A stretch of DNA of 63,913 bases, counting the filler, from Thraustochytrium aureum (taxonomy: Eukaryota): the NCBI GenBank assembly GCA_012862495.1. It is 5 parts of 3 records of this genome, joined end to end, with 100 filler letters (N's around TTAATTAATTAA, not from the genome) between each part and the next. Parts side by side here need not be neighbours in the genome. Positions count along the whole stretch, not along the records: positions 47,509 to 59,569 come from BLSG01000360.1; 4 more parts are not named here. One strand, 5' to 3'. Each line of letters begins with the position of its first letter. Within the stretch, counting starts at the first letter, position 1. Below the pieces are notes generated by a model that saw only the letters and a program-made list of their open reading frames with translations, was not told where the DNA came from and did no database searches. Of this stretch, positions 1 through 63,913 are shown piece after piece. Position numbers and translations under genes: made by a program.

Positions 1-40
1 ACAGGCAGGCAGGCAGGCAGGCAGGCAGACAGGCAGGCAG
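1..40 (+). repeat. (GGCA)n tetranucleotide microsatellite upstream of eEF1B-gamma
   Basis: acaggcaggcaggcaggcagg... read directly; related GGCA/GCCT/GGCT tracts occur near 12049-12079, 16176-16219 and 24480-24565. Confidence 0.9.
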
Positions 41-114
41 CGTTGGAGGTTGGCAGGCGAGAGGCCCAGGGCTGGTTTGATTTTTTTTTGGTTGGTTTTC
101 TCGAAATCAAGAGG

Positions 115-1298
115 ATGAAGCTGTTCGCGACCCCGGCGACTTTCATGCGCAGCAGTGCCTGATCGCCGCGCAGTACGCCGGAAAGAGCGTGACCGTGGAC
201 ACCAAGGGCTCGGAGAAGAGCGTTGCGGATGCCGCGATTAAGCGGTTTCCGATTCTCCAGACCGACAAGGGGTGCGTGTCGCAGTCCGGCGCGATCATGA
301 AGTTTCTGGCCGCCGGCAACGCTGCGCTGACCGGCGCGGACGCGTTCCAGACCGCCGAGATCGACAGCTGGATCGCCTTCAGCGCCAGCGAGGTGGAGAC
401 CCCCGCCATGTCGCTGACCTACCCGGTGATTGGCTGGATGGACAGCTACGACGCCGTGAACCAGCGCGCGAGCAAGCTGCTCACCGACGCGCTGACGGTC
501 ATCGAGAACCACCTCAAGATGGAGACGTTCCTGTGCGGCCGCGCCATCACCCTGGCCGACATTGCCCTCGCCACCGCGCTGGTCCTGCCCATGAAGATCT
601 CGCTCGGCGACAAGGAGCGCAAGCCCTTCCCCTGCGTTGTCCGCTGGTTCACCACCTGCGTCAGCCAGCCCGAGTTTGCCAAGGTGCTCGGCCCCGTCAC
701 TCTGCCCAAGAAGGCGACCGTGGCCAAGCCCAAGGAGGAGCCCAAGAAGGAGGAGCCCAAGGCCGCCAAGAAGGAGGCGGCGGCGGAGGAGGAGGAGGCC
801 GCTCCGGCCCCCAAGGCCAAGAACCCGCTTGAGCTCCTGCCCAAGTCGTCGCTCGTCCTCGACTCGTGGAAGCGCCAGTACTCGAACGCCACTGACCTCT
901 ACAAGGGCGCCATGCCCTGGTTCTGGGAGAACCTCGACAAGGAGGGCTACAGCGTCTTCCTCAGCGAGTACAACTACAACGACGAGCTCAAGATCGACTT
1001 TCAGGTGAGCAACCTCGTCGGCGGCTTCATGCAGCGCTGCGATGAGATCCGCAAGTACGCTTTTGGCGTGATGAACATCATCGGCCAGAACGGCGGCCCC
1101 ATGGAGATCCGCGGCTGCTGGCTCATGCGCGGCCCCGACATGAACCCCCTTCTGGAGAGCAACCCGGACGCCGAGTACCACACCTGGACCAAGGTGGTGG
1201 ACTTTACGGACGAGAAGAAGAAGGAGATCGAGGACATGTGGTGCGCCGAGAAGGAGGTTTACGGCAAGCCCATCCTCGACTCGAAGGTCTTCAAGTGA
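115..1298 (+). CDS. EEF1G: Translation elongation factor 1B gamma (GST-N, GST-C, EF1G domains); 1-nt frameshift near 131-135
   Basis: ATG at 115 gives MKLFATP; adding one C in the cccc run continues GDFHAQQCLIAAQYAG into ORF 189..1298; GST-like C-domain ITLADI, K/E-rich linker, EF1G domain WKRQYSN...PWFWE..D.EGYS...NLVGGFMQR...K.FK. Confidence 0.95.
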
Positions 1299-1589
1299 GC
1301 GGGCATATCATAAGTGAGACTGACTGCCCTTTCCGCTCTTGCGTTGTGGGCCCGGGACCGACCTGCCTTGGTGCTCCTCAACGTGCAGTTCATAGTGCAT
1401 GCACGCGCCCTTGCTGGAGCTGGACCCATTGAAAACCCGCCCCTTTCCTTTCCACTTTTTCCGCTTGATTCTTGTCCCGAGGCTTTGATCGAGACCACTG
1501 GTGGTTGGAGCATGCAGGCTTCATCTGGATATCGTCACCTGCTCCACCAAGAGACTGCCTGGCGCAACTATTTCGATCCCTCTTTCAAC

Positions 1590-1790
1590 AAGTTTGTCGC
1601 GGACGTTTCGCGTAAGTAAACACCCAAAAGGCCATTATTTGTCAGGCTCTTTTCCATTTTCAGGCGCTTTGGTTGCCAGTCTGGCTCGTATGGGACGCAC
1701 GCGGCCTCCGTCGCCCGCAGAGCCGACTCGTCAAAAGAAACCCTCTTTAGCGTCCTTTCCGTAGGTCACCCCACAACGCCATGGAACTTC
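1590..1790 (-). repeat. Degenerate interspersed repeat, copy A (homologous to 26590-26820)
   Basis: Shared blocks aaggcc(a/g)ttatt(t/c)gtc(a/g)ggctctt, cagtctgg and agcgtc(c/t)tttccgtaggt(c/a)accc...ccatgg; minus-strand translations PWRCGVTYGKDAKEGF vs PWCCWVTYGKDALEGF. Confidence 0.75.
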
Positions 1791-1931
1791 AACGACGTCC
1801 TTGGCGTCACGGACATCCAAGTCGGCGGTGTCGTCACGTAGCTGCAGAGGCCGGGAAGTGGGATCGTTCATTGAAAAACATTGGCTAACTCTAAGTTGCC
1901 CTACGCTGCCTCTACCCACCCCGCTCTCAAA

Positions 1932-4230
1932 CTACAACTTGCTAAGCATGTCTTCCACTTGGTCCGACTTGCTGCCACCGGCCTCGTCCCCGCTCGCTTC
2001 CGCGGCGCCGGCCCCAGCGCGCAACGGGGCCTCGTCGCTAGCCCTTTGAAGCAAGGCCGAGCCAGTCTCCGGCCAGCCAGCCACAAGAGGCGCGACGCGA
2101 GCCGCCTCGCACGAGTGCGCATGGGCCTGGCCCTTGACGCGAACCGCCGCGAACGGGGCCCGCAAGTGCGACAGCTCTTGGGCCAGCCTTTCCAACTGCA
2201 CCTGCGAGGCAGCACTCTGCCGCACAGACTCCGTGGGAAGCACGGCTAGCACTGGGGCAGTGATCTTGCTGATCACGCGCCGAAACGCCGAAAAGGGCAC
2301 TTCAAGCGCGGGCTTGCGGACTCGGAAGACGCGAGCATCGTCGGTGAGGCGCCACCCATGGGAGCATTTCGCGACGCGGCGCACAGCGAGAGCGCGAGCC
2401 GTGGCGGCGCACTTTGGGAACACCGGGTCACTCTCGAGCCTGCGCTGCAAGGCCTCGACGCTTTCGAAGANNNNNNNNNNNNNNNNNNNNNNNNNNNNNN
2501 NNNNNNNNNNNNNNNNNNNNNNNNNNNNNNNNNNNNNNNNNNNNNNNNNNNNNNNNNNNNNNNNNNNNNNNNNNNNNNNNNNNNNNNNNNNNNNNNNNNN
2601 NNNNNNNNNNNNNNNNNNNNNNNNNNNNNNNNNNNNNNNNNNNNNNNNNNNNNNNNNNNNNNNNNNNNNNNNNNNNNNNNNNNNNNNNNNNNNNNNNNNN
2701 NNNNNNNNNNNNNNNNNNNNNNNNNNNNNNNNNNNNNNNNNNNNNNNNNNNNNNNNNNNNNNNNNNNNNNNNNNNNNNNNNNNNNNNNNNNNNNNNNNNN
2801 NNNNNNNNNNNNNNNNNNNNNNNNNNNNNNNNNNNNNNNNNNNNNNNNNNNNNNNNNNNNNNNNNNNNNNNNNNNNNNNNNNNNNNNNNNNNNNNNNNNN
2901 NNNNNNNNNNNNNNNNNNNNNNNNNNNNNNNNNNNNNNNNNNNNNNNNNNNNNNNNNNNNNNNNNNNNNNNNNNNNNNNNNNNNNNNNNNNNNNNNNNNN
3001 NNNGTAGCGAGCAGCAGCAGCAGCAGCCCCGGCCGAGGCGGAGGGCGAGCCACTGAGGAGGTGGCCGATCGACGCCGCCTCGTAGAGGTCGTTGGCCTCG
3101 GCCCGAAAGTCGCGCGGCAGAGCCGTTCCTGCTCCGCCCGCAGACTCTGAAACCGGCGAGCGTTCTAGCGCCGCCTCGAGCCACGGCAGCAGCGCCGCGG
3201 CCACCTCGTCGGGGATGTCGCCGTGCAGGTGGTGCTTGCCCTTGAGAATGATCGGCGTGAAGTCGCGCAGGGCTGCAAAGCGCGCGCGCATGTCGACTAC
3301 ATAGGCGCGCAAAGCAGCGGGCGGAACGTCGTTCCGCCAAGTAAATTTCTTCGAGTAGGCCTCGACCGCCTCCTCCAGGGGCCGCCCGGGGAGCGTTTCC
3401 ACCAGGCCCGCCTCGGAGCCGAGCACGTTGACGACGGGACAGCGCACGGCGCGCAGAAACTCGAGGTTGGCGTCGGGCGTGATGAAGCGGCTCTGCACTT
3501 GGCCATAAGTCCTCGTGTCGTGCACGAACGTGAACCGCGTGCCGGGGGGCGCCGACGCCATCGACTCGAGCTCCTGGCCCGCCGGGAGGTCGACCGGGTC
3601 GACATGGCGTTCCACGATGGCTTGCGCGACTTGGCGCGATTTGGGGAAAACAGGGTTCTGCCAGTTGTGCTCGACGGCCCTTTCAAACGATTCGAACACT
3701 TTGGGGGGGCGGTCCATGTTTTTCTGGTTGACATTGTACACCTCGCGGAAGGAGCCGAACGCCTTGTCGCCCATCTCGGGCATGTTGCTCACATACGTGC
3801 CGGCCATGCCCATGCCGCTCTCTATGAGCATGGCGGCGCGCACGCGGTGCGGCATTCCGCCCGCCACCGTCACCCCGATGTTGGACCCGCGGCTGTGCGC
3901 GCACAAGATGAACGGCTCGGTCCAGCCGAGGTGATCGGCAATCTCTCCAATCAGCACGCATTCCTCAAAGTCATGGTACCAAGCCGCCTTGCTATGGTGC
4001 TCGCTCCGCCCGCAGCCCGGCGGGTCAATTGCAACAAACAGATAGCCCGCGCGCGCAAAGTACGGCGCCAGCGGCGCCCACGTCCCCGCGTTGTCCAGCC
4101 AGCCGGGGTACGCCAAGATCCTCCTGTCCGGCCGCACCGTCTCGAGGGTCATCCCCTGCGGCACATAGGCCCGAAACGCGATCCGCAGCCCGGCCTGGGC
4201 CACCTCCAGCCCGCCCTCCACGACCTCCAT
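1932..4230 (-). CDS. Serine hydrolase-like (SERHL-type) alpha/beta hydrolase, apparently two tandem domains; spans gap 2471-3003
   Basis: YPGWLDNAGTW, AIDPPGCGRS, nucleophile AHSRG and GKHHLH in domain 1; after the gap a second paralogous segment FESVEALQRRLESDPVFPK (vs FESFERAVEHNWQNPVFPK) ending GQAHAH. Confidence 0.75.
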
Positions 4231-5021
4231 GACGGACTCCGCGCCGCCTCGCGCGCCGCGTTGCGCGAGCGCTCGCTCGCTCGTCCGCCGAACGACGTCC
4301 GTCAGAGCAGCCGCCACTCGTTGCGCGTTGCGCGTCTGCCGTGCCACAAGAAGACAGCCGCAGCCAGCGAGCCCGCTCGCCAACAACGCCGCCTCGGTCT
4401 CGGGACTCCCGGCCCACGCACGATTGCGAACCAACGCGCGCGCGCCGCGCCAGTCAGTCCGCCTTCCGCCGACCGCGCCGTGCCTCGTCACCGACAGTCC
4501 CGGGTGACGTGCGCCGCGGCCGCCGCGCGCGCGAGTCATTCCGACTTCCATCCGCATCCGCCGCGAAGTGCCTCGTCAGCGGGGGGGACCCTGTGACGAG
4601 CTGCTCTGATGAGCGCGCGATCGGAATGAGCAGGAGCAGCGAGCGAGGGAGGGAGGGCGCCTCGAGGGTGCGCAGAGCGGTGTCGCGCGNNNNNNNNNNN
4701 NNNNNNNNNNNNNNNNNNNNNNNNNNNNNNNNNNNNNNNNNNNNNNNNNNNNNNNNNNNNNNNNNNNNNNNNNNNNNNNNNNNNNNNNNNNNNNNNNNNN
4801 NNNNNNNNNNNNNNNNNNNNNNNNNNNNNNNNNNNNNNNNNNNNNNNNNNNNNNNNNNNNNNNNNNNNNNNNNNNNNNNNNNNNNNNNNNNNNNNNNNNN
4901 NNNNNNNNNNNNNNNNNNNNNNNNNNNNNNNNNNNNNNNNNNNNNNNNNNNNNNNNNNNNNNNNNNNNNNNNNNNNNNNNNNNNNNNNNNNNNNNNNNNN
5001 NNNNNNNNNNNNNNNNNNNNN

Positions 5022-6636
5022 GCAGAGCCGTCCCACACGAGGCCAGCGCTCTCGCGCTTGCGCTTTGCTTCCTCGCGGGCGCGCTTGGCTGTCTCCTCGT
5101 CGACGCCGAAGACGTCGGGCCGATGCGCCGCCAGCTTTGAGAGGTTCTTGGCCACGTCCTTCTCTACGAAGGGGACAACCTTTTGCTTTTCGAGGAAGCG
5201 TTGGCGCTGCTCCTTCCACTTTGGGTCGAGCATCTCGACGCGCATGTGCTCGTTGACCTCGTCCACGGCGACGGTGCGGCCGTCGGGGAGCGTCACAGTC
5301 GTCGACTTCTCCTTGCCGGTTGCCACGCGCGCCGTGTAGTCTTTGCGGACCTGGATGTCGTCGCCGTCTTCCTCCTCATCGTCGTCAAAGTCCATGTCCA
5401 CGTCATCCTCGTCCTCGTCCTCGTCCTCGAGCCCTGCTCGGCCTGCTTGGTCTCGGCTCGCTTGCACTTGCTTGTTGCTGTCGCCGTTGCCTACCGGCGA
5501 TAGCGCCGCGCTAGCGGGGCCGTTGGGAGCGGCATAGTCTCCTGGAGCAGCCCCGGGGGCGGCTTGCCCATCATCCAAGTCGATTGTCCCGACCAAGGCA
5601 AAGTCGTGCCAGTCGATTTGGTTGTACGCGATAATCTCCTCCATGCTCTTTTGCTTGTCCTGGCGGTCCGCTTCTTGCTGCTTTCGCTCCCACTCGACCC
5701 GGTGGACGACCCTGTCCAAGATAGTCAAGTGGTCCTTGAACCGCTCCTGGACCTGCCGCACGCTCTCCTCCCAGTCCAGCACCTTGCGATACGCGTCTAC
5801 GAGCGAGGTAAAGTACCGGAACAGCTCGCTGCCTGGGATCAGGAAGCGAAACTCGGGGTTGTGCTGTTCGCGCGTTGCAACCTCGCTAACGAACTGGCGC
5901 CCAAGCACAGCGGCGTACTTTGCGGTTAGCTTAACGAGCTCAATGCTGCGCGCACTAGCTCTGCCAAGAGGGTGGTCCACCAGAAAAAGGAGCGGCGGCG
6001 GCGCGGCGGTGCGCTTCTTCCGCAAGGCCTCGGCGGTTACGTCAAGCTTTGGGGCAGCCATCACCACCTCCGCGGCCCTGTCAGCCGAGCCCTCCTTCGG
6101 GGGGGGTGTCGCCCCAGCGTCCGCGCCTCGTTCGCCGCCTTCTTCAGGCAAAGTCGCTTCCGGTAAAGCTTTCGCTGGGGCGCTGGCGCTGTCGGGCACA
6201 TTTCGTTGGTCAGGTGCGTCAGGGCGCGGCTCCGCAGCCCTTGGCGTCTCGCCATCGGCCTGCGCGCCCGATTCGGGGCCCGGATTGGATCCTTGGCCGT
6301 CTGCGCCTTGCTCTCCAAGTGCTGCTGCAGCGCGAGCTCGTCCACCTTTTCGAGGTAGTACCTGTGGAAAGGGTTGCCGGGGTTGAGAAAGTCAAACTTG
6401 GCCTTGTTGAGCTTCTTGATGCTCTCCTCAAACTTTTTCCCATTCTTCGCCACGTGCTGCGCGGTCTTATCCACCAGCAGCCTCACATCGGGCGGCGGCT
6501 TGATGACGCCCTGCACAGCGCCCTGCACCGCGGTAGTGGTTGGCTTGGGCGGGGCCCCGCTGCCGCCGTCAGGTCTGCTGGCTGCGCCGTCCCCAGCTGC
6601 ACCATCCGGCCCTGCCTCAACCGCTCCACCGCCCAT
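5022..6636 (-). CDS. SF3A1: Splicing factor 3A subunit 1 (Prp21; two SWAP/Surp domains); frameshift near 6300; 3' end probably in gap 4690-5021
   Basis: Surp1 IKPPPDVRLLVDKTAQHVAKNGKKFE...FDFLNPGNPFHRYY; Surp2 LVKLTAKYAA..GRQF...FRYFTSLVDAY; PRP21 motifs IDWHDF..V.TI and EHMRVEMLDPKWKEQR. Confidence 0.92.
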
Positions 6637-7086
6637 CGTCGACCTCGCGCGACTTGGCGCCTCGATCCCGCGCGTCCTCCGCCGCGACGACCGCCGGCCC
6701 CGCGCCTTTCGCGCTCTGCCTACCTGCCTGCCCGCACGCAAAATTGACCCAAGGAAGCTCCGCAGAGCTCATTTTTGNNNNNNNNNNNNNNNNNNNNNNN
6801 NNNNNNNNNNNNNNNNNNNNNNNNNNNNNNNNNNNNNNNNNNNNNNNNNNNNNNNNNNNNNNNNNNNNNNNNNNNNNNNNNNNNNNNNNNNNNNNNNNNN
6901 NNNNNNNNNNNNNNNNNNNNNNNNNNNNNNNNNNNNNNNNNNNNNNNNNNNNNNNNNNNNNNNNNNNNNNNNNNNNNNNNNNNNNNNNNNNNNNNNNNNN
7001 NNNNNNNNNNNNNNNNNNNNNNNNNNNNNNNNNNNNNNNNNNNNNNNNNNNNNNNNNNNNNNNNNNNNNNNNNNNNNNNNNNNNNN

Positions 7087-7346
7087 TTCCCCTTTGAATT
7101 GGCTCGTCCGAGCTCGTTTTGTTCTCCTTTGTTCTTCAGAGCTCTGTTTGTTCATGCATATGAACGGTTCTTTTGCTCCTTTTTCCTTGGAGCTCGTTTT
7201 GTTCATGAAAAAGAACGGCTCGTTTGTCCAGCCATGGTTCCTTGGAGCTCTGTTTGTTCATGAAAACGATTTTGTTCTTTGAAGAACAGTCGGTTTGTTC
7301 TTTTGTCCATTCGGTTCCTTTTCGTACAATTTGTTCTTTTTTCCAG
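7087..7346 (+). repeat. Pyrimidine-rich degenerate repeat (gagctc...tttgttcatg units) upstream of the immunophilin gene
   Basis: About 4 imperfect GAGCTC(T)GTTT(T)GTTC units; tract ends at tttttccAG (7345-7346). Confidence 0.7.
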
Positions 7347-7496
7347 AAGGCCAAAGATACGCTCGAGAAAAACGTGTCGTTCCAGACGTGGACGGACGCG
7401 CGGCGCAGCAGACACCGAACAGCATCGGGACTTCGGGGCGCTCATTAGCAGGAGCGGACGAGTGGCGACTGAGATCTTGTCTGGTGCGAAGCGATC

Positions 7497-9009
7497 ATGT
7501 CTGCGGACGAGGAGAACAAGCCGGTCCCGGCCGACGCTGTCGCCGGCGACGAGGTCGACGTGAGCGGCGATGGCGGCGTGATGAAGAAGGTGCTTCGAGG
7601 CCGGGACCGGGGCCACACCGCAGGCCGGCGACCAGGTCAAAGCGCACTACACCGGCACCCTCGAAGACGGGACCAAGTTCGACAGCAGCCGCGACCGCAA
7701 CTCACCCTTCCAGTTCACGATCGGGCAAGGCCAAGTGATCAAGGGCTGGGACCTCGGCTTTGCCTCGATGAAGGTCGGCGAGAAGGCCATCTTGACCATC
7801 AAGAGCGATTACGGTTATGGCGACTCTGGGTCGCCGCCGAAGATTCCGGGCGGCGCCACGCTCATCTTTGACGTCGAACTCCTCTCGACGGGCCCCAAGC
7901 CCAAAGAAAAGTGGGAGATGAACGCGACCGAGCGCCTCGAGTCTGCCGTCAAAGAGAAGGCCAAGGGCGTCGAAGCCTTCAAAGCGGGCAACATGGAGGA
8001 CGCTGTCGAGAGCTGGAACGAGGCGATCGACTTTATCCAGTACCTGGACGACCCCTCCGAGGAGCAGGCCAAGGAGGCTGACGAGCTCAAGGTCTCGCTG
8101 AACCTCAATCTGGCCCAAGCCAACATCAACCTGAAGGAGTACAAGGAGGCTATCCGGTTTGCGACCGCGGCCCTTGAGACGTCCGCTGACAATGTCAAGG
8201 CGCTGTTCAGGCGCGGAACCGCCCAGCTGCGGCTGGCAAACTTCCGGGAAGCCAAGGAGGACCTGATGAAGGCCTACAACGCGGACCCGAAGAACAAGGC
8301 CGTTCGCGACGAACTCGCCAAGCTCAAGAAGGCGGTGCAGGACGCCAAGGCCAAGGAGAAGAACGTGTTTGGCAACATGTTTTCCAAGGTTGACATCTAC
8401 GACGACAAGCCCAACGTGGTCCCTTCCATCGCCAACGACAAGCACAAGGACGTCGCGCGGTGCTTCTTCGACATCAAGATCGGCTCGGACGAGCCGGAGC
8501 GCGTCGAGCTCGAGGTCTGGAAGGACACCACGCCCAAGACCGCAGAGAACTTTCGCGCGCTCTGCACCGGCGAAAAAGGGTTTGGGTACAAGGGCAGCGG
8601 GTTCCACCGTGTCATCAAGGGCTTCATGATCCAGGGCGGCGACTTCACCAACGGCGACGGCACTGGCGGCAAGTCGATCTACGGCGAAAAGTTCGAGGAC
8701 GAAAACTTCGCCTCCAAGCACACCGAGGCCGGCCTGCTCTCGATGGCCAACGCCGGGCCTGGGACCAACGGGTCGCAGTTTTTCATCACGGCCGCGCCGA
8801 CCCCGCACCTGGACGGCAAGCACGTCGTCTTCGGCCGCGTCACGAAGGGCATGGAGGTCGTCAAGAAGATCGAGAACCTCAAGACCGGCGCAAGCGACCG
8901 CCCGGAGGACGCCGTCACCATCGTCGACTCGGGCGAGCTCATGGAGCAGGACGGCGAAGAGGACCCGGCCAACGCCCCGGAGCCGCCACAGGCCGAGGAA
9001 ACCGCATAG
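7497..9009 (+). CDS. Dual-family immunophilin FKBP-TPR-cyclophilin (FCBP-type); 1-nt frameshift near 7595
   Basis: [44 protein letters not shown]...[10 protein letters not shown]; three TPRs ([21 protein letters not shown]); cyclophilin [17 protein letters not shown]...[15 protein letters not shown]...[16 protein letters not shown]...[10 protein letters not shown]. Confidence 0.95.
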
Positions 9010-10037
9010 GCCGCTGCAGGGCCTCCCTGATGCGGCGGCACGACCGCTCCGGCGCGGGCCTGGGGGCGGCGTTGCATGCCTTTTGACGTACGCGGACCGG
9101 GCCACCTCAGCGCCGCCGCCTACGGTAGACCGTCTGTCGCCTTTTCCAACGCCACGCCTCCCGAAATAGTACTACAAGAATGAAAAGCAACCTGGTCAAC
9201 TGAAGTCGCCTNNNNNNNNNNNNNNNNNNNNNNNNNNNNNNNNNNNNNNNNNNNNNNNNNNNNNNNNNNNNNNNNNNNNNNNNNNNNNNNNNNNNNNNNN
9301 NNNNNNNNNNNNNNNNNNNNNNNNNNNNNNNNNNNNNNNNNNNNNNNNNNNNNNNNNNNNNNNNNNNNNNNNNNNNNNNNNNNNNNNNNNNNNNNNNNNN
9401 NNNNNNNNNNNNNNNNNNNNNNNNNNNNNNNNNNNNNNNNNNNNNNNNNNNNNNNNNNNNNNNNNNNNNNNNNNNNNNNNNNNNNNNNNNNNNNNNNNNN
9501 NNNNNNNNNNNNNNNNNNNNNNNNNNNNNNNNNNNNNNNNNNNNNNNNNNNNNNNNNNNNNNNNNNNNNNNNNNNNNNNNNNNNNNNNNNNNNNNNNNNN
9601 NNNNNNNNNNNNNNNNNNNNNNNNNNNNNNNNNNNNNNNNNNNNNNNNNNNNNNNNNNNNNNNNNNNNNNNNNNNNNNNNNNNNNNNNNNNNNNNNNNNN
9701 NNNNNNNNNNNNNNNNNNNNNNNNNNNNNNNNNNNNNNNNNNNNNNNNNNNNNNNNNNNNNNNNNNNNNNNNNNNNNNNNNNNNNNNNNNNNNNNNNNNN
9801 NNNNNNNNNNNNNNNNNNNNNNNNNNNNNNNNNNNNNNNNNNNNNNNNNNNNNNNNNNNNNNNNNNNNNNNNNNNNNNNNNNNNNNNNNNNNNNNNNNNN
9901 NNNNNNNNNNNNNNNNNNNNNNNNNNNNNNNNNNNNNNNNNNNNNNNNNNNNNNNNNNNNNNNNNNNNNNNNNNNNNNNNNNNNNNNNNNNNNNNNNNNN
10001 NNNNNNNNNNNNNNNNNNNNNNNNNNNNNNNNNNNNN

Positions 10038-11880
10038 NCGCGCTACGTACCGCCTCGTTAACCGTGGGTCGGTGCGGGTCACGCGCGCTCTTGTCCCAAA
10101 GGAAGACGCTGGCGATGTTTTCGTGCGGCATGAAGATGCCCACGTCGTCTTCGATGAGGGCCCGCACAATGTCGGCCACGTTGACGCGACCCAGTGGGCG
10201 GCGCTCGTCGTCGCAGACGAACACGCCATGAATCTTGTAGCGCACGAGCTTGGAGATCACCTCGCGAAGGGGCGTGTCGATGCGGATGTCGACAGCTTGC
10301 TTGCGCTGCTTGGCGAGGTGCTCCTCTGCAAGCGAGTTCGCCTGGTCCAAGAAATCCTTGATGCTGAGCGAATTGAGGTCCAGAAATCCACTCTCTTCCT
10401 CGAGCTCCGTGCGGCACAAAAACCAGCTGTCTACCGCGGTGAGCGAGGCCACCAGGGCCCCTGTCTCGTCGTCCACGATGGGCACAGCGTCGATCCGCAT
10501 GCTGGCCATGATTGTCGTAAAGGCCCTGAACACGCTGTCGCTCAGCTTGAAGACGGTGACGCCGCGCTCGACCGCCAACTCGTTCAGTTCGGTGGACTCA
10601 AAGTATTCCTTCTTGCGCGGCTCGAGCTTGGGCTTGATGAACCGAATGAAAACCTGGTTGATGATTTCGCTCTGGCTGATGATCTTGACCACAGATCCGT
10701 CGTTGTCCTCCACTGGGATGCGCTGGGTGTCCTTGCCGAGCGCTTCGAGCACCTTGCGCATCGGGCTGGCGATGCGCAGCGGCACCCACGGAGCAAGCCG
10801 CCGGTTCTCCTCCCTGTAAAAGATTGAGACCGGCAGGTCGAGCCCGTACCAGTTACTCGACTCTGTCTCGCCCACGGTGACGCCGTGGATCAGGAAGTCA
10901 CCCTTGCGCCTGTGCTTGGCCCCGTGCGAGCGCGAGCGGGACATGTCGCGCAGCTTTAGTGTAAAGTGCATCGCGTCCTGGATGTCAAAGATCCCCAAGT
11001 ACTTTTCCTGGTCTTCGTCCCAGACGGGCGCTGAGAGGACCCCCTTGTCGAGGAGGTAGAACATTGCGTTCCCGATCGAGTCGCGCGCGGAAACTTCGTA
11101 CACTACGGGCTTGCGCGCAAACCCGATCTCCTTGTTGGACGAGACGCTCGTCGATCGCATCAGCTCGAGCGGCGAGTTGGGCCCGGGCGTCGCCCCCGCG
11201 CCGCTGCCCGCGCTTGGCGGCGTGGCGACGTGGGAGCCAAACGAGCCCAAGGCCGAGATCGTGTCTGGGCTGAACAAGCCGGGATCCGCCACGTCTTTCA
11301 GGATGGCGCGCCGCTCGTTGGCCATGATCTGCTCGTAGTCGTCCTTACCCTCGTGCATCACGGTGCTGAGCAGGAACTGTGCAAGCCGGCTGACCACGCG
11401 CTTCTCCTCAGGGTTGTTCGGGGCAGCGCTGCCGTACTTGAACAACGAGGCAGACACGTTGAGCTTTTTCAAGAACGAGTGCCCTTCGACCTCGACCTCC
11501 ACCTCGACGGGCACAAACCCGCTGCGGACTTCAAAGCACTCGAACTTCTCCTGCTCCGCGGCGATGTCCAAGGTGAGGTGCCGCTTGGCAACCTCGGTGT
11601 ATTGGTTGAAAACGCGCAGCCTTACGTCGACTGAGAAGCGGCTCTGCTGGTTGTTGCTGAGCCTGCGCATGATCCCGGTGTTCTGCAGCTTGAGCTTTTC
11701 GAGCACCATGCTACCCTTCTGGTTCAGCGCATACGGGAGCGAGCACACAAAGTAGTAATACCCAGGCTTGTCCACTGCAAAGTAAAACCTCACCTTCTCC
11801 CTCCCGATCCCGCCCCGAATCGACCCGTACGCCTCCTTCCCTTCCTGGAGCTTCCACACGAGCTCCATGGCGTCGCCCAT
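10038..11880 (-). CDS. CBS-domain protein (AMPK-gamma/SDS23-like tandem CBS pairs) with uncharacterised N-terminal region; 3' end in gap
   Basis: Four CBS-like repeats: VLSAPVWD...YLGIFD, QRIPVED.DGSVVKIISQSEI, IDAVPIVDDETGALVASL, IHGVFVCDDERRPLGRVNVADI; start taken at MGDAMEL. Confidence 0.85.
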
Positions 11881-12048
11881 CTCCTCGGCCCGTTCCAGCA
11901 GTCCGCGGCCGCACCTCCACCCGCAGCCGCCAGCCAGGCCGGCCTCGTCCTGGTCACAGAACGCCTCCAAGCCGCAGCCCCCGCAGCGTCCACTACCGCT
12001 GCCGCCGCTGCCGCTGCCGCCGCCGCTGCTGCGGGCGTCGCTCGGTGT

Positions 12049-12080
<32 letters not shown>

Positions 12081-12906
12081 TCCCGCGTCGCCCGCCAAGA
12101 TACTCTCGCAGACGTGACGTTCTTCTGCTGCTGCTCTGCTTTCCTTGACGCAATACTNNNNNNNNNNNNNNNNNNNNNNNNNNNNNNNNNNNNNNNNNNN
12201 NNNNNNNNNNNNNNNNNNNNNNNNNNNNNNNNNNNNNNNNNNNNNNNNNNNNNNNNNNNNNNNNNNNNNNNNNNNNNNNNNNNNNNNNNNNNNNNNNNNN
12301 NNNNNNNNNNNNNNNNNNNNNNNNNNNNNNNNNNNNNNNNNNNNNNNNNNNNNNNNNNNNNNNNNNNNNNNNNNNNNNNNNNNNNNNNNNNNNNNNNNNN
12401 NNNNNNNNNNNNNNNNNNNNNNNNNNNNNNNNNNNNNNNNNNNNNNNNNNNNNNNNNNNNNNNNNNNNNNNNNNNNNNNNNNNNNNNNNNNNNNNNNNNN
12501 NNNNNNNNNNNNNNNNNNNNNNNNNNNNNNNNNNNNNNNNNNNNNNNNNNNNNNNNNNNNNNNNNNNNNNNNNNNNNNNNNNNNNNNNNNNNNNNNNNNN
12601 NNNNNNNNNNNNNNNNNNNNNNNNNNNNNNNNNNNNNNNNNNNNNNNNNNNNNNNNNNNNNNNNNNNNNNNNNNNNNNNNNNNNNNNNNNNNNNNNNNNN
12701 NNNNNNNNNNNNNNNNNNNNNNNNNNNNNNNNNNNNNNNNNNNNNNNNNNNNNNNNNNNNNNNNNNNNNNNNNNNNNNNNNNNNNNNNNNNNNNNNNNNN
12801 NNNNNNNNNNNNNNNNNNNNNNNNNNNNNNNNNNNNNNNNNNNNNNNNNNNNNNNNNNNNNNNNNNNNNNNNNNNNNNNNNNNNNNNNNNNNNNNNNNNN
12901 NNNNNN

Positions 12907-15605
12907 TGGCGGTCAGCGCGCCAGCGGACGCAACACTGGCAGCAGCCTCGCACAACTTCGGGGTCCAGCGGCTGCTGAGCGCCCCGTCCGAGGCCTCGTT
13001 GGACAACTTTGCGCAATGCTCGAAAGAGCTAGACGGTGCAGAATCGCAGCTCCACAGCGACGAAATGGCGGGCGACGGGCTGATCCTGAAAGGCACAGTG
13101 ACACTACGTCTGCTCAAGGACAAGTTGGGGGCCCTGATCGGCATGCTTGAGAAGCTGCGCGACGAGAAACTAGGCCCCGACTCGATCTCCAATGACGTAA
13201 AAAGCGGCCGCGACGAGGCCGCCGCGACACGGTCCGCGCTATTGAACCGCGTTTCAGAGTGCGTCACGCGGACCAACGAGCTGGTGATCAACATAAACGA
13301 GATCATCAAGGAGAGGTTGGCTTGGAAGAATGGCGGCATTCTCAAGATGCTGGTCGCGACCTGGAACGTTGGGAATGCCCCCCCCGACCCGGCAGAGATG
13401 CACCACTGGATCCCAGAGAACGGGGGTGGAAACGACATAATCGTTGTCGGCCTTCAGGAGTGCGAGTACGAGCTGGACGCTGACATGCGCGAGGTGGTCT
13501 TCCGCACAAAGCTGGCCAAGAAGCAGACCCGGCAAAACCTCGCCAAGACGGGCGCCGCCGCGCACGCGCGTGCCTCGTCGGGCGTGCTCGCGGAAAACCA
13601 CGCCACGCACAAGCTCGGCGCCTACACGCTGTACTACAGGCTCAAGTTTGAAAACGGAATCAAAAAGACCATAACGTCGAGCGTGGGCGTCCACGTCCTC
13701 AGCATGATTCTGGACCACGTCGGAGCGCAAGAGTACTTTTTGGTGCGCGATTCAGAGCTTGCTCAGATGCGCATGTTTGTCCTCGCACGCAAAATGCACA
13801 TGCACGCCATCGCCGACGTGCAGTACGCGTCCGAGGCGACGGGGATGGGCGGCATCGCGGCGAACAAGGGCGCCGTCGCCGTCTCGCTGCGCCTCTACGG
13901 GCTTCGATTGGGCTGGATCAGCTGCCACCTCGCGGCGCACCGCAAGGCAAAGTTTGTCAAGGCCCGAAACGACAACTTGCGCGAAATCTTCCGCCTGCTA
14001 GACAAAAAGCTCTCGAGCAGGGGCTACAACCTCACTTCGGAGCTGGACCACCTGTTCCTGCTCGGGGACCTCAACTACAGGATTCGCAAAGGGGTCTTTG
14101 ACAACACCGCACCAACCGGTGACGCTGACGCGGGAGAGCCGAGCCAGGCACCAAACCGTCCGTCGGACCCTCAAGCCGAGCGCGACGATGACATGTATCA
14201 AGCCGAGCGCGACGACGACGTGTCTCAAGCGCCGCGTCCGCCGCAAAACCTGGTGGCGACCGTGACCAAGACGTGCCTGACTGCAACGGGGGGCTCAGCC
14301 AAGACACTGGACGAGGAGGACCTGGACGACTTGGACGGCAACGAAAGCGACGATGCCCTTGGGTCAGGCGAGAAGGAGGCGATACAGGCAACAGTAGTCA
14401 CCCGAGAGTCCGGAGCGCAGGCACGGACGGGCGACATGCGCCACTGCGACTCCACTGCGCTGGAGTGGAATGCTGTAGCGCAGCTGATTCACGAAAAGCG
14501 CTGGGACGAGCTCATGGAAGCGGACCAGCTCAAGTTTGAGATGAAAAGCCGCCGTGTACTGACCTCGTTCATCGAGGGCGCCTACCACTTTCCTCCCACG
14601 TTCAAGGTGAGGCGCAAGATAGACACCAGCTTGTATGTGGCTCAGCGGTGTCCCTCCTATTGTGACCGGATACTGTGGCACTCGGTCCCAGGGCGCAAAT
14701 CCAAAATCAAGCAGCTCTCCTTGGTTGGATGCTCGAGAGTGACCACCTCTGACCACAAGCCGGTTTCCTCAGAGTTCGCGCTCGAAGTCAAGCCGGCCCC
14801 GCACGAGAGGCAGGCCGCCACCTCAGCCAGCATGCGCAGCTCGCGTCGCGGCTTGCGGCTGCCACGGCTGCCGCTCACGCCGCGAGGTGCACGCGGCGGG
14901 AGCGAGACCCGAGCTGGAAGCGAGGGAGAGACGCCGGGCTCGGAGGCTGTACTCCCTCGGTCTTGGACGCACTGCGAGCCAGTCGAGGCTGGCGGGATGC
15001 GAATCCGCATCAGGGACCTGCGGGTCAAGGACCTGATGAGCATCGACTATGACGGCCAGGCAGACCCGTACATCACCTTTGCTTCGCCAAACCTGTTTCA
15101 GCCCCATCACGCGGGCTACAACCCAATGAAAGGTGCGGCGCAGACGCCGGTGCTCAAGCACCGGCTTAATGCAGAGTGGAAGGACGAAGACGTTCCCGTG
15201 ATTGCTTGCCCACCTGAATTTCCAACCGCCAAGTCGCTCAGGGGATTACACCTCGTCATTTGCGTCTGGGACCACGGCCACCTCTCGCGCGGCAACTCGA
15301 TGGGCCAGGCAATACTCGGGCTGCAGCCCGCGGCTGACCACTTCGAGTCGGAGGTTGCGGCGCAGGTTGGAACGCCGTACAACCGATTTGCTTCGAAGCC
15401 GCGCAAGTTTGCGCTTCCGATTCTCGTGCACGGCCGGCAGCATGGCGTCGTGCGCGCCTCGATCGAGCTGCTCGGCTCCGCGCACGACCTTCAGGGCGAT
15501 CTCCCCGACCAATCTTTGGCGGAAGCGCCAGCGGGCGCGAAATCTGTAGCTGACAAGTCTGGCCAGCACAAGAAGGGCGTGCCCCTTTGCTGCGATCTCC
15601 TTTGA
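12907..15605 (+). CDS. Inositol polyphosphate 5-phosphatase with C-terminal C2 domain and CaaX box; 5' end in gap
   Basis: ATWNVGN, GLQEC, NKGAV, CHLAAH, GDLNYR, PSYCDRILW, SDHKPV; C2 motif DLMSIDYDGQADPY...VWDHG..MGQ; terminal CCDLL*. Confidence 0.92.
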
Positions 15606-16485
15606 CTTTCGCGGCCACCGCATGTGGTTGGCGGGACGCAATTGAATACCTCTAGCTAGCTAGAGGCTTGCTGAACCCGAAACCAAAACACACCCACCAC
15701 TTCGCCTGATCGCCGTTGCCGAGCAACCAAACCGCAAAGGAACCAGCGAGCGGCCGCCCAGCAAGTGCCAGCACCAGACCAAATCAGCTCGTCATGGAGA
15801 GGCAGGCCACAGAGCGGCCGGTGGCCGAGGGCGATTTTTCCGACGCCCAGAGACGCGGTCGCGCTGTCGCGCCATGGAGCGCGGCGCTCGCGTTGTCGAC
15901 CGACCACACGGAGCTTGAGCAGCAGGCAGGCCCCAGTCACGGAGCTTGAGCAACAAGGCCCCAATCACAAGCGGCCTCGACCATGGTGGGCCCTGGGTAG
16001 AAGTTCTTGGCGGAGAACGACACAGTACACCTTTGCCCTGACTCAACTTGAATCTTGTCAATCAATCAAAACGTGAGCTGCGCACCGAAATACAAAGCCC
16101 CTGAGCCAAGTCGCGCCTCAGCGCGTGAAAGTATCACGGCCCAGCTCTGGCAGCGGCGATCTACTGGTAGGGCAGACAGGTGGCTGGCTGGCTGGCAGGC
16201 TGGCTGGCAGGCTTGCAGGNNNNNNNNNNNNNNNNNNNNNNNNNNNNNNNNNNNNNNNNNNNNNNNNNNNNNNNNNNNNNNNNNNNNNNNNNNNNNNNNN
16301 NNNNNNNNNNNNNNNNNNNNNNNNNNNNNNNNNNNNNNNNNNNNNNNNNNNNNNNNNNNNNNNNNNNNNCAGGTGGCTGGCTGGCTGGCAGGCTGGCAGG
16401 CGTGCAGGCTTGCAGGGCTGCAGCTCAAGGTGGCGGACGGCTTGCGTTGACGAAGCTCAGGTTTGATCAAGAAGACCAGTACACG

Positions 16486-17642
16486 ATGCCCGAGCTCCCC
16501 GAGGTGGAGTTTAGCAGGCACCAGCTGGAGGAGCTGCTGGTTGGCAAGGAGATTACCGATGTGGTGGCCGTCGAGTCGGGCGGAGGCAACCGCGAGGGGT
16601 TGTTTGACGAGATTGTGTTTGAGGCTGCCACCGTTCCTGACGCAAGGACCTTGAAAGCCGCCCTGGTCGGCTTTGTCTGCGCCGCGGTGCGCCGCAAGGG
16701 CAAGCAGATGTGGTGGGAGCTCGGCAAGGGCTCGAACGGCGCCGTGCCGACCCTCTTTCCGCTGATGCATTACGGAATGACCGGCAGCCTCGTTGTGAAA
16801 GGCGCCAGGGTGATGGCTTACAAGTCTTTCAGCGTGGACGAGTCCAAGTGGCCGCCAAAGTTCACCAAATGCGAGATAGTCTTTGCGGACAAGACGCGCG
16901 TGGCGTTCTGCGACCCGCGGCGGCTCGGCAGGATCAAGCTGCGCGCCGATCCGCCGGCGGAGCCACCCATCAAGTTGCTTGCGCCAGACCCGCTTTTCGA
17001 GATGCCAAGCAAAGAGGCATTTGCCGCAAAGGTGGCAAAGTACAGCGCGCCGCTCAAGGCTGTGCTTCTCGACCAGAACAAGGTGGTCTGCGGCGTGGGC
17101 AACTGGATGGCGGACGAGATCGCGTTCCAGGCAAGGCTGCATCCAGAGTCGAGCTGCAACGCGCTTTCGCGCGAGCAGTGCGATCTCGTTCACGATAGCA
17201 TCACCAAAGTCGTGGAGGTCGCCTGCAGGCTTCTTAAAGACGGCAAGGAACTTCCGGAGGACTGGCTCTTTCACCGGCGATGGGGCAAAGGCAAGGGGAA
17301 GGGCAACAAGTACGGCGACCTTGCGATTGAGTTCTCCACCGTTGGCGGGCGCACCACCGCGGTTGTTCCGGCGCTGCAACCTCGAGCGGGCGCAAGCGTT
17401 GGCGAGGGCAAACGATCTTCAAAGTGCTCGAACGCCAAGGTGTTAAAGCGGAGCACCAGGAGGCACAATCTGAGGCTGGCGTGGGGCACGGGCCGGCCGA
17501 GGAGGCCGAGCCAAAGCGGCGAAGGGCTACAGGCATCAAGGCAAAGGGAGAGTCCACCCCTTCGAGTCAGGTCGGGCAAGGCGGCAAGCGAAGCCCCGCG
17601 AGCGGCAAGGCCACTGCTGCATCCAAAAAGCGCGCAAGGTAA
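16486..17642 (+). CDS. FPG: Formamidopyrimidine-DNA glycosylase (plant/fungal-type, zincless finger); C-terminal tail probably frameshifted (alternative stop 17697)
   Basis: N-terminal MPELPEVE, RKGK, HYGMTG, WPPKF, DPRRLGRI, H2TH LKAVLLDQ..VCGVGNWMADE, WLFHRRWGK, VGGRTT; basic tail ...SKKRAR* in the shifted frame. Confidence 0.92.
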
Positions 17643-19051
17643 AAGCGAAGGTCGACCCTGGCGACCACGACGCCAAGGCCTCAGCGGCTCCCACTGATGA
17701 TGGCAGAAAAAAACGCAATCGAGCCACCGGCGCCTCGGCTCAACCCGCTGAAAATCGTCGTTCGACGCGGTCTCGTCGGCCTGTCGCCTAAACCTGCCGC
17801 CGCGCAGAAGCAAACGCACAAACGCACAAACGCACTCACTCTCTAGAAAGAAACGTCCTGTTGACGGACTCCGTCGCCGCCGTGCCCCGGCCGGGCGCAG
17901 GTCCCAGGGCAGCTTGTTTTTTTTCGATGCTCACGAGCCTTTTTTTTTTCAGTACATTTCTATCCGTTGCCACCATGATGGGGCCACTGCGCAGCCGCGA
18001 ACCATCACAAGGCGCGCATTGCGCGCCGCGCGACTTTGCTTCTCGCTAGTTGCACTGCACAGGTGCCGCTACGGCGATGGACCCGTGGTTCGAGGCCCGG
18101 GTCCTGGAATGGGCGCTGCAAGGCCTGGAGGACTTGCCTCCCTCGAGCTCAAACCAAAGCTCCGAGCCAACGAGCGCGCTTGGACGCGACGGATATCCTT
18201 GGAAATGCTGCGTGCGCGCAGCTCGGGGTGTTGTTCGGGTGGACGCTGGAGCTGACTTGCCGATTCGCGCGGCGAGGGAGGAGCCGCCAAGGCCGCGCAC
18301 GNNNNNNNNNNNNNNNNNNNNNNNNNNNNNNNNNNNNNNNNNNNNNNNNNNNNNNNNNNNNNNNNNNNNNNNNNNNNNNNNNNNNNNNNNNNNNNNNNNN
18401 NNNNNNNNNNNNNNNNNNNNNNNNNNNNNNNNNNNNNNNNNNNNNNNNNNNNNNNNNNNNNNNNNNNNNNNNNNNGTCGGCCCAGGGCGTCGGTCACGCG
18501 GAGCTTCCAACAAGCTCGCGGGCCCGCCTGGGCTATCTATATGCGCAGGGGCACGGGTAGAGGACGTAATCTACCTTAAGGGACGCAACGGGCACGTATT
18601 CGAGCAAGGGCGAGGCTCGTGGCATGGCGCGTGAAGAGCTCCCGCGCCTCGGGCAAATCTAGGAGCGTCGGCCGCGGTATGGAGGCACAAAACCTCGCCG
18701 CGGTCCCAAGACAACGCACTCCCCAGGTCGCTGCCAACAGCCGCGTTTCTCAAAGGATGGCTGCGGTGGATGAAGGGTTTGTGTTGCAACTCCCTACCAG
18801 GCCGCAATCTGCGAGGCCGCTGCACCGCCGTGCACTGCCAGACCCAACACCGGCCACCATCGGCAACCACCGGAAGCGGCGACCCTCGTCAGGGCGGCCG
18901 AGCTCACCGCAGCGCACAAAACAGCTGCCGTGGACTTTTGTCGTCGACCTCGACCTCGAGATCGCTCCTGCAGCAGCGGCAAGTCGGCGCGATTGCCCGG
19001 GGCGGGCGCAGAAACCTGAGCAAGTTTAGAAACCGCGCGCTGCGTGAGCGC

Positions 19052-21426
19052 TTACATGCAGTCTGCAGTCGCTCGGCACAATCTTATCTTTTTCGATCTT
19101 GATCTCAAAAGGTTTTGAAGAATCATGAGACGAATTGCTTTGTTGTATCGAGCGAACCCCCCGCTCCGTGGCACTCTCTGCTGCGAACGTTGTCCAAGGC
19201 TGCGTGTTCGCAGTTTACTGGCGTGCGCGAAGCACGCAGCGCAGAACGAGCAGCATGACAAGCAAAAGCAGAGCCAGGACTACAGTGAGCGCGATTGCGG
19301 CAGGGGGCCATGTTGTGTTGGTGGTGTGCTCGAGCAGGCGTCCGCCTGCAATCTCCGTCACCGCGTCACCGTCGAAGCGCACAAGCGCCGATGCGATGGT
19401 GCTAAAGAAGACGGCGCCGTCAGCAAGAACGGGCGAGCTCGTGATCGGCGAGGCGGCCTGTGCAGAAGCAAGCACTTCGAGCGAGGCCGGGTCGAGGATG
19501 TGCACCACGTCGCCGTCCGCTAGCACAAGCGCACCGTTAGCGTCTTGCGCGATCCGGAAGCGGCGCGGGCGCTCCTCCGCGCTGAACGAGGCAGAGGCGG
19601 CAAGCTGGCCAGTGGAAGCATTGTAGCGGGCCACAACGCCATTCGACATGGCAACAAAGACGTCCTCGCCGTCCATGGACACTGCGGGCCCGCCGTGGGC
19701 ATGGCCTTGAAGCGGAACGGCCCAGACCTGCTCACCGGCGAGGTCAAACTTGACGAGCGCGTTGGCGGTCTCGCGTTCCGACGTGACGTACAGCGAGCGG
19801 TTGGCCTGTTCAATTGCCGGCATGGCGTGCACATGCCCCGCCGTTTCGAGGCGCCAGAGTCGCTGGCCGTTGACCAGCGCATAACGCTCGACGAATCCGC
19901 TTCGGCACGCCAGCACAACGGCCTGCGAGTCCAGCAGTGCGAGGCCTTGCACGACACGGTCGGCCGAGTCATCGTCCCTGCACACTGCACGCTTCCATGC
20001 CCGGGTCGGCTCAGAGAGGGCTTGGCTGCCGGCGTAGAGCTTGTAGAGGAATGCCGGCGTGATGCCTGGCGTTGCAGCGACCGCGACCATGACGTAATCG
20101 CTGTCGGCGGGGACAGCGGCGGCAGCGCGAACCGCCCCGCCAAGGCTCCAGGACCTCTTGAGCGTGCCGTCGGCGGCGCTTAGCTGGTAAAAGGTGCCGA
20201 GCGAGTCGCCGAAGAAGAGGTTGTCCGAGGTGCGCGGGCCGAGAACAGGCTGAGCCACCACCGCGACGCCTGCCGCGGGCAGGACAAACTCCCAATTGAT
20301 CTCGCCTGTGCGCGCGTCAGCGCAAAAGACCACTGCGCGCGACCCGTTGGCCGAGGTGCTCGTGGCGATGATCTTGCCGCCGTCGCCAAGGACGGGAGCA
20401 CCGCTCTGCGCGGCACCCGGGAGCGCCCCAGGAACGGCCCAAGCGGGCCCAAACGAGGTCTCGTCGAGCGCGACCTCAGGGAAGCGGCGTCCGTTGAACA
20501 TAAAGCCGGGCGCCGTCGAGTCGGCATAGCCCGCCCCTGTGGGGTCGAGGCCGTAATTTTGCGCGTGAGGTGCGTCTCGATATCGTCGCAACGGAGCGTG
20601 CAAGCCGCGGCCGCCGAACCTTGGGCTTGGTCTGCGTCGGCGAGTGCGTCGAGCCGCTTGTTGGACTCGGCCACGCACATGTTCTTGTGCGCGGTGAGGT
20701 CCGCGCCGTTGCAGCCCGGCCGAGGCAGGACGCGAGCCCGGTGAACATGTCCTGGACCGTTCCGCAGCTAGTGGCACTCACGTCGAGGAGGCTGGCGCGC
20801 GCCTCCAGGCAGGCGCGCTGGCGGACTGTGCAGCTCTTGAAGTCGCCGAGGCTGGTGATGAAGTCGCCGATCGCGAACGAGACTCCCTGCAGGCTGTTCG
20901 GGTCGGAGGCGTCCAAGACGAGATCCTCCGCAGTGTGCTTCTCAAGCGCATTCTTCATGCCGTTGGTGGGAAAGGCGGTGGCCGCCACGATCATGGAGCC
21001 AAACTTGTCGCGAAGTCGCGCCGTAAGTTGCTCCGACTTGACCCTGTCGTTGTTCCCGAGCAAGCCGTCGGTCAGCATGACCACCACGGGGCGCTTTGGC
21101 CCGTAGTCGCTCACTGCGTCTGTTTGGGCCTTGGTTTGGAACTCGTCATCGCTGATTTTAATCCAGTCGCGCACTTGGGCAAGCGCGCCAAAGGCGCACG
21201 AGTAGCCAGTAATCTGTTGGTTGAGCAGGATGCCGAAGGAGTCCTCGATGGCGACCGGGTCGTTGTTGGGCTCGAGGATCACCTTGCGATCCTGGCCTGT
21301 TCCGGGGCACCTAAAGACGGTGATCGACACGCGGGGGTCGGGCTGGTTGGCCGACCTGCACACCTGGCGCACAACCTCGTGCGCCTCCTTCCCGTAATCG
21401 TTCAGCATGCTCCAGCACGGCTTTCG
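19052..21426 (-). CDS. vWA-like + PQQ/BamB-like beta-propeller single-pass membrane protein; several frameshifts; 5' end in gap
   Basis: vWA-like VVVMLTDG in ORF 20476..21408; propeller blades ADARTGEINWEF, LSAADGTLKRSW, LVNGQRLWRL, DLAGEQVWAV; TM segment AAIALTVVLALLLLVML; stop at 19215 or, with a frameshift, 19052. Confidence 0.65.
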
Positions 21427-21527
21427 NNNNNNNNNNNNNNNNNNNNNNNNNNNNNNNNNNNNNNNNNNNNTTAATTAATTAANNNNNNNNNNNNNNNNNN
21501 NNNNNNNNNNNNNNNNNNNNNNNNNNA

Positions 21528-22239
21528 GTCTGAGGCGGTCAGGGCGTGGGCAGCGAGGTGTGGAGCGGCGTTTTGCAGGTTTGACCTGCTGGGGCACGGC
21601 GACTCGGACGGAGATTTGCGGGACCTGACCGTGTCCGGGACCGTGCAGGACGCCAAGAAGGTGATCGAGAAGGTGATCGAGTGGCTGCCGCAGAGCGCTC
21701 AAGGCGTGCAGCCGCGCTCGGTGATGCTCGTCGGCGCGTCCCTCGGCGGGCTCGTCTCGGCCATGGTCGCAGCCGAGGAGCCGCAGCGGCTCCACATCCA
21801 CAGCGTCGTTTTGCTTGGCGGCGCGTTCCAGTTCGCTGACCGCATCGGAGCAAGCAGACAAGAGGACGGGCAAGTCGTCATCGACTCACCGTATTGCGGC
21901 CGGCTGGTTCTGGCAGGGTCTGCTGCTGAGGACGCCGCCTCGCTCCAGCCGGACGAGGAGCTTGCCCGCAAACTTGCGCGCGCGCAGATCCCTGTTCTTG
22001 TGGCACACGGTGCCGCAGACCAAGTCGTCCCGCTGGAGGCTGCAGCTGCGTTTGTTCGCGCAGCTGGGCAAGTTGCGACGCTCTTTGAGGTTGCCGCTTC
22101 CAGCGGAGGGGATCACAGGCTGAACGAGGCAATCGATGCGATTCTGGCGAGGTCAGCGGCGTTGGGCATGTGGGGCGCCCCATGGCATGGTGAAGCCCCG
22201 AACGCGGCGACTAGGGAGCCGCCGATCATTTGCGAATAG
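21528..22239 (+). CDS. Alpha/beta hydrolase, ABHD10-like; 5' end in gap
   Basis: RFDLLGHGDSDG, nucleophile LVGASLGG, HGAADQVVP, GGDHRL. Confidence 0.85.
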
Positions 22240-22303
22240 CTGTTTTCCATGAAACACGAGCAGGTTTGCTGTTATTGCTGTCAGATCGTTGCCGAGCAAC
22301 CAC

Positions 22304-23779
22304 TTAGAGGGTTGCCGAGGCGCAAAAGAGGAATGGGCACAGGCGCGGCAGCGTTGCGACAAACGAGGACGCGCGCTCAATAAACTCTGCCAGGACCAGG
22401 TCGACGACCGCCTGGTCCACCGCACCATCCGTCTCGAAGAGCCGCGCGACGGTCGCCGCCTCGGCCCGCAGTACAGCAGCCGCCTCTGGGTAGTCTTGCA
22501 CGAACCGCTCTCCGCCATTCACCATGTGCACCGGGCATCGTGAGGCGTCGAATCCGGCGCAGCCCAGCGCGACAGCAAGCGGCTCTTGCGCCGCGTACTT
22601 GTCTTCCGCGATAGTTTCGCGCAAGAAGGCCGCCGGGTCCGAGTCTGGGGACACCAGCCGCACGACTTCGAAAAGGAAGACCGCTAATTCGCTCATGAGC
22701 TGCACGGCTTGCACGCCCTCGCCCGGCGCAACAAAGCGTTCAGGAAGCACCTCGCGAAGCGAGGCAACGCGCTCGGCGATGTCTTCACCGCGAGCGCGAG
22801 ACCATGTGTTGAGGCTCACGGAGAGCTCTGCGTCGCCGCACGGGAACGGAGCGACCCGGTGCCCCCAATAAGGCGGCAGGTAGAGCACATCGCCTGGGCC
22901 GAGGTCGGCTACAAGCGCTTTGAGCTGCCGCCTCGCTTGCGCGCCGATGGCCTCAAACTGCGACTGCCGCGCGTTGGGGTGGCCCACGGGGTAGAGCTGC
23001 AAGGCGCGCCAGTCCTCGGGCGGCGTGAGCAGGAAACGCTTGCAGCCGCGCACTTGGGCATACATGTTGTGGGCGCCGTCGTAGTGGAGGCCCGTCACAG
23101 CTCCGGGCTTGGCCATCCACAAATTGGTCGAGTACGACAGATCGCCGACCTCGACGTGGCTGGCCACGGCTCCAGGCGGAAGCACCAACATGAACTCGCG
23201 CTCGCCGGCGTCGCGGTCCATCTGCTCGTCACGAAGGGCGGGCAGCCACATCGACGAGAGGTACATGGGGGCCCCATCCGGCGAGAAAAACTGCTGAGCG
23301 GTCATGTTGACGACGTTAACCTTCGGCTCGGGGATCGCGCGCCGCACCGAGGCGCCAGTGTGCCGCATAAATTGCTTGTCGTCCTCGTACACGAAGACGG
23401 GGCTCCCGTCTGCATTGACGCGGACGTCGAGGAGGGGCGAGGCGAGGTGCTCGCCCAAATAGTCCTCGGTCCACTTTTCTCGGGCTGCCCACGAAGCGGC
23501 TGGGCTCCCCTTGATAATTACAGGCTCGTCAAAGCTCGAGGGGTCGACGGGGAAGTTGGCTAGCCTGGCGCGGCCCCGAACCTGCATCCACGGCGGCACA
23601 GCAAAGCCTGGATCTTCTGGGGCCACGTTGTGCTCGAGCCCAAACCAGGCGTCAACAGCGCGCACGTAGCCTGCCGGCAGCCACTCGCGGCGCTCAAACT
23701 CCCTGCCGGACTTTACCCACAACGCCGGCGCAACGCTGGCGGAAGCCCCGAGCGCAACAACAGCCCAAGCCCAGCGCAT
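22304..23779 (-). CDS. JmjC/cupin_8 2OG-Fe(II) oxygenase with signal peptide
   Basis: MRWAWAVVALGASA signal; EPVIIKG..W.A..KWT.DYL; NLWM...TGLHYD.AHN.Y.QV.G.KRF; LGPGDVLYLPPYWGHRV (HxD...H triad). Confidence 0.88.
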   Translation of the reverse strand: MRWAWAVVALGASASVAPALWVKSGREFERREWLPAGYVRAVDAWFGLEHNVAPEDPGFAVPPWMQVRGRARLANFPVDPSSFDEPVIIKGSPAASWAAREKWTEDYLGEHLASPLLDVRVNADGSPVFVYEDDKQFMRHTGASVRRAIPEPKVNVVNMTAQQFFSPDGAPMYLSSMWLPALRDEQMDRDAGEREFMLVLPPGAVASHVEVGDLSYSTNLWMAKPGAVTGLHYDGAHNMYAQVRGCKRFLLTPPEDWRALQLYPVGHPNARQSQFEAIGAQARRQLKALVADLGPGDVLYLPPYWGHRVAPFPCGDAELSVSLNTWSRARGEDIAERVASLREVLPERFVAPGEGVQAVQLMSELAVFLFEVVRLVSPDSDPAAFLRETIAEDKYAAQEPLAVALGCAGFDASRCPVHMVNGGERFVQDYPEAAAVLRAEAATVARLFETDGAVDQAVVDLVLAEFIERASSFVATLPRLCPFLFCASATL

Positions 23780-24359
23780 TGTGGGCCTCCTCGTCGGCCG
23801 ACCGCCCATGTCGGCTTTAGCGCCGTGCGGCCTCGCCCCGCGGCCCATCGCGTCCTCAATCAAGCACGGCCGAGCAAGCACGGCACGGTGCGAGACTCAG
23901 ACTCGGCGTGCGTGTCCAGAGCGCGGCGATACCAGAGCCAGCTCGCCAGAGCAACGCAAGCAGCGCGGTCTTCGCGCCTGCGCTCGTGCGACTGTCCGCA
24001 GGTTGTCACGCGCGCGATCCAGCCTTGTCCTTCCGAGTCTGCAGCTCCCGCAGTTCACCAGTGCATCGCCGCGCTCTGCGCTCCCCCAGTTCACCACACT
24101 CCACTCCGTGTGGTGTGCCCAAAAACAAGCACACGCCTCGCAGCGCACAGAAATAGCGGAACACGGGCACACCATCAATCAGCGGAACACGCAGGACATT
24201 GGTGCACACATCTACGGAATGAGCGGATTCAGCGGAACACGGGCAGTAGAGCACAACGTTCATAAAGAGCGGAACGCAGGTCGAGAAACGAAAGACACAC
24301 CTCACAAGCGCACGGAAACGCCAGACGCGCAGTCGCGCAGAGCCCCGGACGGGCGCGGG

Positions 24360-24565
24360 CGCGAGCCAGCCAGCTCTAGACCAAGCCCGCCAGCTCACTC
24401 TCTAGCTACTAGAGAGAGCCAGAGCTACTCTCTAGAGCTGGAGACCAAGCCAGCCAGCTCTCAAGAGCTAGGGACCAAGCCAGCCAGCGCTTGCCAGCCA
24501 GCGCTTGCCAGCCAGCCTTTGCCAGCCAGCGCTTGCCAGCCAGCCAGCGCTTGCCAGCCAGCTCT
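24360..24565 (+). repeat. Compound low-complexity repeat (AGCC/GCCAGCGCTT and CTCTAGAG units) running into a gap
   Basis: Repeated gcttgccagccagc units and ctctagagct motifs. Confidence 0.85.
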
Positions 24566-24800
24566 NNNNNNNNNNNNNNNNNNNNNNNNNNNNNNNNNNN
24601 NNNNNNNNNNNNNNNNNNNNNNNNNNNNNNNNNNNNNNNNNNNNNNNNNNNNNNNNNNNNNNNNNNNNNNNNNNNNNNNNNNNNNNNNNNNNNNNNNNNN
24701 NNNNNNNNNNNNNNNNNNNNNNNNNNNNNNNNNNNNNNNNNNNNNNNNNNNNNNNNNNNNNNNNNNNNNNNNNNNNNNNNNNNNNNNNNNNNNNNNNNNN

Positions 24801-26334
24801 CGACGCGAGCAGCTCTGGCAGTGGGCTCTGCTTGGCGTCTGCCGCTCCCGCCGGCGCTGTTGACGGGGAGAATTGGCTCGAGATCGTTCCTGCCGGACTG
24901 TACAGTTGGACGGCCGGCGCGCCGTCCCCAGCACTAACCCCGTGGACGGAAGCGTTTATCAAAACGGGTCGCTGCGCCCCAGAACAAGGTTTGCCGCAAT
25001 CGATTCGCCAAGCGCGCGGAGACGTCGCAATCGCGGCCGAGGCCCTCTTGGCCGCCCTTGACGCCGCGGTCCGGACGCGGGTGAGGTGCAACAACGGCGC
25101 CGGCATAGCAGTCCTCTTCTCTGGTGGCGTGGACTGCGCCGTCTTGGCTGCGCTTGCTCATCGCCATGTCGCCGCGTCAGAGCCAATAGACTTGATCAAT
25201 GTCAGCTTTCGCGCAAGTGCGCCAGATAGGGCTACTGCGCTCGCGACGTGGGGCGAGCTCGTTGCCGCCATGCCGGAACGCGTGTGGAACTTGGTTTGCG
25301 TGGACGTGGAGCGCAGCGAGGTCGAGGCCAACGAGCGGCGCATTTACTCGCTGATCCTGCCGAGGAAGACGCACCTCGACTTTAGCATCGGGGCCGCGCT
25401 ATGGTTTGCTGCCAAGGGTTCCGGGCGCCTCGCCGCAGGGCCGGCCGCAGCTCCGCCCCCAGGGCTTGCAGCGGCCGCGCTCGAGGCCCTGCTTGGCGCG
25501 CAGGCGGAAGAATGTGCAACAGCGATCGCGGTTGAGTCGCCAAGCGGCTGCGAGAGGGGCACGAAGCGGCAGCTGGCCTGCGCATTGGCGTTGGAGCGAT
25601 GTAGCGGCGGCGCGCGCAGGAAGTGCGCATTCGCCGCGTGCGGGCTCTGCTGCAAGCGGCACCAGCGCGCGGAGGCGGGAACCACCAGGTGCCCCGCCCA
25701 CCCGATCAAGCCGCCCACCAGCGCGCGAGGCGGCCCCGCGGCTACTGCTGCCCTGTCTGAGGCGCAGGGCAATGCTGGCCCGGAGCAGGCCGAAAAGCGC
25801 ATAACGCGCAGCTCACAAGAGCCCGACCAAGGCGTGCCGTATTGCTCGACTGCGCGCATCCTGCTGTCCGGGGTCGGGGCCGACGAGCTCCTCGGCGGGT
25901 ACGGCCGTCACCGGGTAGCGTTCAAGAAGGGCGGGTGGGAGGCATTTCAAAACGAGCTCGACCGCGACATGCAGAGGCTGTGGCAGCGCAACCTCGGACG
26001 CGACGACCGGTGTATCGCAGACCACGGGAAGGAAGTTCGCCAACCTTTCCTGGACGAGCGGGTTCTGGCAACGGCGCGCGGACTGCCTCTCGCGGTCATC
26101 GCTGACCCGCGACTGCCGTTAGGATGCGGCGAGAAGCGCGTGCTGCGCGTCGCGTGCGCTTCGCTCGGACTTGGGGGCGCTGCACGCCTTGAGAAACGCG
26201 CGATCCAGTTCGGGTCACGGATTGCGCAACAGGCTCGCGAGCACGCGCGGGCGAGCAACCGGTCGCTGGCTGCCGAGTCGCCGTACGAGCTCTGCTCTGG
26301 GCCGGGATCGCGGAGCAAGCGCGTGGAGAGTTGA
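24801..26334 (+). CDS. ASNSD1: Asparagine synthetase domain-containing protein 1 with Cys-rich insertion; 5' end in gap
   Basis: AVLFSGGVDC, PIDLINVSF, APDR, LDFSIGAALWFAAKG.G, LLSGVGADELLGGYGRHR, RNLGRDDR, R.PFLDE, KRAIQFGSR. Confidence 0.92.
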
Positions 26335-26589
26335 GGGAGCGTGATTGCGCCGGCGTTGATTTCTCCACATCGTGCGCCGATAGCGGGAGTCGTAGGTTTG
26401 CCAAGCGCACCGCGCCTCTTGAGCTGCCCGTCTTGTGTGAAAAATGAATGCAACAGTGCAACGGTGTGTATTTGTTTCTTGCATGAGAGCTCTGAAGAGC
26501 TAGCTAGAGAGCGTCTTGCCGCGACATCGTTCAACTGGAAGCGCGGAGGTCGCGCCTTCCGTCCTTCGCGTTGTGCAGTTTCAAACCAA

Positions 26590-26820
26590 CCACTGGATGA
26601 TCACGGGCGTTTCGTGTCAACATCGCAAGGCCGTTATTCGTCGGGCTCTTCGCCATCGTCAGACTTTGGGTTGTCAGTCTGGTTCGGGATTGGGCTCGGG
26701 CGTCTTCGGCACGACGCCTCCGACGCGCGCCGCGTTGCCCCGTCACAGACTGCCTGTGGGAGGCAGCCGAATCCCTCTAGAGCGTCTTTTCCGTAGGTAA
26801 CCCAGCAACACCATGGGTCA
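26590..26820 (-). repeat. Degenerate interspersed repeat, copy B (homologous to 1590-1790)
   Basis: See copy A; additional shared peptide-like blocks KS(L/P)TNNGL and LTRN(V/A)RD. Confidence 0.75.
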
Positions 26821-26839
26821 TCAAGTGAAACGCTTATTT

Positions 26840-27670
26840 TCACAAAGATTCAGGCCGTGCGGGGCTATCGCAAAGGAATCTATAGAGCTCCTCGTGCAGC
26901 CACGGTACCGGGACGTGGTGGCCTGCGTCATGCTCGCGAGTGGCGCCACTCATTAGCGCAGCCAGCTCGACGCTCTGCTCTGAGCGGATCATTCGATCCA
27001 TCGAGCTGAAGACGTGCAGCGAGCGCATCACGGAGCGATCAAAGTCGAGGTTGCTCGCGAAAGCGTACGCCGAGCAAAACACGCCGACGCGAAGCTGCAG
27101 CTCTGCAGCCCGGTCTTTGGTGCACAGGAGGCTGCAAAGACTCGCGCCTTGGCTAAACCCAATCACGCCGTCGAAGGGGTCGCCGCTGCTCCGGTGTCGG
27201 TGGAAAACCTCCATGACGCTGTCTAACGACTCTTGCAGGCCAAAGTGCGCCTCGCCCTCGTGCTCGTGCCACCAGGCGCGCGTCTGACACCCGGGCCCTA
27301 CCTTGGCCGGATCGCGCGTTTTGCGCCGGAGCGACTTGTTCTGCCCGAGGTTCACTTTGGCCTCGACGAGGTGCGGGGCGTCCAGGCCCACGAGTTCGAC
27401 CTTGAGCTGGCACTCCCCGGCGGGGTTTACTAGCTCTACAAGAGCGTTGGGCACGGACCCGTTTTCATACCCGCCATGCATCCTAATCTTGCTCTGCAGC
27501 AGCGGCGTCGGCGGCGGTCCGCTCCCTGCGTCACTCGTTGGGAGAGCCACCGCGTCCACGACGCGTTCGCAGTCGTTCTCCGCCTTCCCGAGCCGCACGC
27601 CCGTCAGCCGCTCCACGCACACCCTTGCATTCTGGTATCGCCCATGCAGGGCGAGCAGCTTGACGCGCAT
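26840..27670 (-). CDS. FSH1/OVCA2-family serine hydrolase
   Basis: LLALHGRYQN, DAPH, RAWW, PFDGVIGFSQGA, SLHV...D, HDAGHHVP. Confidence 0.88.
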   Translation of the reverse strand: MRVKLLALHGRYQNARVCVERLTGVRLGKAENDCERVVDAVALPTSDAGSGPPPTPLLQSKIRMHGGYENGSVPNALVELVNPAGECQLKVELVGLDAPHLVEAKVNLGQNKSLRRKTRDPAKVGPGCQTRAWWHEHEGEAHFGLQESLDSVMEVFHRHRSSGDPFDGVIGFSQGASLCSLLCTKDRAAELQLRVGVFCSAYAFASNLDFDRSVMRSLHVFSSMDRMIRSEQSVELAALMSGATREHDAGHHVPVPWLHEELYRFLCDSPARPESL

Positions 27671-27769
27671 GGCCTGTCCACTCGCTGCGCGCCGCCGCCT
27701 CGCGCACTCGCGCACTGGCGCGCGGGAGCCTTTTGAGTTGTGTATCTGAACTCTTTGGAGCACAACGAG

Positions 27770-27862
27770 CTAACGAACAAAGGAACGAACGAACAAAGGA
27801 ACGAAAGAACAAAGGAACGAAAGAACAAAGGAACGAAAGAACGAAAGGAACGAACGAAAGAA
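27770..27862 (-). repeat. GAACAAAG/GAACGAAA repeat (pyrimidine-rich on the minus strand) upstream of the FSH1-like gene
   Basis: aacaaaggaacgaaag units repeated about 5 times. Confidence 0.8.
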
Positions 27863-28942
27863 CGGCCTCGGTCCCGTCCTGACCATCTCGGCTCGCGACC
27901 TCGTGGTCGCTGGTCGCGAGCTGGACTTGCTGATCACCGCAAGGCTGTGCCATCCGTCAAGTTTTGCATCATCTGGGTTTGATTGATCTGGCTGATTTGA
28001 TTCGCATTTGGCTTGTGTCGTCTCCAGCGCGCCCGCTGTGTGGCGCAGCGAGACGTCCCTGTTGTGCGGCGCCGTTTCGTTCATCTTGTTGGGGGCGCGC
28101 CTCACGTAGTAGAAGTAGCGTCGTAACGCTCATCAAACCACATCATGGCGTGGTAGGCCGTGGTCTGGTCGGCCTACTTGCTCGAGTACCACTCACCGAG
28201 TGCCTCGATGATCGACGCGACCCGCGCGATGACCACAACAAATCGAAAGGATTCCGCACCGTCCGAGTCGAGGCGCCACAAAAACATTCGTGACCTTTTT
28301 CAGAAGCTCCAGCATGACAACCACATCAAGCCGTCGCGGCCCGTCGCGGCATGAACGGAGCACAAATTGCTCTTTGTGTCACCGAGACTCTGAGGTACCT
28401 CCCGCCGCGCAGAGCGGCCTAGCAGGACTGTCCTCGTCAGATCCTCGGGATGCGTCTCGGCCCACTAGACCCTTTCCGGATACTTCGCTGGCGCGGGTGC
28501 ACCTCGTGCCCTGCGCTTGCCGGGCTTGTTTAGGGCGGTGAACCGTCGTAAGTGCGCCAACTGGGGGCAGGGAATGCGCCTTCAGGCGTTGTGCCAAGCG
28601 AGCAGCTTGCGTTGCTTGGGAGCCAACCTACGCGCCGCTCACGAGTCGCGGAGGTACTTACCGCTTGCAGGAACGACTGCCTTGCAGGAACGACTGCCGA
28701 GGCACGCCACTTACCTAGCTCGAGCTGTCCGAGTCTGCTTTCGTGCTGTGTGTCTGCACTGATCATCAGTCCACTCGCCTCGTGATGACGCGAGTGAGGA
28801 TTATTGTGTCCTCCTCAAACTCGGCCGCTTGGAGCTCTGCTCGCAGACATCGATCGTGACTTGCAGACACGAAACGCGCAGGCACGAGTGATTGCACGAC
28901 AGCCAGCAGCGCGGCAGCCAGCAAGACCAGCAGCCGGGGAGG

Positions 28943-30399
28943 ATGGGCGTGTTTTGCAAGGCGGCATGCGCCGCCGTGACGCTAGTCGTCCTTACGGGCA
29001 TCGGGCTGTTCCTGGTTGCCATCCGGCACAGCGGCACCCCGGAAGTCGAGCCCACCAAGGAGGTGGAGGCGCTCAAGGACGAAATGCGCGCCGTGCGCAC
29101 CGCGCTGGGCAAGTACGTGCACTTTAACCACGCCCCTCCGCTCAAGAGCAACCCCTTCCTGGCGCCGCCAAAGCAAGTCGAGCCTGGCAAGACGTGCGCC
29201 TTCCACTTTTTCGAAGACACCAAGGTGCAGTACCAGCTCGTCACCGTCGATGAGAGCGAGCTGGCCTCGAACAGCTCGCTGGTTCGCAACCACGAGGGCG
29301 AGTGCGGGCCCTGCAGCTCCTTGGACGACTTTGTGGTCATGTCATGGATCCAGCACAAGATCGTGCCCAAGCTCCGCTCCTACGACTACTGGTTCTGCGC
29401 CGCGGTGTCCATGGTCTCCCGCGACTGGGGCGTAGAGTGCTTTCGCAACGCCGCGTTCACCACGCCATGCGCAGAGCTCTTGCACTGGAGGTCTGTCGCC
29501 GCCACAAAGAACTGCTTCTCCAGCTGCTGGTCCAGCGAGATCCTCGAGGACTGCATGCAGCAGTGCGACGACGAAAAGTACACGGCCACCTTTGAGGCGT
29601 ACGCCGGTCGCCACTTCAGAACCAACAACAACATGCACCAGTTCAACAAGACGCTGCCCAAGATCGACGAGGCCAAGGCGACCAAGCTTGCCGCGTGGCG
29701 GCCGCCCACTTACGACGCCGCGTTCGTGGCTGACCTCAAGACCAAGGAGCTCGTCAACCCGCCTGCGGCGCCGACCACCGATCCGTACACGGACGCCTCT
29801 GTCTCGCACTGGGTCGACCCCGCAGCGGTGTGCGCGGTCAAGTTTGAGGGCTCCGACAATCGCCGCTACTCGCTCAAGACGCACCCGAGCGAGGCGCAAG
29901 CTGTCGCGAGCGGGGCCAAGGTCACGCACCACGGCGAGTGCGGCCTCTGCAGCAGCCTGCAGGACCTCGCTGTCTACGTTGCAACTCCCGACTTGACCAC
30001 GCCGGTCCGCCGCTGCTCGATCAAGCCTTTTTCAGCGAGAGCTGGGCCCGCGAGTGCTTGTACGACCTCGGCTTTTCGGAGCCATGCGCGAGCATCTGGC
30101 TCGCCAACGCGCAAAACACGCGCAAAAAATGCCTCACCACCTGCCTGTACTACATCAATGCGCCCAACAACAACTACGACGGCTCGCTTACCCCTTGCAT
30201 CCGGTGCGACGAAGAGGTTTCGGGGCCCATCTTCAAAAAGCTCTCGGCGCGGACGCGCCGCAACAGCGGGCTGTTTTCTGCGATCCTGCGCCCTGGCCCT
30301 GCCGTCGCGCACATCGTTCATGATTACCCCAAGACCAAGCCGGCTGCAGAGGGCGGCGATACCCAGGCCGCCGCAGGCAGCACGAAGGACGAGCTCTAG
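28943..30399 (+). CDS. Signal-anchored protein with two Cys-rich internal repeats; frameshift near 30030
   Basis: TM AAVTLVVLTGIGLFLVAI; repeats NHEGECGPCSSLDD...ECF...FTTPCA...C..CD...F...AGR and THHGECGLCSSLQD...ECL...FSEPCA...CIRCDE...F...SAR. Confidence 0.75.
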
Positions 30400-31132
30400 C
30401 TAGCGAAGACGGCGAGCGGCAGTTCGGCCGATTGGCCTGCGCACGATAGTGCCAAAACCGTCGGCTTGCTCGCCCTCTCAAACCCTAGGCTGCCGCTTTT
30501 GCAGTCCCACCTCGCTTCGCGGCCGGAGTCCAACTTCATGTCGCGCGCCGAGCAGGCAGGCCCGTCAAAAACACCTTTAGAGCAACAGCCCAAAGCAACG
30601 CATTTCATCCCCGACACTGCTAGGAGAGAGCAGCACTGCGCTCTGCAGAGCTCTAGAGCTCTAGCCCTAAAGAGAGCACCACCGCCGCAACCGCCTCGGG
30701 CGTAGGCAGCCCAGCCCCTTGAATGCTAAGGTGCCAGCAAGCGCTTGCTGGCCAGGCCAGGCCACAACACCCCGCCCATTTTTCGGACGCCCGTCTCGCG
30801 CCCCCAAAGCCCAAGGGCGCATTCCGGCCAAGAGCTAGAGCTGGTGCAACCTCCATGGCGGTGCCAAGCGCACCAGGCATGCGCAAGAAGGCTGTCCCGA
30901 CCGCATGGTGTGCCAGGGCTGGCTGGAGACTCGGCGAGTCGGCAGGTCCTCGATCCGTTTATCCGTTAGACGACCTCTTGCATGCGTGTTTCGTTTCGTT
31001 GGTGGTTGTTTTTCGGCCAATGCAAGCTGCCTTCAGCGCGAGCGGCTTGGCGCTGGTTGGCTCAGGCAAGCGGTGCGAGCTGGTCGAGGCTGCGGCTGCC
31101 AGCGCAAGGACCGGGCGCTGCTTGAAGCGAGG

Positions 31133-33253
31133 ATGAGCGACCTCCGCGAGATCATTTTTGGCGACGAGCCCGAGCCGAAACCGAAAGGGCGAAAAGGGGC
31201 CAAGAAGCAGGGCAGCGGCGGCAACGCCGCGCTGAGCAGCGCGATGCAAGGGTCACTGGCCCGGCTCGCGAGGGCGCCGAAGAAGAGCTTTCGCGTCGAG
31301 GACCTGGACGTCTCCACGCTCCGTCCGCTGGTGGACCTCGCGTACTGGTCGACCTTTCTCGAGGTGCGCCGCGACGCCGCGGCGGCCTTTGCAACCTTGG
31401 CAATGAACGACATGAATCTCCCTGTGCTGTCGGAAGCAGGCGCGCTTGGAGCGGTGATCGCGCTGATTGGGATCAACAACGACATGAACGACTCGCAAAT
31501 CCACCGAGATGCTGCAACCGCGCTCTCGTATCTGCTGACAATCGAGGACGTCAAGCGGCGGTTTCTCAAGGCCCCTGACGGGCTGCGGTCGATTTTCTAT
31601 ATATGCCGGTCGCCCAGCGTGGAGGTCAAGCGCGCCGCCGTCAAGGTGTTTGCCAACCTGGTGACGCTCCCAGAGACGAAATCCGCGCTGGTTGCGAGCG
31701 GCGGCGTCAAGTACCTCTTCTCGCTTGCGACGAGCAACGACGAAAAGACCAAGCGCAAGGCCGCCATCGTGCTCAAGCGCCTGGCGTCGCATCCGCCCAA
31801 CCACGAACGCATTTGCAACGATGAGAACGCGATCCGCAGCGCCATATCGCTCCTCATCGAGAGCAACGACCTGACAATCCGCCGCGACATGATCGAGTTT
31901 GTTCTCTCGATCGCAAGCGACAACGACCGCAAGAAAGTGCTCATCGACAACGGGATCTTGACCCCGTTGCTCATGCACATGGACCCAGGACACTCGTCGC
32001 TCGAGACCATCTCGCTGGTCATCAATTGCATCCACGTGCTGAGCCAGAGCCCAGACGTCCTGGAAACGATGATGGAGGAGGGCGTTGTGGAAGCGCTGAG
32101 CAAGGTCATCTTTCAAGAGCTCGCCGAAATCCGAGAGTACCGCGCAATGCGCCGAGCCCAGAAATCCCGCCTTTCCGCACGGACGCGCCAAGAGTCAAAG
32201 GAGCGCGACCTCGGTAACGCAGAGCACGGCGGAAAGGGACAGGGCGAATCCGACCGCAAGGGCGGCCGAATCAAGACGCAGGCGGAACTCGAGGAGGACG
32301 CGCTGCGGTGCGGGCTGCTCATCTTGCTCAACATGGCGTCCAGCCCCGCGCTGCGCGATGGTCTTGTGGAAAAGGGAATCGCAACTTGCTTGTACGAAGA
32401 GGCGATTCTCGAGTCCGAGGACAAGAAGATCCGACGCATAACCGCCAAGATTCTCGTCGCGGTGGCCAACTCTGACGGCCGCCCCACGGCGCGGCATGGC
32501 GCTCTGCTCGAGTCGGGCATTTTGTACCCGATCCGGCTCTTCCTGCGCTCGCCAGACTTTGTGCTCAAGACGCAGGCCGTCAAACTCTGTGCCCTGCTGG
32601 CTGTCTCTGAGGTGGTCAAGCTTGAACTTGGCCGCCACCCGGAGATCCTCAAGCTCACAACGGCGCTCTGCAACCCGCATGACGATGAGGTGAACGAGTG
32701 GGTTGCGCGCTGTCTTGCGGAGCTCTCCGACGCGCCAGCAAACTACGTTCCCATTTACAATGCTGGTGGTCTTTCGGCGCTCATCTTTTTGATCTCGCAG
32801 CGCTCCAAGAACAGGGACGTGCGCCGCGAGTCGGTGCGGTGCCTCTCGAACGTGAGCGCCAACCGGGACATCAAGCTGCAGATTGTCGCGGACGGGGCGC
32901 TCGGCTATTTGATTAGCATGGCAAAGAGCGGCACAGGACTAATCAAGCGCTACGCGCTTGCCACGCTGACCAACTTGGAGCACGACACCGCGGCCCTTCG
33001 AATCCAGATGGTCTTTCGAGGCTACATCTCGCGCAAGGTTCTTGCCGACCGCAAGGCACAGGCAGCCCAAGAGCAGGCCCAAGCGGACGCTGAGATGGAT
33101 GCCGAGGCGGCGGCTGGAGGGTCTTCTAGTCGTTCAGGCTCAGAAGAAAAGAGCGGGGAGGGCCGTTCTAGTCGGCCGGGCTCACCAGAGCATCGCGCGC
33201 ATGCAACCCAGAGCCCCGGGTCGCGCGGCCATGCAACTCGCCGGCGCAGGTAG
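31133..33253 (+). CDS. Armadillo-repeat protein (Vac8-like) with C-terminal IQ motif
   Basis: Multiple ARM repeats (VRRDAAAAFATLA, GGVKYL, NAGGLSALI, ESVRCLSNVS, DGALGYLI); IQ motif AALRIQMVFRGYISRK; start MSDLREIIFG. Confidence 0.85.
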   Translation: MSDLREIIFGDEPEPKPKGRKGAKKQGSGGNAALSSAMQGSLARLARAPKKSFRVEDLDVSTLRPLVDLAYWSTFLEVRRDAAAAFATLAMNDMNLPVLSEAGALGAVIALIGINNDMNDSQIHRDAATALSYLLTIEDVKRRFLKAPDGLRSIFYICRSPSVEVKRAAVKVFANLVTLPETKSALVASGGVKYLFSLATSNDEKTKRKAAIVLKRLASHPPNHERICNDENAIRSAISLLIESNDLTIRRDMIEFVLSIASDNDRKKVLIDNGILTPLLMHMDPGHSSLETISLVINCIHVLSQSPDVLETMMEEGVVEALSKVIFQELAEIREYRAMRRAQKSRLSARTRQESKERDLGNAEHGGKGQGESDRKGGRIKTQAELEEDALRCGLLILLNMASSPALRDGLVEKGIATCLYEEAILESEDKKIRRITAKILVAVANSDGRPTARHGALLESGILYPIRLFLRSPDFVLKTQAVKLCALLAVSEVVKLELGRHPEILKLTTALCNPHDDEVNEWVARCLAELSDAPANYVPIYNAGGLSALIFLISQRSKNRDVRRESVRCLSNVSANRDIKLQIVADGALGYLISMAKSGTGLIKRYALATLTNLEHDTAALRIQMVFRGYISRKVLADRKAQAAQEQAQADAEMDAEAAAGGSSSRSGSEEKSGEGRSSRPGSPEHRAHATQSPGSRGHATRRRR

Positions 33254-33534
33254 AGTGTGGTGCTCTACGTGCTCAGTTCTACTAGTAGAGGCTTTCTTTG
33301 AAAAAGCGAACCAATCTTGGCACTGACTGCCGCACTGCAAGTAGGAACGGACGCGGCTGGCGTTGACTAGGACACTTTCCAGGAACGAGCATGTGCTCGA
33401 GTGTGTGGAGTGAAGGTCCTCGGGTTGGCTGGTTCTCGCCAATACGAAGAGTATGTGCTAGTAGTATGTAGTAGGGTGCGCTCGATCGAGGATGCAAATT
33501 TACGATTGGTTTTTCACGTGCCTCGTCCGACAGT

Positions 33535-35105
33535 TCACTCCAGGCCATGATCGGCAAAGTACACCTCGTCGTCGCCACTCGGCAAGCCAAGGTGCTTGCT
33601 CCAGTCAAGGAGCGCGTCCACGTCATCGTCCAAANNNNNNNNNNNNNNNNNNNNNNNNNNNNNNNNNNNNNNNNNNNNNNNNNNNNNNNNNNNNNNNNNN
33701 NNNNNNNNNNNNNNNNNNNNNNNNNNNNNNNNNNNNNNNNNNNNNNNNNNNNNNNNNNNNNNNNNNNNNNNNNNNNNNNNNNNNNNNNNNNNNNNNNNNN
33801 NNNNNNNNNNNNNNNNNNNNNNNNNNNNNNNNNNNNNNNNNNNNNNNNNNNNNNNNNNNNNNNNNNNNNNNNNNNNNNNNNNNNNNNNNNNNNNNNNNNN
33901 NNNNNNNNNNNNNNGATTTCCTCTTGCGCAGCGCTCGATCCTGGCGGCGGGCAGCAGGGCTTGGTGTCAATTTCGCAGCCACCCCCAATGGCTGCTCCGT
34001 TCAAAAGCGCCGCATCCAAGGCGCCGCCAAGGCCAATCATCGGGATCGCTGGGACGGTGAGCCCGCTCGGATTGAGCGGCTCTTGAAATAAGCCTCTTGC
34101 CGTCGACGGCAGCGCTGGTCCTGGCGCCATGTCGAGCGAATAGATCCCCAGCGCTTCGTGGGAGAAACCGAGAGGCGATTGCATCGCGCTGCGATCGGTT
34201 GGTGCAGCCCCGATGTGGGGCACCGCAACGTGCGTTGGGTCTGGCCCAGCCGGCTCCATCATGTGGCTCCGCTGCGACTCGGCCTCAAACTGTTCTCTGA
34301 GGCGAGGCAGGTTCAACGCGCGCCGGCTCTGCTCGGGATTGGAAGGCAGGAACGAGTTGAACAAAAGTGCAGGCCGCGTAGGCAAAATCGCCGCCGCAGG
34401 CTTGCTCTGCGTCGTATCCTCTACATGCGCCGAACCAGGCACTCTGAACAATCCGATTCGACCGTCTGGGGTCGCTGCCGTCGTGTCGCTGGTCCACCCG
34501 CGGCAGGTCTCGGTAAGGTCGAGGCTCGAGTTGCTGGCGTTTCCCTGGTTGCTGCTGTGGAGTTGCATGCTTGCCAAGCTCACATCGGCCGAGCCTGTCG
34601 ATTCAGGGCCCGGGAGCGGCGCAGCGTCGCCGCCCTTGTTCGGGTTGCCGCCAAGGTGCAGCATAAAGTCTGCCTTGCGGCGCTCGAGCTGATTGATCTT
34701 GGCAGGCTGGCGCTCGCGACGCGCTTGCACGAGACGGCGCTCCTTGCTGCGTTCCTCGATCGCCCTCGTGCGGTTCGGGTCCAGGTCGAAAGCCGAGACC
34801 CCTGGCCGAACGGCATGCTCGGCAAGGAACTGCTCGAGGATCTCCTGCTGCTTTTGAGGCGCGTCGCCCACTGAGGCATTTTGGAGCGCGTGAACGAGTC
34901 GAGCAATGGCAGCTTGGTCAACGCCTTCGAGGCTTTGCGCCGCGTCAACGGTCGAGGACTCGTTTGATCTCGCAGAGAGCCGCGAGTCTGCGCGCTCGTC
35001 TGCGCCAGGCTCCCGCGCTGGCGGGCCTTTGCGCGCTTGCCGAGGTCGGCGCTGCCCGCCCACGGCCTGGGCGAGGCGGTACTCTTGCCACGGTCCAATA
35101 TACAT
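33535..35105 (-). CDS. Hypothetical protein spanning gap 33635-33914
   Basis: Long ORF starting MYIGPWQEYRLAQ; after the gap a plausible C-terminus DDDVDALLDWSKHL...DHGLE*; no family assigned. Confidence 0.6.
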
Positions 35106-35601
35106 TCCTGTTCGCGCGTTTGGAAGCACGAGCGGGTCAACGCGTTGCGTTGACGTGCCAACGTACGTTTGGCGGGCCGGGTACTTTCTGCGCCTCGGCA
35201 GCGCTCGAATACCAGAGCTGCTGCTAGCGTTGCGTGGCTGCCCGGCGCGTTCGCGGCGCGCAATGCAGGCTCGACGACAAGAACACTACAGGATTGACGA
35301 GCTCGATCCGTTCCAAATTGGGAGGACACAGATGCGCGTTTGCCGGCGTCGAGAGCAGAGCAGGACAGAGAGGGCCTCGGAGCGAGCGCTGGACGCTCGC
35401 ATCCTTGCAGAGGAGCGCTACCCAAGCCATTGACAACGGTTTGAGGCGAGGAGATGTGAGTGAAACACCACGACCCACTTCCACATCATCTCAGCAGAGG
35501 ACGAGCGTGACAGCACAATTTTAATTAATTTATTAACCTGAGCGCAGAGGGGTGTGCTATAGTGCCAGCGCCGCGGCCGAGGGCGCGGGCCTGCCTGCCA
35601 A

Positions 35602-35672
35602 ACATGCACGCTTCCTTCAGCTCCGCGAAGCGAAAGACATGCACGCTTCCTTCAGCTCCGCGAAGCGAAAGA
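35602..35672 (+). repeat. 35-bp direct tandem duplication
   Basis: acatgcacgcttccttcagctccgcgaagcgaaag x2. Confidence 0.9.
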
Positions 35673-35835
35673 GGCCTTGGCACGGGAGTTGTGAACATCG
35701 AACGGATAGTTTGGTTAGGGTGCGGGTCAAATATGATCAGGGTTGTGAAGTCGACAACGCAGAAGGCGGTCGGTCATCTGCAATGTCGCGGCATTCGTTG
35801 ACGGGGGGTTGGCGCTTGTGCGGCTGGCGCTGGAG

Positions 35836-38800
35836 TTAGTGCAGCAGGGTGATTTTGACGCTGTCGTGGATGCCCTGGAAGAGCATGTCGCCCTGGTACT
35901 TTACTCGCTTGCGCTTCTTGGCGCGCATGAGCAGTCCGACGAGCATGTCCGAGATGCTCTCGTACTGCTCGAAGAGGGCGCCGAAGGTGATGGTGGCGAC
36001 CCCGCCTTCGGCACGGTCGAGCGTGCCTTTTTCTTTGATGACCTGGCAGAGCTTTTCGATCCCGTCCTCGACGCCCTTGGAGAATTCGCCAGCGCGCTGC
36101 TTGCTGAGCGTCTGCTTGCGGTTCACGTTGTCAGNNNNNNNNNNNNNNNNNNNNNNNNNNNNNNNNNNNNNNNNNNNNNNNNNNNNNNNNNNNNNNNNNN
36201 NNNNNNNNNNNNNNNNNNNNNNNNNNNNNNNNNNNNNNNNNNNNNNNNNNNNNNNNNNNNNNNNNNNNNNNNNNNNNNCTTGCTGAGCGTCTGCCTGCGG
36301 TTCACGTTGTCAGAGTAGTCCGCCGCCAAAGTCGAAGGCCGGCGCGTTCTTCTCGTCAAAGTCGTCCATCTCCACGCCGTTCTTCTTGACGCTGTCCATC
36401 ATGCCGCGCACATCCTTAGCCAGGAGTTTTTTGCTTCTCGGTCATCTCGCCCTTCTTGGGCCGGCCGCGCGACTTGCCGTTGGCCTTGCTGGCCGCCACG
36501 CTCTTGCGCTGCGGGCTCGCTGAGCTGGCGCGTTCAGAAGCAGCGGGCGGCGAAGGCGAACGCGTGCGCGCGGGAGCTTGGTCGGGCTCCTCGGCAGCAG
36601 CGGCCGCGGCGACGCCGCCCAGGAGGTTCTTCACAGAGTTGAAAAACCCGCCCCCAACGTTGCGGATGGAGCGCGCCTTGGATTTGCGGCTGGCAGACCT
36701 GTCGGCGGGCGCCGGCGCGGGCGGCGCGGCCGAGAAGGGCTTTGCGGTTGGCGCTCCATTTTCGCCGTCGTCGGCAAGACCGCCGCCGCTGCGCTGCATC
36801 ATTGCGAGAACGTGGGGGGAGGGCCGCCGGCGCCAGGGAAGCCGGCGGGTCCGCCAGGGCCCTTGCCTCCTGCCGTTGGGCTGCCCGGCCCGTTGGCAAA
36901 GAGCGCATTGAGCTTGGACGTGTCGATCTTCTTGGCGACGGCAGGCTTTTTGCCCTTCTTGGGGCGAGTCTTTGCGGCGGCGGCAGAGGCAGCGTTGTTG
37001 TCGGCGTTTGAGCGGTAGGCATGATTGCGCGCCTCGGTGCGCGTGAGCTCGCCGCGGTCCTCCTTTTCCGTGAGCGCAAAGAGCTTGGAGCGGAAGGTAT
37101 CCATCCAGTTCTTTTTGAACCGTCGCGGTCGTTGTGGAACTCGGGCGGGAGGCAAGCGTACACGGCGCGCAGCTCGACGATGTCGAGGCCCTGTGGCACG
37201 TAGCGCGAGTTGAGGTCGGCAATGTGAACCTTGGCGATGGTGTCTATATCCATGTAGAGGAACTGGAGGATCTTTGTTCCCATGACGCGCTTGGCCGCCG
37301 CAGGGGACAGCCCGCGGCCGCGCAGGAACGCTTCGGAGAGCCCCGTGACGACCTCCTTCGGCACGATCTTGCGCATCTCCTCCAGCGCGGCCTGGTTCTT
37401 GGGCGCTTGCGCGGCCTCCCAGTCCTTCCACTTGTTCTGCTCGCGCAACTTGTAGTCCTTGTGGTTGCGAATGATCTTGTCCCACTGGTCGAACTCGGCC
37501 TGGGCGTCCAGAGCCTCGTTGACGTCCTCGCTCATGAGGCGCGGCACGACGGCCTTCATCTTGGTTTCGGCATCCTCCAAGGTGCCGTCCCAATCCAGCC
37601 CGTCGAGGTCCACGTTGAGCGCGCTCTGCAGCGCAGCGAGTTTGGCGTTCAGAGCTTTGATCTCCGCCTCGTACTCCTTGAGCGCGGCGGGGTGCTGGCT
37701 CATGCGCCGCTTGACCTTTATGTTTTCGAGCTGCTGCTGCGTCGTGTCGTGCTCGGCCTTGAGGGCCTCCTCCTTTTCGATATTCTGCGCGCGCATTTGC
37801 TGCATTTGCGCCATGAGCTGGGCCTCGAGCTTCTTTTCCTGCTCGATGGCCCCTTCGAAGCGCTTCTCGGCGTCTTCGGCTTTGCGGCGCCACTCCTCGG
37901 CGAAGCGGCGCACCTTGTCCAGCTCCTCCTCGCGTTTGCGTTGGTCGTCTTCGAGCTGGCGCACGTGCTCGCGCTCTTGCTCGAGGAGCTTTCGCGCCAT
38001 GCCGACGCGCGCAACCTCGTCGCCTTCTTCGTTCCACTTTTTCTCTTCCTCCTCCCAGTCCAGCTCTGTCATCTTCTTGTTGCGTTTGAAGAACGACTTG
38101 CGCTTGGTCTTTTCGAGCGTCTTCTTGCGCTGCGATTTGAGGTAGGCCTCCTTGCGGCGCTCGTAGTCGGCCTGGATCTCCTTGGGCTCGCGCACGGGGC
38201 CGTCGATGAAGCGGGGGGTGTCAAAGTACTCTTCCTCCTCGATGATCTTGCGGATCGTGACCTTGATCGTGTGCATCCAGAGCGTCCGGTCCTCCTCGTC
38301 GACGGCGGCAAACATGTGCTTGCTCTCCAAGTCGCTCAGCATGAAAACAAACTCGAGCTCCTTCTTTGCCTTGACCGCTTCGTCGGTGGCGACGCTGTCC
38401 GTGTCGTCGTCCACAATATCGCCCACGCCGCCCTTGCCGGGCGAGGCGGCTTGCTGGCCGCTGGCCGTGGTTACGAAGAACTCTGGCGTCAGGATTACGG
38501 TCTCGCGCGCGATCTTGTCGCCTTTGTTCTTGAACAGGAGGATGGCGCGCGGGTAGAGCACGACCCACCTCTTCTTCCACGGCGACCCGAGGCGTCGGGC
38601 GCGGCCGCGCTTGTAGAGGAAAGCAGACAAGATGGGTTTCTCGCCGCGCCCCTCAATCTTGGTTGCGAGGTCCTCCTCGGCGGCGGCGCCTTCCTTGGCG
38701 GGCCTCAGGGCGCCCAGGATCTCCTTGAACAGGCCTTTCTCGCGCTTTTTCGCGGTCTTGGATTGGTGCATGGTGTTGAGAGAGTGCTCCACGTTGGCGA

Positions 38801-38966
38801 GGAGGGCATCGTAGACCTCGCGTTTCAGCTTGCCTTCGTCGACCAAGACGGCAGCCTCGTCGAGCTGCTTCATCTGGCTGTACATTTCGTCCATACCCAT
38901 CCGCTTGAGCATGTCTGCTACGTGCGGGTTCATCGTGTGGTAGCGTTGTGGTCTCGCGCCGCTCAT
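35836..38966 (-). CDS. PH domain + coiled-coil + Pro/Gly-rich linker + C-terminal Costars (ABRACL-like) domain; several frameshifts
   Basis: PH: SAFLYKRG...WKKRWVVL...FAAVDEEDRTLWMHTI; coiled coil; Costars: ITFGALFEQYESISDMLVGLLMRAKKRKRVKYQGDMLFQGIHDSVKITLL*; frame joins inferred near 37120, 36815, 36428 and 36325. Confidence 0.7.
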
Positions 38967-39857
38967 GGTACGCTGGCAGGCCCGTGCGAGCTGTGCGGCC
39001 CTTGCGGGCTAGGCGCCCAGCGGTGCAAGCGCGCGCGACTGTTGCTTCCGCGGCTCTCCGTGCTGGGGCTGGGGGCCCGTGGAGGGGGGGAGGGGGTGGA
39101 AGGGGGAGGGTGCTGGTCAGCGCGAGACTGGAGCGTCCACGAGCCCTGACAAGCCCTGCGCTGCTGCGCGAACGCCCTCCCTCGGGCGGCGCCGCTCGCG
39201 TGCCGGCCCAGCGCCCGCCTCCTGCCTTTCTCTGGCCGTTCCGCGACTGGCCTCGCCCTCTTGCAGCGGCGTCAGCGCGCTCGCTAGCTCGCTGCGCCTC
39301 TGCACGCACTGACGCACGTACACACGTTTGAAAGGCGGCTGGCCTTTTGCGCAAGCGGCCAGCAACTCGCGCTGCCGCAGCTGCTGCTCCCGGCAAACAA
39401 GCCCCCTGGCGCCCCTGCTGCTGCTCGGGCAGCTCGGGCAGCTCGGCGCTGCTGCTCTGCTGCGTGCTGGCCTGCAGTGTTGACTGCTGCTGGGCGGTTC
39501 GCTCGCTTGGCAATTGCGGCTGCTGCTACACGCGCGACAGCCAGCTTCTCTCTGCCCTTCAATCCAGCATCATCTTTCGCGGAGCCCACCCAGGGCGACA
39601 AAACTGACGCAAGCGTGGGCCGCCGGTGTGAGGCGCGGCAAGGGTTTCGCCCGTTCTTGAAGGTCGGCCTCGCTCGCCCACCAACCGGGGAATAATATAG
39701 GCCTACCGCTGCACAAACGCACTCAGGCTACTACTAGGCTAGTACGAGCAGATCAGTNNNNNNNNNNNNNNNNNNNNNNNNNNNNNNNNNNNNNNNNNNN
39801 NTTAATTAATTAANNNNNNNNNNNNNNNNNNNNNNNNNNNNNNNNNNNNNNNNNNNN

Positions 39858-41077
39858 TACTTCGCCACGTTGAGACGAACTGATGGGCTCTCGTCTTGCA
39901 GCGACGAACAGAGGATGGAGGCGACAGATTCGGCACCTAGTGCGGCTTTGCCGGCCTTCATGACGCTTATGGCTAAGAGCGCACTGGACGCCGCGCACCT
40001 GAGAGCTTCGTTCGGGCGCTCGAGCATCCCGGCAAGGATGGGAACCAGTCCAGCCTCAATGACGCGCGCCTTGCCGGGCCCTCGAGCGCCAAGGTTTCGA
40101 GCGATGCTGGCCACTTGGTCGGACAAGTACGTGAGCTGATGCGACAAAACCAAAAGAAAGCCAAGGTAGAGAGAGCGAGCGTTGGGGGAGGGTTTGCGAC
40201 GTGTTTCGTGAGAAGTTAGTCACTCAATCAAGCTCAAAACAGCAACTCGCAAGCCCCAGCATCCCTCGACAAAGCGACCAAGCGGTGAACTGTTCCAACG
40301 TTTCCAATGAAGCGTGGACTCGCCCACGCTCTGGCCAAGTTCGAGGCTGCATGGACCAAACAAGCTGCCAATCGGGCAGCACTGCATCTAACTTACCGTG
40401 GCTAGCTCAACGAGCTTGTCCTCGCCGTGCGCGTCGAGGCAAAGCTCAACACCTCGCTCTTGGCGCGTGATGTACTCGAGCGCATCCATGACTTGAATGT
40501 TGACAGAGGCGGATTGGTCGGGGTCTGGAACGCTTCGCACCAAGTTGCTCACGAGTTTCGGTGTCTCACACAATGCCTCAGAGCCATCGCTGTTGGAGAC
40601 AAAGGTCGAAACGGCCCACGATGCTGCTTCTCGCACTGAAACAACGGAGTCGTTGAGAAGGTGAACGAGAGCTGGTAGGCACGAGCTGGGTGAGCTTGGC
40701 CGTTTGCGCGCGGAACGAAGGCTCAACAACGATCCAAGCACACGTGCAGCGCGCTCCTTAATTTCTTCAGACAGGCTGGTCAGCAGACGCGTGCACGCCT
40801 CGATTGCGCCCTGCTCTACGGCCTCGCTCTTGCGCTCCAGGCTCCTTGTCGCGTCACGGAGCAGGCCGAGCGCCTCGATTCGTTTAGCGTCGCACAGCTC
40901 GTCGTTCTCAAGAAGACAAACTAGCTTTGGAATGCACCTGCGGCCAAACGCCAACGTGACCTCGTCGCGCTGGACTTCCTTGGCGAAAGGAGCTACGTTC
41001 TTCGGGTCCTGCGGGTAGTACGGAAGGCGGTCCTCGAGTCTGTCAGACACGCGGTGGTGCGTGCGCGTGTCCTGCAT
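39858..41077 (-). CDS. RSPH14: Radial spoke head protein 14 / RTDR1-like ARM protein; intron 40136-40396; 3' end in gap
   Basis: LAFGRRCIPKLV..L motif followed by ARM repeats; donor ACG|GTAAGT and acceptor CATCAG|CTC splice in frame. Confidence 0.7.
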
Positions 41078-41661
41078 GGTCGCTCTCGTGTGAACAGCTC
41101 TCCCTCGAGCCGCAGTCCTGACTTAGCCCGTGGCCAATCTACGCGGTTCTCTGTGCCTTTCGCGCTTGTCGCTTGTCGCTTGCCCCGCGCCCTGCACCAG
41201 CTGCTGCTGTTCGGGTGCTGCTGCGACTCGGGCGTTGTGCAACGGATCAATCCGAACTGATCCAAACCGATCGTCGATCGAATGTTCATGAAATTGTGAA
41301 CTTGTGAACTTCTATCTTGTTCATCAATGTCGGCGTCGTGGATTCTGGGGNNNNNNNNNNNNNNNNNNNNNNNNNNNNNNNNNNNNNNNNNNNNNNNNNN
41401 NNNNNNNNNNNNNNNNNNNNNNNNNNNNNNNNNNNNNNNNNNNNNNNNNNNTGACACGGAGCGCCGACCGGTAAGTACCTACGGGTCCCGCGAAGAATGC
41501 TTGGCCTTGCTGTTTCAACTTCAAAAGAAACAAAGGAAAAAAAAACACAAGTGTCATTGGTGCGCTGCGCTGCCGGATGGCGAGCTCGGGGTCATGGTCA
41601 TCATGATGTCCTTTCATGCCATCTGCTGGTTCGATGTATAGTACCTCACAGAGACTATCCG

Positions 41662-43180
41662 CTAGCTTGTCGCAGCGGCCCCAGCCGCCCCCGCTGCGTT
41701 CGAACCCGAGGCAAGCGAAGCGCCCTCCAGCTCGGCCGCCTCGGCCAGCAAGTTCAAAAACCGCCGAACAGGCACTCGCGGCTCACGGACAAAGCGCGCA
41801 TAAGCCTGGAACGGCAGCTTGCGCAGCGCTCGCCCACTAAGACCCTTCGCTGCGACGGCGCACTCTTTTAGGAGGTCCTCTGCCTCGCGCGACCACAAGC
41901 TCTCCTCCGGTGGACCTTGGTCAACGATACCGGCGCGGACGAGCTCATCCACACAGTCCCTGATGATCATGGCGCGAACTGGGGCTTCGGGCAACCCAAT
42001 GTACTGGCGGATGTCGGCGCGGTCCACGAACGCGACGTCGATGGCGTCAGTGATGTTGCTCGTTGTCAGGATGATCACATTCTTTCGAGACTTGAGCCGG
42101 TCAATTTGCGTTAGCAGCGCATTGACAACGCGGATAGAGTCCGAGGGCTCGCTCCCAGCCACGGCGGCACTGCGGGCTGCTGCCAACGACTCCACCTCGT
42201 CGATGAGGATGCAGAGCAGCGTGGACTCCTCTTCAGCCAGCTCGTGGATGTAGGAGAAAAGCTTGGACACGAGCTTGCCGCTCTCTGAAAACCACTTGGA
42301 AAAGAGCGAGTGCGAGTTGATTTCCAGCAGCTGCGTCTCACGAAACGACGACCCTGCGATTGCAGCACCGCGTGCGAGTGTGTAGGGCACAAGGCGCGTT
42401 GGGGGCCAGAAAGTGCACGCGTCAGCTTGGCGTGCTCGCCCCACTCGGCGTGCGCCCTGATGCGAAGTTACTTACCGAGGCGGATGCTGAGCTTGTGGGC
42501 GAGAGCCTGGCAGAGCGAGGTCTTGCCTGTACCTGGCGGCCCATGCAAGAGGACGACGTGGTTCCACGATATCACGTTCGGGTTGACGTTCCTGGCCGAG
42601 AAAAGCAGCGAGGTTGCCGCGAATTCCAGGAGGTGGTCTTTGATCCCATGGTCAAATAGCAGGCTCTCCCAGAGGCCCTCGAATTGGGTCGAGGGGAGCT
42701 CCCAGTGAGTAAACACCGTCGACGTTGGGTCGTCTTCGGTGGTTTCGTCGTACGACTCTGCGGCGCGCCATGCGATCCCCGCCTGGTCAGAGTCACCCAT
42801 TCTGCCGTTCCAGACTTGCCAGCAGCAAGAAAAGCCATTACGCGCTCAGGTCCTGACTTACCCTCCTCATTTACCTTGTACACGTGAACGACAAGCTCGG
42901 CTTGCCAACCTGCGAACGGTTGTTCGGCGTCGACACGGATGTACGCAACGTGCTCCGCAAGCGCTGCGTCGCTCTGCACAGCGTGCTTCCCGGGGCGCAC
43001 GACTTGTCCGTGGTGGAGCGCAAACCAGTCAAGCACCATCTCGCGCACGTCCTCCGCAGGGACAGCGCTCTCGCGCTTTTGCCGTGCTTCTATGTGCACG
43101 ACGAGCTTGGTGTTTGTGGTGGAGACGTCCCGAGTCCCGCGCGGCGTGGCGGCCTCCATCTCGCGGTCGTCCTCCGCCAT
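41662..43180 (-). CDS. PCH2: Pachytene checkpoint 2 / TRIP13 AAA+ ATPase; introns 42758-42861 and 42354-42475
   Basis: [106 protein letters not shown]; both GTAAGT..CAG introns restore the frame. Confidence 0.95.
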
Positions 43181-43679
43181 CGCCCTGGTGCAGGCTGGAG
43201 NNNNNNNNNNNNNNNNNNNNNNNNNNNNNNNNNNNNNNNNNNNNNNNNNNNNNNNNNNNNNNNNNNNNNNNNNNNNNNNNNNNNNNNNNNNNNNNNNNNN
43301 NNNNNNNNNNNNNNNNNNNNNNNNNNNNNNNNNNNNNNNNNNNNNNNNNNNNNNNNNNNNNNNNNNNNNNNNNNNNNNNNNNNNNNNNNNNNNNNNNNNN
43401 NNNNNNNNNNNNNNNNNNNNNNNNNNNNNNNNNNNNNNNNNNNNNNNNNNNNNNNNNNNNNNNNNNNNNNNNNNNNNNNNNNNNNNNNNNNNNNNNNNNN
43501 NNNNNNNNNNNNNNNNNNNNNNNNNNNNNNNNCGCGTGAGCAGACGTCGCCCGAGGCGCACCACAGCGTGTGTGGTTGCGCGCAGCCTCTCCTCTGTGCG
43601 CCGCGCTCCCTCGCTCTGCTGTCGCTCCTGTGGGGCGCGCTCTCTCTCTCTGCTGCTGCTGCTGCGAGGACCCTCGCTG

Positions 43680-43897
43680 CTCTGTTCTGCTCTGCTCTGA
43701 TTGTTGATTGACTGCGTGCTCGCGTCTTCCTTCATTCTTCTGTTCTGTCCTGTTCTGTTCGTTGTTCGTAGTGAATAGTTCCTCTGTTCTTTCGTGCTTC
43801 TTCGCTCCTTTTGTTCTTTCACAGGCGATTCTTCTTTCCTTCTTTTCGCTCGTTGTGTTCTTTTGGTCTCTGTCAATGCTCTTTTGTTCCTTTGCAG
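43680..43897 (+). repeat. Pyrimidine-rich (TTCTGTTC/TTTGTTC) tract upstream of PFKFB
   Basis: Strongly T/C-skewed run ending in cctttgcAG. Confidence 0.7.
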
Positions 43898-44116
43898 TTG
43901 TGGGCGTCCAGGCCCTGTCCGCACCTGCCAGTGAGCGAGCGAGTGCGTGCACCATACTCGGAGGTGCTGGACGGTCAGGCAGGCGGCGCGGTGCGGGCAG
44001 CCGTCGACCTCGCACGTCTAAGAGCGTGCTGGCTTTTGCCCCGGGAGCAAAACCTCTCCTGCCGGGCGTAGCCTACGACGAGGCAGGAGCCGCGGCGCTC
44101 GCCAGAGAAGGAGGGG

Positions 44117-45722
44117 ATGGCGGAGCCGGCCCTGCCCAACAGCGCCGAGCGCACGCCGTCGCTCGTCGGGTTCGACCACGTCGCCGCGAACGGGGTGGAC
44201 AACCCCGAGCCGCAGCAGGACTCGCCGTCCGTCAACCTCTCGCTTGGCAACAGCCTCGCCGGGGCGATCGGAGATAGGTACGTGATCGCGCTGGTCGGGC
44301 TACCCGCAACCGGCAAGACCTACATCGCGCGGCGGATTTGCCAGTACCTCCAGTTCTTCCATGGGTCGACCACCCAGGTCTTCAACGTGGGCAACTACCG
44401 AAGGCGCAAGGTGGGCGCAAAGTCGCCGCACTCCTTCTTCGATCCTGACAACCCCAGCAACGTCGCACTTCGAAACGAGTGCGCACAAGAAGCCATGGAT
44501 GACCTCAAGGCCTGGCTCGAGAGCGGCGACGACCGCGGCCGCGTCGCCATCTACGACGCCACCAACACGACGCGCGAGCGGCGCGAGTGGATTATTGCGC
44601 AGTTGGAAGGCACCATCGAGTCAAAGCGAAAGATCATATTTGTAGAGAGCGTGGTCAACGAGAAGGCCCTCATCAGCGCCAACATCCGCGAGACCAAACT
44701 CACCATGCCCGACTACGAGGGCGAGGACGAGCAGCACGCGGTCAGCGACTTTGAGCAGCGCATTGCCCACTACCGCAAGGTGTACGAGCCCCTCTCTGTC
44801 GAGGCCGACTGCGACCTGACGTACATCAAGATGGTCGATGGTGGCCGCCACATCTCGATGAACAACATCTCGGGGTTCCTACCAGGCCGCATCGTCCAGT
44901 TCCTCATGAACCTGCACACGTCTGTGCGCCCCATCTACCTCACGCGCCACGGACAGTCCAACTACAACAAGCTCGCCAAAATCGGAGGCGACTCCGCGCT
45001 GAGCGAGAGCGGCGAGGCGTACGCCGAGGAGTTGGCGAAATTCGTTCATCGCGAGATCCTGCACCTCAACGAGGACGGCAGCTTCCCGGACCCGAACAAC
45101 CGGGTTGCCCCACATGCACGACTGTACACGAGTTCGCTGCAGCGAACAAAGCTGACAGCGCGGCACATTACGCACGCCAAGTGCGACGACGGCTGGATCA
45201 TCATGCGCCCTCGGGTCTGCCCAGCGCTCGTAAGTTTTCCTTTGTTGTGTGGCGCATGCGCGATGGGAGGCCTCGCTTGAAGCTTGCCTGCCTGCCGGTG
45301 CTAACGCCCGGTTCGGCTCGCTCCGATCCGTACAGGACGAGATCTACGCAGGATCCTTCGATGGCCTTACTTATGAACAGATCAAGGAGCGCGCGCCGGA
45401 GGAGTTCGCCGCGCGCAAAACCAACAAGCTCACCTACCGGTACCCGCGCGGCGAGTCGTACTTGGACGTGATCCAGCGCCTCGACCCAATCATCCACGAG
45501 ATCGAGCGCCACCACGACCCAGTCGTCATTGTCGGCCACCAGGGCATTCTTCGGATTATCTATTCTTACTTTGTGGGCGAGTCGCGCGAGGACGCCCCGT
45601 TCGTCTCCATACCGCTAAACCACGTCATCAAGCTTGAGCCTCACACATATTCCTGCACGGTGACGCGACTCAACCTTGCGCGCGACCGGAAGGAAAGCGC
45701 TGACGAGCCGCCGAGCCATTGA
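44117..45722 (+). CDS. PFKFB: 6-phosphofructo-2-kinase/fructose-2,6-bisphosphatase; intron 45230-45335
   Basis: LVGLPATGKTY, FNVGNYRR, YDATNTTRERR, IYLTRHGQS, L|DEIYAG, YRYPRGESYLD; intron GTAAGT...GCTAAC...TACAG. Confidence 0.95.
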
Positions 45723-45939
45723 CGCTTGCAGCAGCTCAAGAGTAGAGTTGCGCTGTTGCACGCGCCGTCGCGTGGCGTTGCCTCGCTGCACCACGAGCGA
45801 GAAACAAGCCAGCCGGTACTCTACCAATCAACAAAACGGTGCGCTATAAAGTGGCAGATCCTACTTTCTCCTCTCCCCGCTTGCCAGTACGCCGACGCTT
45901 CGGGGGCTGCTATGAGGTGCGCTTCGTGGCAAGACGCCA

Positions 45940-47407
45940 TCACTGGTCTTTGCCCTTGCGCTTGCGCTTTCTCTTGCCCTTCTTGGCGCCACCGTCGTCA
46001 TTCGAATCGCGGGTTTGCTGCTCTTCCGCAGGTATCGCTGGGCCCCTAGCGCTGGTGTCTCCTGCTGCCTTGTCTGCGCCCAGCTCGCTCGTCGGCTCGT
46101 CGTTGGCGTCGCTCTTCACCTTGCGCTTGCGTTTGCGTTTCTTTTTCTCGGCATCAGCTCCGTCGGCGCCCGCTTCCTGGGCTTGTTGTGCATGCTGGAC
46201 GGCGTCGACGCTCAACACCCCGTCGGCCTTCGCGGCAACCGCGGCCACGCCAATCGCCTGCGGCTTTTTCGACTTGTCTTCGTGAGAGTACCCGCTCGTT
46301 TGGCCAGCTGCTCCTTGAGAGCTTGTCGAAACCGCCTCCGGTGCTTGGTTGAGGCGTGCCACTCTTCGTCGCGGTAAGTGGCCATGCGCTTCACCGAGAC
46401 AAAGCTCTGCAAGAGCTTGTTGTCCGCAGCAAGGATCTCCTCCGTGGACAGCCCGTACGAGTTGGGCTCGACCTTGCGATAACGAAAGCGTGTCTTCAGC
46501 CCGTCCGCGATGATATCTTCATAGTCGAGCTTGTACAGCTCCTCCTCAAACGGGTCAGCTTTTCGCCTGCCTTGGTCTTCTCTCTTATATTCGCCCTCGC
46601 CCTCCTCGTCGTCGTCGTCGTCTTCGTCGACAACCAGAACACCGCCCCTTTTCCGCTTCTTCTTGCGGCTCTTTTTCGTCCCGCTCGAGTCTTCGACTGC
46701 GTCAGCCGGCGCGGCGGCCGAATCGGCCCCAGGCGCTTCGGCACCGCCTTGCGAGTCCGCCTGGTCCACATAGTCGGCCTCGTCCTTGCCAAGTTCGTCA
46801 ACGTCAAAGCCCTCGTCGTCCTCGTTGTAGTAGTCGTCGTTAAAGGTGGCGGCCATTTTCTTGTCCCACTCGTCCGGATCAAAGTCTTCGTCGAGGTCTT
46901 CGGGCTTGAAGGCGAGCGCACCCTTCTTGATTCCGGCTACCTCCAAGGACCGCTCGAGGCGGCTCTCGAGCTCCTTGCGCTTGAGGTTTTTCAGGCGCCG
47001 CAGCTCCTCCTGCGCGCGCTGCTTCTCCTCCTGCTTGCGCCGCTTCTTTTCATCGCGCTGACGCTTGCGGGAGTTTTCCTTGCGCCGCAAGACAGTTGGG
47101 TCGTGCCGCGGGTGCTGTGCGATCGTGTCTGCCCCAGGCTCTTCGAAGCGAAAGTTGTACTTTGCCTCGTAACGGTCTGCCTCTTCGACAGCCTCGAGGT
47201 CGTCCTCGTCCTGCTCGTCGTCAAAGCCCGCCCCGGTCCGATCGCGGTCGACCCAGCCCTCGTTGAGCACAAACTTGCGCAAAAACTCTTCGTTTTTGTC
47301 TTTGGCAGGCTCGCTGAAGAGGCTCTCGAGCAGCGACACGTCCTCCTTTTTCGCTGACGATCGAATGCTCTTGTCCTTGCTGGACAAGCTTGAGAGGTAT
47401 CTCTTGA
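45940..47407 (-). CDS. KRI1: KRI1 40S ribosome biogenesis factor; frameshift near 46290; 5' end in gap
   Basis: FLRKFVLNEGW, YE.KYNFRFEEP, EELRRLKNLK, DFDPDEWDKKM, LYKLDYEDII, RFRYR.V.PNSYGLSTEEIL.AD. Confidence 0.93.
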
Positions 47408-48220
47408 ANNNNNNNNNNNNNNNNNNNNNNNNNNNNNNNNNNNNNNNNNNNNTTAATTAATTAANNNNNNNNNNNNNNNNNNNNNNNNNNNNNNNNNNNN
47501 NNNNNNNNTTGGAAAGCGCGCGAGCGCTCTCCGGCACGGGCGGGCATCCCTGCGCTCTTCCTGGCTCTCCGGCCTGCATTTTTTAAGCGCGAGCGCGTTG
47601 GCTTTAGGCTTTTGGCTCGCGGCTGCTCGGCTGCTCGGGTGCTTGCTTGCTTGGCTGTGCACATGTTCCCACCTACTGGCTACTTCGAGTACAACCTCGC
47701 CCCCCTGGACATGGTTGGTCCCGCTGCGAGCTCACCTATCTTTACCGGTGTCCTTCCGCCACTTTTCTTCGCGCAGTGGGAGGTGAGCCTCGCTGATGGG
47801 CGGCCCAGACACCAACCACATGGAGTACATCAAGTGCACGGGAAGCTTAGGATGGCCGCGGTGCCTGGGATGGCCGCGATTGGCCGATCGGTCCGAGCTT
47901 TCGTTCGTGGTTGTCGATGTCGACTGATGCTGGCCAATTTTGCTACAGCTGGCCCGGCCAGGCCGCCAGCCGCCTTTTGTTTCAAAATTGTCGATGGCCT
48001 TGGCCGAGTGCGGCCGCAAAGGTTGGTGGCCAGGGCATTGTTGAGTGCTGAGCGGCTCCTGCGCCTTGTCAAGCAAATAGAGCGCGCAAGCTCTGTTTTT
48101 TTAAAGAATCCTCTGCCCGAAAGGGCCTTTCGCAGACGTTCTGCGCGGTGAAAGTAGCTACTGGCCGGGTCCTTCCAGGGCGTCGTTTTTTTCGCGGTTG
48201 GCCAGTGCCGCTTCGTGGGT

Positions 48221-51200
48221 TCAAAGCACCTCATCGAATGCGAAGTGCAACATCTCCAAGTTGTTCGGACGCGTGGCTTCGTCCGCCTTCTCGCGGAGCG
48301 GCTGTGCATCCTTGGTCTCCTGGATGCCGTGGAGCGTTTTAGCGACATCGGGGTGTTTTTCGTCACCGAACGCCTTCACGCGGATTTCTAGCGCCTTTTG
48401 GAAGCACTGCAGCGCCCAATCATTCTTGCTTTGCACTGCATACACCGCGCCGATGTGGTGTAGGCTAGACGCTACGGCGGGATGCTCGTCTCCCAGCGCC
48501 GCGATGTGGCCAGCAAGTGCCTGCTTGAACATTCGCACCGCTTTGTCGTACTTGCGCTGCTCGGCGCACACCAAGCCGATGTTGTAGCGAGCCGTCGCGA
48601 GATCTGGATGCTGCTCCCCCAGCTTGCTTTGGCAGATGGTGNNNNNNNNNNNNNNNNNNNNNNNNNNNNNNNNNNNNNNNNNNNNNNNNNNNNNNNNNNN
48701 NNNNNNNNNNNNNNNNNNNNNNNNNNNNNNNNNNNNNNNNNNNNNNNNNNNNNNNNNNNNNNNNNNNNNNNNNNNNNNNNNNNNNNNNNNNNNNNNNNNN
48801 NNNNNNNNNNNNNNNNNNNNNNNNNNNNNNNNNNNNNNNNNNNNNNNNNNNNNNNNNNNNNNNNNNNNNNNNNNNNNNNNNNNNNNNNNNNNNNNNNNNN
48901 NNNNNNNNNNNNNNNNNNNNNNNNNNNNNNNNNNNNNNNNNNNNNNNNNNNNNNNNNNNNNNNNNNNNNNNNNNNNNNNNNNNNNNNNNNNNNNNNNNNN
49001 NNNNNNNNNNNNNNNNNNNNNNNNNNNNNNNNNNNNNNNNNNNNNNNNNNNNNNNNNNNNNNNNNNNNNNNNNNNNNNNNNNNNNNNNNNNNNNNNNNNN
49101 NNNNNNNNNNNNNNNNNNNNNNNNNNNNNNNNNNNNNNNNNNATCATACTTGCCCAGCGCACAGTGCACAGCGCCAACTTCTCCAAGCACAGTGGCAACG
49201 AAAGGGTGGCAGGTCTTGAGCTCAAGCTCGCTCAGGGCCAGCGCAGTGTGCAACGCGAGATCACTCGGTCGCAGCGCCTCCTCGCAGAGTTGCAGCGCCT
49301 CGTTGTACTTGCCCTGTGCCCTGCATACCACTGCGATGCTGTGACGACTCTTTGCGAGGTCCGGGTGCGCCGGCGCCAGCGCCTTCGTTCGGATTTCCAA
49401 CGCTTCCACGAGGCGCTTCAAGGCCTCGTCATACTTGCCCTGCGCACAGTACACCGTACCGATGTTGGAAAGAGTAATGGCCGCCTCTGGGCAGTTGTCC
49501 ACGGACCATTTCTTGTCGATGACTAGCGCCGCGTTGTATTTTTGCAGAGCATCGTCAAACTTGCCCTGCGCCATGTACACTGACCCAATGTTGTTGAGAC
49601 TCGTTGCCTCGACGTCTTGCGCGGCTCGCGCGATGTTCAGCACCTTTTTGAAGCATTGCAGCGCTTCGGTGTGCTTGGCCTGCGCCAGGTAAACACCACC
49701 GATGTTGCCGAGACGAAAGGCTTCCCTTGCCGAATTCGGCGTGTTCCCCTTCCTCCCCAGGTCCAATGCCTCGTTGAAGTACCCCAAGGCTTTGGAGTAT
49801 TTACCGATCGCAACGAGCACCTCCCCCAGGTTGTTGAGAAGCATGGCCCTGTCGTCCGCGAGGTCGAATTCCCCACATGATTTCTCGGGAATAGTCAGCG
49901 CCTCTTCGTAAAGCCGGCTTGCGAGGTCATATTCGCCCTGGTCGTGCACTACATTTCCCACTTGGTTGAGCAAATGGAACAGGTTCTCCTCGCTACGCAA
50001 GCTCTCGGTTCTCAAAAGACACTCTTGGCAAGTCCCGCACTGCTCGCCGTGCTTGCACTCCGCGTTCTGTGGACGCACACCACTGCGCAGCTCCTCCTTT
50101 TTGCGCAGACACTCCGCTCTGCGTTCTCGCGCCTCGTGAACTGCCTTCTTTGCGGTCGCGACCAGCCAGTCGCGAAGCAGCGCGGCTATTTGCGTGTTCA
50201 AGTCATCAAACCCTACCGACCCTTTCACGGCTTCCTGGATGTACTTGAGGTCGTCTTGATTGCTGCACTTGGCATTGCGTGTCTCAACGCCAGCCAAAGC
50301 CCGCATGTACGCGCGGCAGTCGCTCTTGAGGTTGTCCACAATCTCTTCGCCTGCGCTTGGTCGGAACAAAGGCTTGAGAATTTTCTTGCATGCGACGGCG
50401 CCGTGAATCTCCCAAACGCACCAGGCGCGCGACAAAGGGTGTGCCTCGTTCCAAGAGTTCAAGAAGAGGAGGCACTCCTCGAACAGCCTGATGGCGGAGT
50501 GCAGGCCTTTCGCGAGCGCGTGCCACCGCTGGTCGCGGATCTCCTCTGACAGGCCGTCGTCTCTGCTAGTGAGCTTGGGCTGGTTGGCGCAAAAGATGTC
50601 GAGCCACACAAAGGTCTTGGCCAGGTCGCGGCCCTTGTAGTGGTCGGTGAGCGCGTCGACAAGGTCGACAAAGTTGGATTTGCGCGCTTGCGAGATGAAG
50701 GCCCCCTCGAACTCCTTGCCCACGTGCTCATCGTCGATGACGTCCAGATAAAAGCCGTCGTCGTCGCACTTTGCCCGGACAACGAATCTGCAGACGTCTT
50801 CAATGGTCCAGTCTTTGGGTGGCTTGACCGTGACATCGCCGGGGGTGATGTCCTTGAGGTCGCCGCTCACCGTCTTGCAGCGCAAACGTTTTCCATCGTT
50901 GATCTCGTTTAAGAGTTTGACTGTGTCTCCCTTTGTGAGGCCAAGGTCAGGGACGTCCTCCTTGAGCACGTAAACGCCTTCGCTGAATTCCCCCTCAATC
51001 AGTTGCTTGCGAATTCGTTCCAGCTCGCGAACTGCAATCCCCTGGAACCGCACGACGTCGTTGCGATGACTACCCATCTCCACCGCCTCTCCGCTCTGGC
51101 AACGCTCGAGGCAGCCCTCGCCTCGGTTGCCGGGCAGCTCGACTCGGCGCAGCGTGCGAGCCGTTCCGACGGCGCTCGGGCCGTCATGGATGTTGCTGTT

Positions 51201-51413
51201 GACATTCTCCTTCGCCTGCTCTCCGCGGGGCTTCTCGCCGTCCCGATTGATGCGACGCATCGCGCTCCGCTCCTGCCCTGTTCGCTCTGCGTCTGCAACT
51301 GACCAGTGATGTTGAGGGTCTGCCATGGCGCGCGTTGCCGCCTCGTCGAAGTCGCGAGCTTGCTCAATCAAGACATGCACGTAAGTTGAGTCAAAGTCAC
51401 TGTACCCGTGCAT
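48221..51413 (-). CDS. HET/TIR-like N-terminal domain + kinesin-light-chain-type TPR array; spans gap 48642-49142
   Basis: FISQA..F.DLVDAL, FVWLDIFCANQ, LSRAWCVWEI; many 42-aa-type TPRs (LNNIG.VY..QGKY.EAL..Y..AL.I...GEQHPD.A); start codon uncertain (51413 or 51326). Confidence 0.8.
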
Positions 51414-52215
51414 GCATGGTCCACTCTAGCTCTCTTGATTGAGAGGTACCTCGGCACGGGACCGTCCGTCTGACGATGGACTTTCATGCCTAGAGACGTC
51501 GAAGAGGTCGGGTGTGCACAACACGAAACCGACAACCACATGCGAATTCCTGGGCTTGCGAAATCGCTTACACGCACTCGGCCGAGGGACTGGCTGCACC
51601 TTGCTGGCTGCGGCCCGACAGTGGCGCCTGCCTGACGGGACGAGCATGCCGCTTTTCCAAGATGTCTGGGACTCGAGCCAGCAGCCGCTCTGCGAGGTTG
51701 GTCTGGCGAGTGGAAGAGTACCACGCACGGCGCCGCCATCAGGTCCGGCCATCACGTCCACAGCCGCCTTTTCTAGTCGGACGCTCCGTGGCGTGGCTCT
51801 GCTGCGTTGGTTCTTGTCGAGCGTTTGCAGGCGTGAGAGTCGCTGGCTTCGTTTGGCCGTGCGCTTCTTCATGGTTGGTTTACAAGGAGTAATGTCGAAA
51901 GGGCAGTTGGCGATGAAGAGTCGGGCGGCAGAGCGATTCGGTTCGTGACGGTGCGAGTTCTGACAACTTGATCCAAGCAGCGAGAGCCAGGCAAGGCAGT
52001 TGGTGCAAGGCCATCTACGCAGCACGGGTTTCCACCTCAACTTTTTGTTGTTGTTTGGTTGTTGTTGTTGGAGAGTTGAGACTACTGGCGGGTGCGCAAG
52101 GCAGCCCCGACCGAGTACACTTGGTTGCGCTTCGGCCCTCGACCCAAGTGTAGAGCAAGGTTGATCCATGGGGATTGATTGCTCAGTGTCACGAGCGCAC
52201 AGATCCATGTTGGGC

Positions 52216-55068
52216 CTATACGGTGGGGGTTTCGTCGTCGGCGGCGACGTAGGTTGCCTTGGGGAGATCGGGAGCAAAGACTTGCGCCGAGGGAGCCAGC
52301 GAGACCGCGTTTGGCGTGCCACCGGAAGGAGTCGCAGCCGCACGTCGCCATGCTGCCATGACTAGAACTGCAACGATGGCGCCAAGTGCGGCTGCCCCGA
52401 CAGCTGTGCCAATCGTGGCTTCGATCGGCAGGCCTTGTGCGGCGGCCGAAGAGGTTGGGTAAGACCCATCATTGCCAGTTTCGTCGAAGCTGGGCGTGGG
52501 AGCCAGTGTCTCGGGGTCGGGCTCCTCCCATGGCAAGCCAGGACGTTGGTTGGTAGCCGAAATTCTGGAGGACTCGACGACCTGACCGACGGCTTGGCGA
52601 AGGCACACCATGGTGATGCTGCGGGCATAAATGGACTCCTGCTTGGCGTTGGCGACGACGCAAGAGTGAAAGCCTACTGTGCTGTCGAAACCATAGTCGT
52701 CGCCGATTGTCCCAGCAAACTCAATGGCACTTGCGAAAGAAGTCAAGGACGACTCGCCGATCAACCAGGCTCCGTAGCGAATGTCGAGCGCCGCAACGGC
52801 GTGCAACGTACCGGCAATGGTTGTAGCAAACTGAGGGCGGATGGCAGTCCAGTGCACCAAAAGCGTGCTGGTTGCGTAGTCGTATGTGCTTGATGGGCGG
52901 GACACGACGATCTCTGTCTCGCCGGCGAGGCCGTGCGCCGACTCGAGGGCGGGGAAAGCGCCCACTGCCCAATCCCCGTCGCGCAGGGTCTTGGCCGACG
53001 TGTACGAGATGGCAAACTGGCTGCGCCCGCCTCGGAATACAGTCCGCGTCATCACCACCGGGCCGTTATCGTACGAGTCGACAAACGCAAACCCGCAGTC
53101 GGTCGCGCGTGCGTACATCTGCGTCCACTGGATGTCAGTCGCGCCGCTTGGGTAGGNNNNNNNNNNNNNNNNNNNNNNNNNNNNNNNNNNNNNNNNNNNN
53201 NNNNNNNNNNNNNNNNNNNNNNNNNNNNNNNNNNNNNNNNNNNNNNNNNNNNNNNNNNNNNNNNNNNNNNNNNNNNNNNNNNNNNNNNNNNNNNNNNNNN
53301 NNNNNNNNNNNNNNNNNNNNNNNNNNNNNNNNNNNNNNNNNNNNNNNNNNNNNNNNNNNNNNNNNNNNNNNNNNNNNNNNNNNNNNNNNNNNNNNNNNNN
53401 NNNNNNNNNNNNNNNNNNNNNNNNNNNNNNNNNNNNNNNNNNNNNNNNNNNNNNNNNNNNNNNNNNNNNNNNNNNNNNNNNNNNNNNNNNNNNNNNNNNN
53501 NNNNNNNNNNNNNNNNNNNNNNNNNNNNNNNNNNNNNGTCAAAGGCCTCGGTATAAATGATTTCAATCTCGTTCGAGTTGGGGTCGGAGGGTGCGACCTT
53601 GCCGATCCTCAAGGCGCTTGAAACGTTCACCGCAACGGTGTTTTTCCCCCAAGCCGAAAGGCAGTGGGAGGCCACAAAGCAGGCCATGCTTGGGGGCGTG
53701 AAGCTTTCATAGGGCGGCGTAGCATACTCTTTCACCACTTCAGTGTCGATCGGGGGGGGATCCAAGCGACGAAAGCTTCCGCAGTTTGGCCTCTGAACTC
53801 GAAAGATTGTGCAATTTGGCCTTGGAACTCGGTCTCAAGCCCAACAACCGTGTGAAGCCCGTGAAAGCTTGGACCGAATCCGATCTTTTGCGTTGCGACG
53901 ACGGCGCGTCTGGGGACACTGGGCACCGCCAGCGACACTGGGCTGTACGTCTTGCCATTGTGGATGTCCTTGTCGGGGTTTCCCCATCGCCTGCTGGTGA
54001 TGTCCCAAGGCCATATGTTCGTCCGTTTCAGGTCGTTTAGGTCTGAGTTGGATTGGACATTGTCGGCGACAAGGAATGCGTCGCCCATCTCAGCACCGCA
54101 TGCGACACGACCGTGTTTGATCCTCCGCTCGGGCGTCGCGTCCCACCAGGTCCCACCTTTGTCGTCCGAGTAGGCCACGATGAACTCGTACGTGTTGCTT
54201 GGTTCAGAGATCTGACCGCGAAGCGCACTGAGGAGCCACAAGCCTTGCGCCGACTCACACACGTGCATGGAAATGATGTACGCCCCGTACAGGCCGTCTG
54301 GCTTGGTGACAAAGGGGAGCTCGGCCTGGCGTCCGGTGCTCTGTATCGCACCGATCGTCGTTAGGTCCACGGTGCTAATGGACAGGTCCTCGTTGACCAG
54401 GACTGCGTGGGCTCTGATATTGCCCTCTCGCTGAGAGCCAACGACGAGGGCGCCTGCGCACGGCGCATCCTCAGTAGACGACGGGTAAATGGTCGCCCCG
54501 AGTTCGCTCTCGTCTGGATCAGACGCGTCGGAGACGCCGCTGTAGAGGAGCTCTCTGCCTCGCGAGATGGTGGCAAAAAGCATCACTCTGTCACCTGTGG
54601 GTTGAGACGGCCTCGCGGACAACTCCCAATGCTCGACAGTGAAGGAGACGATTTCTCCGGACGAGTCGCGTGGGGTCACCACCTTTTCTTTCCAGATCAG
54701 TCCACGGTCGACAGAGACGAGCATGTAGAAATTGAACAACCCCTCGCACGCGATGGCAATCACGTCGTCCATCCATGCGGCTTCCACGCGGTTGCAAGGC
54801 TGGGTGAACTTGGGGACGTCTAAAGGCTTCCATTCAACGCCGAACTCGTCGTTGCTCACCACCACGTGGTCAGCAGTAGATTCAAACGAGTTCATGACCG
54901 CGATGCAGCTCGGCGACCCGCCCTGGTCGCACGCCACGACGAGCATGCCCGTGGCAGCGGGCAACGTCTGGCTATTGGGCAAAGTTATGCTTTGAACAAC
55001 CTCGTCGTCGTCGCCAAAGCGCCGGGGGCCACCAGGGCGACAAGCACTGCTAGTCGTACAGCCCACAT
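52216..55068 (-). CDS. Asp-box (BNR-like) type-I membrane protein, family copy 1; frameshifts near 54990 and 53755; gap 53157-53537
   Basis: Signal MWAVRLAVLVALVAPGALA; VACDQGGS.SCIAVMN; Asp-boxes VSVDRGLIW and YSDDKGGTW; APTP stalk; TM IGTAVGAAALGAIVAVLV; tail PKATYV. Confidence 0.75.
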
Positions 55069-55836
55069 CCTGCGTTGCCTGCCTCCTCGCTTCGCTGCTT
55101 GGCTTTTCGTTTGCTCGCGTTCGACTCTGTTGCAGGTCTGGACTTGCTTGGTGGACTTCCATCGGAGCCCACAGAAAGTCCACAGCATGCATGCATGCAC
55201 AACTCGGCTCGTGCTGGGCAAAGGGCAGAGTCCATGGAGTTCATGTCGCCTGCACCACAGGCGGGTGCAGTGCTCTTGATTGAGCACCGCCCTCACTGTA
55301 CTCCCTGTACCGCTTTGTTCTTTGTTGCTCTGCTCCACTCACTGGCGTAGTAAGTTACGAAAAGTAGTGAACACACCTCTTGCACGCGTTCTTCAGGCTG
55401 TCCTGCATAGGAACCTACCTACCTCTGGCACGCCGCGGCCCGGGGCTGAAAGGGCTGTGGCGGCAGCAGCAAGCACACGCACGCCCACATCTCTCGTGGA
55501 TGAAAACGAAAAAAAAAGCTCTTCGATCAAACAATCACCAAAAGAGACAGGAAGAATCTCTCACTTGAACGTGGTATGACGACCAGCACAGGGAGAGATG
55601 CACACTGGCTTTTGTGAACCCGCCGCCGGGGAGCACGCACGGAGCGGATCCGTGAAATCGATGGACGCGGATGGCCGCCCTTGTCGAGCGCGTTGGGGCA
55701 GCGCACGCAAGTTTGCCTTTGAAAAAAAGCAAGGAAGCCGCTCGAGGATGCGCCAAAAGCCAGCGCCGGGCAAGTCCAGCAGCATCGGCTGTTTTGCTAG
55801 ATGGCTCTGTTGAGGGCCCACCGCTCGGAGCGTCCT

Positions 55837-58133
55837 TCACACGGACACAGACGCCTCCAGCTCGAGCGGGTCGAATTCTAGGTAGGGGTGGCGACGCTCC
55901 CGGTTGCGCTTTCGAATGTTGGCGGCGATCTCGGTGAGCCTGGATGTGAGTTCGATGTGCAGTTCGCTGGCCTTCGCGGTGAGGTGCAGCTGTGGGTAAT
56001 AGTCCAGCATGTGCGGCATGGGCGTGGAGGTGAGCGCCATGACGAGCGCGAGCATGAGGTGCGAATTTCGGTCGGCCATGACTGCTCCCGGCCGGATCTT
56101 GCCCTGAAAGTACGGGTTGGCGACCTCCGCTGTCAGGTCGCCCACGAGCTCGTGAACGGCGGTGACATGAAACATAAAGGTCGCCACGATGGAGGCCACG
56201 TTGGCGCCCTCGGCGAAGGGCGGAAGGCCTGGCATGCCCAAATCTTTGGCACCCCACTGCGCCCAAAACGCCTGCACCGCTGAATCGGTGGCCAGGTCGG
56301 GCAGGTGGTGGTCCAAGTAGGCCTCCACGTATGCCTTCAAGGCGCCGTACACCTCGAGCCCGTCGGTCACGTAGGAAGGTCGAGCTCTTCCGGCGCTAGC
56401 GGCGTGCCCTGCAGGTTGCGCGCGAGCACAGCTTGGTCAAAGGGCAGCATCTGGAAGGCGGCGCGGTGCTCGGCGATGAGCTTGACGAGGCCGTCCTCGT
56501 AAGCCAGCCCGAAGGCGCGGTGGATCATCGAGAGCGGCGGCAGGAGCGACTTGGCCGCGCCGGCGTTGATGGCACCGCTCCGGTACACGAACGGCTTGAG
56601 CAGGCGGCGCAGCGGGTGGTTCGCGGGGAGCCGCTCGCGCGNNNNNNNNNNNNNNNNNNNNNNNNNNNNNNNNNNNNNNNNNNNNNNNNNNNNNNNNNNN
56701 NNNNNNNNNNNNNNNNNNNNNNNNNNNNNNNNNNNNNNNNNNNNNNNNNNNNNNNNNNNNNNNNNNNNNNNNNNNNNNNNNNNNNNNNNNNNNNNNNNNN
56801 NNNNNNNNNNNNNNNNNNNNNNNNNNNNNNNNNNNNNNNNNNNNNNNNNNNNNNNNNNNNNNNNNNNNNNNNNNNNNNNNNNNNNNNNNNNNNNNNNNNN
56901 NNNNNNNNNNNNNNNNNNNNNNNNNNNNNNNNNNNNNNNNNNCACGGCGTGCACCTGCCACGCCGTCTCCTCCATCAGCGTGATGGTCGGCATGTCCTCG
57001 TCTACGGCAGAAAACTCGAAGGGCAGCTGCTCGACGGTCCAGCCGCGCGCCCCGAGATGCGTGTGCACTTCAAGTCGCGGCACGGGTCCCATCGGCACGG
57101 GCACGCGGATGTGGCCTGGCTTGAACACCGGGATTTTGGAGTACAGGGTGCGGAACAGGCGGATCGCGGCCACCGTGGGGCCGTCAATCGGGTCGTCGCC
57201 GAGGCCGGCGGCGGCGGCCAGCGCCCCGTCAACCGCGTCGTGCACGGCGGCCGCCTCGCCCGCGTCCAAGTCGTGCGTGTGAACCGCGGCGACCAGGACG
57301 TCCTTGCGCGACTGCGCGACCGCCTTGGGGAGCGCTCGCTCGCTGGTCTTGACCAGCAGCCGAGTCCAGAGGGAGCCGCCGCTCACCTGGAACTGACTGT
57401 CGTCGCACATGCTGTGGCGCACTGCAACTGCGTGAGCGAACACCCAGCTCCCGTCGTACAGGGCCAAGGCCACGTCGCGCGTCAGCCCCGACGCCTGCTG
57501 GCCGGCCACCGAAGTGTCCGCGAGCATCCTGACGACCACAGGGAACTCGCCGCCCATCAGCGCCTTGTGAAAGCCGCCCCGCGCGGTGCGGTCGATCCAC
57601 GCCTCGACCTCTTGCGCGCTCAGCACGCCGTCGCCGTCCGCGTCGGCGGCGGCGAATAGGGCGTCCACCTTGGCGTGCAAGGCCGAGGAGGGCGAGGGAA
57701 TCTCGCCGCCGGACGCCTTGTCGAAGACGCCCGCGTCGCTCGGCGAGTGCACAATGCGCGACAGGCCCTCACGCGAGAGGTCCACTGTCAAGCTCGGGTT
57801 GCCTTTGGACAGCGAGCCGAGGGTCGCGGCGATCGCGAACACGGCTGCCCTGCACTTGAGGGGCGGCAGCGCAAAGCAGTTGAGCATCTGCGCGCCCGTG
57901 TACAGCTCTGCGAGCTCGAGCGTAAAGTCCGCGTTCAGATCGAAGAACGCGATATGCTTCTGCAAGCCAGTCGCGTTCTCGTACGGCCCGCCATGTCCGA
58001 ACAACCTCTGGTATGAAGGCAGCTGGTCCACGTGGAACGCGCACGGGCTCTGCGGCGGATCCAGCAACGTTCGCACGGACCAGAGCGAGCCCACAGCGAC
58101 GGCCGCGGCCGCCGCGACCAGCCAAGCCCACAT
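55837..58133 (-). CDS. Caleosin/peroxygenase (EF-hand) - lipoxygenase fusion protein; gap 56642-56942; 1-nt frameshift near 56375
   Basis: Signal/anchor MWAWLVAAAAAVAV; caleosin motifs LQKHIAFFDLNAD, IVHSPSDAGVFD, EF-hand DADGDGVLSAQEV, GLTRD....LYDGSW; LOX motifs LPANHPLRRLLKP...AIN, P-YVTDGLEVY.AL..YV..Y, D..VQAFW, MFHVTAVHELVG, C-terminal P..LEASVSV*. Confidence 0.8.
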
Positions 58134-58305
58134 CACAAGAAAGAACTGCAGCTGGGCGAGCGCCCTGGCCGCCTGCCTACTCTGCGACACGAGAGTCTTC
58201 GCGCCGTACGGCCTGTGCAACCTGTATGTACTCGCCCTCGCGCCGCCAGCCGGGGACTGCCTGACCCAAACCGTCGAGGATACTCCTGTTGTGTGTGGGG
58301 ACTTG

Positions 58306-58367
58306 TCGTCCGACGTGCTCGTCCGACGTGCTCGTGACCCATGGTCCGACGTGCTCGTGACCCATGG
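58306..58367 (+). repeat. Short nested tandem repeat upstream of the fusion gene
   Basis: tccgacgtgctcg x3 interleaved with gacccatgg x2. Confidence 0.8.
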
Positions 58368-58544
58368 CCCTCCTCGCGAGTGCATGGATCATTGTGCGTC
58401 CGCGTTCGGGCTGGCGCGCCATGATGGCTTCATCGTCCGTGGAGCTTTTCCCAAGCGCTATCATTCCTTTGTCGCCTGTTTGGGGTCTCCACACCCACCT
58501 CAACCCCAGGCATGGCAAGCGCAACAAACCAAATTAGTGCGCTT

Positions 58545-58956
58545 TGGCTCGCGCGTCCACAATGGCTCGCGCGTCCACAATGGCAAGCTCAGCAAAAGAA
58601 AGAATTCCGTTTTGGATTAGNNNNNNNNNNNNNNNNNNNNNNNNNNNNNNNNNNNNNNNNNNNNNNNNNNNNNNNNNNNNNNNNNNNNNNNNNNNNNNNN
58701 NNNNNNNNNNNNNNNNNNNNNNNNNNNNNNNNNNNNNNNNNNNNNNNNNNNNNNNNNNNNNNNNNNNNNNNNNNNNNNNNNNNNNNNNNNNNNNNNNNNN
58801 NNNNNNNNNNNNNNNNNNNNNNNNNNNNNNNNNNNNNNNNNNNNNNNNNNNNNNNNNNNNNNNNNNNNNNNNNNNNNNNNNNNNNNNNNNNNNNNNNNNN
58901 NNNNNNNNNNNNNNNNNNNNNNNNNNNNCCACAATCGCGCGCGCGTCCACAGTCGC
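58545..58956 (+). repeat. 18-bp-like tandem repeat (tggctcgcgcgtccacaa) on both sides of gap 58621-58929
   Basis: Two copies at 58545-58583; related cacaatcgcgcgcgcgtccacag immediately after the gap. Confidence 0.55.
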
Positions 58957-58984
58957 GACAGCGCATCGCGCGTCCGTTGCGGCC

Positions 58985-59934
58985 CTACAGGCGCGGGTCT
59001 TCGCCCTCGACTACGTAGGTCGCTTGGGGGATATCGGGCACTACCGATATCGCAGTGGGAGCGACCGCCCTGTCCGTGGCGCTGGAAGCCGTCGCGGACG
59101 CGCCTTGCTTTGCTCCGTTGGCGAGAACGCCGACAAAGACACCGACTACAGCCGCCCCGATTGCAACGCCAATCGTAGCTCCAGCGGACATGCCCTGCGC
59201 AACAGGTGTGCTCGATTCGATCGGAATGGAGGGCCCACCATCGCCTGGTCCATCGCCCGGCTCGACAAAGCTGGGCGTTGGAGCCTGCGTCACGATGTCG
59301 GGCTGGTTCCACGGAAAGCCGGGTTTGACATTGGTAAGTTCTATTTGGGTGGCCTCGACGACTTGGCCGGCGCTGAATTGGGCTGCGGATTGACGGAGGC
59401 ATACCGTGGTGATGCCGTTGACGTACACGGATTGCCGATTCGCGTTGGCGACGACGCAAGAGAAAATGCTTGTTGTGCTGTCGAATCCGAACTTGTCACC
59501 GCTCGCCCCAGCAAACTCTATCGAACGCCCGTGAAACCTTAACGACTGCTCGCCGATCAACCAGGAGCCNNNNNNNNNNNNNNNNNNNNNNNNNNNNNNN
59601 NNNNNNNNNNNNNTTAATTAATTAANNNNNNNNNNNNNNNNNNNNNNNNNNNNNNNNNNNNNNNNNNNNCCATGCTAAACGCGGGGACAGCCAAGGGGGT
59701 CCAGAGGGCGCCCCATTCGTCGTCGCTCACCACCACCTCGCTGGGCCCAGCGGTAAACCTGTTCATCACGGCGATGCAGCTCGCCGACCCGCCTTGGTCG
59801 CAGGCAACCGCGAGCTGCCCTGCTCCAGAAAACTCCTTGTCCACGCTGTAACGAACGGCGGCTTTGAACAGCCTCTCCATCGCCAAGACGCCGGGGGCCG
59901 CCACGGCGACAAGCACCGCCAAGACAGCCCTCAT
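58985..59934 (-). CDS. Type-I membrane protein family copy 2; middle missing in an unsized gap
   Basis: MRAVLAVLVAVAAPGVLA.ERLFKA, VACDQGGSASCIAVMN; C-terminal part FGFDS..CVVAN..ITTVCLR..PGFPW.QPD..APTP, TM, PQATYVVEGEDPRL*. Confidence 0.8.
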
Positions 59935-60622
59935 CCTGCTCTGCGTTCGTTCGTCCTGTCGTACGCAGAGCACACCAAGTACTCTGTGCAGGAGATCGAT
60001 GCGGGTCTGCTGGTTGCCGAGCGCGTGCGTGAGTGATGAAGTGAAAACATCCCGAGCTCATCTGAAATGCGCGCCTGTGCATCGCTCGTGTGCGATCATG
60101 AGCGTTCGACGAGGCCTTTTCGTTGGGGCGGGGGGAGCAGAGCCTCCTTGGTTGGCGCATGAAACAGCCGAAACCGCGGCAGTGACGCCTCACGAAATGT
60201 CCAGCGCTGCCCCTGCCGTTTCGTGCATCGTTTGAGGCTGGACTCTTGTGGGGCTGGCACTTTCAGTAAAGTACCTACTGCTCGGCGTACTGTTGGTTGC
60301 GGCAAGCCCGAGCGCTACCCCTGACCTGAGCAAGTCCAGGGCCACGTCAAACGAGTCGGTTTGAACGACTCGGAGGTGCTCTTCGCATGACAGATTCGCT
60401 GGTCAATGAGGCAGAATCAGGGCAGTAGCCAGTTCTCGGTCGCCAGCGTCGCCAAGTCGGACCCTAGGGTACACACCTTTTACCCTAACCTACGGTCGCT
60501 GACCCTTCAAGAGAAACTATTGACATTCAGAATGATAACGTTGGATGAGACCAAACATGCTCTTTATGAACGTGGATGTGGCCGCTCGGCGGTGCATCGC
60601 GCGCCCACCAGCGCGACAAGGC

Positions 60623-62500
60623 CTACAAGCGCGGGTCTTCGTCCTTGACTACGTAGGTTGCTTCGGGAATGTCGCGCGCAGCGGATATTGCAGTGGGAGC
60701 GACCGCGCTGTCTGTGGCGCTGGAAGCCGTCGCGGACGCACCTTTGTATGCTCCGTTGACGAGAATGCCGACCAAGATACCGAGCACAGCCGCCCCGACA
60801 GCAATGCCAATCGTAGCTCCAGCAGACAGGCCCTGCGCAACATTTGTGCTCGATTCGACCGGAGAGGAGGGCCCGTCATCGCCTGGGTCGATGAAGGTGG
60901 GCGTTGGAGCCTGCGTCACAATGTCGGGCTGGTCCCACGGCAAGCCGGGCTTGCTGCTTCCGACATAAACTTCGGAGGCCTCGACGACTTGGCCCGTGAT
61001 GAATTGGTCAGTGGATCGACGAAGGCACACCGTGGTGATGCCGCTGTCATTATTGGGCTCTTGCTTCACGTTGGCGAGGACGCAAGCGTGAATGCTTGTT
61101 CTGCTGTCGAATCCGAAACTGTTGCCGCTCGCCCCAGCAAACTCTATAGCACTTGCGTAGAACGTCAACGACCGCTGGCCAATCAACCAGGACCCNNNNN
61201 NNNNNNNNNNNNNNNNNNNNNNNNNNNNNNNNNNNNNNNNNNNNNNNNNNNNNNNNNNNNNNNNNNNNNNNNNNNNNNNNNNNNNNNNNNNNNNNNNNNN
61301 NNNNNNNNNNNNNNNNNNNNNNNNNNNNNNNNNNNNNNNNNNNNNNNNNNNNNNNNNNNNNNNNNNNNNNNNNNNNNNNNNNNNNNNNNNNNNNNNNNNN
61401 NNNNNNNNNNNNNNNNNNNNNNNNNNNNNNNNNNNNNNNNNNNNNNNNNNNNNNNNNNNNNNNNNNNNNNNNNNNNNNNNNNNNNNNNNNNNNNNNNNNN
61501 NNNNNNNNNNNNNNNNNNNNNNNNNNNNNNNNNNNNNNNNNNNNNNNNNNNNNNNNNNNNNNNNNNNNNNNNNNNNNNNNNNNNNNNNNNNNNNNNNNNN
61601 NNNNNNNNNNNNNNNNNNNNNNNNNNNNNNNNNNNNNNNNNNNNNNNNNNNNNNNNNNNNNNNNNNNNNNNNNNNNNNNNNNNNNNNNNNNNNNNNNNNN
61701 NNNNNNNNNNNNNNNNNNNNNNNNNNNNNNNNNNNNNNNNNNNNNNNNNNNNNNNNNNNNNNNNNNNNNNNNNNNNNNNNNNNNNNNNNNNNNNNNNNNN
61801 NNNNNNNNNNNNNNNNNNNNNNNNNNNNNNNNNNNNNNNNNNNNNNNNNNNNNNNNNNNNNNNNNNNNNNNNNNNNNNNNNNNNNNNNNNNNNNNNNNNN
61901 NNNNNNNNNNNNNNNNNNNNNNNNNNNNNNNNNNNNNNNNNNNNNNNNNNNNNNNNNNNNNNNNNNNNNNNNNNNNNNNNNNNNNNNNNNNNNNNNNNNN
62001 NNNNNNNNNNNNNNNNNNNNNNNNNNNNNNNNNNNNNNNNNNNNNNNNNNNNNNNNNNNNNNNNNNNNNNNNNNNNNNNNNNNNNNNNNNNNNNNNNNNN
62101 NNNNNNNNNNNNNNNNNNNNNNNNNNNNNNNNNNNNNNNNNNNNNNNNNNNNNNTTGACAACATGTTGGTCAAACTCGCGCAAGCGATGGCGATCACGCT
62201 GTCCATCCATGCGACCTCCACTCGATTGCAGGGCACGGTAAACTCGGGCACAGTCAACTCGGTCCAAACGGCGCCCTGTGGGTCGTGGCTCACCACGACC
62301 TCGCTGGGCCCAGCAGCATGCCTGTTCATCACAGCGATGCAGCTGTCAGACCCGCCTTGGTCGCAGCCAACCACGAGCTGGCCTTGTCCGCCAGAAAACG
62401 CCTTGTCCGCGCTCTCACGGATGGCGGCTTTGAACAGCCTCTCCGTCGCCAAGGCGCCGGGGGGCACCATGGCAACGAGCAGTGCCAGAACAGCCCTCAT
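60623..62500 (-). CDS. Type-I membrane protein family copy 3; gap 61196-62154
   Basis: MRAVLALLVAMVPPGALATERLFKA, VGCDQGGSDSCIAVMN, PCNRVEVAWMD; C-terminal TM and PEATYVVKDEDPRL*. Confidence 0.82.
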   Translation of the reverse strand: MRAVLALLVAMVPPGALATERLFKAAIRESADKAFSGGQGQLVVGCDQGGSDSCIAVMNRHAAGPSEVVVSHDPQGAVWTELTVPEFTVPCNRVEVAWMDSVIAIACASLTNMLSXXXXXXXXXXXXXXXXXXXXXXXXXXXXXXXXXXXXXXXXXXXXXXXXXXXXXXXXXXXXXXXXXXXXXXXXXXXXXXXXXXXXXXXXXXXXXXXXXXXXXXXXXXXXXXXXXXXXXXXXXXXXXXXXXXXXXXXXXXXXXXXXXXXXXXXXXXXXXXXXXXXXXXXXXXXXXXXXXXXXXXXXXXXXXXXXXXXXXXXXXXXXXXXXXXXXXXXXXXXXXXXXXXXXXXXXXXXXXXXXXXXXXXXXXXXXXXXXXXXXXXXXXXXXXXXXXXXXXXXXXXXXXXXXXXXXXXXXXXXXXXXXXXXXXXXXXXXXXXXXGSWLIGQRSLTFYASAIEFAGASGNSFGFDSRTSIHACVLANVKQEPNNDSGITTVCLRRSTDQFITGQVVEASEVYVGSSKPGLPWDQPDIVTQAPTPTFIDPGDDGPSSPVESSTNVAQGLSAGATIGIAVGAAVLGILVGILVNGAYKGASATASSATDSAVAPTAISAARDIPEATYVVKDEDPRL

Positions 62501-63016
62501 CCTGCTCTGCGTTCGACCTGTTGACGTGCGCTACTCGCTGCAACCGGGGCTCGATGCGATCCGGGTCTGCTGGCACTGGCTGCAACAACGGTGCGCGTGC
62601 GCTATCGGCAGGTACTCTACCACTCTTCGAGTAGGTGCTGCCCCGAAGGCAAGTGCAGGAGAGCTCTCTCGAGAGGGTGTGTAGTAGCTTGGTGAGTTGT
62701 CACTGGCCAGTTCCGAGGCGGGCAAGCTCCCTTCGCGCTGAAAAGGTGCTTCTTTTTTCGTTTTGGTGGTCGAGAACTCGACGACAAGGATGGGAGTGCA
62801 GGGTCATGGCAAGTGGCAAGTGGCAACTCGCAAGTGGCATGGCATGGCAGAGAGAGAGTAAGTGTGCAAGGAGGCTCCGACTTTGTCCAGTTCTCGGTCG
62901 CCAGCAGCAGAAATCTCAAGATAGACACTTGACATTCAGGAATGAAAAAAGGGAAGTGATCCTGGATCTGTGCGCGAAAATGCATCGCGTGTCCATCGCG
63001 GGCCTATAGACGCGTC

Positions 63017-63237
63017 GGGTCTTGGCCCTCGGCTACGGGTCTTGGCCCTCGGCTACGGGTCTTGGCCCTCGGCTACGGGTCTTGGCCCTCGGCTACAAGT
63101 CTTCGCCCTCGACTACGGGTCTTGGCCCTCGGCTACGGGTCTTCGCCCGCGGCTACGGGTCTTGGCCCTCGGCTACGGGTCTTGGCCCTCGGCTACGGGT
63201 CTTGGCCCTCGGCTACAAGTCTTCGCCCTCGACTACG
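63017..63237 (+). repeat. 20-bp minisatellite, about 11 units, with 120-bp higher-order structure
   Basis: Unit gggtcttggccctcggctac; the variant acaagtcttcgccctcgactacg recurs 120 bp apart (about 63095 and 63215). Confidence 0.95.
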
Positions 63238-63913
63238 TAGGTTGCTTGGGGAATGTCGCGCGCAACGGATATTGCAGTGGGAGCGACCGCGCTGTCTGTG
63301 GCGCTTGAAGCCGTCGCGGACGCACCTTGCTTTGCTCCGTTGATGAGAAGGCCGACAAACACACCGATTACAGCCGCCCCGATTGCAGCGCCAATCGTAG
63401 CTCCAGTTGAGAGGCCCAGCTCACCAGTTGTGCTCGATTCGCCCTCGCCTGCGCCCTGGCCTGGTTCGACGAAGCTGGGCGTGGGGGCTGCGTCACGATG
63501 TCGGGCTGAAACCACGGAAAGCCGGGGCTTGGTGTTGTCAACCACAATTTCGGAGGCCTCGACGACTTCCCCGGCGGAGCGGCGAAGGCATACCGTGGTG
63601 ATTCCGACGTAATAGAGGGAATACTGCTGATTCGGATTGGCGAGAACGCAAAAGTGCGAGCTTGATGAGCTGTCGAAGCCGAACGTGTCGCCACTCGGCC
63701 CATCAAACTTAATCGAACGCGCGTCGAACCTCAACGACCGCTGGCCAATCAACCAGGACCCATCGCGAATGTCGAGCGAGGCATAGCTGCGCCTTGTGAC
63801 GGTCAAAAATGGAGAAAACTCAGGGCGGATGGCAGTCCAGTGGACCAAAAGCGTGCTGGTCGCGTAGTCGTAAGCGCTCGACGGCTGGGAAATGAGGGTC
63901 TCCGTCGCGCCAG
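63213..63913 (-). CDS. Type-I membrane protein family copy 4 (3' part; continues beyond the window)
   Basis: LLVHWTAIRP, LDIRDGSWLIG, FGFDS, ITTVCLR, APTP, TM IGAAIGAAVIGVFVGLLI, PQATYVVEGEDL*; compensating frameshifts near 63490-63525. Confidence 0.8.
   Translation of the reverse strand, partial: GATETLISQPSSAYDYATSTLLVHWTAIRPEFSPFLTVTRRSYASLDIRDGSWLIGQRSLRFDARSIKFDGPSGDTFGFDSSSSSHFCVLANPNQQYSLYYVGITTVCLRRSAGEVVEASEIVVDNTKPRLSVVSARHRDAAPTPSFVEPGQGAGEGESSTTGELGLSTGATIGAAIGAAVIGVFVGLLINGAKQGASATASSATDSAVAPTAISVARDIPQATYVVEGEDL

Follow-up and report, generated by a model that had tools for sequence, protein, structure and literature searches.

A minus-strand gene in the window (the whole stretch of Thraustochytrium aureum DNA analysed here, 63,913 nucleotides with filler) very probably encodes a caleosin domain and a lipoxygenase (LOX) domain at the N- and C-terminal ends of a single protein, and it is likely (probability of roughly 0.6) that this protein is a two-step oxylipin enzyme. 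That the fusion itself is real can be held with near certainty. A preliminary description of this DNA had proposed a one-polypeptide caleosin-LOX fusion, and the proposal is borne out by an intact ortholog, P0151, which carries both domains in one chain; a search for the same domain pair elsewhere thus succeeded in a second genome. The gene is under purifying selection. The LOX-to-peroxygenase coupling that the architecture suggests is plausible, given that the predicted catalytic residues are kept, and the alternatives to it are weighed below.

The gene consists of a hydrophobic N-terminus, the caleosin domain, a helical linker and the lipoxygenase, in that order (Table 1), and the caleosin-like and lipoxygenase motifs claimed earlier on this strand all lie where they had been placed. 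The first of two frames is free of stops from the ATG at 58133 through the assembly gap to a stop at 56367 (stop-to-stop span 56367..58388), while the second, past a frameshift, ends at the stop at 55837-55839. The reading frame given in the preliminary description (56367..58385) stands as a frame, but the top of that ORF track does not stand as the start, since the ATG at 58133 fits the alignment to P0151 better. The protein would measure ~765 aa at the nominal gap size and ~805-865 aa if the gap matches that of relatives, and no introns were seen in the sequenced parts of the gene. The window sequence is eukaryotic, with 62% GC and long uninterrupted frames, and holds no second caleosin or LOX gene.

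Table 1. Features of the caleosin-lipoxygenase fusion gene, in window coordinates.
Feature	Position	Strand	Basis
Whole gene, caleosin-lipoxygenase fusion	55837..58133	-	Frames and P0151 alignment
Start (ATG) and hydrophobic N-terminal stretch (aa 1-20), predicted to be a signal peptide or signal anchor	58074..58133	-	Kyte-Doolittle, P0151 alignment
Caleosin/peroxygenase-like domain (aa 49-243)	57405..57989	-	Pfam PF05042 above cut-off, profile, AF2
His60, first conserved caleosin histidine	57954..57956	-	H in 43/44 rows of alignment A5
His129, second conserved caleosin histidine, with a one-residue insertion after it	57747..57749	-	H in 41/44 rows; kept in P0151
EF-hand loop 1 (aa 65-76), the caleosin EF-hand	57906..57941	-	Acidic positions 1, 3, 5, 12 kept, Gly6 replaced
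EF-hand loop 2 (aa 164-175), canonical	57609..57644	-	Pfam EF-hand matches
Four conserved Cys (C31, C86, C94, C243) and sequon N53-A-T	57405..58043	-	Common to relatives; disulfides and glycosylation predicted
Helical linker (~aa 244-350) and start of LOX domain (~aa 351-397)	56943..57404	-	P0151 alignment
Assembly gap, 301 N; expected site of the first two iron histidines	56642..56942	.	P0151 H571/H576 in equivalent span
LOX core past the gap (NHPLRRLLKP region, Ala at stereo-determining site)	56379..56639	-	P0151 and profile
One-base deletion (frameshift) in the window	56371..56378	-	Absent from two other runs
LOX C-terminal part, terminal Val and stop	55837..56370	-	P0151 and profile
Third iron His of LOX	56152-56154	-	Sequence
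Gly at LOX fourth-ligand site	56140-56142	-	Alignment

The fusion gene is flanked by three minus-strand paralogues of an uncharacterised membrane protein. They are 60-70% alike in parts (53100-55090, 58985-59960 and 60623-62530) and have a signal-like start, a C-terminal membrane helix in two cases and no Pfam match. On the plus strand, 7585-9009 encodes an FKBP-TPR-cyclophilin dual-family immunophilin in one frame. Frameshifts also seem to interrupt several other ORFs of the window, as would fit an error-prone assembly. Four spacers (21427-21526, 39758-39857, 47409-47508 and 59570-59669) each consist of 44 N, a 12-base linker with stops in all frames and another 44 N.

The caleosin assignment holds by profile: the window domain scores 31.6-33.5 bits against Pfam PF05042 (cut-off 27; aa 53-229 counted from the ATG at 58133), that of P0151 scores 46.3 bits, and Pfam EF-hand matches fall at aa 156-180 of the window protein. 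The lipoxygenase assignment (PF00305) came out divided, as P0151 passes with 28.0 bits against 23.6, but the LOX pieces of the window taken alone remain under the cut-off (E 0.079 and 0.0084). Further evidence comes from a clade LOX profile, built from related lipoxygenases with the window, P0151 and a LOX fragment, P0035, left out. The two LOX pieces of the window score 89.8 and 133.8 bits on it, against at most 2.2 and 5.9 bits for 200 shuffles of each piece. Similarly, a caleosin profile built without the window gives the N piece 119.4 bits, with shuffles reaching at most 2.7. Local profiles match the caleosin domain at E 1.9e-36, the LOX core past the gap at E 1.5e-27 and the C-terminal part at E 7e-41. 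In the ESM Atlas the N piece falls to caleosin clusters at 0.87 and the search with the C piece returned no usable match. No P450 domain was matched by Pfam in P0151 or in the window protein at E up to 1.

A protein search of 1.84 billion representatives returned 154 matches, the best 150 of which are all caleosin/EF-hand or LOX proteins. P0151 (861 aa, encoded on a 6079-base contig) sits in a cluster that is represented by the 241-aa fragment P0035, and other fusions could likewise go unnoticed where a fragment represents the cluster. It matches all three pieces of the window protein in order, linker included: the N piece with 45% identity over 392 aa, the linker with 39.6% over 154 aa, the middle piece with 67% (P0151 588-671) and the C piece with 50.5%. 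The LOX profile match begins at its residue 342, its sequence matches a PDB lipoxygenase at E 9e-8, and Pfam finds no PLAT domain in it. Among the 153 proteins compared, P0151 is the only one that has both domains together (1/153), and two metagenome scans yielded no locus.

Window and P0151 are sisters both in a caleosin tree (45 rows, quick search; SH-aLRT 83) and in a LOX tree (65 rows; local support 99). Because each of the two domains has its nearest row in the other protein, the pair points to one ancestral fusion kept over ~50% divergence. Differences between strains tell of selection on the gene: of the 20 in coding parts, which are distributed across the caleosin, linker and LOX regions, 15 are silent where 25% would be expected (P 4e-6). 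This count leaves out two substitutions beside the indel and includes variant 57628, probably from a foreign contig, whose retention is conservative because it counts as non-silent.

In the caleosin half, the motif around the second histidine (Table 1) carries its insertion and, in P0151, has lost the Asp that follows. Loop 1 retains the D/N/D..E pattern with Gly6 changed to Phe and is predicted to bind calcium; loop 2 occurs in most caleosin-like matches and is therefore not special to the fusion. The preliminary description had envisaged a lipid-droplet anchor. This is not favoured, since no proline-rich knot is evident in the window caleosin domain and the features of the N-terminal region favour a lumenal or secreted protein. 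Specifically, a hydrophobic N-terminus (Kyte-Doolittle peak 1.7 in the window, 2.8 in P0151) and four Cys are common to the window, P0151 and the proteins P0001 and P0020; C31, C86 and C94 are missing from the other 41 rows of the caleosin alignment, and an N-glycosylation sequon is common to the window and P0151 (N53/N56). From these features we infer entry into the secretory pathway rather than delivery to lipid droplets. The available text of one paper also gives predicted signal peptides in some plant caleosins (PMC9807586). The central helix (aa 91-110) is amphipathic in the AF2 model and followed by one Pro; its 19-residue hydropathy is below 1.5 in the window and 1.61 in P0151, in an alignment without a named plant caleosin. 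As to P0001 and P0020, they are stand-alone caleosin-like proteins with a signal-like N-terminus and the four Cys, and probably form a secreted caleosin subgroup; P0001 is without both caleosin histidines.

The AF2 model of the caleosin domain (window 57399-58133, pLDDT 82) has its best whole-domain structural matches among fungal UPOs and chloroperoxidase (Z 7.9, 7.7, 7.7 and 6.9 over 169-182 residues, rmsd 3.8-4.4). The best UPO match has Z 7.9 and rmsd 4.2 with 176 residues aligned, and chloroperoxidase has Z 6.9 and rmsd 4.4 with 182, while EF-hand proteins align over ~70-85 residues; Foldseek on the same model returned EF-hand proteins only, at E >0.001. Chloroperoxidase is classed with EF-hand-like folds. 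The model hints at a shared fold of caleosins and haem-thiolate peroxygenases, a lead at Z below 8 that may come down to a common helical arrangement. None of the 44 caleosin-like members has a Pfam haem-thiolate peroxygenase match, and the PCP motif is absent from the caleosin domain. Cys31 was considered as a UPO-like thiolate ligand and dropped: judged by what we take to be the thiolate ligand position of chloroperoxidase and UPOs, and by where the aligned ranges start (model 29 to chloroperoxidase 7, model 37 to UPO 2), that position lies ~20 residues downstream.

These properties can also be read in another way, which is unlikely but deserves weight: the caleosin domain could be a calcium-sensing, membrane- or lipid-docking module in place of PLAT, on a protein that makes hydroperoxides only. 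Two EF-hand loops, the amphipathic central helix, the lack of a PLAT domain in P0151 and the altered second His motif would suit such a module, and structural roles are also known for caleosins (PMC5216026, in the text available). Yet both haem histidines are kept in two proteins that are only ~50% alike, the best fold matches of the domain are haem peroxygenases, and related lipoxygenases have haem-type partners at the same place, all of which speaks against a mere docking module.

Turning to the lipoxygenase half, P0151 has H571, H576, H757 and a terminal Val. The three His are near-invariant across 49 rows of the clade, whose C-terminal residue is Ile in 25 rows and Val in 12. At position 761, the site of the fourth iron ligand, 48 of the 49 rows have Gly; for diatom lipoxygenases the accessible part of one study names Asn, His, Gln and Ser at this site, Gly not being among them (PMC10968607). 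We found no assayed member of this Gly-site clade. In the full-length AF2 model of P0151, residues ~350-861 are modelled with confidence as a LOX fold, which Foldseek matches to 15-LOX-2 at E 7e-17; the model supports the LOX part alone, not the caleosin part or the domain arrangement, and a complex prediction of the caleosin domain with the LOX domain gave no answer (score 0.00).

Fusion is a recurrent feature of this clade. In 37 long or top matches scanned, the domain ahead of the lipoxygenase is a P450 in 6 cases, a patatin/cNMP module in 2 and an alpha/beta hydrolase in 1. Two oomycete proteins among the 6 with a P450, both matches to the window protein, P0036 (OQR84821.1, CYP5619C2) and P0025 (OQS07119.1, CYP5851A2), are known P450s whose C-terminal domain is called heme peroxidase/dioxygenase in the text and Lipoxygenase superfamily in the supplement of the report on them, as far as it was available (PMC5919972). 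Judged by sequence, these CYP5619/CYP5851 proteins are P450-LOX fusions with intact iron histidines. The earlier list of known LOX fusions, which comprised catalase-like allene oxide synthases and PLAT domains, was therefore incomplete. Since the clade often recruits partners, haem enzymes included, a hand-over role is supported, yet fusion is also common for this clade; and because non-haem partners such as patatin and hydrolase are joined as well, fusion need not mean peroxide hand-over.

Other members of the clade deserve mention. The Gly-site lipoxygenases span oomycetes, bacteria and other eukaryotes, with P450, patatin/cNMP and hydrolase partners. By eye, P0105 and P0119 have catalase-like N-termini, for which Pfam and PDB gave no or weak support, and P0068, P0099, P0106, P0116, P0144 and P0145 have P450-like N-termini, likewise with no or weak Pfam/PDB support. 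A caleosin gene was found near bacterial LOX-clade genes at none of 3 loci. At two Bacteroidota loci (L001 11533-13263 and L003 7645-9363) a Gly-site lipoxygenase lies tail to tail with a second, more distant one.

The assembly of the window itself adds two problems. The window does contain the 1-nt frameshift claimed near 56375. In X1 and X2, runs that belong to two separate studies, it is missing: a contig of each has one extra base behind 56373, with which the lipoxygenase reads on for 267 residues to the same stop. What the window shows is therefore either a mistake of the assembly or a private allele. As to the gap, the preliminary description had counted a frame running across 301 N in favour of the fusion, an argument that has to be rejected. 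The N-run is a size estimate and allows ~101 residues over the compared span, where 36 of 37 relatives have 144-204 and would need 40-100 more. None of 8 runs has a contig that bridges the gap. An X1 contig reaches 282 bases into it, and the first 30 of these are open, in frame and encode a PMLDSP stretch that the lipoxygenase P0011 also has at this place; the linker region is covered by an X1 contig (57144-57710) and an X8 contig (57090-57349). A rough control with the tandem paralogues beside the gene suggested that another gap of the scaffold (959 N) had been sized to within ~30 bases. Given the short N-run and this control, the window copy may have a real deletion inside the gap. The HxxxxH iron-ligand motif that had been predicted in the gap is present in the equivalent part of P0151 (H571, H576), but the window's own pair would fall in the N-run.

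It is therefore possible, though improbable, that the lipoxygenase is atypical or weak (Gly ligand, terminal Val, perhaps another metal), or that the window copy is partly lost in the gap, leaving a protein that acts chiefly as a caleosin, its lipoxygenase being decayed or only lipid-binding. The Gly at the fourth ligand site, the shortness of the gap in the light of the paralogue control, the frameshift in the window and low Pfam LOX scores across the whole clade agree with this. Against it stand the near-invariance of the three His in 49 rows, a C-terminal Ile or Val in 37 of the 49, the confident LOX fold of the P0151 model, the silent bias of variation in the LOX part and the absence of the frameshift from other strains. 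The idea that two separate genes or a scaffold misjoin produced a false fusion draws on a gap bridged by no contig and on a large protein search that, among the matches listed, returned only stand-alone caleosins and caleosin-free lipoxygenases, but it is largely refuted and has very little chance of being right, as the stop-free frame of the caleosin already runs into the LOX domain ahead of the gap, the 30 bases into the gap continue LOX-like sequence and an independent genome has the whole chain.

On the preferred reading of a two-step oxylipin enzyme, the LOX domain would make a fatty-acid hydroperoxide from a polyunsaturated fatty acid, and the caleosin domain, with its predicted haem and calcium binding, would reduce this to a hydroxy acid and transfer the oxygen onto a double bond, giving an epoxide. 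The N-terminus would direct the protein into the ER, after which it would be membrane-anchored or secreted, presumably with disulfides on the caleosin domain. The LOX metal may be held by the C-terminal carboxylate together with the three His, and a water molecule may fill the Gly position. An Ala at the stereo-determining site of lipoxygenases predicts S products, and S-hydroperoxides would accordingly be expected here. The hydroperoxide could reach the caleosin haem by short diffusion, as in coral catalase-LOX fusions, Ca2+ on the EF-hands might tune the second step, and the reaction would run without an O2-independent cofactor such as NADPH. In the available text of one study, caleosins use LOX hydroperoxides as their best co-substrates (9- and 13-HPOD for date-palm caleosins), while many annotated caleosins are without proven activity (PMC5216026). 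A bolder version, whose chances are somewhat short of even, sees the protein as a secreted or lumenal, disulfide-bonded, calcium-tuned LOX-peroxygenase that would be a third haem-partner class, converting free PUFA and O2 to oxylipins of the hydroxy and epoxy types within one chain, without NADPH or an external supply of peroxide, with a lipoxygenase of the unassayed Gly-site clade and a caleosin half that is a fold relative of fungal haem-thiolate peroxygenases.

Searches of accessible full texts yielded no caleosin-lipoxygenase fusion, though subscription papers, InterPro architecture tables and caleosin-survey supplements could contain one, and the available portions of three family surveys (PMC6309107, PMC5957377, PMC11971793) do not mention fusion or fused. 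Outside plants and fungi, the accessible text of one of them lists caleosins only in a myxobacterium, Capsaspora and a nematode genus (PMC5957377). The caleosin-LOX fusion is thus apparently undescribed so far, while haem-enzyme/LOX fusions are already known as a theme. What is known of the LOX-to-peroxygenase pathway in plants and fungi was deduced from enzymes that occur separately, and the fusion links both steps genetically. It also (i) provides one protein for testing hand-over, calcium control and the unsolved caleosin haem site, (ii) extends the oxylipin role of caleosins beyond plants and fungi, (iii) opens up an unassayed LOX clade with repeated partner recruitment and (iv) may serve as a self-sufficient biocatalyst in the production of hydroxy and epoxy fatty acids.

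Several known systems invite comparison. UPOs and chloroperoxidase are the best whole-domain structural matches to the caleosin model (Z 6.9-7.9, 170-200 residues) and would share the overall chemistry, but identity is 6-11% and the window domain has no Cys where the range offsets place the thiolate ligand. The oomycete CYP5619/CYP5851 proteins have a C-terminus of the same LOX clade with a P450, not a caleosin, as partner, and functional data on them were not found in the available parts of the report (PMC5919972). Coral and cyanobacterial catalase-related AOS-LOX and HPL-LOX, as described in the accessible text of two papers (PMC5617202; PMC11719350), likewise place an N-terminal haem domain to act on the hydroperoxide of a C-terminal lipoxygenase. 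In contrast to these, the present fusion has an EF-hand caleosin (PF05042) instead of a catalase fold, a lipoxygenase of a different clade and a predicted secretory N-terminus, and its expected products are hydroxy and epoxy acids rather than allene oxides or aldehydes. The caleosin/peroxygenases of plants and fungi likewise have an EF-hand, two His and a central hydrophobic helix (PF05042; available text of PMC6309107 and PMC5957377). They are stand-alone proteins of 25-30 kDa, whereas the window domain is part of a ~800-aa fusion and differs in having a second canonical EF-hand and four conserved Cys and in showing no clear proline-rich knot. Among stand-alone proteins, P0001 and P0020 (231-247 aa) are its closest relatives. 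Plant and fungal caleosins use LOX hydroperoxides, and the same co-substrate is proposed for the fusion.
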